A DNA stretch of 64,000 nucleotides, taken from assembly GCF_964213995.1 (NCBI RefSeq), contig NW_027590198.1, forward strand, positions 1 to 64,000. The letters run 5' to 3'. Each line of letters begins with the position of its first letter. Position 1 is the stretch's first letter. The position numbers and the translations under genes are program-made. The notes beneath the pieces were generated by a model. The model saw nothing but the letters and a program-made list of their open reading frames with translations, made no database searches and was not told where the DNA came from. Shown piece after piece: positions 1 through 64,000 of the stretch. The DNA comes from Mustelus asterias (lineage: Eukaryota).

Positions 1-1
1 T

Positions 2-571
2 TCTCAGTGTGGGAAGGGATTCACGAACTCATCCATCCTGCGGACACACGAACGAGTTCACACTGGGGAGAGACCGTTCACCTGCTCTCAGTGTGGGAAG
101 AGATTCACTCAGTCAGCCGACCTGCAGAGACACCAGCTACGTCACACAAGGGAGAGGCCGTTCACCTGCTCTCAGTGTGGGAAGGGATTCATTCTGTTAT
201 CCAGCCTGCGAATACACCAGCGAGTTCACACTGGGGAGAAACCATTCATCTGCTCTCAGTGTGGGAAGGGATTCACTAACTCATCTGATCTGCGGACACA
301 CCAGCGAGTTCACACAGGGGAGAGGCCGTTCACCTGCTCTCAGTGTGGGAAGGGATTCACTCAGTCATCCCACCTGCAGAGACACCAGCGAGTTCACACT
401 GGGGAGAGACCATTCAACTGTTCTCAGTGTGGGAAGGGATTCACTCAGTCATCCAACTTGCAGACACACCAGCGAGTTCACACTGGGGAGAGGCCATTCA
501 CCTGCTCTCAGTGTGGGAAGGGATTCAGAGTTTCATCCCACCTGCTGAGACACCAGCGAGTTCACGAGTGA
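2..571 (+). CDS. C2H2 zinc-finger gene A, 3' part (5' end outside window)
   Basis: Frame starting at base 2 reads [31 protein letters not shown]... with 84-bp TGERPF-linked repeats and ends at TGA 569-571. Confidence 0.85.
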
Positions 572-800
572 TTCCAGAGGTTGGATTCTGCTGTTATTGT
601 TTCTGCTCTCAATTACATCCAGGACTGCATTTTGTTCATTCTCACAGTTGGTCAATGGGGAGGGTCGGAGGGTTTCTTTCTGCTGGACTGGCCGGTCTCA
701 TGACTTTGCCTCCAGTGGGCTGATGCTCTTTGAGTCTTGTTGCGAATACCTGGTTTTTAGATTTCACACGGATCACAGAGTGACAGGGTGTTAGGAAGTT

Positions 801-1070
801 ATAGAGGTTTACAACATGGAAACAGGCCCTTCAGCCCAACTTGTCCATTCCGCTCAGTTTTTACCACTAAGCTAGTCCCAATTGCCCGTATTTTGCCCAT
901 ATCCCTCTATACCCATCTTACCCGTGTAACTGTCTAAATGCTTTTGAAAAGACAGTATTGTACCCACCTCTACCACTGCCTCTGGCAACTCGTTCCAGAC
1001 ACTCACCACGACCTGAGTGAAAAACTGCCCCTCTGGACCCTTTTGTATCTCTCCCCTCTCACTTTAAACC
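801..1070 (-). mobile_element. CR1 LINE 3' end fragment
   Basis: Near copy of the 3' end of the CR1 element at 1665-1950. Confidence 0.75.
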
Positions 1071-1104
1071 TCAAACTAAGAACAAGAAATGTATCGATAA
1101 AATG

Positions 1105-1278
1105 ATTAGAGAACAGAGCCAACATTTTGAGTCTGAATGATACTTCATGAGAGCTGTTATGAAGGGTCATCCATTATCGAAACCTTGGCTCCATTCTTCA
1201 CAGGTGCTGTCAGACCTACTGAGATTTTCCAGCATTTTGTGTTTTTGTTTCAGATTCCGGTATCTGCAGTATTTTACT
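1105..1278. mobile_element. Penelope-like terminal fragment (second family, decayed hammerhead)
   Basis: Similar to 45915-46030, 50250-50330 and 57360-57510 (tgctgtcagacct..tgagattttccagcattt). Confidence 0.5.
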
Positions 1279-1664
1279 CTTCTGATGAAATGATTAGTTC
1301 TGATTGGAATCCCCATGACCCTCCTTCAAAACAGAGGGAGTGGTGGCAGAAGGAGAAAAAGGATCAGGATGATAAAGTCTGGGTTCTGATTCTCCGAGCC
1401 CATGTAGAATTAACAAAATGAGTGAACCAGTTTATAAAGAACAGAAGTTACCCATCCCTAACAAAAACTGAACAAATTAAAATAATTAGGTTGAGGAAGA
1501 GAACAAAAGAATTCATAGATAAAGTTTAAAATCAACTTTGTTTTGTTGTTAGAGAAGTTTTTAAAAATTATGTAAAGTGATGTAACTGTGTGCCAAGTTT
1601 CTTCTCACTCCCCACCCCTTTCGGTTCTGTAGAAAAGTTAACCCTTTCAGCAGACAGTTGATTT

Positions 1665-4370
1665 AGTCATGGAGTCATAGAGGTTTCCAGCTTGGAAACG
1701 GGCCCTTCAGCCCAACTTGTCCATGCCGCCCCTTTTTTAACCCCTGTGCTCATCCCAATTGTCCACGTTTGGCCCATATCCCTCGACACCCATCTTACCC
1801 ATGTAACTGTCTAAACGCTTTTTAAAAGACAAAATTGTACCTGCCTCTACTACTACCTCTGGCACCTTTTTCCAGACACTCACCACCCTCTGTGTGAAAC
1901 AAGTGCCCCTCTGGACCCTTCTGTATCTCTCCCCTCTCACCTTAAACCTATGCCCTCTAGTTTTAGACTCCCCTACCTTTGGGAAAAGATATTGACTATC
2001 TAGCTGATCTATGCCCCTCATTATTTTATAGACCTCTATAAGTTCACCCCTAAGCCTCCTACATTCCAGGGAAAAAAGTCCCAGTCTATCCAGCCTCTCT
2101 TTATAACTCAAATCATCAAGTCCCGGTAGCATCCCAGTAAATCTTTTCTGCAGTCTTTCTAGTTTAATAATATCCTTTCTATCATAGGGTGACCAGAACT
2201 GTACACAGTATTCCAAGTGTGGCCTTACCAATGTCTTGTAAAACTTCAACAAGACATTCCAACTCCTGTATTCAATGTTCTGACCAACATGCAGAATGCC
2301 TTCTTCACCACTCTGTCCACCTGCAACTCCATTTTCAAGGAGCTATGTACCTGTACCCCTAGATTTCTGTTCTGTAACTCTCCCCAACACCCTACCATTA
2401 ACTGAGTAAGTCCTGTCCTGGTTCGATCGCCCAAAATGGATTACCTTGCATTTATCTAAATTAAACTCCATCTGCCATTCGTCAGCCCACTGGCCCAATT
2501 GATCAAGATCGCGCTACAATCCTAGATAGCCTTCTCCACTGTCCACAATGCCACCAACTTTGGTGTCATCTGAAAACTTACTACACATGCCTCCTACATT
2601 CTCATCCAAATCATTAATATAAATGACAAATAACAGTGGACCCAGCACCGATCCTTGAGGCACACCGCTGGTCACAGGCTCCAGTTTGAAAAACAACCTT
2701 CTACAACCACCCTCTGTCTTCTGTCATCAAGCCAATTTTGTATCCATTTGGCTAACTCACCCTGGATTTCATTAGATTTAACCTTAAGCAACAACCTACC
2801 TTGCGGTACCTTGTCAAAGGCCTTGCTAAAGTCCACGTAGACAGCATCACCTGTACTGCCCTGATCTACCTTCTTGGTTACCCCTTCAAAAAACTCAATC
2901 AAATTTGTGAGACATGATTTTCCACTCACAAAGCCATGCTGACCGTCCCTAATCAGTCCTTGTGTCTCCAAATGCCTGTAGATCCTGTCTCTCAAATACC
3001 TTCTGACAACTTACAGATGTGAATCACACCGCCCTTTAGTTCCCAGGCTTTTCCCTGCAGCCCTTTTTAAACAAAGGCTCCACATTTGCCACCCTCCAAT
3101 CTTTAGGCACCTCACCCGTGACTATCGATGATTCAAATATCTCTGCTAGGAGACCCGCAATTTCCTCCCTAGCCTCCCACAGTGTTCTGGGATACACTTC
3201 ATCAGGTCCCGGGGATTTATCTACCTTGATGCGCTTTGTGACTTCCAGCACCTCCTTCTCTGTTATAAGTACACTTCTCAAGACATCACTTTATTTCCCC
3301 AAGTTCCCTAACATCCATGCTTTTCTCAACAATAAATAATGATGAAAAATATTCATTTATGATCTCACCCATCTCTTGTGGATCCGCACATAGATGACCT
3401 TGTTGATCCTTAAGAGGCCCTACTCTCTACCTAGTTACTCTTTGGCACTTTATGTATTTATAGAACCTCTTTGGATTCTCCTTTGCCTTATCTGCCAAAA
3501 CAATCTCGTGTCCCCTTTTTGCCCTCCTGACTTCTCTCTTAATTCTACTCCTACACCCTCGAAACTCTTCAAGGGATCCACTTGATCCCAGCTGCCGATG
3601 CATGTCATGTGCCTCCTTCTTCTTGACGAGGGCTTCAATATCTCGAGTCATCCAGGGTTCCCGACTTCTACCAGCCTTGCCCATCACTCTAAGAGCAATG
3701 TGCTTACCCTGAACCCTGGTTAAAACACTTTTGAAAGCCTCCCACTTACCAGACGTCCCTTTGCCTTCCCACAGACTCCCCCAGTTAACTGTCGAAAGTT
3801 CCTGCCTGATACCATCAACATTGGCCTTTCCCTAATTTAGAATTTTAACTTTTGGACCTGACCAATCATTTTCCATAGGTATCTTAAAACTAATGGAATT
3901 ATGGTCACTGGTCCCAAAGTGATCCCTCACTCACACTTCTATCACCTGCCCTTCCTTATTTCCCAAGAGGAGGTGAACTTTTGCCCCTCTCTAGTCGGGC
4001 CATCCACATACTGAATGAGAAATTCCTCCTGAATACACTCAACAAATTTCTCTCCATCCAAGCCTCTAATACTATGGCTGTCCCAGTCAATGTTGGGAAA
4101 GTTAAAATCCCCGACTATTACCACCCAATTTTTCTTGGAACTATCTGTAATCTCCTTACATATTTGCTCCTCAATTTCCCACCGACTATTTGGGGGCCTA
4201 TAGTACAACCATATCAAAGTGATTTCCCCCTTCTTTCTCAGTTCAACCCTTTTGACTCAGTAGGCGAACCCTCGGATATATCCCCTCTCAGTACTGCCGT
4301 GATGTTTTCCTGAATCAAAAGTGCAACTCCCCCTCCTTTCTTTCCTCCTGTTCTATCTTTCCTCTGGCAT
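1665..4370 (-). mobile_element. CR1 LINE, frameshifted ORF2 (APE endonuclease + reverse transcriptase)
   Basis: ORF pieces with [49 protein letters not shown] and RPHLEYCVQFW in several frames. Confidence 0.9.
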
Positions 4371-5228
4371 CTTGTTTTTAACTTGTTTTTAAATCACCCA
4401 GAAACTCGTGTCTATTTTAGTTTATAATTGTGGATTTATTGGAGCCAGTTAAATGTGGAAATTTTAAGCATACCCTGGAGGAATTTGGAATAACTGAGAA
4501 TTTTATTTTGTTGTCACCTCAACACCAGATAAAGAACAAAGAGTTTGCAGGTGGTAACGTGTTTGGGATTTTAAATTAACAAAGATTAGATGTTGCTGAT
4601 AAAATCAGGCCTTGGAAGTTGGCTTAAAAAGGGTTAAGTTACAATGAAGGATCTTGCATCTTATTTTAATCAAGGAGTTGTGAGCTTGTAGTGCTCTGTC
4701 GCTTTAAGAAGTTATAGCTGCGAGAGAGAATGCTGAGGATTCATTGTTTGAAATTTACAAGCTGTGAGAATCTGTGTGTTTTGTTTGTTTTTGTGTGGAT
4801 GTTTGTAGATGTGTTTTATCATTGTTTTGGGCTACATTTGTTAAGGTTTATCTTTCTGGGGAATTAACCTTACCTTGAGTCTTTAATTAAAGGCATTTTT
4901 GGGAGTTTAAAAACAGAATCAGAAGAATGCTTAAGTAATTAATTTTGGTTATTATTGTAAAGCACATGCTAAGTTTCTCTGTTGGTGTGTGGATGATATT
5001 TGTGGGTTGAACGCTTTAAGCTTTGAGGTTTTTTGTCTGTGATTTAAATCAAACAGATTTTTAAAATGGAAGTGTAATGAATAAAGCTTTTTTTTTCAAA
5101 AGTTATGAACCTGGAGCCATATTTACTGTCCAGAGACAGGATTCCAGGATATTTTACTAAACATGTGGGAATTTTAATCCAGATAAAACTCACTCATGAA
5201 ATTGAGAGTTTTAATTTGTCATGGTTAT

Positions 5229-5805
5229 TGTAAGGGGAAGTTTTCTCACTTCCTACCAGCATGAAAGACAAGCAGACATGAGTACAGTACAAAAAGGCAA
5301 CACAAATTTTATTCTCTGTTTAAAATAACAAAACCGCAGGCCTGGGGAGAGACAGCTGCTCGTCAACTGCTCTGCCTGGCCATTATGCGCTTTACAGTTT
5401 ATAGGGTTTTGAACTTCATGCCAAACATATGGTAATAGGTTCAACATTTACGACAAGTTACATGATCAGTACCAGCTCATAACACAAAGCAGTGGCACAA
5501 TAGCGAGATATTAAAACAGCCATTATAGATAGGTGGAGCTGATCCCATTTCCCCTGGGCTGATCTGTTTCTGGAGGGCTCCCTTTGTGATTTGAGCTTCT
5601 TGCATAATCTAATCAGTTGAGCTATTGTCTGTGTTTCCCTGCTTGGAGTCTAAAGTGATTAAGGCTGTCTGAAGTGATTAGGGGGTGCAAGGAGCCTCTC
5701 CATGAGTCATCGCATTGCTGTGAACTGTTGACAATATTTTAAAATAAATTTGATATACACACGTAAAAATATCCATGATATTAAGCATAAAGGTCGCCCC
5801 CTTCA
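5229..5805 (-). mobile_element. Solo LTR (577 bp)
   Basis: TG...CA ends with inverted termini (TGTAAGGGG / CCCCCTTCA), 5-bp TSD GTTAT at 5224-5228 and 5806-5810, minus-strand TATAAA (5398-5403) followed by AATAAA (5308-5313). Confidence 0.85.
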
Positions 5806-6424
5806 GTTATTTAAAATTTGGTACATATGAAACGATTCTGACCAATCCTGTGTTGGATTGATCTTGGGTTAAACTTCCTGTCAGGTCCAAAGATTTAATC
5901 CTGACACAATTAACACAATGAAAAGGAAAATTCTGGAATTGGATACTGAAGAACAGAGTTTAAAAGGAGAGATTATTAAATAGAAATGTTCCCAGACCGT
6001 GTGGTCATTAGATTGAAACAAAGGAAGGGTGCTGACATCCATTTGAGAATTTTTAATCCACCCCTTTTCAAACTGAGTCTATGTACAAAGAAAACCCCAA
6101 GGATGGTAGACGAGGGGGTCTGGAAAACATCATGATGGGGGCACCTATCTGTCCATGAGATGATCACAAAGCCCCATAATGCCCAGATACTAATTTTATT
6201 GAACCTATAATGTATGTAATCTATCACCATTCTGATTGGATTGTGTCCAGCCGGGATGGGCTGAGTAACTGGATAAGAATTGATGATATTCTTTGTTGGG
6301 TGGAGTTGCACATGGTCAGCCCCTGTGGCTTCTCCCCGCTGGCGTAACTCAATAAACTGTTTGTCGATTGAATCAGGTTTGAGTGTTGAATGATTCTTCT
6401 GAGTTCATTCCCCACAACACACTG

Positions 6425-6575
6425 GGTACATTACCACTTCATCCTCGGGAGTGGCCTGATAGGCCGTGGTCCAGACTACATGTGGACTTTGGGGGGCCTT
6501 TCATGAATCACATGTTTTTGCTTGTTGTAGATGCACATTCAAAATGCTTGGAAGCACAGATCATGAGTAATATTC
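6425..6575 (+). mobile_element. Ty3/Gypsy integrase fragment
   Basis: PLHPREWPDRPWSRLHVDFGGPFMNHMFLLVVDAHSK matches the start of the Gypsy integrase core (PWxRLHxDFAGP...VDAHSKW). Confidence 0.8.
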
Positions 6576-6869
6576 CAGGGCAATTAGGACTAGCTTAGTG
6601 GTAAAAACTGGGCAGCATGGACAAGTTGGGCCGAAAGGCCTGTTTCCATGCTGTAAACCTCTACGACTCTAACTACCTTTTTTGTGGCCTGAAGTTCCCA
6701 CAATTGGAAAGCAGCCAGATTAGTTAAATAGACAGCATTAATTGTGAGACAATTAAATAATAAATGATTCATTAATACATATGTTATAAAGGCTGGAAAT
6801 ATAAATTTGAACACAGGTTTATAGCTTTTAGAATTATAAACACTTTAAGAATGGTTAAAATGCTGTGGG

Positions 6870-7815
6870 AATTATAAGATGTTCCCTTCCCATGCTGACA
6901 GAATAAAGAAAGATGAAAGGACTTGTTAACCTTGACTGGAGGGAATGAATCGGCTCCTGTTCAAGATGTCTCAACATTGAATGACTGATGTGAACCAATT
7001 ATCGGTCAACACTTGGGCTACCCCAAGCTAAGAGATATCGTTTGAGAGAAAGGTATGTCTTAAAATTAAGACAATATGTGCAATTAGCTAAAAACCAAAT
7101 CAATTTCATTATTGACAAGTTATAGACCAATTGGCTAATTCCTAACAATTAGCTGAGGATGGCTTTCTACATTTTGAAAGTATAAAAAAGGGGATTCGAG
7201 AAACCAATCTGGTAGAAGTTTTTAAAAGTTAACTTTTTTTATAGTTTGTTTATTAGTGTCACACATAGACTTACATTAACATTGCAATGAAGTTACTCTG
7301 ATAATCCCCCAGTCGCCACACTCTGGTGCCTGTTTGGGTAAACTGAGGAAGAATTTAGCATGGCCAATGTACCCAACCAGCACGTCTTTCGGACTGTGGG
7401 AGGAAACCGGAGCACCCAGAGGAAACCTGCACAGACACGGGGAGAATGGGCGAACTCCGCACAGCCAGTGACCCAAGCCGGGACTCGAACCCTCTGCTGT
7501 GAGGCAGCAGTGCCTCACACTGTGCCCTACAGAGAGACGTTGAGAGCTGCTGGTTTTACAAGTTATCCACGTTTTCAGAGCCATCACTTCATGTCCTGGT
7601 TTGAGAAGGATGGAGAAGTTGAAGTTAAGCTCTCCTCCTTTTGCTGTTGATCGATACTTTGCTTTTTTATCTTTCTGACTCGTTACATTTTTAATGGTTA
7701 ATAAACTTTCTGAATTCACCATTTAAAGTGTTCTTTCTTGCCATATGATTAAGTCACTGGAACCTGGTGTGATTTACGATTGGGGAGGTTATTGTAAACA
7801 AGAGAACCCTCATAA
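6870..7815 (+). mobile_element. Possible degenerate LTR, interrupted by a SINE
   Basis: CCAAT boxes, TATAAA at about 7181 and AATAAA at 7700-7705 in LTR-like order; no clear TG..CA ends or TSD. Confidence 0.3.
7241..7526 (-). mobile_element. V-SINE (HE1-like), alternative 3' tail
   Basis: tRNA-like head and core TGTCTGxGxGGAGTTxGC...TTTCCTCCCACAGTCC; tail aacttcattgcaatgttaatgtaag...aataaa. Confidence 0.8.
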
Positions 7816-8383
7816 ATCTTAGTTCAAACAAATCAAAGTTCTTATAAATGGAATGCTATCCTTTATTCTGAGAGAAATTGAACATAGAAGTAAAGATGTT
7901 ATGCTTCAGTTGTGCAGGGCGTTGCTGAGATTGCACCTTGAACACAGGGTACAATTTTGTCTCCTATTAAACAAAGGATATAAATACATTGGAAGCAGTT
8001 CAGAGGAGGTTTACAAGATTGATTCCCAATCCAGTAGTGTGAAACATTAACACTGTTTCTCTCTCCACAGATGCTGCAAGACGTGTTGTGTTTTTCCAGT
8101 CCTTTCTGTATTTATTTTAAATCTACCTGTAGTGGTAGGAAAAACACTATTTACTATCCAGGATAAAATAAATGTCCTTCATCAGCTTTTGTGGATCATT
8201 TCAGTGGCAATGTGCTCTCCCAGGCTCAAAGAGCATCAGCGAACTAGAAGCAAAGTCGTGAGACCGGCCAGTCCAGCAGAAAGAAACCCTCCGACCCTCC
8301 CACTTCACCAACTGTCAGAATGAACATGGTTCAGTCCTGGATGTGATTAACAGCAGCAATAAAACAGAATCCAACCCCTGCCA

Positions 8384-8842
<459 letters not shown>

Positions 8843-8856
8843 TCAATTAAATCTCA

Positions 8857-8964
<108 letters not shown>

Positions 8965-9704
8965 TCAGGTGTGTCTGTGTCTTGGTGTATTTCCAGTCAC
9001 ATTTATGTTATAAAAAATTCTGACGCAGACAGAACATTAAAAGATTTCTCCTTCAAGATTGAAAGGCCAATGATATTCGGGTCCCAATCAATCAAATGTC
9101 TGTCAGATGTTGATGTGACGTTTGATTCGAGATTTCTGTCTGTAAATCCCCACCTTCTGATATCCTGCAAAAGGAGATTACAAAATTCATCAGTGTCAGT
9201 ACAGGACAGAAATTCAGAACAGACAATTCTAGTTTCTATGGAACATTCTTTCCTCTCTCATTCCCCAAACACAGTAAATCTCCATCCCACACACTCTCCC
9301 TCAATTCTCACTCTGCTGTATCTAATATTCACCCTCCCAATTCTCCTGAAGGTGCTGATTGAGGCTGATTGACAGATCCATGCTCACGGCTTCCTGTCCT
9401 GGACACAGGGAGCTGAAAATCTCCATGCAGGCTGCCAGACAGATGTCTATAATACTGGATAAAAGTGTAACATACAGGACATTACTTGAGTAGTGGTAGA
9501 GCAGGAATTTGAGGAAGATTTATATTTAGGTAGGGAGAGCACATGATCTAGAACTCGCTGCCTATGAGGATGGTGGAACAGAAGATTCAATCATTTCAAA
9601 ATGAAATTGGATGGGTACTTGAAGGAAATAAAACTTGCAGAGGAATGTTGATAGAGAGAAAGAACAGGATTCTCCAGAGAATCAATCTGCAGTCCATAAG
9701 ATGA

Positions 9705-9857
9705 CGTGGAGATGTCGGCGTTGGACTGGGGTGGGCACACAACACCAGGTTCATCAGGTGAGTGGCCATTCACCTGATGAAGGAGCAGTGCTCCGAAAGC
9801 TCGTGCGATCAAATAAACCTGTTGGACTTTAACCTGGTATTGTGAGACTTCTTACTG
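9705..9857. mobile_element. Penelope-like element terminal remnant (inverted arrangement)
   Basis: gtggagatgtcggcgttggactgggg...acaacaccaggtt, then the opposite-orientation end aataaacctgttggactttaacctgg..gtgagacttcttactgt; same family as 34070-34420, 42262-42690 and 56776-57310. Confidence 0.75.
9771..9805 (+). ncRNA. Minimal type I hammerhead ribozyme motif
   Basis: CAC-CTGATGA-A-GGAGC-agt-GCTCC-GAAA-GC-TC-GTG: conserved core, 5-bp stem II, 3-bp stem I, palindromic AGCT stem III. Confidence 0.7.
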
Positions 9858-9924
9858 TTTATAAGATGTACAGGTTAGGTTGATTGGCCATGCTCAATTG
9901 CCACTTAGTGTCCCAGGATGTGTG

Positions 9925-10125
9925 GGTTGGGGGGGCAATGCTCGGGGGGGGGCAATGCTCGGGGGGGGGCAATGCCCGGGGGGGGCAAAGCCCGGGGGGG
10001 GCAAAGCCCGGGGGGGGGGGCAAAGCCCGGGGGGGGGCAAAGCCCGGGGGGGGGGGCAAAGCCCGGGGGGGGGGGGGGCAAAGCCCAGGGGGGGGGGGCA
10101 AAGCCCAGGGGGGGGGGGGGAGGGA
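9925..10125 (+). repeat. G-rich tandem repeat (G6-13 CAAAGCCC)n, G-quadruplex prone
   Basis: About 10 units of long G runs separated by CAATGCTC / CAAAGCCC / CAAAGCCCA. Confidence 0.9.
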
Positions 10126-11218
10126 CAGAGAGATAGTAAAAGTTTTTACAAATATATAAAAAGGAAAAGAGTAGCTAAAGTAAATGTTGGACCCTTAGTA
10201 GATGAGAAGGGGGATTTAATAATGGGAAACGAGGAAATGGCTGAGGCCTTAAACAAGTTTTTTGTATCAGTCTTCACGGTAGAGGACACAAATAGCTTAC
10301 CGAAAATTGACGGTCATGGGACTGTAGGGGATGAGGTCCTTAAAATGATTACTATTACTAAAGAGGTAGTGCTTGGGAGGCTAATGGGACTAAAGGTAGA
10401 CAAGTCCCCGGGCCCGGATGGAATGCATCCCAGGGGACTGAAAGAAATGGCAGAAGTAATAGAGGATGCGTTGGTTGTAATTTATCAAAATACGCTGGAC
10501 TCTGGGGAAGTGCCGGCTGATTGGAAAACAGCTAATGTGACGCCACTGTTTAAAAAAGGAGGTAGACAAAAGGCGGGTAACTACAGGCCGGTTAGCTTAA
10601 CGTCCGTAGTTGGGAAATTGCTGGAATTCATCATTAAGGAAGAAATAGCAGGACACCTGGAAAAAAATGGTTTGATCAAGCAGACACAGCATGGATTCAT
10701 GAAGGGAAAGTCGTGTTTGACAAATTTACTGGATTTTTATGTTGATGTAACGAGTGCGGTTGACAGAGGGGAACCAGTGGATGTGGTGTTTTTGGATTTC
10801 CAGAAGGCGTTCGATAAGGTGCCTCACAAAAGGTTGCTGCAGAAAATCAGGGTGCACGGAGTTAGGGGTAAAGTGTTAGCGTGGATTGGGGATTGGCTAT
10901 CTAACAGGAAGCAGAGAGTTGGAATAAATGGGTGCTTTTCTGGTTGGCAGTTGGTGACTAGTGGCGTGCCACAGGGATTGGTGCTGGGGCCTCAAGTATT
11001 TACCATATGCATAGACGATCTGGAGGAGGGGACCGAGTGTTGGGTAACAAAGTTTGCGGATGACACAAAGATGAGTGGGAAAGTGAATTGCGTGGAGGAT
11101 GCGGTAAGTCTGCAGAGAGATTTGGATAGGCTAAGTGAGTGGGCGAGGATCTGGCAGATGGAGTATAGCGTTGGTAAGTGTGAGCTTATCCACTTTGGAA
11201 GGAATAATAGTAAAATGG
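10126..11218 (+). mobile_element. CR1 LINE internal RT fragment, truncated at both ends
   Basis: KSFYKYIKRKR...NYRPVSLTSVVGK...DFQKAFDKV...FADDTK; highly similar to 60655-61160 on the opposite strand. Confidence 0.9.
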
Positions 11219-11227
11219 AAGCTGCAA

Positions 11228-11244
11228 TGCTGCCCCCTGTTGTT
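11228..11244 (-). promoter_or_regulatory. Candidate CTCF site downstream of the V RSS
   Basis: Minus strand AACAACAGGGGGCAGCA resembles the CTCF core CCASYAGGKGGCRS. Confidence 0.35.
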
Positions 11245-11418
11245 CACTTCTCCCAGTCTCAGCATTGCAGAGTGTTTAAACAAGAATGGCACATTCAGCA
11301 CCATGGAATGAGAACATTCGGACTAACTCTTCGTTATACAATTGTTCTGTTTGTATTAACAGTTCACAATCCAGGTCACAGATCTGATTCAGTGAGAGGA
11401 GGTGAGAGTGCCTTTGCA

Positions 11419-11457
11419 GGTTTTTGTACGGGCTCACTGCGCCTCTGTAGCAGTGTG
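11419..11457 (-). other. Recombination signal sequence, 23-bp spacer
   Basis: CACACTG (11457-11451) + 23-bp spacer + perfect nonamer ACAAAAACC (11427-11419), directly after the V coding end. Confidence 0.95.
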
Positions 11458-11764
11458 GGGCTCAGCGCACAGTGATACACGGCAGAGTCAGAGACATGGA
11501 CCCCAGTGATATTTAAAGGAACTGTTTTCTTGTCCTTGTCCAAATCAGCAGAAAACCGGTCAGGGAAATCTGGAGACTTTTCTCCGCCCCCCGTGCTATA
11601 TTTCTGCAGTAAATATCTCGGAGCTTCCCCGGGATACTGGATGTACCAGAAGAGATTTGGAAAAGCATCCGTTGTTGTGTAATTACAATTCACTATTACG
11701 TTCAATCCTTCCTGAACCGTTAATTCAGCCGGGTCCTGGGAAACTGAATCTTGGCCATTGATTC
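11458..11764 (-). CDS. T-cell receptor V alpha/delta-type segment, V exon
   Basis: Open IgV domain GINGQDSVSQDPAELTVQEGLNVIVNCNY...LFWYIQYPGEAPRYLL...DRFSADLD...DSAVYHCALSP with both conserved Cys and the Trp; acceptor TTGCAG ends at 11765. Confidence 0.93.
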
Positions 11765-11849
11765 CTGCAACAAAATGTAGAATGTGTGAGAAATCTGTGA
11801 ACAAATATAACCCATGAAACACACACTGAGGATCTGAGCTCAGACTCAC

Positions 11850-11895
11850 CGGGCAGCGTGGTCATTGTTATCAGTAAAGCACACAGGAGATACAT
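11850..11895 (-). CDS. TCR V leader exon (signal peptide)
   Basis: ATG at 11895, MYLLCALLITMTTLP-G, phase-1 donor G|GTGAGT at 11849; the 85-bp intron splices in frame to the V exon. Confidence 0.9.
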
Positions 11896-11899
11896 GGTT

Positions 11900-12060
11900 C
11901 CTGATTGGACAGTAAGCAGCGACAATGTTTACAATAAGTTGCTGCCTCTAGTCTTATATCACAGAGTGAACTCAGATCAGAGGCAGCTTCAAGTATTCAG
12001 AAACAGGGAGGCGTTTCTCAGTGCTGCGATTGGCTCATCTCCCTGAGCTGACGTCAGCTG
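11900..12060 (-). promoter_or_regulatory. V-segment promoter: CRE, CCAAT and TATA-like boxes
   Basis: Palindrome AGCTGACGTCAGCT 12046-12059 (CRE 12049-12056), CCAAT at 12029-12033 and 11903-11907, TATAAG near 11953-11958 on the minus strand. Confidence 0.65.
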
Positions 12061-12065
12061 CGAAT

Positions 12066-12385
12066 CATAAAATCCCTGCAGTGCAGAAGGAGGCCATTCG
12101 CCCCATCGAGTCTATACCGGTCACAATACCACCCAGGCTCCACTCCCGCAACTCCATGTATTTACCCTGCGTATCCCCTGACGCTCGGGTCAATTTAGCA
12201 TGGCCAATCAACCTAACCTGCACATCTTTGGACTGTGGGAGGAAACAGGAGAACCCGAAGGGGACCCACGTAGACACTGGGAGAACATGCAAACTCAGAC
12301 AGAAAGTGATCCGAAGCCGGAATTGAACCCGGGTCCCTGACACTGTGAGACAGCAGCGCTGACCATTGTGGCATCATGCCGCCCC
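12066..12385 (-). mobile_element. V-SINE (HE1-like) with CR1-type tail
   Basis: Head, core and ggcctccttctgcactg tail match the other copies. Confidence 0.85.
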
Positions 12386-12611
12386 GTAACCAGTGAACCA
12401 ATCACTGTTAGTTAATGATTTAATATAGCTGGCACTTTCCAATCACATTCCTTCCCTGGCCGTAAACTTATTTCTAAAGTCTTTGCTCTCTCTCTGCTCT
12501 CTCCCACATCATCACTTATTCTGTCTCATTAACTGGTTAACTCGCTTTCCTCAGAACTCAGTCCATCAATCTTTCTTAAGGCAGATCCTTTTTTCTAATT
12601 TAATCATTTAT

Positions 12612-12914
12612 GGGTGACACGGTGGCGCAGTGGTTCGCATTGTTGCCTCACAGCCCCAGGGACACGGGTTCGATTCCAGCCTCGGGTCACTGTCTCTGTG
12701 GAGTTTGCACTTTCTCACCGTGTCTGCGTGGGTTTCCTCAGGTGCTCCAGTTTCCCTCCACATTCCTAAACTGTGCAGGTTTGCTGGATTGGCCACGCAA
12801 AATTACCCTAAGTGTCAGGGGATAGCAGGGTAAATATGTGGGTTACGGGGATAGGGCCTGGGTGGGATTGTTGTCGGGACAGGCTCCATCCTGCATTGTC
12901 GGGATTCAATGATT
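12612..12914 (+). mobile_element. V-SINE (HE1-like)
   Basis: ggtggcgcagtggttcgc A-box and ggttcgattcc B-box followed by the V-SINE core. Confidence 0.85.
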
Positions 12915-13039
12915 CAGCAGCCTAACGTACAGGGATTAATGAGTAGCATCCAGGACTCAACATAATTAATAGTTAGTGCTGTAAGTATACCGGGGATAAG
13001 TAGTCACTCAACTCTGCACCAGGAAATATTTCACGGACT

Positions 13040-13490
13040 CATAACATAGAAACTAGAAGCAGGAGCCTTCTCCGCCATTCATCGTAATCATAGCTGATCA
13101 TGGAATTCAATATCCTGATCCTCCTTCCCCCTCGACCCCTTTAGCCCCAAGAGCTATATCAAATTTCTTCTTGAAATCAGACAACGTTTTGGCCTCAACT
13201 ACATTCGGTGGTATTGAATTCCATACATTCAACACTCTCTGGATGAAGGAATTTCCCTTCACCTCAGTTTTTCCCTTATCTTCAAAAGATGACCCATGGT
13301 TCTGGATTCCACCATTGGGAACAGTCTTCTGGATCTACCCTGTCGAACCCTGTTAGAATTTTATAAGTTTCTATGAGACCCCCTCTCACTATTCGAAACC
13401 GCAGTGAATATAATCCTAACGGATTTAATCTCTCCTCATATGACAGAGCTGCCATCCCAGGAATCAGCATAGTAAATCTTCACTGTACCC
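13040..13490 (-). mobile_element. CR1 LINE 3' fragment
   Basis: LSYEERLNPLGLYSL...LIETYKIL peptide and a catagaa-type tail. Confidence 0.75.
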
Positions 13491-13884
13491 CTCTATTCCC
13501 CAAATAGAAAAGCTCTGATTTCAATCAGTTATTATTTCTGCTCCACGGACTTGAAAATGGAACAATTCTGAGGCTGCATTTGATAATAGATCACTTTTAA
13601 AATGTGTCGCCGGGCAGATAGGCACCGAATCCAGAATTTTTCTAAGTACAGATTAAGGAAGTTATTCACCCGGGGTAATCTGCAGATTTTGTGCGGATGG
13701 GATCGGAGAATGGTTGGATTTGATCCGGGAATAATAGGATGGCAAATGTGACATTTCACAACACTGACAATGGCTGAGCTCAGTGGGGGAATATTATTCA
13801 GCTGGGGCTGTATTGTGGCCTTCATTTCCTGCGCATTTTCGTTGAGATCCGACTCTTTTTCTCTGACCCTGAAACGTCTGCGTC

Positions 13885-13931
13885 ACTTTTTGTATGAGGC
13901 CCGCGGGAGCCTCATTCACTGTGGGTCTCAG
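13885..13931 (-). pseudogene. Orphan 23-RSS with 8-nt remnant of a V coding end
   Basis: CTGAGACC (13931-13924) + perfect CACAGTG (13923-13917) + 23-bp spacer + ACAAAAAGT (13893-13885); same strand as the intact V, whose end reads CTGAGCCC. Confidence 0.8.
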
Positions 13932-16775
13932 TGGGAATCAAATTGTTGTCTAATTGTCCCAGCAGATAACAGGTTCCTTTGAACTCTCCAGCTGCTACTT
14001 TAATGCAGACTTTAACCAATTTATTTTGAGCTGGTTTCTGTTCAATAAACTGGCACTGACACACAAACACATTAAAATATTTTAGACTTTTCTGCATTTT
14101 CAGTCTGGAAATCTAATCCTGCCATTTCACTCTCAGTCAGGAACAGATCCCAGTTTTGCACCAATCTCTGATTTAGCAGCATGCTTCCAGCATTCACTGT
14201 TGTTCTTCCTGACTCTAAACACAGTTGTAAAGGAACTTCTGTTCCTGGTCTAGGAGCGCTGAAACATAGAAGGGAGTGACTGAGATTCTTGCACATCTCA
14301 GGATTAAACCACACGGGTACTTTGCTGTCGTGAAGAGAGACGAGGAAGAGCAAAGTGCTGTTTGTCCCTCTGTGACCCTGAAGGACTGCGTCCTGTTTGC
14401 CATATGATCCACCCCCGATTGTCTTTTCTGAGCTCCAGCCTGGTGATGTTAAACAGTCAGGTGGGAAAGACAAAAATCTACAACAATTTTAAAAAACAAA
14501 GCTGGTCTATTTCATATTTATTCAGAATATTAAACCTCAACGGATGAAGACTGTCAGAGTGAACACGATTCAGTCCTGGATATGATTAACAGCATCATTA
14601 AGAGTAGAATCCAAACCTTGCAGTCGTTTGTGAACTCGCTGGTGTGTTAGCAGGTGGGATGACTGAATAAATCCCTTTCCACAGACATTACAGGTGAACG
14701 GCCTCTCCCCAGTGTGAACTCGCTGGTGTTTCAGAAGATAAGATAAATGAGAAAATCCCTTCCCACAGACAGAGCAGGTAAGTGGCCTCTCCGCACTGTG
14801 AACTTTCTGGTGTGTCAGCAGGTTGGATGACTGACTGAATCCCTTCCCACACACAGAGCAGGTGAACGGCCTCTCCCCAGTGTGAACTCGCTGGTGATTC
14901 AATAAGTTGGATGAACGAGTGAATCCCTTCCCACAGTCTGAGCAGGTGAAGGGCCTCTCCCCAGTGTGAATTCTCTGGTGGTTCAATAGGGCAGATGGAC
15001 GGCTGAATCCCTTCCCACACACACAGCAGGTGAATGGCCTCTCCCCAGTGTGAGCATATTGGTGCGTTAGCAGATCCTTTTTATTTTTAAAGCTCTTCGC
15101 ACAGTGGGAACAATTAAAAAGTTTGTTATCAGAGTGAACAAGTTGATGTGTCTGCAAGTGGGATGACTGAATGAATCCTTTCCCACACACAGAGCAGGTG
15201 AACGGTCTCTCCCCAGTGTGAATTCGTTGGTGTGTCAGCAGATCCTTTTTGCATTTAAAACTCTTCTCACAGTCAGAACATGTAAACATTCTCTCATCAG
15301 TGTGAACAAGTTGGTGTGTCACAATGTGGGATGAGCGAGTGAATCCCTTCCCACACACAGGGCAGGTGAACGGCCTCTCCCCAGTGTGAACCCGTTGGTG
15401 AGTCAGAAGGTTGTATGAATGGGTGAATCCCTTCCCACAGACGGAGCAGGTGAACGGTCTCTCCCCAGTGTGACTGCGCCGATGAACTTCCAGTTGTGAT
15501 GGGAAACCGAATCCCTTCCCACAATCCACACATTTCCACGGTTTCTCCATGGTGCGGGTGTCCTTGTGTTTCTCCAGGTTGGATGATCAGTTCAAGCCTC
15601 ATCCACACACACAACATACACGTAGTTTCACCCTGCTGTGAACTGTGATGTTTTTTCAGGCTGTGTAACTGGTTCAAGCTCTTTCCACATTCAGTTCACT
15701 GGAACACTCTCACTCGGGTGTGTGTTTGTCTCGATGCTTTTCCGGTCACACTGATGTTTAATTTCTTTGCCCACAGGCAGAACAGACAAATATTTCTCTT
15801 TCCATATTCAAAGACCAATGATATTCAGCTCCGAAGGAACTGAATGACTTTGTCAGATGTGATGTCCGGTTTGAATTTTCTGTCTGCCAATCTTTCACTT
15901 CCAATATCCTGTAAAAACAGTTTAGAAAAGTCATCACTGTCAGAACACGATACAAACTCTGAACAGACAATTCTAGTTCGTCTGGAACATTTTTTCCTCT
16001 CTTGTTCCCCCAAATCTGTAAATCTCCGTCCCACACACTCTCCCTCCTCCCTGGGCTGAAATCCAAACCCATCTCCACCATTTCTTTCCTCCACTCCCAG
16101 TTTTCTCCCTCCCTCTCCTCTGTCTGGGTTCAGTTCTCCAGCTCCTGTCTGCAGACTGACAATAAAACCAATGGGTCTTATTGGGGGTGTTGGGGCCTCC
16201 AGCGGGTGTTTGTGAATCCTCCCCGCCCACCTCCCAGGGTTTCCTTCCTTCCCAGAGATCAGAGTCCTCATTGATTTGAGGCCAAAGTGTAACCTCTTAT
16301 TTATTGTCCCCCTCCCCCATCCTCTGATGTGAACCATCCTCCAGTGGCTGAGCCAGGATGGGGCCGTTAACCTGGGCCTGTTCCCGGGAGGGAGGGAGAA
16401 GCCCCGCAGCTGCAAACCAGGGAGCTGACAATGATTCTGAAGGGTTTGCGGATCCACAAAGTGTTTCCAAATCCTCCCAGCCACCGCCTAACGCTGACTC
16501 CGCTTCTCCGGGACAAACAAGCGCCAAGGACAGCAATGACACTGCGCATGCTCCACATCACAATCTTTGGGCACTGATTGACGGCAGCTCCGGACCAATT
16601 GGAAGAGGGGGCGGGGCGGGAGGACAGAGCGTGGTCGGCTGGTCCTCCAACCAATCGGAGTGAATGAGGGGCGGGACTGGAGAACCGAGCGGGAGCGGCT
16701 GGTCCTCCAACCAATCAGAGTGAATGAGGGGAGCGGCTGGTCCTCCAACCAATCAGAGTGAATGAGGGGCGGGAC
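13932..16775. repeat. Segmental duplication unit (ZNF gene with promoter and 3' UTR), copy 1
   Basis: Colinear, highly similar direct repeat of 52191-55352; homology starts abruptly at TGGGAATCAAATTG (13932 / 52191). Confidence 0.9.
14570..15550 (-). CDS. C2H2 zinc-finger gene C (11 fingers)
   Basis: 326-aa [13 protein letters not shown]... with 11 tandem fingers; Kozak context caccATGG. Confidence 0.9.
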
Positions 16776-16800
16776 TGAGCCAGGATCTCCCTCATTGGCT
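16538..16800 (-). promoter_or_regulatory. Promoter of ZNF C: NRF1-like site plus tandem CCAAT/GC-box units
   Basis: ACTGCGCATGCTC at 16541 followed by repeated ccaatc..agtgaatgaggggcggg units. Confidence 0.65.
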
Positions 16801-17904
16801 GAAACTCTGCATCATTGTGAAAGTTGCTCTGTGTCAAAGTCCAGGAGAAAACTGGACCTTTCTGTTTGTGGCTTCAGACAGATGAGCGGAAAGAAAGGGA
16901 TCTGAAAAGCAGCAGACACTTCAGGTTATTCTGGGAGAAGTGAGGCCTGTGTAATGTCAGGTTTCACACAGCACACGGGCAGCCTGTGGTTTCACCCTGG
17001 ATGGAGAATCTCCGAATTGCATCATTCAAATCACTCCATGGAATTCTCAGGAACCACATTGTTTGTTTGGAGAGGAAGGCTTGTAGTACAGTTAATGAAA
17101 AGCAGCACACAGCTAAACACAGAGGCCCACACATTCTCTCCCGCAGTCACACACAAACGGACATCTTCTCAACGCACAGAAACCCACGAATATCAACAGG
17201 TACATGCACACAGGATATACACAGATATACTCCACGATACACACATACACTCATGGATACACTTACTCATACACAAATATACACACGGGACACTTACTGT
17301 CCTTTGGGGTGGACAACGCTCACCCATCTGTCTAATATTCGGGATAAAGTATTGCTACCTAAAAGAACCACAAAGTTCAAGAAATTTCAGGAAAAATGAC
17401 CCTCCAAGGACAATGAGCAGTCTTGACCATCCAATATTCTACCTTCTTCTCTGAAACAGAATCTTACATTCCGCACAGAAACAACAACAAACACTAACAT
17501 TAAACATTCCGTTCCCACCCTATGTTATCAGGCCCATTTGGAGATAGTAGACAATGCAGAATGTCTCAGGATAATTGCAGCCACTAATTTTCCTTTTGTA
17601 ATTACAGAAATGCTCATCCTCTCATATTGATCATCTAGTTATTGAAGGAAATATTGATTGTCTAGTTATTGAAGGAAATTCTAAGACAGGTTACAAGGAG
17701 AAACAAAATCTAATGTTATTGTAACTCTGCAGTCCAATATTCCCTTGGCCCTAATCCTTGCTGCTCTAATCTGATGGGATTAGATGTATTGCACAATACC
17801 TAGCAGGTGCCATTGACATTGTACATCTTCGCTATCAATAATACTCCTAACTTAGTATCATCCACAAACTTACTAACCATGCATTGTACATTCACATCCA
17901 AATT

Positions 17905-19130
17905 TGTTTTGATTTGATTGGATTTATTATTGTCAAATATATACAGTGAAAAGTATTGTTTCTTGCGTGCTATACAGACAAAGCATAACATTCATGGAGA
18001 AGGAAAGGAGAGAGTGCAGAATGTAGTGTTACAGTCATAGCTAGGGTGTAGAGAAAGATCAACTTAGTGCGAGGTAAGTCCATTCAAAAATCTGATGGCA
18101 GCAGAGAAGAAGATGTTCTTGAGTTGGTTGGTACGTGACTTCAAGATTTTATATTTTTTTCCCGACAGAAGAAGGTGGAAGGTGGACACTGACCTACACA
18201 AGAAAGCCAGATATGATCGAAGGAGATCCATCAAAGATGCCAAAAGACAATACCAGACCAAGCTAGAGTCCCAGGCGAGCCACACCGACCCCAATTATGG
18301 CAAGGTCTGCAAGACATAACAGGCTACAAGATGAAGGCATATAAAATTGCCAGCTCCAACGCACACCTCCCTGATGAGCTCAATGCATTCTACGTCCGTT
18401 TTGAGAAAGTGGTCAGCAAGAGCATGCCCTCCACCCTGGAAGCCCTGGATGAACCTGTATCTGGGGTCACCACTTCAGATGTCAGAGCAGCTTTCTTGAA
18501 GGTCAACCCACGGAAAGCAACTGACCCAGATGGGGTACCTGGAAATGCACTCAGATCCTGCGCGGATTAGCTGGCAGAGGTATTCACAGACATCTTCAAC
18601 CTCTCTTTACAAGAATCTGAGGTCCCTATCTGCTTCAAGAAGATGACCATCATCCCGGTACCTAAGAAAAATCAAGCAGCATGCCTTAATGACTATCGGC
18701 CGGTGGCTCTGACATCCATCATTATGAAGTGCTTCGAAAGGTTAGTCATGGCACAAATCAATTCCAGCCTCCCGGACTACCTGGATCCACTACAGTTTGC
18801 CTACCGCCGCAACAGGTCCACAGCAGACGCCATTTCCCTGGCCCTGCACTCAACCCTGGAACACCTAGATAACAAGGACACCTATGTCAGACTCCTATTT
18901 ATTGACTACAGCTCAGCCTTCAACACTATTATTCCCAAGAAACTCCTCTCCAAACTCCATGGCCTGGGCCTTGGCACCTCCTTCTCTGACTGGATCCTGA
19001 ACTTCCTCATTCATAGACCACAATCAGCAAGGATAGGCAACAACACCTACTCCATGATCATCCTCAACATTAGTGCCCCACAAGGCTGTGTTCTCAGCCC
19101 CCTACTATACTCCTGATACACCTATGACTA
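17905..19130. mobile_element. Rex1/Babar-clade LINE: 3' end on minus strand joined to an inverted RT segment
   Basis: Plus-strand [47 protein letters not shown] (18180-19130); minus-strand SRTNQLKNIFFSAAIRFLN and an (AATCA)n tail (17905-18180). Confidence 0.8.
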
Positions 19131-19134
19131 TTCA

Positions 19135-19388
19135 CTGCACAGGAGCCCAGTATGCAGGCGCAGTGCTGTATCTGGCGCATGCGCAGTGTCACTTTGCTCG
19201 GAGCCCTGCGAGTGCTGGAGACGCTTATTTCAAGGGGTGAGAATCGGTGGGGCGGAGTGAGGAATGGAGCCGGGAGTCGGGGTGGGGAGGGAGCAGAGGC
19301 TTCACAAACATCTGCTGTAGGCCGCAAGGTCTGAATAAGAGACTTCCGGTCCCGGGTTTGCAGCTCCGTGGATTTTATCCGGGATCAG
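19135..19388. promoter_or_regulatory. CpG-rich promoter segment (NRF1, GC-box and ETS motifs)
   Basis: GCGCATGCGCA at about 19175, GGGGCGG at about 19250, ACTTCCGG at about 19342. Confidence 0.55.
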
Positions 19389-20890
19389 AACATTTTGCAT
19401 TCTGGGGTAGTGCCGGTTGATTGGAAAACGGCTAATGTTACGCCGCTGTTTAAAAAAGGAAGGAGACAAAAGGCGGGTAACTATAGGCCGGTCAGCTTAA
19501 CGTCTGTAGTAGGGAAAATGCTGGAATCCATTATTAAAGAGGAGATAGCAGGGCATCTGGATAGAAATGGTTCGATCAATCAGACGCAGCATGGATTCAT
19601 GAGGGGAAAGTCGTGCTTGACGAACATGTTGGATTTTTATGAAGATGTGACTAGGGCGGTTGATGGAGGAGAACCGGTGGATGCGGTGTTTTTGGATTTC
19701 CAAAAGGCGTTTGATAAGGTGCCCCATAAAAGGCTACTGAAGAAGATTAGGGCACACGGAGTTGGGGGTAGTGTGTTAAAGTGGATTGGGGACTGGCTAT
19801 CCGACAGGAAGCAAAGAGTCGGAATAAATGGGTGTTTTTCCGGTTGGAGGAAGGTAACTAGTGGCGTGCCGCAGGGATCGGTACTCGGGCCGCAACTATT
19901 TACCATTTATATAGATGATCTGGAGGAGGGGACGGAGTGTAGGGTAACGAAGTTTGCAGACGACACAAAGATAAGTGGAAAAGTGAATCGTGTGGAGGAC
20001 GGAGAAGATCTGCAGAGAGATTTGAACAGGCTGAGTGAGTGGGCGAGGATATGGCAAATGGAGTATAACGTTGAGAAATGCGAGGTTATACACTTTGGAG
20101 GAAATAATAACAAATGGGATTACTATCTCAATGGAAACAAATTAAAACATGCTACCGTGCAAAGGGACCTGGGGGTCCTTGTGCATGAGACGCAAAAGCC
20201 CAGTCTGCAGGTACAACAGGTGATCAAGAAGGCAAATGGGATGTTGGCCTATATTGCGAAGGGGATAGAATATAAAAGCAGGGATGTCTTGATGCACCTG
20301 TACAGGGCATTGGTGAGGCCGCAGCTGGAATACTGTGTGCAGTATTGGTCCCCTTATATGAGGAAGGATATATTGGCATTGGAGGGAGTGCAGAGAAGGT
20401 TCACCAGGTTGATACCGGAGATGAGGGGTTTGGATTATGAGGAGAGGCTGAGGAGATTGGGTTTGTACTCGTTGGAGTTTAGAAGGATGAGGGGGGATCT
20501 TATGGAGACTTATAAGATAATGCGGGGGCTGGATAGGGTGGAGGCGGAGAGATTCTTTCCACTTAGTAAGGAAGTTAAAACTAGAGGACACAGCCTCAAA
20601 ATAAAGGGGGGTCGGTTTAAGACAGAGTTGAGGAGGAACTTCTTCTCCCAGAGGGTGGTGAATCTCTGGAATTCTCTGCCCACTGAGGTGGTGGAGGCTA
20701 CCTCGCTGAATATGTTTAAAGCGCGGATGGATGGATTCCTGATCGGTAAGGGAATTAAGGGTTATGGGGATCAGGCGGGTAAGTGGTACTGATCCACGTC
20801 AGATCAGCCATGATCTTATTGAATGGCGGGGCAGGCTCGAGGGGCTAGATGGCCTACTCCTGCTCCTATTTCTTATGTTCTTATGTTCTT
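19389..20890 (+). mobile_element. Young 5'-truncated CR1 LINE with open RT frame
   Basis: Uninterrupted ORF to TGA at 20792, 3' UTR, (TTCTTATG)n tail, candidate TSD ATCAG at 19384-19388 and 20891-20895. Confidence 0.92.
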
Positions 20891-20985
20891 ATCAGGCCCA
20901 GTGCCGCGGCCGCCATCTTTGTTTAGCGGGGAGCAGAGCGCATGCGCGGCCAGTGGGCGGAGCTTCAGGATTTGGGTGACCAGGA
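20891..20985. promoter_or_regulatory. CpG-rich promoter segment (YY1, NRF1 and GC-box motifs)
   Basis: GCCGCCATCTT at about 20910, GCGCATGCGC at about 20938, GGGCGG at about 20955. Confidence 0.55.
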
Positions 20986-21664
20986 GAGACAATGTTTGAG
21001 TCATTGACTGACAGGCCGGGTTAATGGATGCTGCCTTTCACCTTCTCAATTTGCAGCGACGGCTCGCCGTCTTTTATACACTTTAATCATACAGACATTA
21101 GCGGTTACTTCGTCATTAGCTTTGGGTGGTTACCTGTACTTAGCCAATTGGGCTCCCCTCGCAATAATTGACCTCCAATCACATTCCTTCAAAAACAACC
21201 GTTAACAAAAGCCCACAAGTTTCGGTTCCGCTTTATCTTAAGCTAAGCTGACCATCTGGACCTCGCGGTCTGGTTTTTTTTGTCTGTTCCGTATTTTTTA
21301 TACAATAACAAGCTGTAGCTCAAAGGTTAGTTCGTTATTTAGTCAGCAACAGAATGATCTTTGTTAACCACAGGATAAGTGCTGGGTGCAGCCGGTCCTG
21401 TAGTCACGTACGCATTAACTTTCAACGGTCACAGTCTTAATTTCACTCCAACAATCACATCTCATTTATCTAAAATCCAATGAGCACAGATGCACCCTGC
21501 CGAACCTTTCCTCATAAAACAGACCTCTTCATGCCCGAAATCAGCTCATGAACCTTGTCTGAATAGCTTCCAATGTAAGTATATTCCATCTTAAGTAATC
21601 TTATGCTAGAAAACAGGAGGGGAGAATGTTATGGATTTATATTCAGGGCGGACAAATGACTGTT

Positions 21665-21998
21665 GGGGGTGACACAGTGGTTAGCACTTCTGTCTCATAG
21701 CGCCAGAGACCCGGTTCAATTCCAGCCTCGGGTGATTGTCTGTATGAGTTTGCACATTCTCCCTCTGTCTGTGTGGGTTTCCTCTGGGTGCTCTGGTTTC
21801 CTCCCACACTCCAAAGAGTGGGTTGACCGACCATGCTAAATTGTCCCTTTGTGTCCCAAGATGAGGGGGAAGGAAAGGATTAGTGATGTACGTACATCAG
21901 GTTTCAGGTATAGGGCCTGAGTAAAGGTGATCTGTTAGAAACTTGGTGCAGACTCGATGGGCTAAAAGGCCTCCTTCTGCACTGCAGAGATTCTGTGA
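21665..21998 (+). mobile_element. V-SINE (HE1-like)
   Basis: Head, core and CR1-type tail. Confidence 0.8.
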
Positions 21999-22424
21999 TT
22001 TTTGGAATCTCCTTTTACAGATGGTTAGAAGAAGAGGATTTTGACAGCAATCTCAAGCCCCCCAAAAATGTGTATTTCTTAATTTCAAGCCACAATTGAC
22101 ACATGACTCTTGTAATCTCCTTTTGCAGGGAGTTGGAACATTTGAAGATTGCAATTTTTCTCTGATTCCAGTGCTTCTGACATCTTTCCAGCCGCAGGTT
22201 TTAAATGAGAAAATAGTGAAATTGTTTCAGAGGTGAGTATTATTGAACATTTACCTATAATTTTGAATTTTCGTCCTGTGCTCTGTTATCTGTACTCTGG
22301 TTCCACATCTCTGGGGCTGGTGTGACTCCGTTACTGTGGATCTGAATCCATGTCCATCCATTGCTTTGTTTCAGCTCTGCCCTCCCTGATCACCTCTCTG
22401 TCATTGTCAGTTCAGAGAAGGATC

Positions 22425-22810
22425 TGCAGGCTGATACCTGGGATGAAGGGATTGTTTTGTGAGGAAAGTTTGGGCCTGTATTGACTGGAGTTTAGAGGTG
22501 ATCATAGTATTGACATCAGATTGTGAGGTAGTGATTAGTATAGATGAAGAGAGGATGTTTCCAATGTTGGGGATTCTAGAATTAGTCGGCAGATTGTCAA
22601 AATAAAGGGTCCCCCATTTCTGATGGCGATGAGGAGAAATGTCTTCCCTCAGAGGGCCGTTAGTCTTTGCAATTCTCTTCCCCAGAGAGCAGTGGAGGCT
22701 GCATCATTAAATATACTCAAAATACAGAGAATTCTGATCGAAAAGGGAGTCAAGGGTGACAGGAAGAAAAGTGGAGTTAAGATCACAATCAGATCAGCCA
22801 TGATCTTGAT
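22425..22810 (+). mobile_element. Degenerate CR1 3' fragment
   Basis: MRRNVFPQRAVSLCNSLPQRAVEAASLNI peptide. Confidence 0.7.
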
Positions 22811-23249
22811 GGGGAGACGATGGCCTTGTGGTATTATTGCTGGACTATTAATTCAGAAACTCAGCTAATGTTCTGGGGACCCGGGTTTGAATCCTGCCAT
22901 AGAATCATAGAAACCCTACAGTACAGAAGGAGGCCATTCAGCCCATCGAGTCTGCACCGACAACAATCCCACCCCACAGCAGCTGGTGGAATTTGAATTC
23001 AATTAAAAATATCTGGAATTAAGAAATTCCTGATGACCATGAAACCCTTTCGATTGTCGGAAAAACCTATCTGGTTCACGAATGTCCTTCAGGGAATGAA
23101 ATCTGCCATCCTTAACTGGTCTGGCCTTCATGTGACTCCAAAGCCACCACAATGTGGTTGACTCTCAACTGCCCTCCAAGGGCTACTAGGGATGGGTAAT
23201 AAATGCTGGCCAGCCAGCAACATCCATGTCCCATGAATGAATTTAAAAA
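22811..23249 (+). mobile_element. Second tRNA-head SINE family, with a V-SINE tail fragment inside
   Basis: ggggagacgatggcc..gtggtatt..ggtttgaatcc head, body ctggttcac..gggaa.gaaatctgcc, A-rich end; other copies at 24236, 31536 and 51149. Confidence 0.75.
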
Positions 23250-23372
23250 ATTCAATTGAACAGCTTGGTGGGCTGAATTTCTAACTATTTCTTATGATCT
23301 GTCAGGAACATGAAATGGTGAGTGTCGATCAGCATTAATTAGCACCTTCAGGAGAATTGGGTAGTTTATATT

Positions 23373-23703
23373 ATAGAACTCATAGAAACCCTACAGTGCA
23401 GAAGGAGGCCATTCGGCCCATCGAGTCTGCACCGACCACAATCCCACCCAGGCCCTACCCCCACATATTTACCCGCTAATCCACGCATCTCAGAACTCTA
23501 AGGGGCAATTTTTAACCTGGCCAATCAACCTAACCCGCACATCTTTGGACTGTGGGAGGAAACCGGAGCACCCGGAGGAAACCCACGCAGACACGAGGAG
23601 AATGTGCAAACTCCACACAGACAGTGACCCGAGCCGGGAATCGAACCCGGGACCCTGGAGCTGTGAAGCAGCAGTGCTAACCACTGTGCTACCGTGCCGC
23701 CCC
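23373..23703 (-). mobile_element. V-SINE (HE1-like), near-consensus copy
   Basis: GGGGCGGCACGGTAGCACAGTGGTTAGCACTGC...GGTTCGATTCCCGG head, core and CR1-type tail. Confidence 0.9.
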
Positions 23704-24235
23704 TAAAGTTTAAAGTTTATTTATTAGTCTCAAGTAAGGCTTATATTAACACTGCAATTTCTCTTAAAGACATTGAGATCCTTTGCTCCCTCAGCTTGAC
23801 ACATTGATTTGTCTGGCTAAAAAGTCCCTTTCCTAATGTTCACAATTAAAGGGCTGGTTTCCTGAGGAGATGGCTGACATTTAAAAGAACAATAAATTAA
23901 TATAGGACAGAGATATGCCTAGTGTTGTTATATTGTAGATTTGGTATATTATTTATGGTTCTGTAACAAAGTACATTTATTATTATTTCTCATCTTGTAA
24001 TGTAACACTGAAACTATGTTATATATTTCCACTCATCGAGTCATTACAGCGCAGAAGGAGTCCATTCAGTAACTCGAATCCATGCCGACTCTCTGTAGAA
24101 CAATCCAGTCAGTCCCATTCCCTTTCTATATTCCCGTTCCCCTGCAACTTTATTTCCTTCATGTGCCCATCTAATTTCTGATATATATTAAAGGGGACAG
24201 TAAACTAATATCGGACAGAGACGTGTCTGATGTTG

Positions 24236-24625
24236 TTTTTAATTCATCCTTGGGACACGGGCATTGCCGGCTGGGCCAGGATTTATTGCCCATCCCTAAT
24301 TGCCCTTGAACTGAATAGCTCGCTGGGCCATTTCGGAGGATGGTTGAGAGTCAACCACAATGCTGTGGCTCTGGAGTCACATGTAGGCCAGACTGGGTAA
24401 GGACGGCAGATTTCCTTCCCTAAAGCACATTAATGAACCAAATGGGTTTTTCTGGTCAATCAACAATGATTTCATGGTCATCAGTAGATTCTTAGTTCTA
24501 GATTTTGTTTTTAAATTCAAATTCCACCATCTGCCGTGGCAGGATTCGAACCCGGGTCCCCAGAACATCAGCTGAGTTTCTGGATTAATAGTCTAGCGAT
24601 AATACCACGAGGCTAACAGCTCCCC
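24236..24625 (-). mobile_element. Second SINE family copy
   Basis: Reverse complement of the 22811-type element. Confidence 0.8.
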
Positions 24626-25918
24626 TGTTGTTATATGGTGCAGATTAGATATATTATTTATAGCTCTGTAATAAAATACACTTATTATATCTGGCTGTGT
24701 AATTTTGGACTGCAGCTATATTATATATTTCCAACAATCTCTTCCCTCAGAGAATTGTTAGTATCTAGATTTCTCTTCCAAAAGGGACCAGTGGAGGGAT
24801 TGAATATATTCAAGGATGAGTTAGACAGTTTTTGAATGACAAGGGAGTCAATAATTATTGGGAACAGGCTGGAAAATGGAGAGAAAGCTCAGATGAGGTA
24901 GGATTTCTTCACTCAAGGACGTGGTGATGTTTTGGATTCTCTACCCCAGAGGACTATAGAGCCTCAGTCATCAAGAATTTTCAAGAGAGGGATTGATAGG
25001 TTTCTAGATATTGAAGATATCGATGGATGTGGGGGACAGTGTGGGGAAAATAATGCAGAGGTGGATCAACCAACAATCTCAATGAATGGTTGAGCAGACT
25101 CGATGGGCCGAATGCTGACTGCAGCTCCTATTTGTTCTGATTTCTGTGCTGGACAGGAAGCAGTGAGCATGGATCTGTCAATCAGCCTCAATCAGCACCT
25201 TCAGGAGAATTGGGAGGGTGAATATTAGATACAGCAGAGTGAGAATGGAGGGAGAGTGTGTGGGATGGAGATTCACAGCTTTTGGGGAATGAGAGAGGAA
25301 AGAATGTTCATTAGAATCATGGAATTGCTGCATCTTATCAACCGTCCCTGAGCTTTCACAATGAATCCCACTTCTGAGGACACCCTTATCTCTGACTTGT
25401 CTGTACTGCTGGCAGTCTCACAAAGCAGCTGCCTGTGTGCTGATACGGGAGGCCCTGCTGGGCAGGTTTAATGCTCCATGACTGTGTCTTTAATGAATGC
25501 TCCATAGAAACTAGAAATGTAGATTTGAATTTCGATCGTATTCTGAATTGTGATGTTTTTTCTAAATTGACTTACAGGATATTAGACAAGGAAAAATCAG
25601 ACAGAAATCTCCAACATCACATCGAGATCTGACAGAGTGACTCAATTTCTTGGGACCTGAAGATTTGAATCTAGCAGGAGAAATGTTTGTTTGGCCTCTT
25701 GGCTTCAAAAGATTGTAAACATCGCTGTGACTCGAAATGCACTGAGATACACACACCCGAGTGAGAGTGTTCCAGTGCACTGAGTGTGGAAAGAGCTTTA
25801 ACCAGTTACACAGCCTGAAAATACATCGCAGCATTCACAGCGGGGAGAGACTGTACCCGTGTTCTGTGTGAGATTTAACTGATTGTTTAACCTGGAGAGT
25901 CACAAGGACATCCGCACC

Positions 25919-27124
25919 ATGGAGAAACCGTGGAAATGTGGGGACTGTGTAAAAGGATTCAGATATCCATCTGCACTGGAAACTCATCGACGCATTCACA
26001 CCGGGGAGAGACCATTCAGCTGCCCTGTGTGTGGGAAGGGTTTCACTGTTTCATCGAACCTGCGCACACACCATCTCACTCACACCAATGAGAGACCGTT
26101 TAAATGCTCTGACTGTGGGAGCGGATTCAAAAGCTCTGGAGAACTGGTGTCCCACCAGCGCATTCACACTGAGGAGAGACCGTTCAGCTGCTCTCACTGC
26201 TCAAAGAGATTTAAAACGTCATCCAGTCTGTGGGAACATCAGCGAGTTCACACTGGGGAGAGACCATTCACCTGCTCTGTGTGTGGGAAGGGATTCACTC
26301 AGTCATTCCACCTGCTCAGACACAATCTCACTCACACCAATGAGAGACTCTTTAAATGCTCTGACTGTGGAAAAGGATTCAAAAGCTCTGGTGAACTGGT
26401 ATCCCACCAGCGCACTCACACTGAGGAGAGACCGTTCAGCTGCTCTCACTGCTCAAAGCAGTTTAGAACATCATCCAACCTGCGGACACACCAGCGAGTT
26501 CACACCGGGGAAAGACCATTCACCTGCTCTGTGTGTGGGAAGGGATTCACTCATTCATCCAGCTTGCTGAAACACAAAGTCACTCACAGCAATGAGAGAC
26601 CCTTTAAATGCTCTGACTGTGGGAGCGGATTCAAAACCTCTAGAGAACTGGGGTCCCACCAGCGCATTCACACTGAGGAGAGACCATTCACCTGCTCTCA
26701 CTGCTCAAAGAGGTTTAGAACATCATTCAACCTCTGGAGACACCAGCGAGTTCACACTGGGGAGAGACCGTTCACCTGCTGTGTGTGTGGGAAGGGATTC
26801 AATCATTCATCGAACTTGCGCGCACACAATCTCACTCACACCAATGAAAGACCGTTTAAATGCTCTGACTGTGGGAGCGGATTCAAAAGCTCTCAGGAAC
26901 TGATGATCCACCAGCGCATTCACACTGAGGAGAGACCATTCAGCTGCTCTCACTGCACAAAGAGGTTTAGAACGTCATCCAACCTGCGGACACACCAGCG
27001 AGTTCACACTGGGGAGAGACCATTCCCTTGCTCTGTGTGTGGGAAGGGATTCACTCAGTCATCCAGCCTGAGGAACCACAAAGCCACTCACTCCAAGGAG
27101 AGCCCCTTTAAATGCTCTGCCTGA
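25919..27124 (+). CDS. C2H2 zinc-finger gene D (14 fingers, 3-finger periodicity)
   Basis: ORF from caccATGG at 25919 (frame open from 25883) to TGA 27122-27124, which replaces the second Cys of finger 15. Confidence 0.9.
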   Translation: MEKPWKCGDCVKGFRYPSALETHRRIHTGERPFSCPVCGKGFTVSSNLRTHHLTHTNERPFKCSDCGSGFKSSGELVSHQRIHTEERPFSCSHCSKRFKTSSSLWEHQRVHTGERPFTCSVCGKGFTQSFHLLRHNLTHTNERLFKCSDCGKGFKSSGELVSHQRTHTEERPFSCSHCSKQFRTSSNLRTHQRVHTGERPFTCSVCGKGFTHSSSLLKHKVTHSNERPFKCSDCGSGFKTSRELGSHQRIHTEERPFTCSHCSKRFRTSFNLWRHQRVHTGERPFTCCVCGKGFNHSSNLRAHNLTHTNERPFKCSDCGSGFKSSQELMIHQRIHTEERPFSCSHCTKRFRTSSNLRTHQRVHTGERPFPCSVCGKGFTQSSSLRNHKATHSKESPFKCSA

Positions 27125-27505
27125 GAGGCCGGCTTCAGAAGCTCTCAGGAACTGATGATCCCCGAGCACATTCACACCGGGGAGAGGCCGTTCAGCTGCT
27201 CTCACTGTTCAAGGAGGTTTAGAATATCATCAACACTGCTGAAACACCAGTGAGTTCACACCGGGGAGAAACCATTCACCTGCTCGGTGTGTGCGAAAGG
27301 ATTTACTCAGTTATCCAGCCTGCCCAGACACAACATCATCACCCCCAGGAGAGACCCTTTAAATGTGGGCGTGGCTTCAAAAGCTCTCGGGAACTAATGT
27401 CCCACCAGTGAGTTCACACCAGGCAGAGGCTGGTCACCTGCTCTGACTGGGAAGGGATTCACTCAGTCAGCAAACTTGGTGAAACACCAGTGAGTTCACA
27501 AGTGA
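27125..27505 (+). pseudogene. Decayed zinc fingers downstream of the stop of gene D
   Basis: Further HTGE-linked units with caccagTGAgttcac stops (CGA to TGA) and deletions. Confidence 0.8.
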
Positions 27506-27641
27506 TTACAGTTCTGGGATTATTCTTGTGAATCTTTCTTGCCCCTTCTCCAGTGCCTCTATTTCCTTTTTCTAAATGGAGATCACTAATAGAACGTACT
27601 ACAGTACAGCACAGGAACAGACCCTTCAGCCCACCATGTTG

Positions 27642-29762
27642 CAGAACCGTAGAACCATAGAAAATTACAGCTCAGAAACAGGCATTTTGGCCCTTCTTGT
27701 CTGTGCCGAACCATTTTTTGCCTAGTCCCACTGACCTGCACTTGGACCATATCCCTCCACACCCCTCTCATCCATGAACCCGTCCAAGTTTTTCTTAAAT
27801 GTTAAAAGTGACCCCGCATTTACCACTTTATCCGGCAGCTCATTCCACACTCCCACCACTCTCTGCGTGAAGAAGCCCCCCCTAATATTCCCTTTAAACT
27901 TTTCTCCTTTCACCCTTAACCCATGCCCTCTGGTTGTTTTTCTCCCCTAGCCTCAGTGGAAAAAGTCTGCTTGCATTCACTCTATCTGTACCCATCAAAA
28001 TCTTATACACCTCTATCAAATCTCCCCTCATTCTTCTACGCTCCAGGGAATAAAGTCCCAACCTATTCAATCTCTCTCTGTAACTCAGCTTCTCAAGTCC
28101 CGGCAACATCCTTGTGAACCTTCCCTGCACTCTTTCAACCTTATTTACATCCTTCCTGTAACGAGGTGACCAAAACTGTACACAATACTCTAAATTCGGC
28201 CTCACCAATGCCTTATATAACCTTACCATAACACTCCAACTTTTATACTCAATATTCCGATTTATAAAGGCCAATGTACCAAAGGCACTCTTTACGACCC
28301 TATCCACCTGTGACGTCACTTTTGGGGAATTCTGTACCTGTATTCCAAGATCCCTCTGTTCAACTGCACTCTTCAGAGTCCTACCATTTACCCTGTACGT
28401 TCTTCTTTGGTTTGTCCTTCCAAAGTGCAATATCTCACACTTGTCTGCGTTAAATTCCATTTGCCATTTTTCAGCCCATTTTTCTAGTTGGTCCAAATCC
28501 GTCTGCAAGCTTTGAAAACCTTCCTCACTGTCCACTACACCTCCAAATTTGCTGATCCAATTTACCACATTATCAGCCAGATCATTGATATAGATGACAA
28601 ACAACAATGGACCCAACACCGATCCCTGCGGCACACCACTAGTCACAGGCCTCCACACAGAGAAGCAATCCTCCACAACCACTCTCTGGCTTCTTCCATT
28701 GAGCCAGTGTCTAATCCAATTTACTACCTCCCCATGTATACCTAGCGACTGAACCTTCCTAACTAACCTCCCATGAGGGACCTTGTCAAAGGCCTTGCTG
28801 AAATCCAGGTAAACAACATCCACTGCCTTCCCTTCATCCACTTTCCTGGTAACCTCCTCGAAAAACTCTAATAGATTGGTCAAACATGACCTACCACGCA
28901 CAAAGCCATGTTGACTCTCCCTAATAAGTCCCTGTCTATCCAAATATTTGTAGATCCTATCCCTTATCACACCTTCCAATAACTTGCCCACCACCGACGT
29001 CAAACTTACTGGCCTATAATTTCCCAGATTTCTTTTGGAACCTTTTTTAAACAACAGAACCACATGAGCCACCCTCCAATCATCCGGCACCTCCCCCGTG
29101 AATACTGACATTTTAAATATGTCTGCCAGGGCCTCTGCAAGTTCAACACTAGCTTCCCTCAAGGTCCGCGGGAATACCCTGTCCAGTCCTGGGGATTTAT
29201 CCACTCTGATTTGCCTCAAGACAGCAAGCACCTCCTCCCCTTTAATCTGTAAAGGTTCCATGACCTCCCTACCAGTTTGCCCTATTTCCGTAGACTCCAT
29301 GCCCGTTTCCTTAGTAAATACGGATGCAGAAAACCCATTTAATATCTCCCCCATTTCTTTCGGTTCCATACATAGCCGACCACTCTGATCTTCAAGAGGA
29401 CCAATTTTATCCCTCACTATCCTTTTGCTCCTAACATACCTATAGAAGCTCTTTGGATTTTCCTTCACTCTGTCTGCCAAAGCAACCTCAAGTCTTCTTT
29501 TAGCCCTCCTGATTTCCCTCTTAAGTAGCTTCTTGCACTTTTTATACTCCTCAAACATCTAATCTGTTCCTCTGCTGCCTGTCCATTTCATACAACTCTC
29601 TCTTCCTCTTAATCAGTGTTACAATCTCCCTCGAGAACCAAGGTTCCTTATTCCTATTTACTTTGCCTTTAATCCTGACAGGAACATACAAACTCTGCAC
29701 TCTCAAAATTTCTCCTTTGAAGGCCTCCCACTTTCCATTTACATCCTTACCAGAGAACAGCC
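27642..29762 (-). mobile_element. CR1 LINE nested in an older CR1
   Basis: 554-aa RT ORF 27894-29558, (AGAACCAT)-type tail, TSD TGTTG at 27637-27641 and 29763-29767. Confidence 0.9.
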
Positions 29763-30900
29763 TGTTGTGTTGAACATGATGCTAAATTGAACTATTCCTT
29801 TCTGCCTGCCCTTGGTCCATATTCCTCTATTCCTTGCATATTCATGTGCTTATTTAAAACCCCCTTAAACGCCCCTATCGTATCTGCCTCCACCACCACT
29901 CCTAGCAGCGCATTCCAGACATCTACCACTCTCTGTGTAAAACCCTTACCTCTCACATCTCCTTTGAACTTTCCCCGTCTCACCTTCAGTGGATGCTCCC
30001 TGGTATTAGACATATCAACTCTGGGGGAAAAGATTCTATGTCTCTCATTTTATAGACTGCTATCAGGTCTCCCCTCACCCTCCACCGCTATCGAGAAAAC
30101 ACCCCTCGTTTGTCAGTCGCTCACACCCTCCAATCCAGGCAGCATCCTGGGAAACCTCTTCTGCACCCTCATCAAAGCCTCTGCATCCTTTCTGTAATGT
30201 TGCGACCAGAATTGAACGCAATATTCTAAGTGCGGCCCAAACAAAGATTTATAAAGCTGCAACATGGCATGCTGACTCTTGTACTCAATAAAGGCAAGCA
30301 TGCCATATGCCTTCTTTACCGACTAAATATTTGTGTGGTTAATTTCGGGGAGCTCTGGACTTGAACCCCAAGATCTCTCTGTACATTAACTGTACACTTA
30401 TCCTTAATATTTGATCTCCCAAAGTGCAGCACCTCACACTTGCCCGGATTAAAATCCATCTGCCATTTCTCCGCTCATATCTGCAGCTGATCTACATCCC
30501 ACTGTATCCTGTGACAACCTTCGACACTATCTACAACTCCATCTAGTTTTGTGTCGTCTGCAAGCTTACTAACCCACCCATCCATGTTTTCATCCAAGTC
30601 ATTTATATATATCACAAATAGAGCAGGTCCCAGTACGGATCCCTGCAGAACACCACTGGTCATGGACCTCCAGTCAGAAAAACACCCTCCACCACTACTC
30701 CCTGACTTCTATGGGCAAGTCAATTCTGAATCCAAGCGGCCAAGTCACCGTGAATCCCATGCATCTTAATCTTCTGGATGAGCCGACCATGAGGGACCTT
30801 GTCGAAAGCCTCACTAAAATCCATGTTCACAACATCCACTGCTCTACCCTCATCGATCACCTTCGTCACCCCCTCGATAAAATCGATCAAGTCAGTAAGA
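29763..30900 (-). mobile_element. Older CR1 LINE (its 3' tail is displaced to 27590-27641)
   Basis: Fragmented RT peptides ([28 protein letters not shown]). Confidence 0.85.
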
Positions 30901-31535
30901 TGTTGACGGTGCTCCCACTGCAGTCCTGTGATGAAAATATAGACTGGTTGGTGAAATGTAGATAACAGGTAGAATTGATATCTAATGAGGACTTTATACT
31001 TTAGAATTGAATACAGGGCTCATTGTTACTAACGGGGAAAGAAGGGTTAAAACCCTTACCCAGAACCCTTTTCACACACACGTGGACATCTCTGAATCTG
31101 ACACACACCAAATGGAACGTTACACAAGGGGCTGGAATTCACTGGAATTTCTTAACAACCTTTCAATAGAAATGTCCTGGTACCGACTGTGACAAAGGAC
31201 ACAACAGACAGCAAGAACCAGGAGGAACCTTTAACACAGAGAATGTTAATAACCTTGTTCAGGACACTGGTGCCAGGCACAGGAGGATCCCAGGAAAAAT
31301 GGAACATTTAATTTCTGTCTGTTTCACAATTCTAAATAACTGATTCTTTAACAAAGGAATGTTTAAAAACAGCATTGTGATATTCCAAGGTCAGTGTGTC
31401 TGGGAAAGGGGCACACTGATGTGTTTTTATTTTAAACAGGAGGATCCATTGAAAAGCAGCTCTGGACGATACGAGCACCTCCTGACCTACTTTCAATTCA
31501 TTTCAAATCACCCATCACTTTCCGTGGAATATTCT

Positions 31536-31885
31536 TTATTCTTTCCTGGGATGTGGACACTGCTGGCAAAGCCCCAGCACACGTTGCTCAGCTCCTAATT
31601 GCCCTTGAACGGAGTGACTTGCTCGACCATTTCAGAGGGACAGTTAAGATGCACCCACATCGCTGTGTGGGTCTGGATTCACATGTAGGCCAGACCGGGT
31701 AAGGATGGCAGATTTCCTTCCCTAATAGGGAGCATTAATAGGGTGAACCGGGCAGGTTTTTACAACAATCGATGATAGTTTCATGGTCACCGTTACTGAG
31801 ACTAACTTTATATAATTCCAGATTGATTCACTGAATTCAAATCCCACCAGCTGCCTGTCCCCGGATCCTTTGCTGGGTCTCTGCA
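31536..31885 (-). mobile_element. Second SINE family copy (diverged)
   Basis: cacatgtaggccagacc..ggcagatttccttcccta body. Confidence 0.7.
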
Positions 31886-31908
31886 TTACTCGGCCAATGA
31901 CACTCCCA

Positions 31909-31980
31909 CTGTGAACCAGCTGTGGGAGTGGGAGCTGTGAACCAGCTGTGGGAGCGGGAGCTGTGAACCAGCTGTGGGAC
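31909..31980 (+). repeat. 25-bp tandem repeat, 3 copies
   Basis: ctgtgaaccagctgtgggag(t/c)gggag repeated. Confidence 0.8.
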
Positions 31981-32540
31981 TAGAAGCCTCGAGGATCATG
32001 AGGGACCAGGGCTGTTCCGAATGTTTAAATCCCTCAGCAAGAAGGCAGTGAAGCTCAGGCTTGGACTGAGGAGTTCCACAGTTTTGAGACCTTGAAGGAA
32101 AGTTGGAGGGTTGTTCAGTCAAAAGTTAATGAAAAGACCCCCATGAAATCTTGGAAAATAGCTGGAATACTGAGGAGAATTAAAGTGAATTCTGGGGAGC
32201 TTTGACGTACCTTCCATATGTTCACAGGAACAGAACTGAATGAACCTTCAAGATATCGTTTAGAAGGGAAATCTTGGGGGTAGAAGTTAAAAAGTAGAAC
32301 TGAGTTTATAATGTAGTCTTTCTAAACTACAGTGTTCTGTTTGTCGTATTGGTTTTTAATTTTCTTTTGTTTTTCATATCCAATAAAGTTTGTTTTTGTT
32401 TACATGCATAGAATTTTGTGGCGTAATTCTTTGTTACTCACTGGGTGTTCAAATTTCTCTCTCAACAGTCCCAACCAGGATCATAACAATATGCAATAAC
32501 AATAATTCAAAACAAATCAAAGATCAAAATATCAAATGTC

Positions 32541-33876
32541 CCTTATTTTGTGTGGCTTAACCAGCTCTGCCTTCAGACCCTTTATTTAGACCATTTAGAA
32601 AGATGCGGATTAATCCGGGATAGTCAGCACGGATTCGTGAAGAGCAAGTCGTGCCTCACACATTTGATTGAATTTTTTGAGGAGGTAACTAAGTGTGTTG
32701 ATGAAGGTAGAGCAGTTGATGTCATATACATGGATTTTAGTAAGGCGTTTGATAAGATCCCCCACGGTCGGCTTATGATGAAAGTGAGGAGGTGTGAGAT
32801 AGAGGGAAAGTTGGCCGATTGGATAGGTAACTGGCTGTCTAATCGAAGACAGAGGGTGGTGGTGGATGGAAAATTTTCGGATTGGAGGCAGGTTGCTAGC
32901 GGAGTGCCACAGGGATCAGTGCTTGGTCCTCTGCTCTTTGTGATTTTTATTAATGACTTAGAGGAGGGGTTTGAAGGGTGGATCAGTAAATTTGGTGATG
33001 ACACCAAGATTGGTGGAGTAGTGGATGAGGTGGAGGGCTGTTGTCGGCTGCAAAGAGACATAGATAGGATGCAAAGCTGGGCTGAAAAATGGCAAATGGA
33101 GTTTAACCCTGATAAATGTGAGGTGATTCATTTTGGTAGGACTAATTTAACTGTGGATTACAGAGTCAAAGGTAGGGTTCTGAAGACTGTGGAGGAACAG
33201 AGAGATCTTGGGGTCCATATCCACAGATCTCTAAAGGTTGCCACTCAAGTGCTGTGAAGAAGGCCTATAGTGTGTTAGCTTTTATTAACAGGGGGTTGGA
33301 GTTTAAGAGCCGTGGGGTTATGCTGCAACTGTACAGGACCTTGGTGAGACCACATTTGGAATATTGTGTGCAGTTCTGGTCACCTCACTATAAGAAGGAT
33401 GTGGAAGCGCTGGAAAGAGTGCAGAGGAGATTTACCAGGATGCTGCCTGGTTTGGAGGGTAGGTCTTATGAGGAAAGGTTGAGGGAGCTAGGCCTGTTCT
33501 CTCTGGAGCGGAGGAGGCTGAGGGGAGACTAAATAGAGGTTTATAAAATGATGAAGGGGATAGAGTGAATGTTGAAAGACAATTTCCTCGGGTGGATGGA
33601 GCTATTACAAGGGGGCATAACTATAGGGTTCGTGGTGGGAGATATAGGAAGGATATCAGAGGTAGGTTCTTTACGCAGAGAGTGGTTGGGGTGTGGAATG
33701 GACTGCCTGCAGTGATAGTGGAGTCAGACACTTTAGGAACATTTAAGCGGTTATTGGATAGGCACATGGAGCACACCAGGATGATAGGGAGTGGGATAGC
33801 TTGATCTTGGTTTCAGATAAAGCTCGGCACAACATCGTGGGCCGAAGGGCCTGTTCTGTGCTGTACTGTTCTATGC
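32541..33876 (+). mobile_element. 5'-truncated CR1 LINE with small frameshifting deletions
   Basis: RT ORFs 32550-33257, 33254-33532 and 33565-33804, then a 3' UTR. Confidence 0.9.
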
Positions 33877-34069
33877 TGAATATTCTGTTTTGTGGAACGA
33901 TACATCACAGATGGAAACCATTTGGCACATCCTGCCCAGTCGGGCTGTCTTTAAGATCTGAATAATTAATCCCACAGCCCTGCTGGCAGAGTGAGAACAA
34001 TATCCATATACTGCAGCAACGCAGGAGGTGAATGGAAAATGTTTTCCAGTTGCATACCTCTCAGAGACA

Positions 34070-34420
34070 CTCACCCCTTGAAAGATAAATTGGCTTTATG
34101 TCACACTATCAGTAACCCCCACAGCTTGCCTCCTGGACTTGCTGAATCTCACTGGTTGTCCTGTCTGCAGATAATACACATCTCTTTAACCTGTGCTTAA
34201 TGCTCCCTCCACTCACATTGTCTGTATCTTTAAGACCTGGTTGGCTGTTGAGATTCACATTCTAATCAGTATTCTGTAAATTGATTTTGTGTCTCTGTGC
34301 CCTGTTTGGGAGCAGATTTCCACTCCAACTGATGAAGGAGCAGCGCTCTGAAAGCTAATGGCATTTGCTACCAAATAAACCTGTTGGACTTTAACCTGGT
34401 GTTGTTAAAACTCTCACTGT
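34070..34420 (+). mobile_element. Penelope-like element 3' end with hammerhead motif
   Basis: Reverse complement of 42290-42615; CTGATGA-A-GGAGC-agc-GCTCT-GAAA-GC-TA at about 34329-34357. Confidence 0.75.
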
Positions 34421-34749
34421 CCTTCAATTGTAACAGAATATGTGGCTGTATGTAGCTGCCTCGGCCATGGTCAACCCCAACACTGCCTTCTTAAACTGCT
34501 ACAATGCCTCAGGTGTAAGTACACCCATAAGGAGGGATTTCCAGCTACACATTCCAGATTTTCACTAACTATAGGTGGATAGCAGATTGATATATTCCAT
34601 TCAACCACACCCCCCCCAAGGTGAGTTATTCCAATTCCTTTATTGTCCAGGACAAGATATTTACAATATCGTTAAAACTGAAATTCAACAATCCCATTTG
34701 ATTTCAGGTATTAACATATTCTGTTAGTTTGTTCTTTATTGTCGATGTC

Positions 34750-35045
34750 AGGTTGGGGTTGTTCCTCTTGGAGCAAAGGAGGTTGAGGGGAGATTTGATA
34801 GAGGTGGACAAGATTCTGACAGGTTTAGATAAGGTGGACAAAGAAAAGCTGTTCCCATTCGCTGATGGAACAAGGACGAGGGGCGTCACCGATTTATGGT
34901 TTTGGGTCAGAGATGCAGGGGAGGGATGTGAGGAAGAAAATTTTGATGCAGCGAATGGTAATGACCTGGAACTCGCTGCCTACGAGGGAGGAGGAAGTGG
35001 AGACAATAAACAATTACAAAGGAAATTGGATGGGCATTTGAGGGG
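34750..35045 (+). mobile_element. CR1 3' fragment
   Basis: LGLFLLEQRRLRGDLIEVDKILTGLDKVDKEKLFP peptide. Confidence 0.75.
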
Positions 35046-35298
35046 GTTTCAAACAGAAATAGTGACTCTTAACTTCCTAACACCCTGTCACTCTGTGATC
35101 TGTGTGAAATTTGAAACCAGGTATTCGCAACAAGTCTCAAAGAGCATCAGCTCACTGGAGGCAAAGTCATGAGACCGGCCAGTCCAGCAGAAAGAAACCC
35201 TCCGACCCTCCCCATTGACCAACTGTGAGAATGAACAAAATGCAGTCCTGGCTGTAATTGAGAGCAGAAACAATAACAGCAGAATCCAACCCCTCGAA

Positions 35299-35973
35299 TC
35301 ACTTGTGAACTCGCTGGTGTCTCCGCAGGTGGGATGAAAGACTGAATCTCTTCTCACACACAGAGCAGGTGAACGGCCTCTCCCCAGTGTGAACTCGCTG
35401 GTGTATCCGCAGACTGGATGAATCACAGAATCCCTTCCCACACTGAGGGCAGGTGAACGGCCTCTCCCCAGTGTGAACACGATGGTGTTTGTGCAGGTGG
35501 GATGACTGAGTGAATCCCTTCCCACACTGAGAGCAGGTGAATGGCCTCTCCCCAGTGTGGACTCGCTGGTGTTTCTGCAGGTCATGTGACCGAGTGAACC
35601 CCTTCCCACACTGAGAGCAGGTGAATGGCCTCTCCCCAGAATGAATGTGCTCATGTGTCCGCAGGTTGGAAGGCCGAGTGAATCCCTTCCCACACTGAGA
35701 GCAGGTGAACAGCCTCTCCCCAGTGTGAACCCACTTGTGTGCCCGCAGGTTGGATGAACAAGCGAATCCCTTCCCACACTGAGGGCAGGTGAATGGCCTC
35801 TCCCCAGTGTGAGCTCGCTGGTGTGTCTGCAGGCTGGATGACTGAGTGAATCCCTCCCCACACTGAGAGCAGGTGAATGGTCTCTCCCCAGTGTGGCTGC
35901 GCTGATGAGCTTCCAGCTCTGATGGGGCTCTGGATCTCTTCCCACAGTCCCCACATTTCCATGGTTTCTCCAT
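35299..35973 (-). CDS. C2H2 zinc-finger gene E (8 fingers)
   Basis: [10 protein letters not shown]... from caccATGG at 35973 (frame open from 36009); 3' UTR nearly identical to that of gene A. Confidence 0.88.
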
Positions 35974-37494
35974 GGTGCAGGTGTCCTTGCCGCTCTCTTG
36001 GGTGGACAATCAGTTGAAGCCTCGTCCTCACTCACAACAAGATTACAGTCTCTCCCCGCTGTGAATGTTGCGATACTTATTCAGACTGTGTAACTGGTTA
36101 AAGCTCTTTAGTCAGTGCATTGGAACACTCTCACTCGAGTGTGGCAGTGTGTTCGTGCTTTTCCAGTCACACTGATGTTTGAAATCTTTTCAAATCAACA
36201 GACTGGACAATCATTTCTCCTTCCAGATTCAAAGGCCGATGATATTCAGCTCCCAAGGAATATGACTCTGTCAGATCTCGATGTGACGTTTGAGATTTCA
36301 GTCTGTGATTCCTCTTTCAATATCCTGTAAAACAAGTTTATAAAAGTCATCAGTGTCAGTACAGGATAGAAATTCAGAACAGACAATTCCAATTTCTATG
36401 GAACATTCTTTCCTATTTCAGTCCCAAAAAGCTGTAAATCTCCATCCCACACACTCTCCCTCCATTCTCACTCTGCTGTATCTAATATTCACCCTCCCAA
36501 TTCTCCTGAAGGTGCTGATTGAGGCTGATTAACAGATCCATGCTCACTGCTTCCTGTCCTGGACACAGAGACCATTACAAATAGGAGCTGCAGTCGGCCA
36601 TTTGGCCCATCGAGCCTTTTAAACTATTCAATGAGATAATTCGTTCATCTACCTCAGCATCATTCTCCCCACACTAAACCCATATCCCTTGATATCTTCA
36701 ATATCTAGAAACCAATCAATCTCTCTCTTGAAAATAGTTGATGACTGAGGCTTCACTGTCCTCAGGGGTTGAGAATTCCAAAGCTTCACCAGATCCTTGA
36801 GTGAAGAAATCCCCTCACATCTTAGCTTTTGCTCCATCTTCTTGTCTGTTCCCCATAACCCTCAACACCCTTGTCAGTCAAAAATCTGTCTAATTGGAAT
36901 ATATTCAATGATCCTCAGCCTCCACTGGTCCCTGTGGAAGAGAAATCCAAATGACTAACAACCCTCTGAGGGAAGAGATTTCTGGAAATATATAACGGAG
37001 CTACAGTTCCATATTACAAGATATTCAGATCCCAAGGAATATGACTCTGTCTAGACGTGACGATTGAGATTTTTGCCTGTGATTCCTCCTTCAAAATCCG
37101 ATGAAATGAGTTTGTAAAAGTCATCACAGTCAGTATAGGATAGAAATTCAGAGCAGACAATTCTAGTTTCTATGGAACATTCTTTCCTATTTCATTCCCA
37201 AAAAGTTGTAAATCTCCATCCATATCTATGGATTCTATTTAAAAATGAAAGTGGATGGGCACTTGAAGGAAATAAACTTTCAGGAGAATGGGATATAGAG
37301 TGAGAATGGGACTGGAATGTTATGCAGAGAGTCAGAATGGACTCGAGTTACCAAATGGATTCCTTCTGTGCTGTAATGACTTTATGACTGGAAATGTATA
37401 ACATCGCTGCAGCCTTATATTACAATGCAAGAAATAATAATAAATGTATTTTATTACAGCAACATAAATATCTAATCTGGGTACCATATACACT

Positions 37495-39137
37495 AGACAT
37501 ATAGAAACATAGAAAAACTACAGCACAAACAGGCCCTTCGGCCCACAAGTTGTGCCGAACACATCCCTACCTTCTAGACCTACCAACAACCCTCCATCCT
37601 ATTAGGACCCATGTACTCATCCAGGAGTCTCTTAAAAGACCCTATTGAGTTCGCCTCCACAACCACTGACGGCAGCCGATTCCACTCGCCCACCACCCTC
37701 TGTGTGAAAAACCTACCCCTAACATCTCCCCTGTACCTACCCCCCAGACCCTAAACCTGTGTCCTCGCGTAGCAGATATTTCCACCCTGGGAAAAAGCCT
37801 CTGAGAGTCCACCCGATCTATGCCTCTCAACATCTTATACACCTCTATTAGGTCTCCTCTCATCCTTCGTCTCTCCAAGGAGAAAAGACCGAGCACCCTC
37901 AGCCTATCCTCATAAGGCATGCCACTCAATCCAAGCAACATCCTTGTAAATCTCCTCTGCACCCTTTCAATCTTTTCCACATCCTTCCTATAGTGAGGCG
38001 ACCAGAACTGAGCACAGTACTCCAAGTGGGGTCTGACGAGGGTCTTATATAGCTGCATCATTATCCCCGGACTCCTAAACTCAAACCCTCGATTGATAAA
38101 TGCCAGCACACCTTATGCCTTCTTAACCACCTCCTCCACCTGTGGGGCCGATTTTAGAGTCCTATGGATCCGGACCCCAAGGTCCTTCTGATCCTCTCCA
38201 GTACTAAGAGTCTTTTCCTTTATATTGTACTCCTTCATCCCATTTGACCTACCAAAATGGACCACGACGCATTTATCTGGGTTGAAGTCCATCTGCCACT
38301 TGTCCGCCCAGTCTTGCATCCTATCAATGTCCCTCTGTAACTTCTGACATCCCTCCAGACTATCCACAACCCCACCAACCTTCGTGTCATCGGCAAACTT
38401 ACCAACCCATCCCTCCGCTTCCTCATCCAGGTCATTTATGAAAATGACAAACAGCAAGAATCCCAGAACAGATCCCTGGGGCACACCACTGGTGACCGAC
38501 CTCCATTGAGAAAAATACCCATCTATACCCACTCTCTGCCTCCTTTGGGCAAGCCAGTTCTGGATCCACCGGGCAGCAGCCCCTTGGATCCCATGCCCTC
38601 TTACTTTTTCTGGAAGCCTTGCATAGGGGACCTTATCGAACGCCTTGCTAAAATACATATAAACCACATCTACCGACTTCCCTTCGTCAATGTGTTTAGT
38701 CACATTTTCGAAGAACTCCACCAGGCTCATAAGGCACGATCTGCCCTTGACAAAGCCGTGCTGAGTATTCTTGAGCATACTAAACCTCTCTAAATGCTCA
38801 TATATCCTGTCCCTCAGGATCTTCTCCATCAGTTTACCAACGACTGAGGTTAGACTCACCGGTCGGTAATTACCTGGGCTATCCCTATTCCCCTTCTTGA
38901 AAATAGGAACCACATCCGCAATCCTCCAATCCTCCGGCACCTCTCCCGTCTCCATCGACGACGCAAAGATCATCGCCAGAGGCTCTGCAATCTCTTCGCT
39001 CGCCTCCCACAGTAACCTGGGGTACATCCCATCCGGACCCGGCGACTTATCTATCTTGATGCCATTCAAAGATTCCAGCACAACCTCTTTCTTAAAGTCC
39101 ACATACTCAATCCTTTCAGTCCACCGCACGCCCGCAG
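37495..39137 (-). mobile_element. 5'-truncated CR1 LINE
   Basis: ORFs 38113-39129 and 37642-38109; very similar to 61382-63010. Confidence 0.9.
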
Positions 39138-39164
39138 TGTCCTACATCTGTCCTATATTAATTT

Positions 39165-42100
39165 ACATAGAAAGCCACAGCACAAACAGGCCCTTCGGCC
39201 CACAAGTTGCGCCGATCACATCCCCACCTCTAGGCCTATCTATAGCCCTCAATCCCATTAAATCCCATGTACTCATCCAGAAGTCTCTTAAAAGACCCCA
39301 ACGAGTTTGCCTCCACCACCACCGACGTCAGCCGATTCCACTCACCCACCACCCTCTGAGTGAAAAACTTACCCCTGACATCCCCCCTGTACCTACCCCC
39401 CAGCACCTTAAACCTGTGTCCTCTCGTAGCAACCATTTCAGCCCTTGGAAATAGCCTCTGAGAGTCCACCCTATCCAGACCCCTCAACATCTTGTAAACC
39501 TCTATCAGGTCACCTCTCATCCTTCGTCTCTCCAGGGAGAAGAGACCAAGCTCCCTCAACCTATCCTCATAAGGCATGCCCCCCAATCCAGGCAACATCC
39601 TTGTAAATCTCCTCTGCACCCTTTCAATGGCTTCAACATCTTTCCTGTAATGAGGTGACCAGAACTGCGCGCAGTACTCCAAGTGGGGTCTAACCAGGGT
39701 CCTATAAAGCTGCAGCATTATCTCCCGACTCCTAAACTCAATCCCTCGATTAATGAAGGCTAGTACGCCATACGCCTTCTTGACCGCATCCTCCACCTGC
39801 GAGGCCGATTTAAGAGTCCTATGGACCCCAAGGTCCCTCTGATCCTCTACACTGCTAAGAATGGTACCCTTCATTTTATACTGCTGCTCCATCCCATTGG
39901 ATCTGCCAAAATGGATCACCACACACTTATCCGGGTTGAAGTCCATCTGCCACTTCTCCGCCCAGTCCTGCATTCTATCTATGTCTCGCTGCAACTTCTG
40001 ACATCCCTCCAAACTATCCACAACACCACCTACCTTGGTGTCGTCAGCAAACTTACCAACCCATCCCTCCACTTCCTCATCCAGGTCATTTATGAAAATG
40101 ACAAACAGCAAGGGTCCCAGAACAGATCCCTGGGGCACTCCACTGGTCACTGACCTCCATGCAGAGAAAGACCCCTCCACAGCCACTCTCTGCCTTCTGC
40201 AGGCAAGCCAGTTCTGGATCCACAAGGCAACAGCCCCTTGGATCCCATGCCCTCTCACTTTCTCAAGAAGTCTTGCATGGGGGACCTTATCGAACGCTTT
40301 GCTGAAGTCCATATAGACCACATCCACCGCTCTTCCTTCGTCAATGTGCTTGGTCACATTTTCAAAGAACTCAACCAGGCTCGTAAGGCACGACCTGCCC
40401 CTGACAAAGCCGTGCTGACTACTTTTGATCATACTAAACTTCTCTAGATGATCATAAATCCTGTCTCTCAGGATCCTCTCCATCAACTTACCAACCACTG
40501 AGGTTAGACTCACCGGTCGGTAATTTCCCGGGCTGTCCCTGTTCCCTTTCTTGAATATAGGGACCACATCCGCAATCCTCCAATCCTCCGGAACCTCTCC
40601 CGTCTCCATCGACGATGCAAAGATCATCGCCAAAGGCTCCGCAATCTCCTCCCTCGCCTCCCACAGTAACCTGGGGTACATCCCATCCGGTCCCGGCGAC
40701 TTACCAACCTTGATGCCATTCAATAGTTCCAACACATCCTCTTTCTTTATGTCCACATGCTCGATCCTTTCTGTCCTCCGCAATCCAGCAGTACAACCAC
40801 CCAGATCCCTTTCCACCGTGAATACCGAGGTAAAGTATTCATTAAGCACCTCCGCCATTTCTAACGGTTCCGCACAAACTTTTCCCCCTTCACCTTTTAA
40901 GGGTCCTATGCCTTCACATCTCATCCTTTTACTCTTGACATATTTGTAGAAAGCCTTGGGATTCTCCTTAATCTTACCCGCCAAGGTCTTCTCATGACCC
41001 CTTCTCGCTCTCCTAATTTCCTTCTTAAGCTCCTTCCTACATCGCGTATACTCCTCTAAATCCTTAACACCTCCTAGCTCTCTGAACCTTCTGTACGCCT
41101 CTCTTTTCTTATTTACCAGGTTCATCACAACCTTCGTGCACCACGGTTCCCGTACCCTACCAACACCCCCCTGTCTCATCGGAACGTTGTCATGCAGAGC
41201 TCCAGACAAACATTCCTTGAAAATCCTCCACTTTCCTTCGGCACTTTTCCCCAAGAATGCCTCCTTCCAATTTACCCGTCTAATTTCCTCCCTGATGACA
41301 CTGTATTTCCCTTTACTCCAGAGAAACACTTTCCTAGCCTGCCTGACCCTATCTCTTTCCAATGCTATCGTGAAGGAGATAGAATTATGATCGCTATCCC
41401 CAAGATGCTCACCCACCGAGAGATCCTCCACCTGTCCAGGTTCATTAGCCAGCACCAGATCAAGAACAGCCTCTCCTCTAGTAGGCTTATCCACATACTG
41501 TGTCAGGAAACTCTCCTGGACACACCTAACAAACTCCTCTCCATCCAAACCCCTAGCCCTAGGGATATTCCAATCTATGTTTGGGAAATTAAAATCTCCC
41601 ATCACGACAACTCTGTTATTCCTACATCTCTCCAGGATCTGTTTCCCCATCTGCTCCTCAACATCTCTGTTACTATTGGGCGGCCTATAGAAAACACCCA
41701 GCAAAGTTACCGACCCCTTCCTGTTCCTAACCTCCACCCACAGAGATTCCATAGTCAGTCCCTCCACGGCGTCCACCTTCTCTACAGCCGTGACACTATC
41801 CCTGATCAACAGTGCCACTCCCCCCCCTCTCTTGCCTCCCTCCCTGTCCTTCCTGAAACATCTAAAACCCGGCACCTGAAGCACCCAGTCCTGTCCCTGA
41901 GACATCCAAGTCTCCGTAATGGCCACCACATCACAATTCGAAGCAGCAATCCACGCTCCAAGCTCATCCACTTTATTCACTACACTCCTGGCATTAAAAT
42001 AGACACATCTCAGACCTTCAGCCTGAGCACTTCCCTTCTCCCTCACTCGTCTAACCTCCCTCTTACCCTGTCTACATTCCTTATCTATTTGCGAGCTAAC

Positions 42101-42230
42101 CTCCTCGCTCTCAGTCCCCTCATTTCGATTCCCTCCCCCCAACCTTTCTAGTTTAAAGTCTCACCAGTAGCCTTAGCCAACCTTCCCGCCAGGATATTGG
42201 TCCCCCTGGGATTCAAGTGCCACCCGTCTT
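39165..42230 (-). mobile_element. CR1 LINE with complete open ORF2 and the C-terminus of ORF1
   Basis: 968-aa ORF 39236-42142; upstream ORF1 end DGWHLNPRGTNILAGRLAKATGETLN* (esterase-type DxxH); truncated at an A run. Confidence 0.95.
39236..42142 (-). CDS. CR1 ORF2: apurinic-like endonuclease + reverse transcriptase
   Basis: YFNARS, ITETW, FYRPP, GDFNFP, SDHN endonuclease motifs; [27 protein letters not shown] motifs; no stops. Confidence 0.93.
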   Translation of the reverse strand: MGGGNRNEGTESEEVSSQIDKECRQGKREVRRVREKGSAQAEGLRCVYFNARSVVNKVDELGAWIAASNCDVVAITETWMSQGQDWVLQVPGFRCFRKDREGGKRGGGVALLIRDSVTAVEKVDAVEGLTMESLWVEVRNRKGSVTLLGVFYRPPNSNRDVEEQMGKQILERCRNNRVVVMGDFNFPNIDWNIPRARGLDGEEFVRCVQESFLTQYVDKPTRGEAVLDLVLANEPGQVEDLSVGEHLGDSDHNSISFTIALERDRVRQARKVFLWSKGKYSVIREEIRRVNWKEAFLGKSAEGKWRIFKECLSGALHDNVPMRQGGVGRVREPWCTKVVMNLVNKKREAYRRFRELGGVKDLEEYTRCRKELKKEIRRARRGHEKTLAGKIKENPKAFYKYVKSKRMRCEGIGPLKGEGGKVCAEPLEMAEVLNEYFTSVFTVERDLGGCTAGLRRTERIEHVDIKKEDVLELLNGIKVGKSPGPDGMYPRLLWEAREEIAEPLAMIFASSMETGEVPEDWRIADVVPIFKKGNRDSPGNYRPVSLTSVVGKLMERILRDRIYDHLEKFSMIKSSQHGFVRGRSCLTSLVEFFENVTKHIDEGRAVDVVYMDFSKAFDKVPHARLLEKVRGHGIQGAVALWIQNWLACRRQRVAVEGSFSAWRSVTSGVPQGSVLGPLLFVIFINDLDEEVEGWVGKFADDTKVGGVVDSLEGCQKLQRDIDRMQDWAEKWQMDFNPDKCVVIHFGRSNGMEQQYKMKGTILSSVEDQRDLGVHRTLKSASQVEDAVKKAYGVLAFINRGIEFRSREIMLQLYRTLVRPHLEYCAQFWSPHYRKDVEAIERVQRRFTRMLPGLGGMPYEDRLRELGLFSLERRRMRGDLIEVYKMLRGLDRVDSQRLFPRAEMVATRGHRFKVLGGRYRGDVRGKFFTQRVVGEWNRLTSVVVEANSLGSFKRLLDEYMGFNGIEGYR

Positions 42231-42261
42231 TTTTTTTTTACTGTCCCCTTAAATGTCATGA

Positions 42262-42690
42262 TGTGGAGATACTGGCGTTGGACTGGTGTAAAAACAGTAA
42301 GAAGTCTCACAACACCAGGTTAAGGTCGAACAGGTTTATTTGGTAGCAAACGCCACTAGCTTTCGGAGCGCTGCCCCTTCGTCAGGTGAGTGGGAGTTCT
42401 GATTACAAACAGGGCATAAAAAGACACAAACTCAATTTACAGAATAATGATTGGAATGCGAGTCTTTACAGGTAATCAAGTCTTAAAGGTACAGACAATG
42501 TGAGTGGAGGGAGCGTTAAGCACAGGTTAGAGATGTGTATTGTCTCCAGACAGGACAATTTGTGAGATTTTGCAAGTCCAGGCAAGTCGTGGGGGTTACA
42601 GATAGTGTGACATGAACCCAAGATCCCGGTTGAGGCCGTCCTCATGTGTGCGAAACTTGGCTATCAGTTTCTGCTCAGCAACTCTGGGTC
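42262..42690 (-). mobile_element. Penelope-like element 3' end
   Basis: Encodes a GIY-YIG-type C-terminus RVAEQKLIAKFRTHEDGLNRDLGFMSHYL*, followed by the terminal repeat with a hammerhead. Confidence 0.85.
42354..42388 (-). ncRNA. Minimal type I hammerhead ribozyme motif
   Basis: CAC-CTGACGA-A-GGGGC-agc-GCTCC-GAAA-GC-TA-GTG. Confidence 0.7.
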
Positions 42691-42829
42691 TTGCCAGAAC
42701 TGAGGTCAGGCTGTTGAGGCTGGCGTCTCCCAGAATTGCGGGAACATACAAACAGTGAGGGATGGGGTTGTGGTCGGTGCAGACTCACTGGGCCGAATGG
42801 CCTCCTTCTGCACTGTCGGGATTGTATAA

Positions 42830-43625
42830 CTTATTGTCCCCCTCCCCCATCCTCTGATGTGAACCATCCTCCAGTGGCTGAGCCAGGATGGGGCCGTTAA
42901 CCTGGGCCTGTTCCCGGGAGGGAGGGAGAAGCCCCGCAGCTGCAAACCAGGGAGCTGACAATGATTCTGAAGGGTTTGTTCCAGCTCACAATGCCCGGGG
43001 ACTGATTGACGGCGGTTCTGACCAATAGGAAGAGGGGGCGGGGCTGGAGGACCGAGCTGGAGTGGCTGGTCCTCCGACCAATCAGACTGAATGAGGGGCG
43101 GGGCTGAGCCTGGAGCTCCCTCTGTCTGCGCGTGCGCTCGGCGACACACTGTCAAGATGGCGGTCGTTCACCCGGGCCTGAATCGGGGAAAAAGCCCGAG
43201 CAGTTGTCAACGGTTCAAATATCGAATCCGAGCTTCCTATTGGGGACTTGAGGCGTACACGGGATTTTTATAAAGCCTCCAAGCCCGCCCACCCACCGGC
43301 TCCATCACTCATTCCTGATTTACCCGTTTTATCGCGTGGACTGAATATTTCCACAACCGCCTCAATCCTCAGTGATCGGCACTGCGCATGCTCCAGATCA
43401 CCACAGTGCAACTCGCCGTCAGCCCCGCCCCTCATTCACTCCGATTGGTTGGAAGACGAGCCGCTCTCGCTCGGTCCTCCAGCCCCGCCCCTCATTTACT
43501 CCGATTGGTTGGAGGACTCGCTGCTCGCGCTCGGTCCTCCAGCCCCGCCCCCTCATTCACTCCTATTGGTTGGAGGACCCGCCGCTCTCATTGGTGTTCC
43601 AGCCCCGCCCCCTCATTCACACTGA
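42830..43625. promoter_or_regulatory. Composite CpG-rich ZNF promoter region with oppositely oriented CCAAT/GC-box arrays
   Basis: 42830-43110 copies parts of 16300-16780; YY1-like CAAGATGGCGG at 43153; NRF1-like ACTGCGCATGCTC at 43381; 60-bp unit repeated about 3.3 times at 43421-43621. Confidence 0.65.
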
Positions 43626-43629
43626 ATGT

Positions 43630-44360
43630 TTTGTCATGTCCCAAAACCCAAGGCCATCTTTCCCAGAACTCCATATTTGAATTCTTCAATCAGGTTTCTG
43701 CCTTGCCACATTACTGAAACAGCTCTTATCAAAGTCCGCACTGACATCCTATGTGACTGCGACAAAGATAAACTCTCCCTTCTCATCCTCGACCTATTTG
43801 CAGCCTTTGACAAGGTCGCCCACATCATCCTGCTCCATCCCTCTCCACTGTTGTGCAGCTGGGTGGGGCTGCTCTCTCCTGGATCTATATGGGTGGTATG
43901 GTGGCTAGCACTGCTGCCACAAGCACCAGAGACCCGGGTATGATTCTCGGCTTGGGTCACTGTCTGTGCAGAGTCTGCACATTCTCCCCTTGTCTGCGTG
44001 AGTTTCCTCCGGATGTTCTGGTTGCCTCCCACAGTCCAAAAGATGTGCTGGTTAGGGTGCATTGACCATGTTAAATTCTCCTCAGTGTACCTGAACAGGT
44101 GCAGGAATGTGGCGACCAGGGGATTTTCATAGTAACTTCATTGCAGTGTTAATGTACGTCTACTTGTGACACTAATAAATAAGTAAACTTTAAAACTATT
44201 CTCTCTTCAATCAGAGTCAGAGAATCACTGATAATATCTTCACTTCCCATTCCCACACTTACCTCTGGTGTCTCCAGAGGCTTGGCCTCTTATTTCTCAT
44301 GAACATATTCCCATCAATTACATCATCTGAAAACAGTGTCAGTTCTCACATTTACTCTGT
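43630..44360 (+). mobile_element. L2-clade LINE fragment interrupted by a V-SINE (43890-44196, alternative tail)
   Basis: PCHITETALIKVRTDILCDCDKDKLSLLILDLFAAFDKV is typical of L2 RT; SINE core and aacttcattgcagtgttaatg tail. Confidence 0.75.
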
Positions 44361-44703
44361 TAAAGAGACAATAAAAATGTAGAGTGCTGTTATTGTCTGA
44401 TCAAGAATATCACACAAACATTTTAAATGTTCATTCCACATTTCTATTTATTTTCAGAGTCTCAGTCTGGAACAGATCCCAATTTAACACCAATCTCTGA
44501 CTTGACATCACATTTCCAATATTCACCGTTGTTCTTCCTGACTCTAAACCCAGTTGTAAAGGAGTTTCTGTTCTGCCTCCAGGACCACTGAATCATGGAA
44601 GAGCGTGGCTGGGACACATTTCTTACACACCTCAGCTTACACAGCCACATGTTCAGTCCTGGATGTCTCTAAAAGCAACAATGACAAACTCCAAATTCTA
44701 CAA

Positions 44704-45375
44704 TCATTTGTGAACTCGCTGGTGTCTCAGAAGGTCGGATAACTGAATGAATCCCTTCCCACACTCAGAGCAGGTGAATGGCCTCTCTCCAGTATGAACT
44801 CGTTGGTGTCTCTGAAGAGTAGATGACTGAGCAAAGCTGTTCCGACACACAGAACAGGTGAATGGCCTCTCCCCAGTGTGAACCCGTTGGTGTACCAGAA
44901 GGTCAGACAACTGACTGAATCCTTTCCCACACTCAGAGCAGGTAAATGGCCTCTCCCCAGTGTGAACTCGCTGATGTCTCAGAAGTTGGGATGACTGAAT
45001 GAATCCTTTACCACACACAGAGCAGAGGAATGGTCTCTCCCCAGTGTGAACTTGCTGATGTGTCAGAAGGTGGGATGACCGATTGAATCTCTTCCCACAC
45101 ACAGAGCAGAGGAACGGCCTCTCCCCAGTATGAACAAGCTGATGTGCTACCAGATGCTTCTTGCTTTTAAACCTCTTCTCACAATCAGAACATTTAAAAG
45201 GTCTCTGATCACTGTGTACAAGTTGATGGTCAGTGAGATGGGATGACTGAGTGAATCGCTTCCCACAGACAGAGCAGGTGAATGGTGTCTCCCCAGTGTG
45301 ACAATGGTAATGTGTTTTCAGCGTTGGGTAATTGAAGCCCTTCCCACAGTCCCCAGATTTCCACAGTTTCTCCAT
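44704..45375 (-). CDS. C2H2 zinc-finger gene F (7 intact fingers + 1 degenerate)
   Basis: MEKLWKSGDC... from caccATGG at 45375 (frame open from 45411). Confidence 0.85.
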   Translation of the reverse strand: MEKLWKSGDCGKGFNYPTLKTHYHCHTGETPFTCSVCGKRFTQSSHLTDHQLVHSDQRPFKCSDCEKRFKSKKHLVAHQLVHTGERPFLCSVCGKRFNRSSHLLTHQQVHTGERPFLCSVCGKGFIQSSQLLRHQRVHTGERPFTCSECGKGFSQLSDLLVHQRVHTGERPFTCSVCRNSFAQSSTLQRHQRVHTGERPFTCSECGKGFIQLSDLLRHQRVHK

Positions 45376-45975
45376 GGTGCCAGTGTCCTTGTGACTCTCC
45401 AAGTTGGACAATCAGTTGAAACCTGTATGGTTTCTCCGTGCTGTGAATGCTGTGATGTTCTATCAGGCTGTATAACTGGTTAAAGCTCTTTCCACAGTCA
45501 GTTCACTGGAACACTCTCACTCGGTGCTTTTCCAGTCAATTGTTTCAAAACTTTCAGTTTGAAATCCTCAGACAGAAACAGAGAAACATTTCTCATTCCA
45601 CATTCAAAGGTCCACAATATTCAAGCGCTGATGAATCAAGTGAGTAGATGTTGGATGTCATGTTTGTTTTGATGTTGTTGTTTGGAATTCCTCCCTTTCT
45701 CAGAGCCTGTAAAAGGAGTTTATAAAATTAATCCTCGTAAGTACAGGACAGAAATTCTGAATAGACAATTCTGATTCTGTGGAACATCTTTTCTTCGCTT
45801 GTTCCCTTATGGGCTGAAGGATCTCTTTCTGTGCTGTGTGACTCTATGACAGCAAGTCCAGTTAGCCCCAAGATCTCAGTGCCTGCTCACCTACATTGAT
45901 TCCCAGTCACAACAAAAGCAAAAAATGCTGGAAACTCTCAGCAGGTCTAACAGCATCCATGGACAGAGAATAGAA

Positions 45976-46010
45976 CCAACTTTTCGAGTCAGGATGACCC
46001 TTCGTCAGAT
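45976..46010 (-). ncRNA. Hammerhead-like motif in a second Penelope-like family
   Basis: CTGACGA-A-GGGTC-atcct-GACTC-GAAA-AG-TT; stem III not palindromic in this copy and stem I partner unclear. Confidence 0.45.
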
Positions 46011-46349
46011 TTCAGCATCTGCAGTACTTTGCCATGATTTCCAGTCAAGCGGAATCTTGATTTTGAAATTATCATTCTTATTTTCAAATACCAGACGCAT
46101 TGATAGCTGAAATCATTTCCCACAGACAGAACAGCTTCTTTGCACATTCAAAGGTCAATGATCTTGATGAATCGACTGAATCTAGATGCAATGTTTTGAA
46201 TTGTGAATTCTCTCTTTTGCGTATCCTGTAAATGCATTACTGTCAGCCAAGGGTAGCAATCCACCATTTTCGGTTTTTATTTCAGATTTCTAGCACCCTC
46301 AGTATTTTGCTTTTAACATAGAAATGCATAAAGTTCTCTCCTGCTACTG

Positions 46350-46700
46350 GTATTGCCCCCTATAAAGATGGCAGCGTCCTTACCGGAACATTGCCCCTTA
46401 TAAAGATGGCGATCGGTGAGCCAGGCCCCACACCGAGAGAACTACCGAACAATCCTCTCGGTCCAAATGGGGGACCGTTAGATTTTTACTCGAACTTTGC
46501 GAGCCGAGTCCGGTGTTAATGAAATCTCTCCACCCACCGGCTCTGTTCCCCATCCACACTCGGTGTTTTATTTCACCCGTTGCAAAAGCCACACGAGCTC
46601 CTCACGCTTCCGTCAAGCTGCAGCACCTGCATTGCGCATGCTCCAATCACAGCCTGACAGTGCGCATGCGCAGCAGCTCCCGCAGTGAATGCTGGGCAAT
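46350..46700 (-). promoter_or_regulatory. Probable promoter/first exon of ZNF F (NRF1, YY1 and CCAAT motifs)
   Basis: TGCGCATGCTCCAATC at about 46633, TGCGCATGCGCA at 46661, two copies of tataaagatggc at about 46361 and 46399. Confidence 0.5.
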
Positions 46701-46814
46701 GGCTCTGCCATTGGATTGTCCCTTTGTGGACACAGATTGGAACAACAGGGACAAGACCATTCATCAGCAATTCACACACTGGTCATGTCTGCCATGTCCT
46801 TGGTTATTGGTCGC

Positions 46815-47085
46815 ATGTGGTCAGCACTGCTGCCTCACAGCGCCAGGGACCTGGGTTCAATTCCAGCCTCAGTTTACTGTGTGGAGTTTGCACAATCTCC
46901 CTGTGTCTGCGTGGGTTTCTTCCCACAGTTGAGAGATGTGCAGGTTAGGTGGATTGGCCATGGTAAATTGCCCCTTTTGTGTCAGGGCATGAGGTTATTG
47001 GGATAGGGCCTGGGTGGGATTGTTGTCGGTGCAGGCTTGATGGGCCGAATGGCCTCCTTCTGCACTGTCAGGATTCTATGATTCT
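46815..47085 (+). mobile_element. V-SINE (HE1-like)
   Basis: Core and CR1-type tail. Confidence 0.8.
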
Positions 47086-47309
47086 GTGTGTCAAATTTAG
47101 TGCTCTGAACATTGCATAATTAAAAAGTAAGCATGCAACCTATTTTGCCAACAGAAATCGAGTACAATGTTGGTAAATGTGAGGTCATCCATTTTGGTAG
47201 GAATAACAGCAAAATGGACTATTATTGAAATGGTAAAGAATTGCAGCATGCTGCTGTGCAGAGGAACCTGGATGTCCTTGTGCATGAATCACAAAAAGTT
47301 GCTTTGTCA

Positions 47310-49070
47310 GAGCCACAGGATGATAGTCATTAAGGCACGCTGCCTGGCTTTTCTTTGGCTACATTCACAACCTTTTGTAGTTCCTTGCGGTCTTGGGCAG
47401 AGCAGGAGTCATACCAAGCCGTGATACAACCAGAAAGAATGCTTTCTATGGTGCATCTGTAAAAGTTGGTGAGAGTCGTAGCTGACATGCCAAATTTCTT
47501 TAGTCTTCTGAGAAAGTAGAGGCATTGGTGGGCTTTCTTAACTATAATGTCAGCATGGGGGGACCAGGACAGGTTGTTGGTGATCTGGACACCTAAAAGC
47601 TTGAAGCTCTTGACCCTTTCTATTTCATCCCCATTGATGTAGACAGGGCATGTTCTCCTTTACGCTTCCTGAAGTCAACGACAATCTCTTTTGTTTTGTT
47701 GACATTGAGGTAGAGATTATTGTTGCCACACCAGTTCACCAGATTCTCTATCTCATTCCTGTACAGGTAGCAGGTAGGGACATTAGATTGTTGGAAAGAG
47801 AGGTTGAAGATGTCTGTGAATACCCTTGCCAGCTGGTCTGCGCAGGACCTGAGTGCTCATCCGGGTACCCTGTCTGGGCCAGTTGCTTTCCATGGGTTGA
47901 CTTTTGAGAAGGCTGCTCTGATGTCTGCACTGGTGACCTTGGATACATGTTCATCGGAAGCTTCTGGGATGGGGGGCGTGCTCTCGCTGACCTCTTGCTC
48001 ATAACGGGCATGGAATGTGTTGACTTCAGTGGGGAGGGGTGCATTGGAGCTGGTAATTTTGCCTGCGTTCAACTTGTAGCCTTTTATGTATTGCAGACCA
48101 TGCCATAGTCGGCAGGAGTCCATGTGGATAGCCTGGGACTCCAGCTTGGTCCGGTACTGTCTTTTGGCATCTTTGATGGATCATATCTGGTTATCTTATA
48201 TAGATGATGTGGAGATGCAGGCGTTGGACTGGAGTAGGCACGGTAAGGAGTCTCACAACACCAAGTTAAAGTGCAACAGGTTTATTTGGTAGCACAAGCT
48301 TTCGGAGTGTCACTCTTTCTTCATCTGAAGGAGTGACACTCCAAAAGCTTGTGCTACCAAATAAACCTGTTGCAATTTAACCTGCTGTTGTGAGACTTCT
48401 TACTGTCTTGTATAGGTCAGAGTCGCCTGACATGAACGCCTCAGATCTGGACTTCAGCAGACAGTGGCTCTCCCTGTTCATCCATGGTTTCCAGTTGGGA
48501 AACACGTGGATTTGCTTCTTTGGCACACAGTCTTCTACACGCTTACGAATGAGTCAGTTACTGTAGTGGTGCACTCATTCAGGCTGCTCGCAGTTTTAAA
48601 TACTGTTCAGTCTATTGACTCTAAGCAGTCCAGTAGGAGATCATCCGATTCCTCAGACCAGCATTGCACCACTTTCTTTGACAGATTCTTCTATTTCAGT
48701 TTTTGCTTTTAAGCTGGGTGCAGGAGCACAGCCGTGATTTGCCACGGTGTGGGCTGGCGATAGAGCGGTAGGTATGTTTGATATTTGTATAGCAGTGGTC
48801 TAGGATGTTTGGGCCTCTGATGGAACAGGAGATGTGTTGCTGGTATCTTAGTAGAACGCCCTTGAGCTTGGTCTGATTGAAGTTTCAGCTAAGATGAACA
48901 AGGCCTCAGGAGGTTTCGTCTCAAGACTATTTGTGGTAGTATATATTTCGTCCAGCGTGGTCTTCACGTCTGCGTGGGGTGGGAAGTAAACTGCTGTCGG
49001 GCTAAGAGGTGAACTCCCATGGAAGGTAATAGGGGTGGCATTTTAGAATCAGGAATTCTAGGTCCCGGGG
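47310..49070 (-). mobile_element. Rex1/Babar-clade LINE fragments, with a Penelope-like remnant at 48205-48405
   Basis: VTSADIRAAFSKVNPWKATGPDRVPG; homologous to 18180-18630. Confidence 0.8.
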
Positions 49071-50000
49071 TCCAATGTAATGATAATACAGTCAGTCTCT
49101 AGTGCACCATAACCAAAGTTTGGGTCTCATTTGATAGCGAGTGATTCATGGTCTATTGATACAATAGATTCCAATTCTGTTATGTGCCACTCTGCCACTT
49201 ACTATTTGACAATAACCTGCCTGTTATTTCAATTTTGCTGTATTTTACAACTGCAGCTCCTGGGACTGATTGGAATCTGGTGTAACAATAATAATCACAA
49301 AGATCGGTTCCAGTGTCTCTGAGGTCATTTTGCCTGCAGGTAATCTGACATTAAGAGAGACAAGAGGCCCAACAAACATTTGATTGTAATAGGAGGACAA
49401 GGTGTAAGTGGGCAATGATATTTTGAGGTTTCTGTGTTATGCCGAGTGTCACTGGGAGGTAAGTGGTAAAATAGGAATGCAAACATCATGGCAGAAACAT
49501 GTGTTACTGACTCTGCTTGACTGAGAGCTGTTATACTCAAGGGGAGAATAATGAGGACATGGGGAACTCCAGAGATTTCTGATATCTGTGCTTTATCTGT
49601 TTGAGGAACTGAAAATAATCAGTTCCTTCTCATGGTTATCTGCAATTCTTAAGTTACACAGACACATGGGAAACAGACCTGACAGCTCATCAAACCCAAT
49701 GTTTTGATCTTCTGTTTGAGACACATTGTGACTGAAAAGATCAAATGTTAACACCTCAGGAGAGAAACATTCAGAATGTCACAAAGATGAATGAGTTGTC
49801 CAATTAATCCCATTCACCATAACTCTGTCAATTTACCCTCTGCAAGTATTTATCCAATTCCCTTTGAAATTTACTATCAAACCTGATTCTAGCACCTGTC
49901 AGTTTGCATTCCAGATTAAATCAAATTGTGTAAAAACTTATCCTCATCACCCCCTCCAGTAATGTTGTCAATTATGTTAAATCTCTGTGTCCTCTGCTTA

Positions 50001-50162
50001 CCGACCCTCCTGCACCTGGGAAACAGTTTCTTCCTATCGACAGATCCTCCAATATCTGGGAAATAGATTGTCCCCATCGACAGACCTTCCTGCACCTGAG
50101 AAATAGATTCTCTCCATCGACAGACCCTCCTGCTTCTGGGAAACAGTTCCTCTCCATTGACA
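50001..50162. repeat. 40-bp tandem repeat, 4 copies, within an old CR1 3' fragment
   Basis: cagaccctcctgcacctgggaaa.ag.tt.tc.ccatcga units. Confidence 0.75.
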
Positions 50163-51148
50163 CTATCATAACTCGTTTGTCATTTTAAACATCTCTATTA
50201 AACCTCCCCATCCTGACCTAAGACAGAAAACCCATGTTTTTCCTGCCCTGAAGAATCATATGGACTCAAAATGTTCACTGTTTCTCTCAAACAGATGCTG
50301 CCAGACCTGCTGAGTTTTTCTGCTTTTATCCCTGTTTTTCCTTTTATAATCAATCAGAAACCCTTAAATCGGGTCGCACAGAGACTGAGAGAGATACAGA
50401 GGAGAGACAGAAAGACAGAGAAAAATTGAGAGAGATTTTAAAAAACAGAAAGTTGAGGTAGTCAAAGATAAAAGCTGAGAAACAGAGGAAACAAGCAATT
50501 CAGAGAGAATGATATAAAATCTAAGGGAGCAGGCAATCAGTTCCTGGCTATGGGGAGCAGAGGGAACTCAGTGACTGATCCACAAATACAGCTCATTATA
50601 TCCGGAATGGAGACTCTGAACAGAAATAACAGGCTCATTTGTAAATATCACCGCAACGTGATCCTGTGTGATTCTGATCCTGTGTGACTCTGCCCTGTCT
50701 CTGTGGATAGATATAAGCCGCACTGACAGATGTTCTCACCAGATTGTGGCCCCTGGATTTATTTTTTGCCCAGAAGTGAGATGTGCGGTTTGCAACCGGC
50801 AGCAGAGAAACAGGAAGTTGTATTTCCTGAAAATGAAACAGGCGACATCAGTTTGATGTTATCACAGTGAACGGTCTTCCTGTCTGTGAGGGTGAACTCA
50901 CTCTGACAGCATCAAGAACAACCACACAGATTGCTGCCGGTCTCAGCATTACATTCACCTCCATTCCCATGTTAAACAATAAACAAAGATTATTTGGGTT
51001 TTTAACAGTCAATGAATTGGGAGATGGACTGAGGGTCATCACTGGGAGAGATGAGGGGAAATTATAGAAAGGAATGAGTTTCCCCCAAAGAGGGCATTCA
51101 GAAAATGAGAGTGAGTCAGGGCCTGTCAGAGGAAGTGGGAGAGAGAAG

Positions 51149-51509
51149 TGGGGAGACAATGGCCTCGTGGTATTATCGCTAGGTGTTAATGCAGAAACTC
51201 AGCAAATTTTCTGGGGACCCAGATTCGAATACTGCCATGGCAGATGGTGGAATTTGAATTCAATTTTAAAAATCTGGAATTAAGAATCGAGTGATGACCA
51301 TGAAAATATTGTCAGAAAAACCCACCTGGTTCACTAATGTCTTTTAGGGAAGGAAATCTGCCGTCTTTACCCGGTCTGGTCTACATGTGATTCCAGGGCC
51401 ACAGCAATGTGGTTGCCTCTCAACTGCCCTCTGAACAAGGGCAACTAGGGATGGGGAATAAATGCTGGCCAGTCAGCGACACCTATTTCCCACGTATGAA
51501 TAAAAAAAA
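51149..51509 (+). mobile_element. Second SINE family copy
   Basis: Full head-to-tail match to 22811-23249. Confidence 0.8.
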
Positions 51510-51539
51510 CAGAGATTGAGTCTCTGTAAATTCGATGTT

Positions 51540-51910
51540 GTCTCAGACAGAGAAGAGAGATTGAGGGTGTTTGGTGCTTTTTTAGAGAGAGATAACCGGA
51601 GAATGAAAAAATTGAGTGAGTTTCAGCACTATCTGACATAGAAAAGTTAAATGAATGAGCGTCTGAGAGAAAGATAGAGGTTAAGTGACTTAGACAGTAT
51701 TTGAGAGAGAGGTTAAGTGAGTGAGAGAAAGGAGCGTGTTTAATTGAGTGTAGGGGTGGAAGGTAAGTGAAGTGAGTGTCTGAGAGGAGAGCGATGTTAA
51801 GTGAGTCAGTATCTGACAGAGGAGAGATATTAAGTGAGTACCTGACAGAGAAGAGAGATATTGAATATCTGACAGAGAGGTGAGATATCAAGTGAGTGAG
51901 AAGAGGTTCA
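51540..51910. repeat. GA-rich degenerate repeat
   Basis: Repeated tctgagaga/ttaagtgagt motifs. Confidence 0.6.
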
Positions 51911-52824
51911 CACAACTGAGGATCACTGAGAATAATCCAAAATAAGGAGATCACCCAGAAAACTACCAATAGGAATCTTCAGCTGAGCACATCATCCATT
52001 CTTAAAGGGACAGTTGGGGCTTGATGCTGCTCAGTTTCCAGTTAAAGGGACAGGCACAGCTTCACTCTTCTCTCTATTCTGTTTATAATGGTTAAAGGTT
52101 GATAGGAGTGAGGTTTATTTAAAAGGACAGTGTGTGGGAAGCACACAACAAAACTGGGAATTCTTGGACACGCTGCAGCTCCTTTTTATCTGGGAATCAA
52201 ATTGTTGTCTAATTGTCCCAGCAGTTAACAGGGTCCTTTGAACTCTCCAGCTGCTACTTTAATGCAGACTTCAACCAATTTATTTGAAGCCGGTTTCTGT
52301 TCAATAAACTGGCACTGACACAAACACATTAAAATATTTTAGACTTTTCTGCATTTTCAGTCTGGAAATCTAATCCTGCCGTTTCACTCTCAGTCAGGAA
52401 CAGATCCCAGTTTTGCGCCAATCTCTAATTTAGCAGCACGCTTCCAGCATTCACTGTTGTTCTTCCTGACTCTAAACACAGTTGTAAAGGAACTTCTGTT
52501 CCTGGTCTAGGAGCGCTGAAACATGGAAGGGAGCGACTGAGGTTCTTGCACATCTCAGAATTAAACCATATGGATACTTTGCTGTCGTGAAGAGAGATGA
52601 GGAAGACCAACGTGCTGTTTGTCCCTCTCTGTGACCCTGAAGGACTGCGTCCTGTTTGCCATATGATCCTCCCCCCATTGTCCTTTCTGAGCTCCAGCCT
52701 GGTGATGTGGGGTCAGGTGGGAAAGACAAAAATCTACAACAATTTTAAAAAACAAAGCTGGTATATTTCATATTTATTCAGAATATTAAACCTAACGGAT
52801 GAAGACTGTCAGAGTGAACACGAT

Positions 52825-53973
52825 TCAGACCTGGATATGATTAACAGCATCAAGAAGAGTAGAATCCAAACCTTGCAGTCGTTTGTGAACTCGCCGGTGT
52901 GTTAGCAGGTGGGATGACTGAATAAATCCCTTTCCACAGACATTACAGGTGAACGGCCTCTCCCCAGTGTGAACTCGCTGGTGTTTCAGAAGATCAGATA
53001 AATGAGAAAATCCCTTCCCACAGACAGAGCAGGTAAATGGCCTCTCCCCACTGTGAACTCTCTGATGTGTCAGCAGGTTGGATGACTGACTGAATCCCTT
53101 CCCACACGTGGAGCAGGTGAATGGCCTCTCCTCACTGTGAACTCGCTGGTGATTCAATAGGTTGGATGAACGAGTGAATCCTTTCCCACACACGGAGCAA
53201 GTGAATGGCCTCTCCTCACTGTGAACCTGCTGGTGTGTCAGGAGGTTGTATGAACGGGTGAATCTCTTCCCACATTCAGAGCAGGTGAACGGTCGATCCC
53301 CTGTATGGAGCTGCTGGTGTATCAGAAGATTGGATGAATTAATGAATCCCTTCCCACAGTCGGAGCAGGTGAAGGGTCTCTCCCCAGTGTGAATTCTCTG
53401 GTGGTTCAATAGGGCAGATGGACGGCTGAATCCCTTCCCACACACACAGCAGGTGAATGGCCTCTCCCCATTGTGAGTATATTGGTGCATTAGCAGATCC
53501 TTTTTATTTTTAAAGCTCTTCTCACAGTGGGAACAATTAAAAAGTTTGTCATCAGAGTGAACAAGTTGATGTGTCTGCAAGTGGGATGACTGAATGAATT
53601 CTTTCCCACACACAGAGCAGGTGAACGGTCTCTCCCCAGTGTGAATTCGTTGGTGTGTCAGCAGATCTTTTTTGCATTTAAAACTCTTCCCACAGTCAGA
53701 ACATGTAAACGGTTTCTCATCAGTGTGAACAAGTTGGTGTGTCACAATGTGGGATGAGCGAGTGAATCCCTTCCCACACACAGGGCAGGTGAACGGCCTC
53801 TCCCCAGTGTGAACCCGTTGGTGAGTCAGAAGATTGTATGAATGGGTGAATCCCTTCCCACAGACGGAGCAGGTGAACGGTCCCTCCCCAGTGTGACTGC
53901 GCCGATGATCTTCCAATTGTGATGGGAAACCGAATCCCTTCCCACAATCCACACATTCCCACGGTTTCTCCAT
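52825..53973 (-). CDS. C2H2 zinc-finger gene G (13 fingers), paralog of gene C
   Basis: 382-aa [13 protein letters not shown]..., nearly identical to gene C apart from two extra fingers. Confidence 0.9.
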
Positions 53974-54557
53974 GGTGCTGGTGTCCTTGTGCTTCTCCAG
54001 GTTGGATGATCAGTTAAAGCCTGGTCCGCACACACAACATGCATACCATTTCACCCTGCTGCGAAAAGTGTGATGTTTTTTCAGGCTGTGTAACTGGTTA
54101 AAAATCTTTCCACATTCAGTTCACTGGAACACTCTCACTCGGGTGTGTGTTTGTCCCGATGCTTTTCCGGTCACACTGATGTTAAATTTCTTTGCCCACA
54201 GGCAGAACAGACAAATATTTCTCCTTCCACATTCAAAGACCGATGATATTCAGCTCCTAAGGAACTGAATGACTTTGTCAGATGTGATGTCCGGTTTGAG
54301 TTTTCTGTCTGCCGTTCCTTCACTTCGAATATCCTGTAAAAAACATTTAGAAAAGTCATCACACTCAGAACAGGATAGAAATTCTGAACAATTCCAGTTT
54401 CTCTGGAACATTTTTTCCTTTCTTGTTCCCCCAAATCTGTAAATCCCCGTCCCACACTCTCTCCCTCCTCCCTGGGCTGAAATCCAAACCCATCTCCACC
54501 ATTTCTTTCCTCCACTCCCAGTTTTCTCCCTCCCTCTCCTCTGTCTGGGTTCAGTTC

Positions 54558-54756
54558 ATGATGTGGTATTAAGGCTTGATTAGCTGTAAGTATTCGCATT
54601 CCAACCATTATTCTGTAAATTGAGTTTGTGTCTTTATGTACCCTGTTCGTGAACAGAATTCCCACTCACCTGAAGGTGCTTAAGGCTCCGAAAGCTTGTG
54701 GCTTTTGCGACCAAATAAACCTGTTGTACTTTAACCTGGTGTTGTTAAACTTCTTA
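54558..54756 (+). mobile_element. Penelope-like terminal fragment inserted with a 13-bp direct repeat
   Basis: CTGGGTTCAGTTC at 54545-54557 and 54757-54769; single copy at the empty paralogous site 16124-16136. Confidence 0.85.
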
Positions 54757-55149
54757 CTGGGTTCAGTTCTCCAGCTGCTGTCTGCAGACTGACAATAAAA
54801 CCAATGGGTCTTATTGGGGGTGTTGGGGCCTCCAGCGGGTGTTTGTGAATCCTCCCCGCCCACCTCCCAGGGTTTCCTTCCTTCCCAGAGATCAGAGTCC
54901 TCATTGATTTGAGGCCAAAGTGTAACCTCTTATTTATTGTCCCCCTCCCCCATCCTCTGATGTGAACCATCCTCCAGTGGCTGAGCCTGGGCCTGTTCCC
55001 GGGAGGGAGGGAGAAGCCCCGCAGCTGCAAACCAGGGAGCTGACAATGATTCTGAAGGGTTTGCGGATCCACAAAGTGTTTCCAAATCCTCCCAGACACC
55101 GCCTAACGCTGACTCCGCTTCTCCGGGACAAACAAGCGCCAAGGCCAGC

Positions 55150-55635
55150 AATGACACTGCGCATGCTCCACATCACAATGCCCGGGAACTGATTGACGGC
55201 GGCTCCGGACCAATAGGAAGAGGGGGCGGGACTGGAGGACCGAGCGGGAAAGCGGCTGGTCCTCCAGCCAATCGGAGTGAATGAGGGGCGGGGCTGGAGG
55301 ACCGAGCGGGAGCGGCTGGTCCTCCAAGCAATCGGAGTGAATGAGGGGCGGGACCTGAAGCATGCGCAGTGCGGGTAATGGCGACGGACGGACGGTTTCA
55401 ACTCGGAAGCGAGATCAATACGAGGTAGAGGGCGGCGCGCGGGGAATGATAAATGTGGCGGGTGGGTGGAGAGGTTTCGTAAACATGTTGTTCAAACCCA
55501 AACCCCGGAAATGAACTTCCCGGTCCCCCACTTTGTACCAAATGGAGCGGCAGCTTGTGGTGTTAGACCCGGGCTGACTGCCGCCATTGAGGCTGCATGT
55601 GGGAGGCCGGCAGGGATTGTGATCGGAGAGTGAAG
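55150..55635. promoter_or_regulatory. CpG-rich, probably bidirectional ZNF promoter
   Basis: NRF1-like sites at about 55157 and 55360 flanking CCAAT/GC-box units; ETS-like CCGGAA and a YY1-like GCCGCCAT further right. Confidence 0.6.
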
Positions 55636-55638
55636 CCC

Positions 55639-55999
55639 TGACGTCACAATGGAATGGGTGAGAGTGTGAGGTCACAATGGAATGGGTGAGGGTGTGACGT
55701 CACAATGGAATGGGTGAGGGTGTGACGTCACAATGGAATGGGTGAGGGTGTGATGTCACAATGGAATGGGTGAAGGTGTGACGTCACAATGGAATGGGTG
55801 AGAGTGACGTCACAATGGAATGGGTGAGAGTGTGACATCACAATGGAATGGGTGAGAGTGTGATGTCACAATGGAATAGGTGAAAGTGTGACGTCACAAT
55901 GGAATGGGTGAGAGTGTGAAGTCACAATGGAATGGGTGAGAGTGTGACGTCACAATGGAATGGGTGAGAGTGTGACGTCACAATGGAATGGGTGAGGGT
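55639..55999. repeat. 28-bp minisatellite, 13 copies, each centred on a CRE
   Basis: Unit TGACGTCACAATGGAATGGGTGAGAGTG; 8 of 13 copies keep a perfect TGACGTCA. Confidence 0.95.
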
Positions 56000-56049
56000 T
56001 CCAGATGAGCTGAGACTGGGCTGGAGTCGGGCGATGGCACTGACATGTG

Positions 56050-56344
56050 ACCCGGTGGCACAGTGGTTAGTGCAGCTGCCTAACAGCGCCAGGGACCCGG
56101 GTTCAATTCCAGCCTCGGGTCGCTGTCTGTGCAGAGTTTCTACATTCTCCCCGTGTCTGTGTGGGTTTCCTCTGGGTGTTCTGGTTTCCTTCCACAGTCC
56201 AAAGATGTGCCGGTTCGACGGATTGGCCACGATAAATTGCCACTTGGTATCAGGGGGATTAACAGGGAAATATGTGGATAGGGCCTGGATGGGATTGTTG
56301 TCGGTGCAGGCTCGATGGGCTGAATGGCCTCCTTCTACACTGTA
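56050..56344 (+). mobile_element. V-SINE (HE1-like)
   Basis: Head, core and CR1-type tail. Confidence 0.85.
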
Positions 56345-56775
56345 TTTTATTATTCATTATTGTTAATTAATTACTATTAATGCTTCTATGAATGAAGGTG
56401 GTCTTGATGATGATGTGGACATGTGGCTGGAAGCTCATCTTGGGATGAACTATTTCACCCTGGTTGTGAACAGCCTGGTTCAGCCTCAGACAGTTGCCAG
56501 GAGGAGAGATAAAGTTGTTGGCGAGGGAGTGGAGTTTGTAGTGGGGACTGAACACAATGGGTTCAGTCTTCCCAGTATTTATATGAAATAAATTTCTGAT
56601 CTTTCAGTACTGGATGTCAGACAAGTCAGGATGGTGTGTGAGTTGGGGAGGAACTTGGAGCTGATGGTGTTCACAGGGTTTGGAAATTCTGTCAAAGTTC
56701 CTGTTGAGTTGTAGATGTATAAAATCTCTCCTCACCTCCGGCCTCTCCTACTTCTCTCAGTTTCCACTCAGAGTG

Positions 56776-57310
56776 TGGAGATGCCGGCGTTGGACTGGGG
56801 TAAGCACAGTAGGAAGTCTCACAACACCAGGTTAAAGTCCAGCTACCAAATAAACCACAGCAGGAGGTTTATTTGGTAGCACAAGCCACAAGCTTTTGGA
56901 GCGCAGCCCCTTCATCAGGTGAGTGGGAGTCGTGATCCCAAACAGGGAATATAAAGACACAAACTCAATTTACAAGATAATGGTTGGAATGTGAGTCTTT
57001 ACAGGTAATCAAGTCTTAAAGGTACAGACAATGTGAGTGGAGAGAGGATTAAGCACAGATTAAAGAGGTGTGTATTGTCTGCATGTGGAGATGCAGGCGT
57101 TGGACTGGAGTAAACACAGTAAGAAGTCTGACAACATCAGGTTAAAGTCCAACAGGTTTATTTGGTAGCAAACGCCACTAGCTTTCGGAGCGCTGCTCCT
57201 TCGTCAGATGAAGGACAGTTAGTGAGATTTTGCAAGCCCAGGCAAGTTGTGGGGGGTTACAGATAGTGTGACATGAACCCAAGATCCCGGTTGAGGCTGT
57301 CCTCATGTGT
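56776..57310 (-). mobile_element. Penelope-like 3' end with a second terminal copy nested at about 57085-57212
   Basis: Two gtggagatgc.ggcgttggactgg termini, THEDSLNRDLGFMSHYL peptide, hammerhead motifs at about 56888-56922 (GAAA mutated to AAAA) and 57176-57210 (core intact). Confidence 0.8.
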
Positions 57311-58142
57311 GATTGACAGATCCATGCTCACTGCTTCCTGCCCTGGATGCAAAGAGCTGAAAATACTGCGGGTGCTGGAATCTGAAACAGAAACAGAAAA
57401 TGCTGGAAATCTCAGCATCTGTGGAGAGAGAATAGAGTTAATACTTCCAGTCTGGATGATCACAGATGCTGCCAGACCTGCTGAGGTTTTCCAGCACTTC
57501 CTGTTTTTGATTAAGTGAAGGTTCAGCAGGGAACGAAGCAGCGAACTGAACACACTGAACCCAGGGGGAAGGGGTGACGCAGGATAAGGGACAAGCGCAG
57601 CTCAGTGAGGCTCTGCAAAGTCCAGCAACCCATCCACATTGAGAGCTGAGAGCGCCAAGGGGGAGGGGAAGGAGAAACTATTTGGGGCACAGCAGGAGGT
57701 CACCCCCCCCCCCCCCCCCCCCCCCACTCTGTGGTTCCACCGACCTCCCACACCTGGACAGGGTTGGCTCAAGGTGCAGGAAGCTGCAAGCTGAGAGGCT
57801 GAGCTGTGAACTGGGCCAGGTTGGGGGTTTGAGTGATAGTCCTGGGGTTATATCAGGACAGGAACAGCCACAGATTCCCCCTTTTTCCTGGGACGTTTCA
57901 CTGGAGCTGTGTTGGTGAGTGTTTGTATTCTCTGTCTCACTGTCTCGGTAATGGGGGTGGGTTGTAGATTGCTGTGAGTGTTAGACTAAATAACCTCTCC
58001 TCATGCTGCCAGTTCCAGTCTGCAGACTCCATTTCTCAGTCCAGTCTGCTGCTCTGTCTCTGTCTCTCTGTACTTTGCTGCAGTGCTCCACATTCTGAGC
58101 AACATCCATTGTTATCACCCAAAATTTGCAGCAAACTTCCTT

Positions 58143-58413
58143 CACTGTGGCACAGTGGTTCGCACTGCTGCCTCACTGAGTCTGGGTTCGATTCCAGCGG
58201 TGGGTGACTGTCTCTGTGGAGTTTGCACAGTAAGGGTACAGAATATATTGTTGCGGTTGTAGGCAGGGTGAAGAAAAAGGTCAGGGTGGGGATTAGCAGA
58301 GTAAGTGCGTGGGGTTACTGGGATAGGAGGTGAGCCTGGGAAAGATGCTCTCAGAGTCAGTAGAGACTCGATGGGTAAAATGGCCTCTTTCTGCACTGTA
58401 AGGATTCTATGAT
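58143..58413 (+). mobile_element. V-SINE (HE1-like), internally rearranged
   Basis: Head and CR1-type tail recognisable. Confidence 0.7.
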
Positions 58414-58832
58414 TAGTGAATTACGGTGAGCAACTTTGAATAGAGGCATTTCTGGGGCGCAGAGCATTGTGGGAAATGTGACCGCCATTAGTCAGTGCCC
58501 GACTCCAGATGTTTCATTATAGACTGAGGGCAAGTCAGCAACCTGAGTCCTCAATAATGTTTGTAACTCTCACAGGCTGCCTAGTCTGCTGAATATCTCG
58601 ATGATCCTCAGTTCCTGGCCTCCTGCGTGTTTTTTTTTATTGTTGCTTCGGTCTGGACTCTATTCATCACCTGTCTCTGTGGGTTTTCTCTCAATCCCCT
58701 TTTTTCTGTTTTGAATCAGTTTCCCAGGGACTAGAAGGGGACGATTTGCAGTCAGGAAACTGAAAGTAAATATCATATCAGGAACTGCCAGTCGTCTAAT
58801 TTATCATAACTGAATCTCAGTGGATTTTGAAC

Positions 58833-59702
58833 ATGGAAGGAAAAAGCACTATTCACAGTGGGGAGAAACCGTACACGGGTTCTGTGTGTGGACGAGGCTT
58901 CAGCCGATCCTCTGGCCTGTCAAAACGTAAGTGCAGTCACTCCATGGAAAAACTGTGGAAATGTGTGAACTGTGGGAAGGAATTTAATTCCCCATCCCAG
59001 CTGGAAACTCATCAGCGCAGTCACACTGGGGAGAGGCCGTTCACCTGCTCTGAGTGTGGGAAGGGATTCACTCAGTCATCCCACCTACTTACTCATCAGC
59101 GAGTTCACACGTTTGAGAGACCTTTTAAATGCTCAGACTGTGGGAAGTGCTTCAAAAGTTCTTGGGAACTGATGTCCCATCAACGTGTTCACACTGATGA
59201 GAGACCATTCAGGTGCTCCCACTGTGGGACTGGGTTCCAGCATTCACATAACCTCACTGTACACCAGCGAATTCACACTGGGGAGAGACCATTCACCTGC
59301 TCCTACTGTGGGAAGGGATTCACTCGGTCATCCCACCTATTGACACACCAGCGAGTTCACACCGGGGAGAGACCTTTTAAATGCTCTGACTGTGAGAAGT
59401 GCTATAAAAGTTCTGGTGAACTGACTTCCCATCAACGTGTTCACACTGATGAGAGACCGTTCAGGTGCTCTCACTGTGGGACTGGGTTCAGGCGATCATA
59501 TGATCTCATTCTACACCAGCGCACCCACACTGGGGAAAAGCCATTCACCTGCTCTGAATGTGGGAAGGGATTCATTCAGTCCTCCACCCTGCTGAGACAC
59601 AAGCGAGCTCACACTGGGGAGAGGCCATTCAGCTGCTCTGAGAGTGGGAAGAGATTCACTCGGTCATCCTACCTGCTTAGACACCAAAGAATTCACGAGT
59701 AA
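58833..59702 (+). CDS. C2H2 zinc-finger gene H (8 intact fingers plus degenerate terminal ones)
   Basis: [17 protein letters not shown]...[10 protein letters not shown]...; AATAAA at about 59814. Confidence 0.88.
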
Positions 59703-60654
59703 CCACAGTGATTGGAATCTGCTGCTAATCCTATCCAGGACTGTAATATGTTCATTGCGTTTGTTTTTGTTGATGTTAATGAACTCCAGCCAGTTATACG
59801 GTTTAATATTCTGAATAAAAGTCAAATAAATTATCTTTGTGTTCAGTACTGTGAATCTTTTTAATATCATCAGCACAACTGAATTCCTTTTGAGTTGCTC
59901 TCCCATTGTCCCTCTCCCATCTTCACCTCCCCGCAAGTGCTCATTGGGAATAAAACTCACAATCTTCTTTGTCACTAAGTTTGAGACAATCCAATCAGCT
60001 GCCTCTCCTGCTTCCCTCCTTCCGCTAACCCACTGGAACAAACCTCCTCTAACGCTGCCCTTTATCTGAGCTCTGAACTCTCATCTTTCTGCAGTTTCTC
60101 TCCTACCTCCCCTCATGTCCTCTTAGAGCTCATCTTGCCCATGAGACCCATCTCTTGATCCCTCAATCCTTTTCCCAATGTCCTACTGACAGCACAACTT
60201 CTCCATATCAGCTGATATTGCCAATATCTTCCTCTCCTTCAAATCCGATATCATCACCCACTTCTCATTAAAATATCTTTGACACATGCCCTTGTGAACT
60301 ACCATCCCACCTCCCTTTCCTCTCGAAAGTCCTTGAATGTTTTACCTTCCACATATTGTAACTTGTTTTCCCTTTATCATTGTGTATAGTAAAGTTTATT
60401 TTGTTTGTGCAGAATCTGTGGAATCTTTTGCCTTTATTCACTTGTTAAGTGTCTTGAATCTCCACCTTTGTCAATTTTATACAAACTCACCCAAATCTAA
60501 AAACTATTTTGTGGGAATTGGGGGAATAGAACAGAAGATGGGTTTCTGCTGCTAAGTTACAATCCCAGCTGATGTTACTTCTGGACTTCTGGACAGGAAG
60601 GTCCCAGAATAAAATCCTGGCTCAATTGACCATCACTTTTACCTTTTTGTTTTA

Positions 60655-61381
60655 GAAATGTTTAATGATGGATTCCAGCAATTTCCCAACTACGGATGTT
60701 AAGCTAACCGGGCTGTAGTTACCCGCCTTTTGTCTACCTCCTTTTTTAAACAGTGGCATCACATTAGCTGTTTTCCAATCAGCCGGCACTTCCCCAGAGT
60801 CCAGTGAATTTTGATAAATTACAACCAACGCATCTGCTATTACTTCTGCCATTTCTATCCGGACCCTGGGATGCATTCCATCCGGGCCCGGGGACTTGTC
60901 TACCTTTAGTCCCATTAGCCAACCAAGCACTACCTCTTTAGTAATAGTAATCGTTTTAAGGACCTCACCCCCTATAGTCCCACAACCGTCAATTTTCGGT
61001 AAGCTATTTGTGTCCTCTACCGTGAAGACCGACACAAAAACTTGTTTAAGGCCTTGGCCATTTCCTCGTTTCCCATTATTAAATCCTCCTTCTCGTCTTC
61101 TAAGGGTCCAACATTTACTTTAGCTACTCTTTTCCTTTTTATACATTTGTAAAAACTTTTGCCATCAGTTTTTATATTTTGTGCTAGTTTAGTTTCATAA
61201 TCTATCTTTCCTTTCTTTCTCGCTTTCTTAGTAGTTCTTTGTTGTTTTTTAAAGCTTTCCCAACCTTCTAATCCCCCACTAGTTTTGGCCACTCTGTACG
61301 CATCGGTTTTTAATTTAATACTCTCCTTTATTTCCTTAGTTATCCACGGCTGGTTATCCCTTTTCTTACATTCCTTCTTTA
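60655..61381 (-). mobile_element. CR1 LINE fragment, continuing at 63541-64000
   Basis: Same subfamily as 10126-11218; ORF2 resumes beyond the nested element (MDLVLCNETGKINDLLVRDLGMSDHN). Confidence 0.85.
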
Positions 61382-63535
61382 ACATAGAAACATAGAAAAC
61401 TACAGCACAAAACAGGCCCTTCGGCCCCACAAGTTGTGCCGAACATATCCCTACCTTTTAGGCCTACCTATAACCCTCCATCCTATTAAGTCCCATGTAC
61501 TCATCCAAGAGTCTCTTAAAAGACCCTACTGACTTTGCCTCCACCACCACTGATGGCAGCCAATTCCATTCGCCCACCACCCTCCATGTGATAAACTTCC
61601 CCCTAACATCTCCCCTGCACCTACACCCCAGCACCTTAAACCTATGTCCTCTCGTAGCAGCCATTTCCATCCTGGGAAAAAGCCTCTGAGAGTCCACCCG
61701 ATCTATGCCTCTCAACATCTTATATACCTCTATTAGGTCTCCCCTCATCCTACGTTTCTCCAAGGAGAAAAGACCGAGCTCCCTCAGCCTATCCTCATAA
61801 GGCATGCCACTCAATCCAGGCAACATCCCTGTAAATCGCCTCTGCACCCTTTCAATCTTTTCCACATCCTTCCTGTAATGAGGCGACCAGAACTGAGCAC
61901 AGTACTCCAAGTGGGGTCTGACGAGGGTCTTCTATAGCTGCATCATTATCCCCGGACTCCTAAACTCAATCCCTCGATTGATAAAGGCCAGCACACCATA
62001 CGCCTTCTTAACCACCTCCTCCACCTGTGGGGCCGATTTTAGAGCCCTATGGACCCGGACCCCAAGGTCCTTCTGATCCTCTACAGTACTAAGAGTCTTT
62101 CCCTTTATATTGTACTCCTTCATCCCATTTGACCTGCCAAAATGGACCACTACGCATTTATCTGGGTTGAAGTCCATCTGCCACTTCTTCGCCCAGACTT
62201 GCATCCTATCTATGTCCCTCTGTAACTTCTGACATCCCTCCAGACTATCCACAACCCCACCAACCTTCGTGTCGTCGGCAAACTTACCAACCCATCCCTC
62301 CATTTCCTCATCCAGGTCATTTATGAAAATGACAAACAGCAATGGTCCCAGAACAGATCCCTGGGGCACACCACTGGTGACCGATCTCCATTTAGAAAAA
62401 GACCCATCAATACACACTTTCTGCCTCCTTTGGGCAAGCCAGTTCTGGATCCACAGGGCAGCAGCCCCTTGGATCCCATGCCCTCTCACTTTTTCGAGAA
62501 GCCTTGCATGGGGGACCTGATCGAACGCCTTGCTAAAATCCATATAAAGCACATCTACCGCTTTCCCTTCATCACTGTGTTTAGTCACATTTTCGAAGAA
62601 CTCCACCAGGCTTGTAAGGCACGATCTGCCTGTGACAAAGCCATGCTGAGTATTCTTGAGCATACTAAACCTCTCTAAATGCTCATAAATCTTGTCCCTC
62701 AGGATCTTCTCCATCAGCTTACCAACCACTGAGGTTAGACTCACCGGTCGGTAATTACCTGGGCTATCCCTATTCCCCTTCTTGAAAATAGGAACCACAT
62801 CCGCAATCCTCCAATCCTCCGGCACCTCTCCTGTCTCCATCGACGATGCAAAGATCATTGCCAGAGGCTCTGCAATCTCTTCCCTCGCCTCCCACAGTAA
62901 CCTGGGGTACATTCCATCCGGACCCGGCGACTTATCTATCTTGATGCCATTCAACGATTCCAACCTCTTTGTTAAAGTCCACATACTCAATCTTTTCAGT
63001 CCACCGCAAGCCCACAGTACATCCACCCATGTCCTTCTCCTCTGTGAAAACCGAGGCAAAATACTCATTAAGCACCTCTGCCATTTCTACTGGTTCCGTA
63101 CTGATTTTCCCGCCTTCACCTTTTATAGGCCCTATTCCTTCACGTCTCATCCTTTTACTCTTCACATATTTATAAAACGCCTTAGGGTTTTCCTTAATTC
63201 TACTTGCCAAGGCTTTCTCGTGACCCCTTCTGGCTCTCCAAATTTCCTTCTTTAGTCCCTTCCTACAAGCCCTATACTCTTCTAAATCCCTATCTTCGCC
63301 AAGCTCTCTAAGCCTTTTATACACTTCCTTTCTTCTCGACTAGGTCCCACATAGCTTTCGTGCACCACGGTTCCTTTAACCTACCAACTCCTCCCTGCCT
63401 GCTCGGAACATTGTCCTGTAGAACCCTAGACAGACATTCCTTGAAAAACTGCCACCTCTCTTCAGTAGATTTCCCCGAGAATCCCTCCTTCCAATTTACT
63501 CCTCTAATTTGCTGCCTTATGTCTTCATATTTCCC
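61382..63535 (-). mobile_element. 5'-truncated CR1 LINE nested in another CR1
   Basis: (ACATAGAA)n tail, RT ORFs 61464-61910, 61932-63068 and 62932-63324; candidate TSD CTTTA at 61377-61381 and 63536-63540. Confidence 0.9.
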
Positions 63536-63540
63536 CTTTA

Positions 63541-64000
63541 TCACAGGAATATATTTTTGCTGAGTACTGAGAAAAATCTCCTTAAAAATCCACCACTGTT
63601 GCTCAGCTGTCCTACCAACTAGTCTACATTAGCCAATTCTGCCCTCATCCTATTGTACTCCCCTGTGTTCAAGCAGAGGACACTGGTTTGGGACCCTATT
63701 TTCTCTCCCTCCATTTGTATTAGAAATTCAACCATATTGTGATCACTCATTCCAAGATCCCTCACAAGAAGATCATTAATTTTACCTGTCTCATTACACA
63801 GGACCAGATCCAAGATGGCTTGCTCCCTCGTAGGTTCTGTAACATACTGTTCGAGGAAACTATCCCGACAGCATTCTCAGAACTCTTTCTCAAGTCCACC
63901 GTGTCCGACTTGAGTCAACCAATCAATATGCAGGTTAAAATCCCCCATGATTATTGCTGTTCCGTTTTTGCACGCACCCATTATTTGCTTGTTTATAGCC
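63541..64000 (-). mobile_element. CR1 LINE endonuclease region (host of the nested insertion)
   Basis: IMGDFNLHIDW, LDLVLCNE and SDHN motifs. Confidence 0.85.

Follow-up and report, generated by a model that had tools for sequence, protein, structure and literature searches.

The window, by which we mean the whole 64,000-nucleotide stretch that was analysed (C166:1-64000, the start of a 773-kb contig), contains on its minus strand a single V segment with a split leader, an open V exon and a 23-RSS, and C2H2 zinc-finger (ZNF) arrays lie on both sides of it (Table 1), as an earlier note on this DNA had reported. The leader exon, the 85-bp phase-1 GT-AG intron and the open IgV exon ending YHCALSP that the note had described are all confirmed, as is the 23-RSS with its perfect nonamer; the note had left unmentioned that the heptamer, CACACTG, carries one mismatch. 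The mismatch is not a defect of the window copy: the same heptamer is found in 10 of 10 copies of the segment in the V arrays described below. CACACTG is the commonest V heptamer in the loci that we fetched (41 of 86), which are biased toward the family of the window V.

Table 1. Positions of features in the window, with strand where one is assigned
Feature	Position	Strand	Remarks
C2H2 zinc-finger array	8384-8842	-	downstream of the window V
Leader exon	11895-11850	-	46 nt, phase 1, ATG at 11895
Leader intron	11849-11765	-	85 nt, GT..AG ends
TCR alpha/delta V exon	11764-11458	-	open; C-terminal YHCALS(P)
23-RSS	11457-11419	-	heptamer CACACTG 11457-11451, 23-nt spacer, nonamer ACAAAAACC 11427-11419
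TATA-like motif	11958-11953	-	upstream of the window V, promoter-like
CCAAT motif	12033-12029	-	upstream of the window V, promoter-like
CRE-type motif	12056-12049	-	TGACGTCA; upstream of the window V, promoter-like
Upstream-V remnant	13933-13885	-	last 10 nt of coding sequence (13933-13924) and 23-RSS (13923-13885)
V-array-derived piece	10417..13933		2.7-3.5 kb; 92-94% identical to dense V-array contigs
Junction of ZNF 3' flank and V-array DNA	13932-13933		2-nt microhomology; 3' border of the upstream V's embedded heptamer
C2H2 zinc-finger array	14570-15586	-	3' flank fused to the V piece
Shared duplication block	1..16677		at least 16.7 kb; 97-99.9% identical to other copies

A Pfam V-set domain is recognized in the segment (E value 6.8e-17), and the Ig domain has its Cys, Trp and Cys104 all present and stops ahead of the G strand. 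When both strands of the 64 kb were scanned for RSSs with at most three mismatches, three sites were returned; since there are only three and the top-scoring one abuts the V exon, we do not regard the RSS as a chance match. An RSS-like site at 58860, which sits within a ZNF reading frame, was dismissed. Upstream of the leader are three promoter-like motifs, which we take to be of CRE, CCAAT and TATA type and which all 9 aligned array copies retain. A pair of oppositely oriented SINE-like repeats (12060-12390 and 12610-12890) lies upstream of this promoter-like region and is shared with the array copies. Neither tblastn nor a V profile built here found another V in the window, bearing out the description of the segment as the sole complete V in 64 kb, and no J-like motif was found there, as the note had also observed. 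A contig of run X1, whose status as RNA is our guess, skips exactly the 85-nt leader intron. The X1 and X2 contigs are homologues from another organism with many differences, and cover the leader and V exon only; a V-J joint was sought in them and none was seen. The word "recombination-competent", which the earlier note had applied, holds for the frame, splice sites and RSS, all of them intact, and does not extend to use.

With respect to identity, the best match of the window V among solved structures (PDB) is a TCR alpha domain, its single-V matches are mostly TCR alpha, and among rearranged proteins P0002 (V-J-C-alpha, 58% identity) and P0003 (V-J-C-delta, 59% identity) come closest. Together with the 23-nt spacer, these alpha and delta chains agree with the proposed TRAV/TRDV identity, and judged from its sequence the segment is an intact TCR alpha/delta V, a class assignment made from closest matches. 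The best matches might, as the note had allowed, have been to non-rearranging IgSF genes, and UrIg/UrIg2-like genes do occupy the same antigen-receptor complex according to PMC12227049. We consider the chance that the window V is such a gene to be negligible, given that its exon ends after Cys104 at a 23-RSS without a J or G strand and that rearranged TCR chains are its nearest proteins; a UrIg/UrIg2 VJ gene, having VJ in one exon and no RSS, is refuted by the RSS and the absent G strand.

Origin of the V piece and its junction with the zinc-finger flank

A second set of contigs carries dense V arrays (101 V matches in the 318 kb fetched) that include copies of the window V at 92-95% identity. 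The window from 10417 or 11283 to 13933 aligns in one piece to nine of ten dense-array stretches and in parts to the tenth, and in four of them the alignment reaches the entire span from 10417 to 13933 or nearly so. The arrays have, 2.4 kb upstream of the counterpart of the window V, a whole V that belongs to a different family; of this upstream V the window has only the last 10 nt and the 23-RSS, a second 23-RSS that the earlier note had overlooked. The lower boundary of the piece lies within a LINE, presumably CR1-like, and as the array copy of this LINE is the shorter and the window copy the longer, the comparison suggests that the boundary arose by exchange between LINE copies.

From these alignments and from the copies described below we conclude that the window V comes from a dense V array, of which it is a displaced fragment that was amplified recently. 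The array piece would have been captured once, likely in a single DNA break-and-join event next to a ZNF 3' flank, with microhomology end-joining sealing the upper junction and a LINE-LINE exchange producing the lower boundary; the ZNF-rich antigen-receptor complex would have duplicated the block afterwards, and the V piece likely spread as a passenger of these segmental duplications.

At the upper junction, 27 of the 40 ZNF-side matches that we scored end at 13932, and the other 13 cross the junction and are the amplified copies themselves. The fused ZNF gene (13932-16731) has an unfused paralogue elsewhere in the window (52191-55348, 88-96% identical in parts), and its 3' flank is shared by at least 27 further genome matches. 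On the V side, the upstream V ends in eight array stretches with TACTGTG, 10 nt and then the RSS. The window retains exactly those 10 nt and nothing of the embedded heptamer TACTGTG, and the break in the upstream V coincides with the 3' border of this heptamer, with a 2-nt ambiguity through microhomology.

This position raises the possibility that RAG, cutting at the embedded heptamer in the germline, made the junction, a proposal that concerns origin only and fits either view on use. We judge it unlikely, although several observations speak for it. The 10 nt kept at the heptamer border resemble a V-replacement footprint. In VH replacement (PMC3526766, PMC3906580) the 3' cryptic signal is a TACTGTG that lacks a conserved nonamer, and there, too, the 3' border of the embedded heptamer is where the break occurs, with a short V-end footprint left behind. 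The window junction differs from VH replacement as set out there in being germline, in lying in a TCR V, in having as its partner a ZNF flank without an RSS, and in being a single junction. RAG-like joining in shark germ cells has been reported for Ig genes (PMC2193156), and a rough estimate, assuming that each V offers about 12 positions compatible with RAG and that a V occurs every 3.1 kb (101 V in 318 kb), puts the chance of such a coincidence at about 0.4% per junction.

On the other hand, the idea is post hoc, and across the roughly 19 ends that we inspected the chance rises to near 7%. The event appears to be single: a genome-wide pattern search for the junction footprint, which specifies the exact offset and misses trimmed ends and other types of V end, recovered the same 13 copies only, and among 142 RSS-like sites in the fetched loci this is the only V-end remnant without its V. 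None of 17 other ends of island/array alignments lies at a heptamer border, a weak test in that many of these ends, which were chosen visually among the better alignments for 7 of the 17 island stretches, are repeat insertions. On the ZNF side, none of the 17 paralogues has a CAC heptamer at the break, so that the partner end is not RSS-defined, and there are no non-templated bases at the junction. Even without RAG, a break could occur in the short inverted repeat that the embedded heptamer makes with the true one, and VH footprints are frequently chance products (PMC3906580). All the same, a RAG cut explains the position of the junction better than a random break does, and we count this against the reading that we favour below.

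The thirteen copies and their divergence

The protein sequence of the window V occurs at 100% identity in 13 places on 13 contigs. For ten of these the comparison with the window covers up to 3.3 kb, flanking repeats included, and gives 99.1-99.9% identity; in the flanks of the shared block the copies are 97-99.8% alike. The shared block extends to window position 16072 in the copy on scaffold C71, and in other copies it runs on past the start of the window. Twelve of the 13 copies keep the ATG, splice sites, frame and RSS; the copy on C89 has ACG in place of the ATG. Because the 13 copies differ by 0.1-3% and their similarity ends at different points, we read most of them as true paralogues and not as one locus assembled repeatedly, and a few pairs that are 99.2-99.8% identical could be alleles.

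That the copies, or the ZNF junction, are artefacts of assembly we hold to be very improbable. In its favour, most copies are on unplaced contigs and some of the most similar pairs may be allelic; against it stand the differing ends of the flanks and the divergence of up to 3%, a contig of run X3 that crosses the junction without mismatch (with 30 letters on one side, one below our bridging rule, and from a run that may be the assembled sample itself), and pieces in samples S3, S4 and S5 that are identical to the window at lineage-specific positions.

We counted those lineage-specific changes relative to nine aligned array copies, and all p values given are uncorrected. The upstream non-coding DNA has 54 changes in 1774 positions, and the leader and V exon taken together, with 8 in 353, do not differ from it (Fisher p 0.49). 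The leader by itself is high (5 in 46, p 0.015; positions 11891, 11889, 11888, 11867 and 11862), all five changes falling in residue-changing codons, and the V exon is low (3 in 307, p 0.037; positions 11695, 11589 and 11505); the intron has one change, and the RSS and the downstream flank have none. We count the low figures for the V exon, intron, RSS and downstream flank against the view that the V piece is carried along passively, and they could reflect selection or gene conversion with array copies. Overall, the counts appear compatible with drift, selection or gene conversion, without deciding among them.

Most other scattered V matches in the genome (L083-L099) belong to islands that contain V of either orientation at a density of 2-5 per 10 kb, many of them with stops, and the single-V island of the window is an exception among them. 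A lone 86% copy of the window V at C24:38,776,882-38,777,145 (L098), on a 63-Mb scaffold and with no V neighbour within 10 kb, is a candidate true orphon. In a V paralogue at L086:5102 (C104, about 1,379,100), an insert, presumably a retrocopy of ribosomal protein L13a, interrupts the V exon where it begins.

TCR constant regions and the use of the copies

The window's own contig, which is unplaced, carries IgM constant exons at 185-187 kb with an IgM-type secretory tail, further IgH constant exons at 455-457 kb, and other V islands at 202-208 and 387-393 kb. The earlier note had proposed looking for a TCR J and C on the scaffold; no C-alpha, C-delta or TCR TM exon was found on the 773-kb contig, and the J scan of it covered the window and three 10-kb stretches. 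Only two of the 13 contigs with copies, C71 and C154, have a match to a TCR constant region.

For the genome at large, Pfam DUF1968 gave no match and the constant part of P0002 was used instead as the C-alpha query; for C-delta, a short query on the fetched loci was unclear and the longer constant region of P0013 succeeded. The labels C-alpha and C-delta are assigned from genome context: the P0002-type constant exon follows long J arrays without a D-like segment, and the exon of P0003/P0013 type follows D and J segments and also terminates double-V NARTCR-type proteins (the NCBI label of P0013 is "alpha-like"). On this basis there are two C-alpha exons, 76% alike in DNA and each with an open TM exon. 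Ahead of the C-alpha on C546 (138-242 kb) come 128 J segments, together with ZNF arrays and 10 V; that on C71 (at 18.42 Mb in a cluster at 18.37-18.43 Mb) is preceded by 32 J segments and ZNF arrays, and its TM exon lies 12 kb downstream, with none within 10.8 kb. The ZNF arrays are directly upstream of both J-alpha clusters. No D-like segment was found in C546 or in C71:18.28-18.43 Mb, no C-delta in the fetched stretches of the two clusters, and no V in the 90 kb ahead of the first C71 J segment.

C-delta exons number 19 in the genome, each matched by a TM exon, and the six that we compared are 97-99.97% alike. All three C-delta units examined contain J-delta and D-like segments: those on C71 (7.10-7.18 Mb) and C181 (280-330 kb) have a decayed IgH-like V, a D and 3-4 J-delta, and that on C436 (190-260 kb) has a NARTCR-type V, a D and a supporting V-delta. 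The C71 scaffold contains a copy of the window V together with C-alpha and three C-delta. The copy is at 15.16 Mb on the plus strand, 3.2 Mb upstream of the J-alpha/C-alpha cluster and co-oriented with it in the scaffold as assembled, an arrangement that makes a deletional join geometrically possible.

No rearranged transcript of the window V was seen, and as no run on record as RNA carries the segment, this result is neutral on expression. Use of a copy would involve RAG recombination between its 23-RSS and the 12-RSS of a J-alpha or D-delta located in another part of the complex, and the C71 copy could join a J-alpha by a 3.2-Mb deletion. On a less likely view, the copies function within a dispersed TCR alpha/delta locus: a single chromosome region would contain V islands, ZNF genes, IgH clusters, many D-J-C-delta units and two J-C-alpha clusters, and V segments such as these would recombine over megabases like any other. 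In favour of this view, the C71 copy is co-oriented with, and 3.2 Mb upstream of, 32 J and a C-alpha with an open TM exon; each J-alpha cluster has ZNF arrays upstream; on C436, a J-delta follows a 93% array paralogue at a distance of 21 kb and C-delta follows it at 31 kb; members of the family appear in rearranged V-J-C-alpha (58%) and V-J-C-delta (59%) proteins; and the V exon is relatively conserved. Against it, the 90 kb that lead up to the first J segment on C71 contain no V, and use there needs a long range. The C-delta units of C71 and C154 share the orientation of the copy but lie on its upstream side, a geometry in which the coding joint would end up on an excised circle, and 11 of the 13 contigs are without a TCR constant match.

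We favour, with some confidence though well short of certainty, the reading in which the window V is a displaced and amplified passenger from a V array, lodged at a ZNF flank in 13 near-identical copies and used rarely if at all. The copies are probably rarely used, and we count their intact promoter motifs and RSS against this; the unplaced copies may adjoin a usable partner, given the 19 C-delta units and two J-alpha clusters in the same compartment. The earlier note had left the choice between an orphon and a TCR alpha/delta locus whose V segments are diluted among ZNF genes. At the scale of the genome such dilution holds, given the ZNF arrays that directly precede the two J-alpha clusters, but the window V itself is a displaced array fragment. 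A further and rather doubtful combination is that a germline RAG cut at the cryptic heptamer of a shark TCR V led to the fusion of V-array DNA with a ZNF gene, and that the product, amplified 13-fold in a multi-cluster complex, can feed the repertoire.

Scattered V segments in sharks and beyond

Mammalian Ig and TCR orphons are intact or near-intact V segments carried on segmental duplications away from D, J and C. The shark copies differ from them in remaining inside the antigen-receptor complex, one sharing its scaffold with a co-oriented J-alpha cluster. In elasmobranchs, PMC12227049 describes a complex in which IgM, IgW, IgNAR and TCR alpha/delta occur together and alpha/delta V exons are situated between IgH clusters; its Table S1 gives dispersed alpha/delta V exons over about 9 Mb in the white shark and widely spaced ones in the epaulette shark and stingray. 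The window V, away from J and C on a contig with IgM exons, resembles these and is itself a dispersed alpha/delta V segment of this kind. As far as the available main text of PMC12227049 goes, it mentions neither zinc-finger genes nor orphons and gives no breakpoints; in the genome analysed here, a single V piece is amplified 13-fold. Table S1 has one TCR-alpha constant model per species, in contrast to the 2 C-alpha and 19 C-delta exons found here. Shark V families common to alpha and delta chains are described in PMC5931798, and the window V, with its split leader, 23-RSS and 58-59% identity to the V domains of P0002 and P0003, is like them. In the open papers we found nothing on shark TCR V interspersed with ZNF genes or on many C-delta copies, on which the supplement of PMC12227049 may bear, and no description of the 13-fold V block.

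The window V itself is ordinary, and the dispersal of alpha/delta V segments has already been published (PMC12227049). What the analysis adds is an account, at the level of single bases, of how a shark alpha/delta V came to be scattered, as a piece of array fused to a ZNF gene and copied by segmental duplication. The lineage-specific bases of the leader make the use of a scattered V directly testable in thymus reads. The presence of 2 C-alpha and 19 C-delta exons is a departure from the single-translocon picture and is worth separate study. Were the junction indeed the product of a germline RAG cut, the reported activity of RAG in the shark germline would extend from the joining of Ig genes to translocation-like gene fusions, and the recombinase would have rearranged non-receptor genes in inherited DNA.
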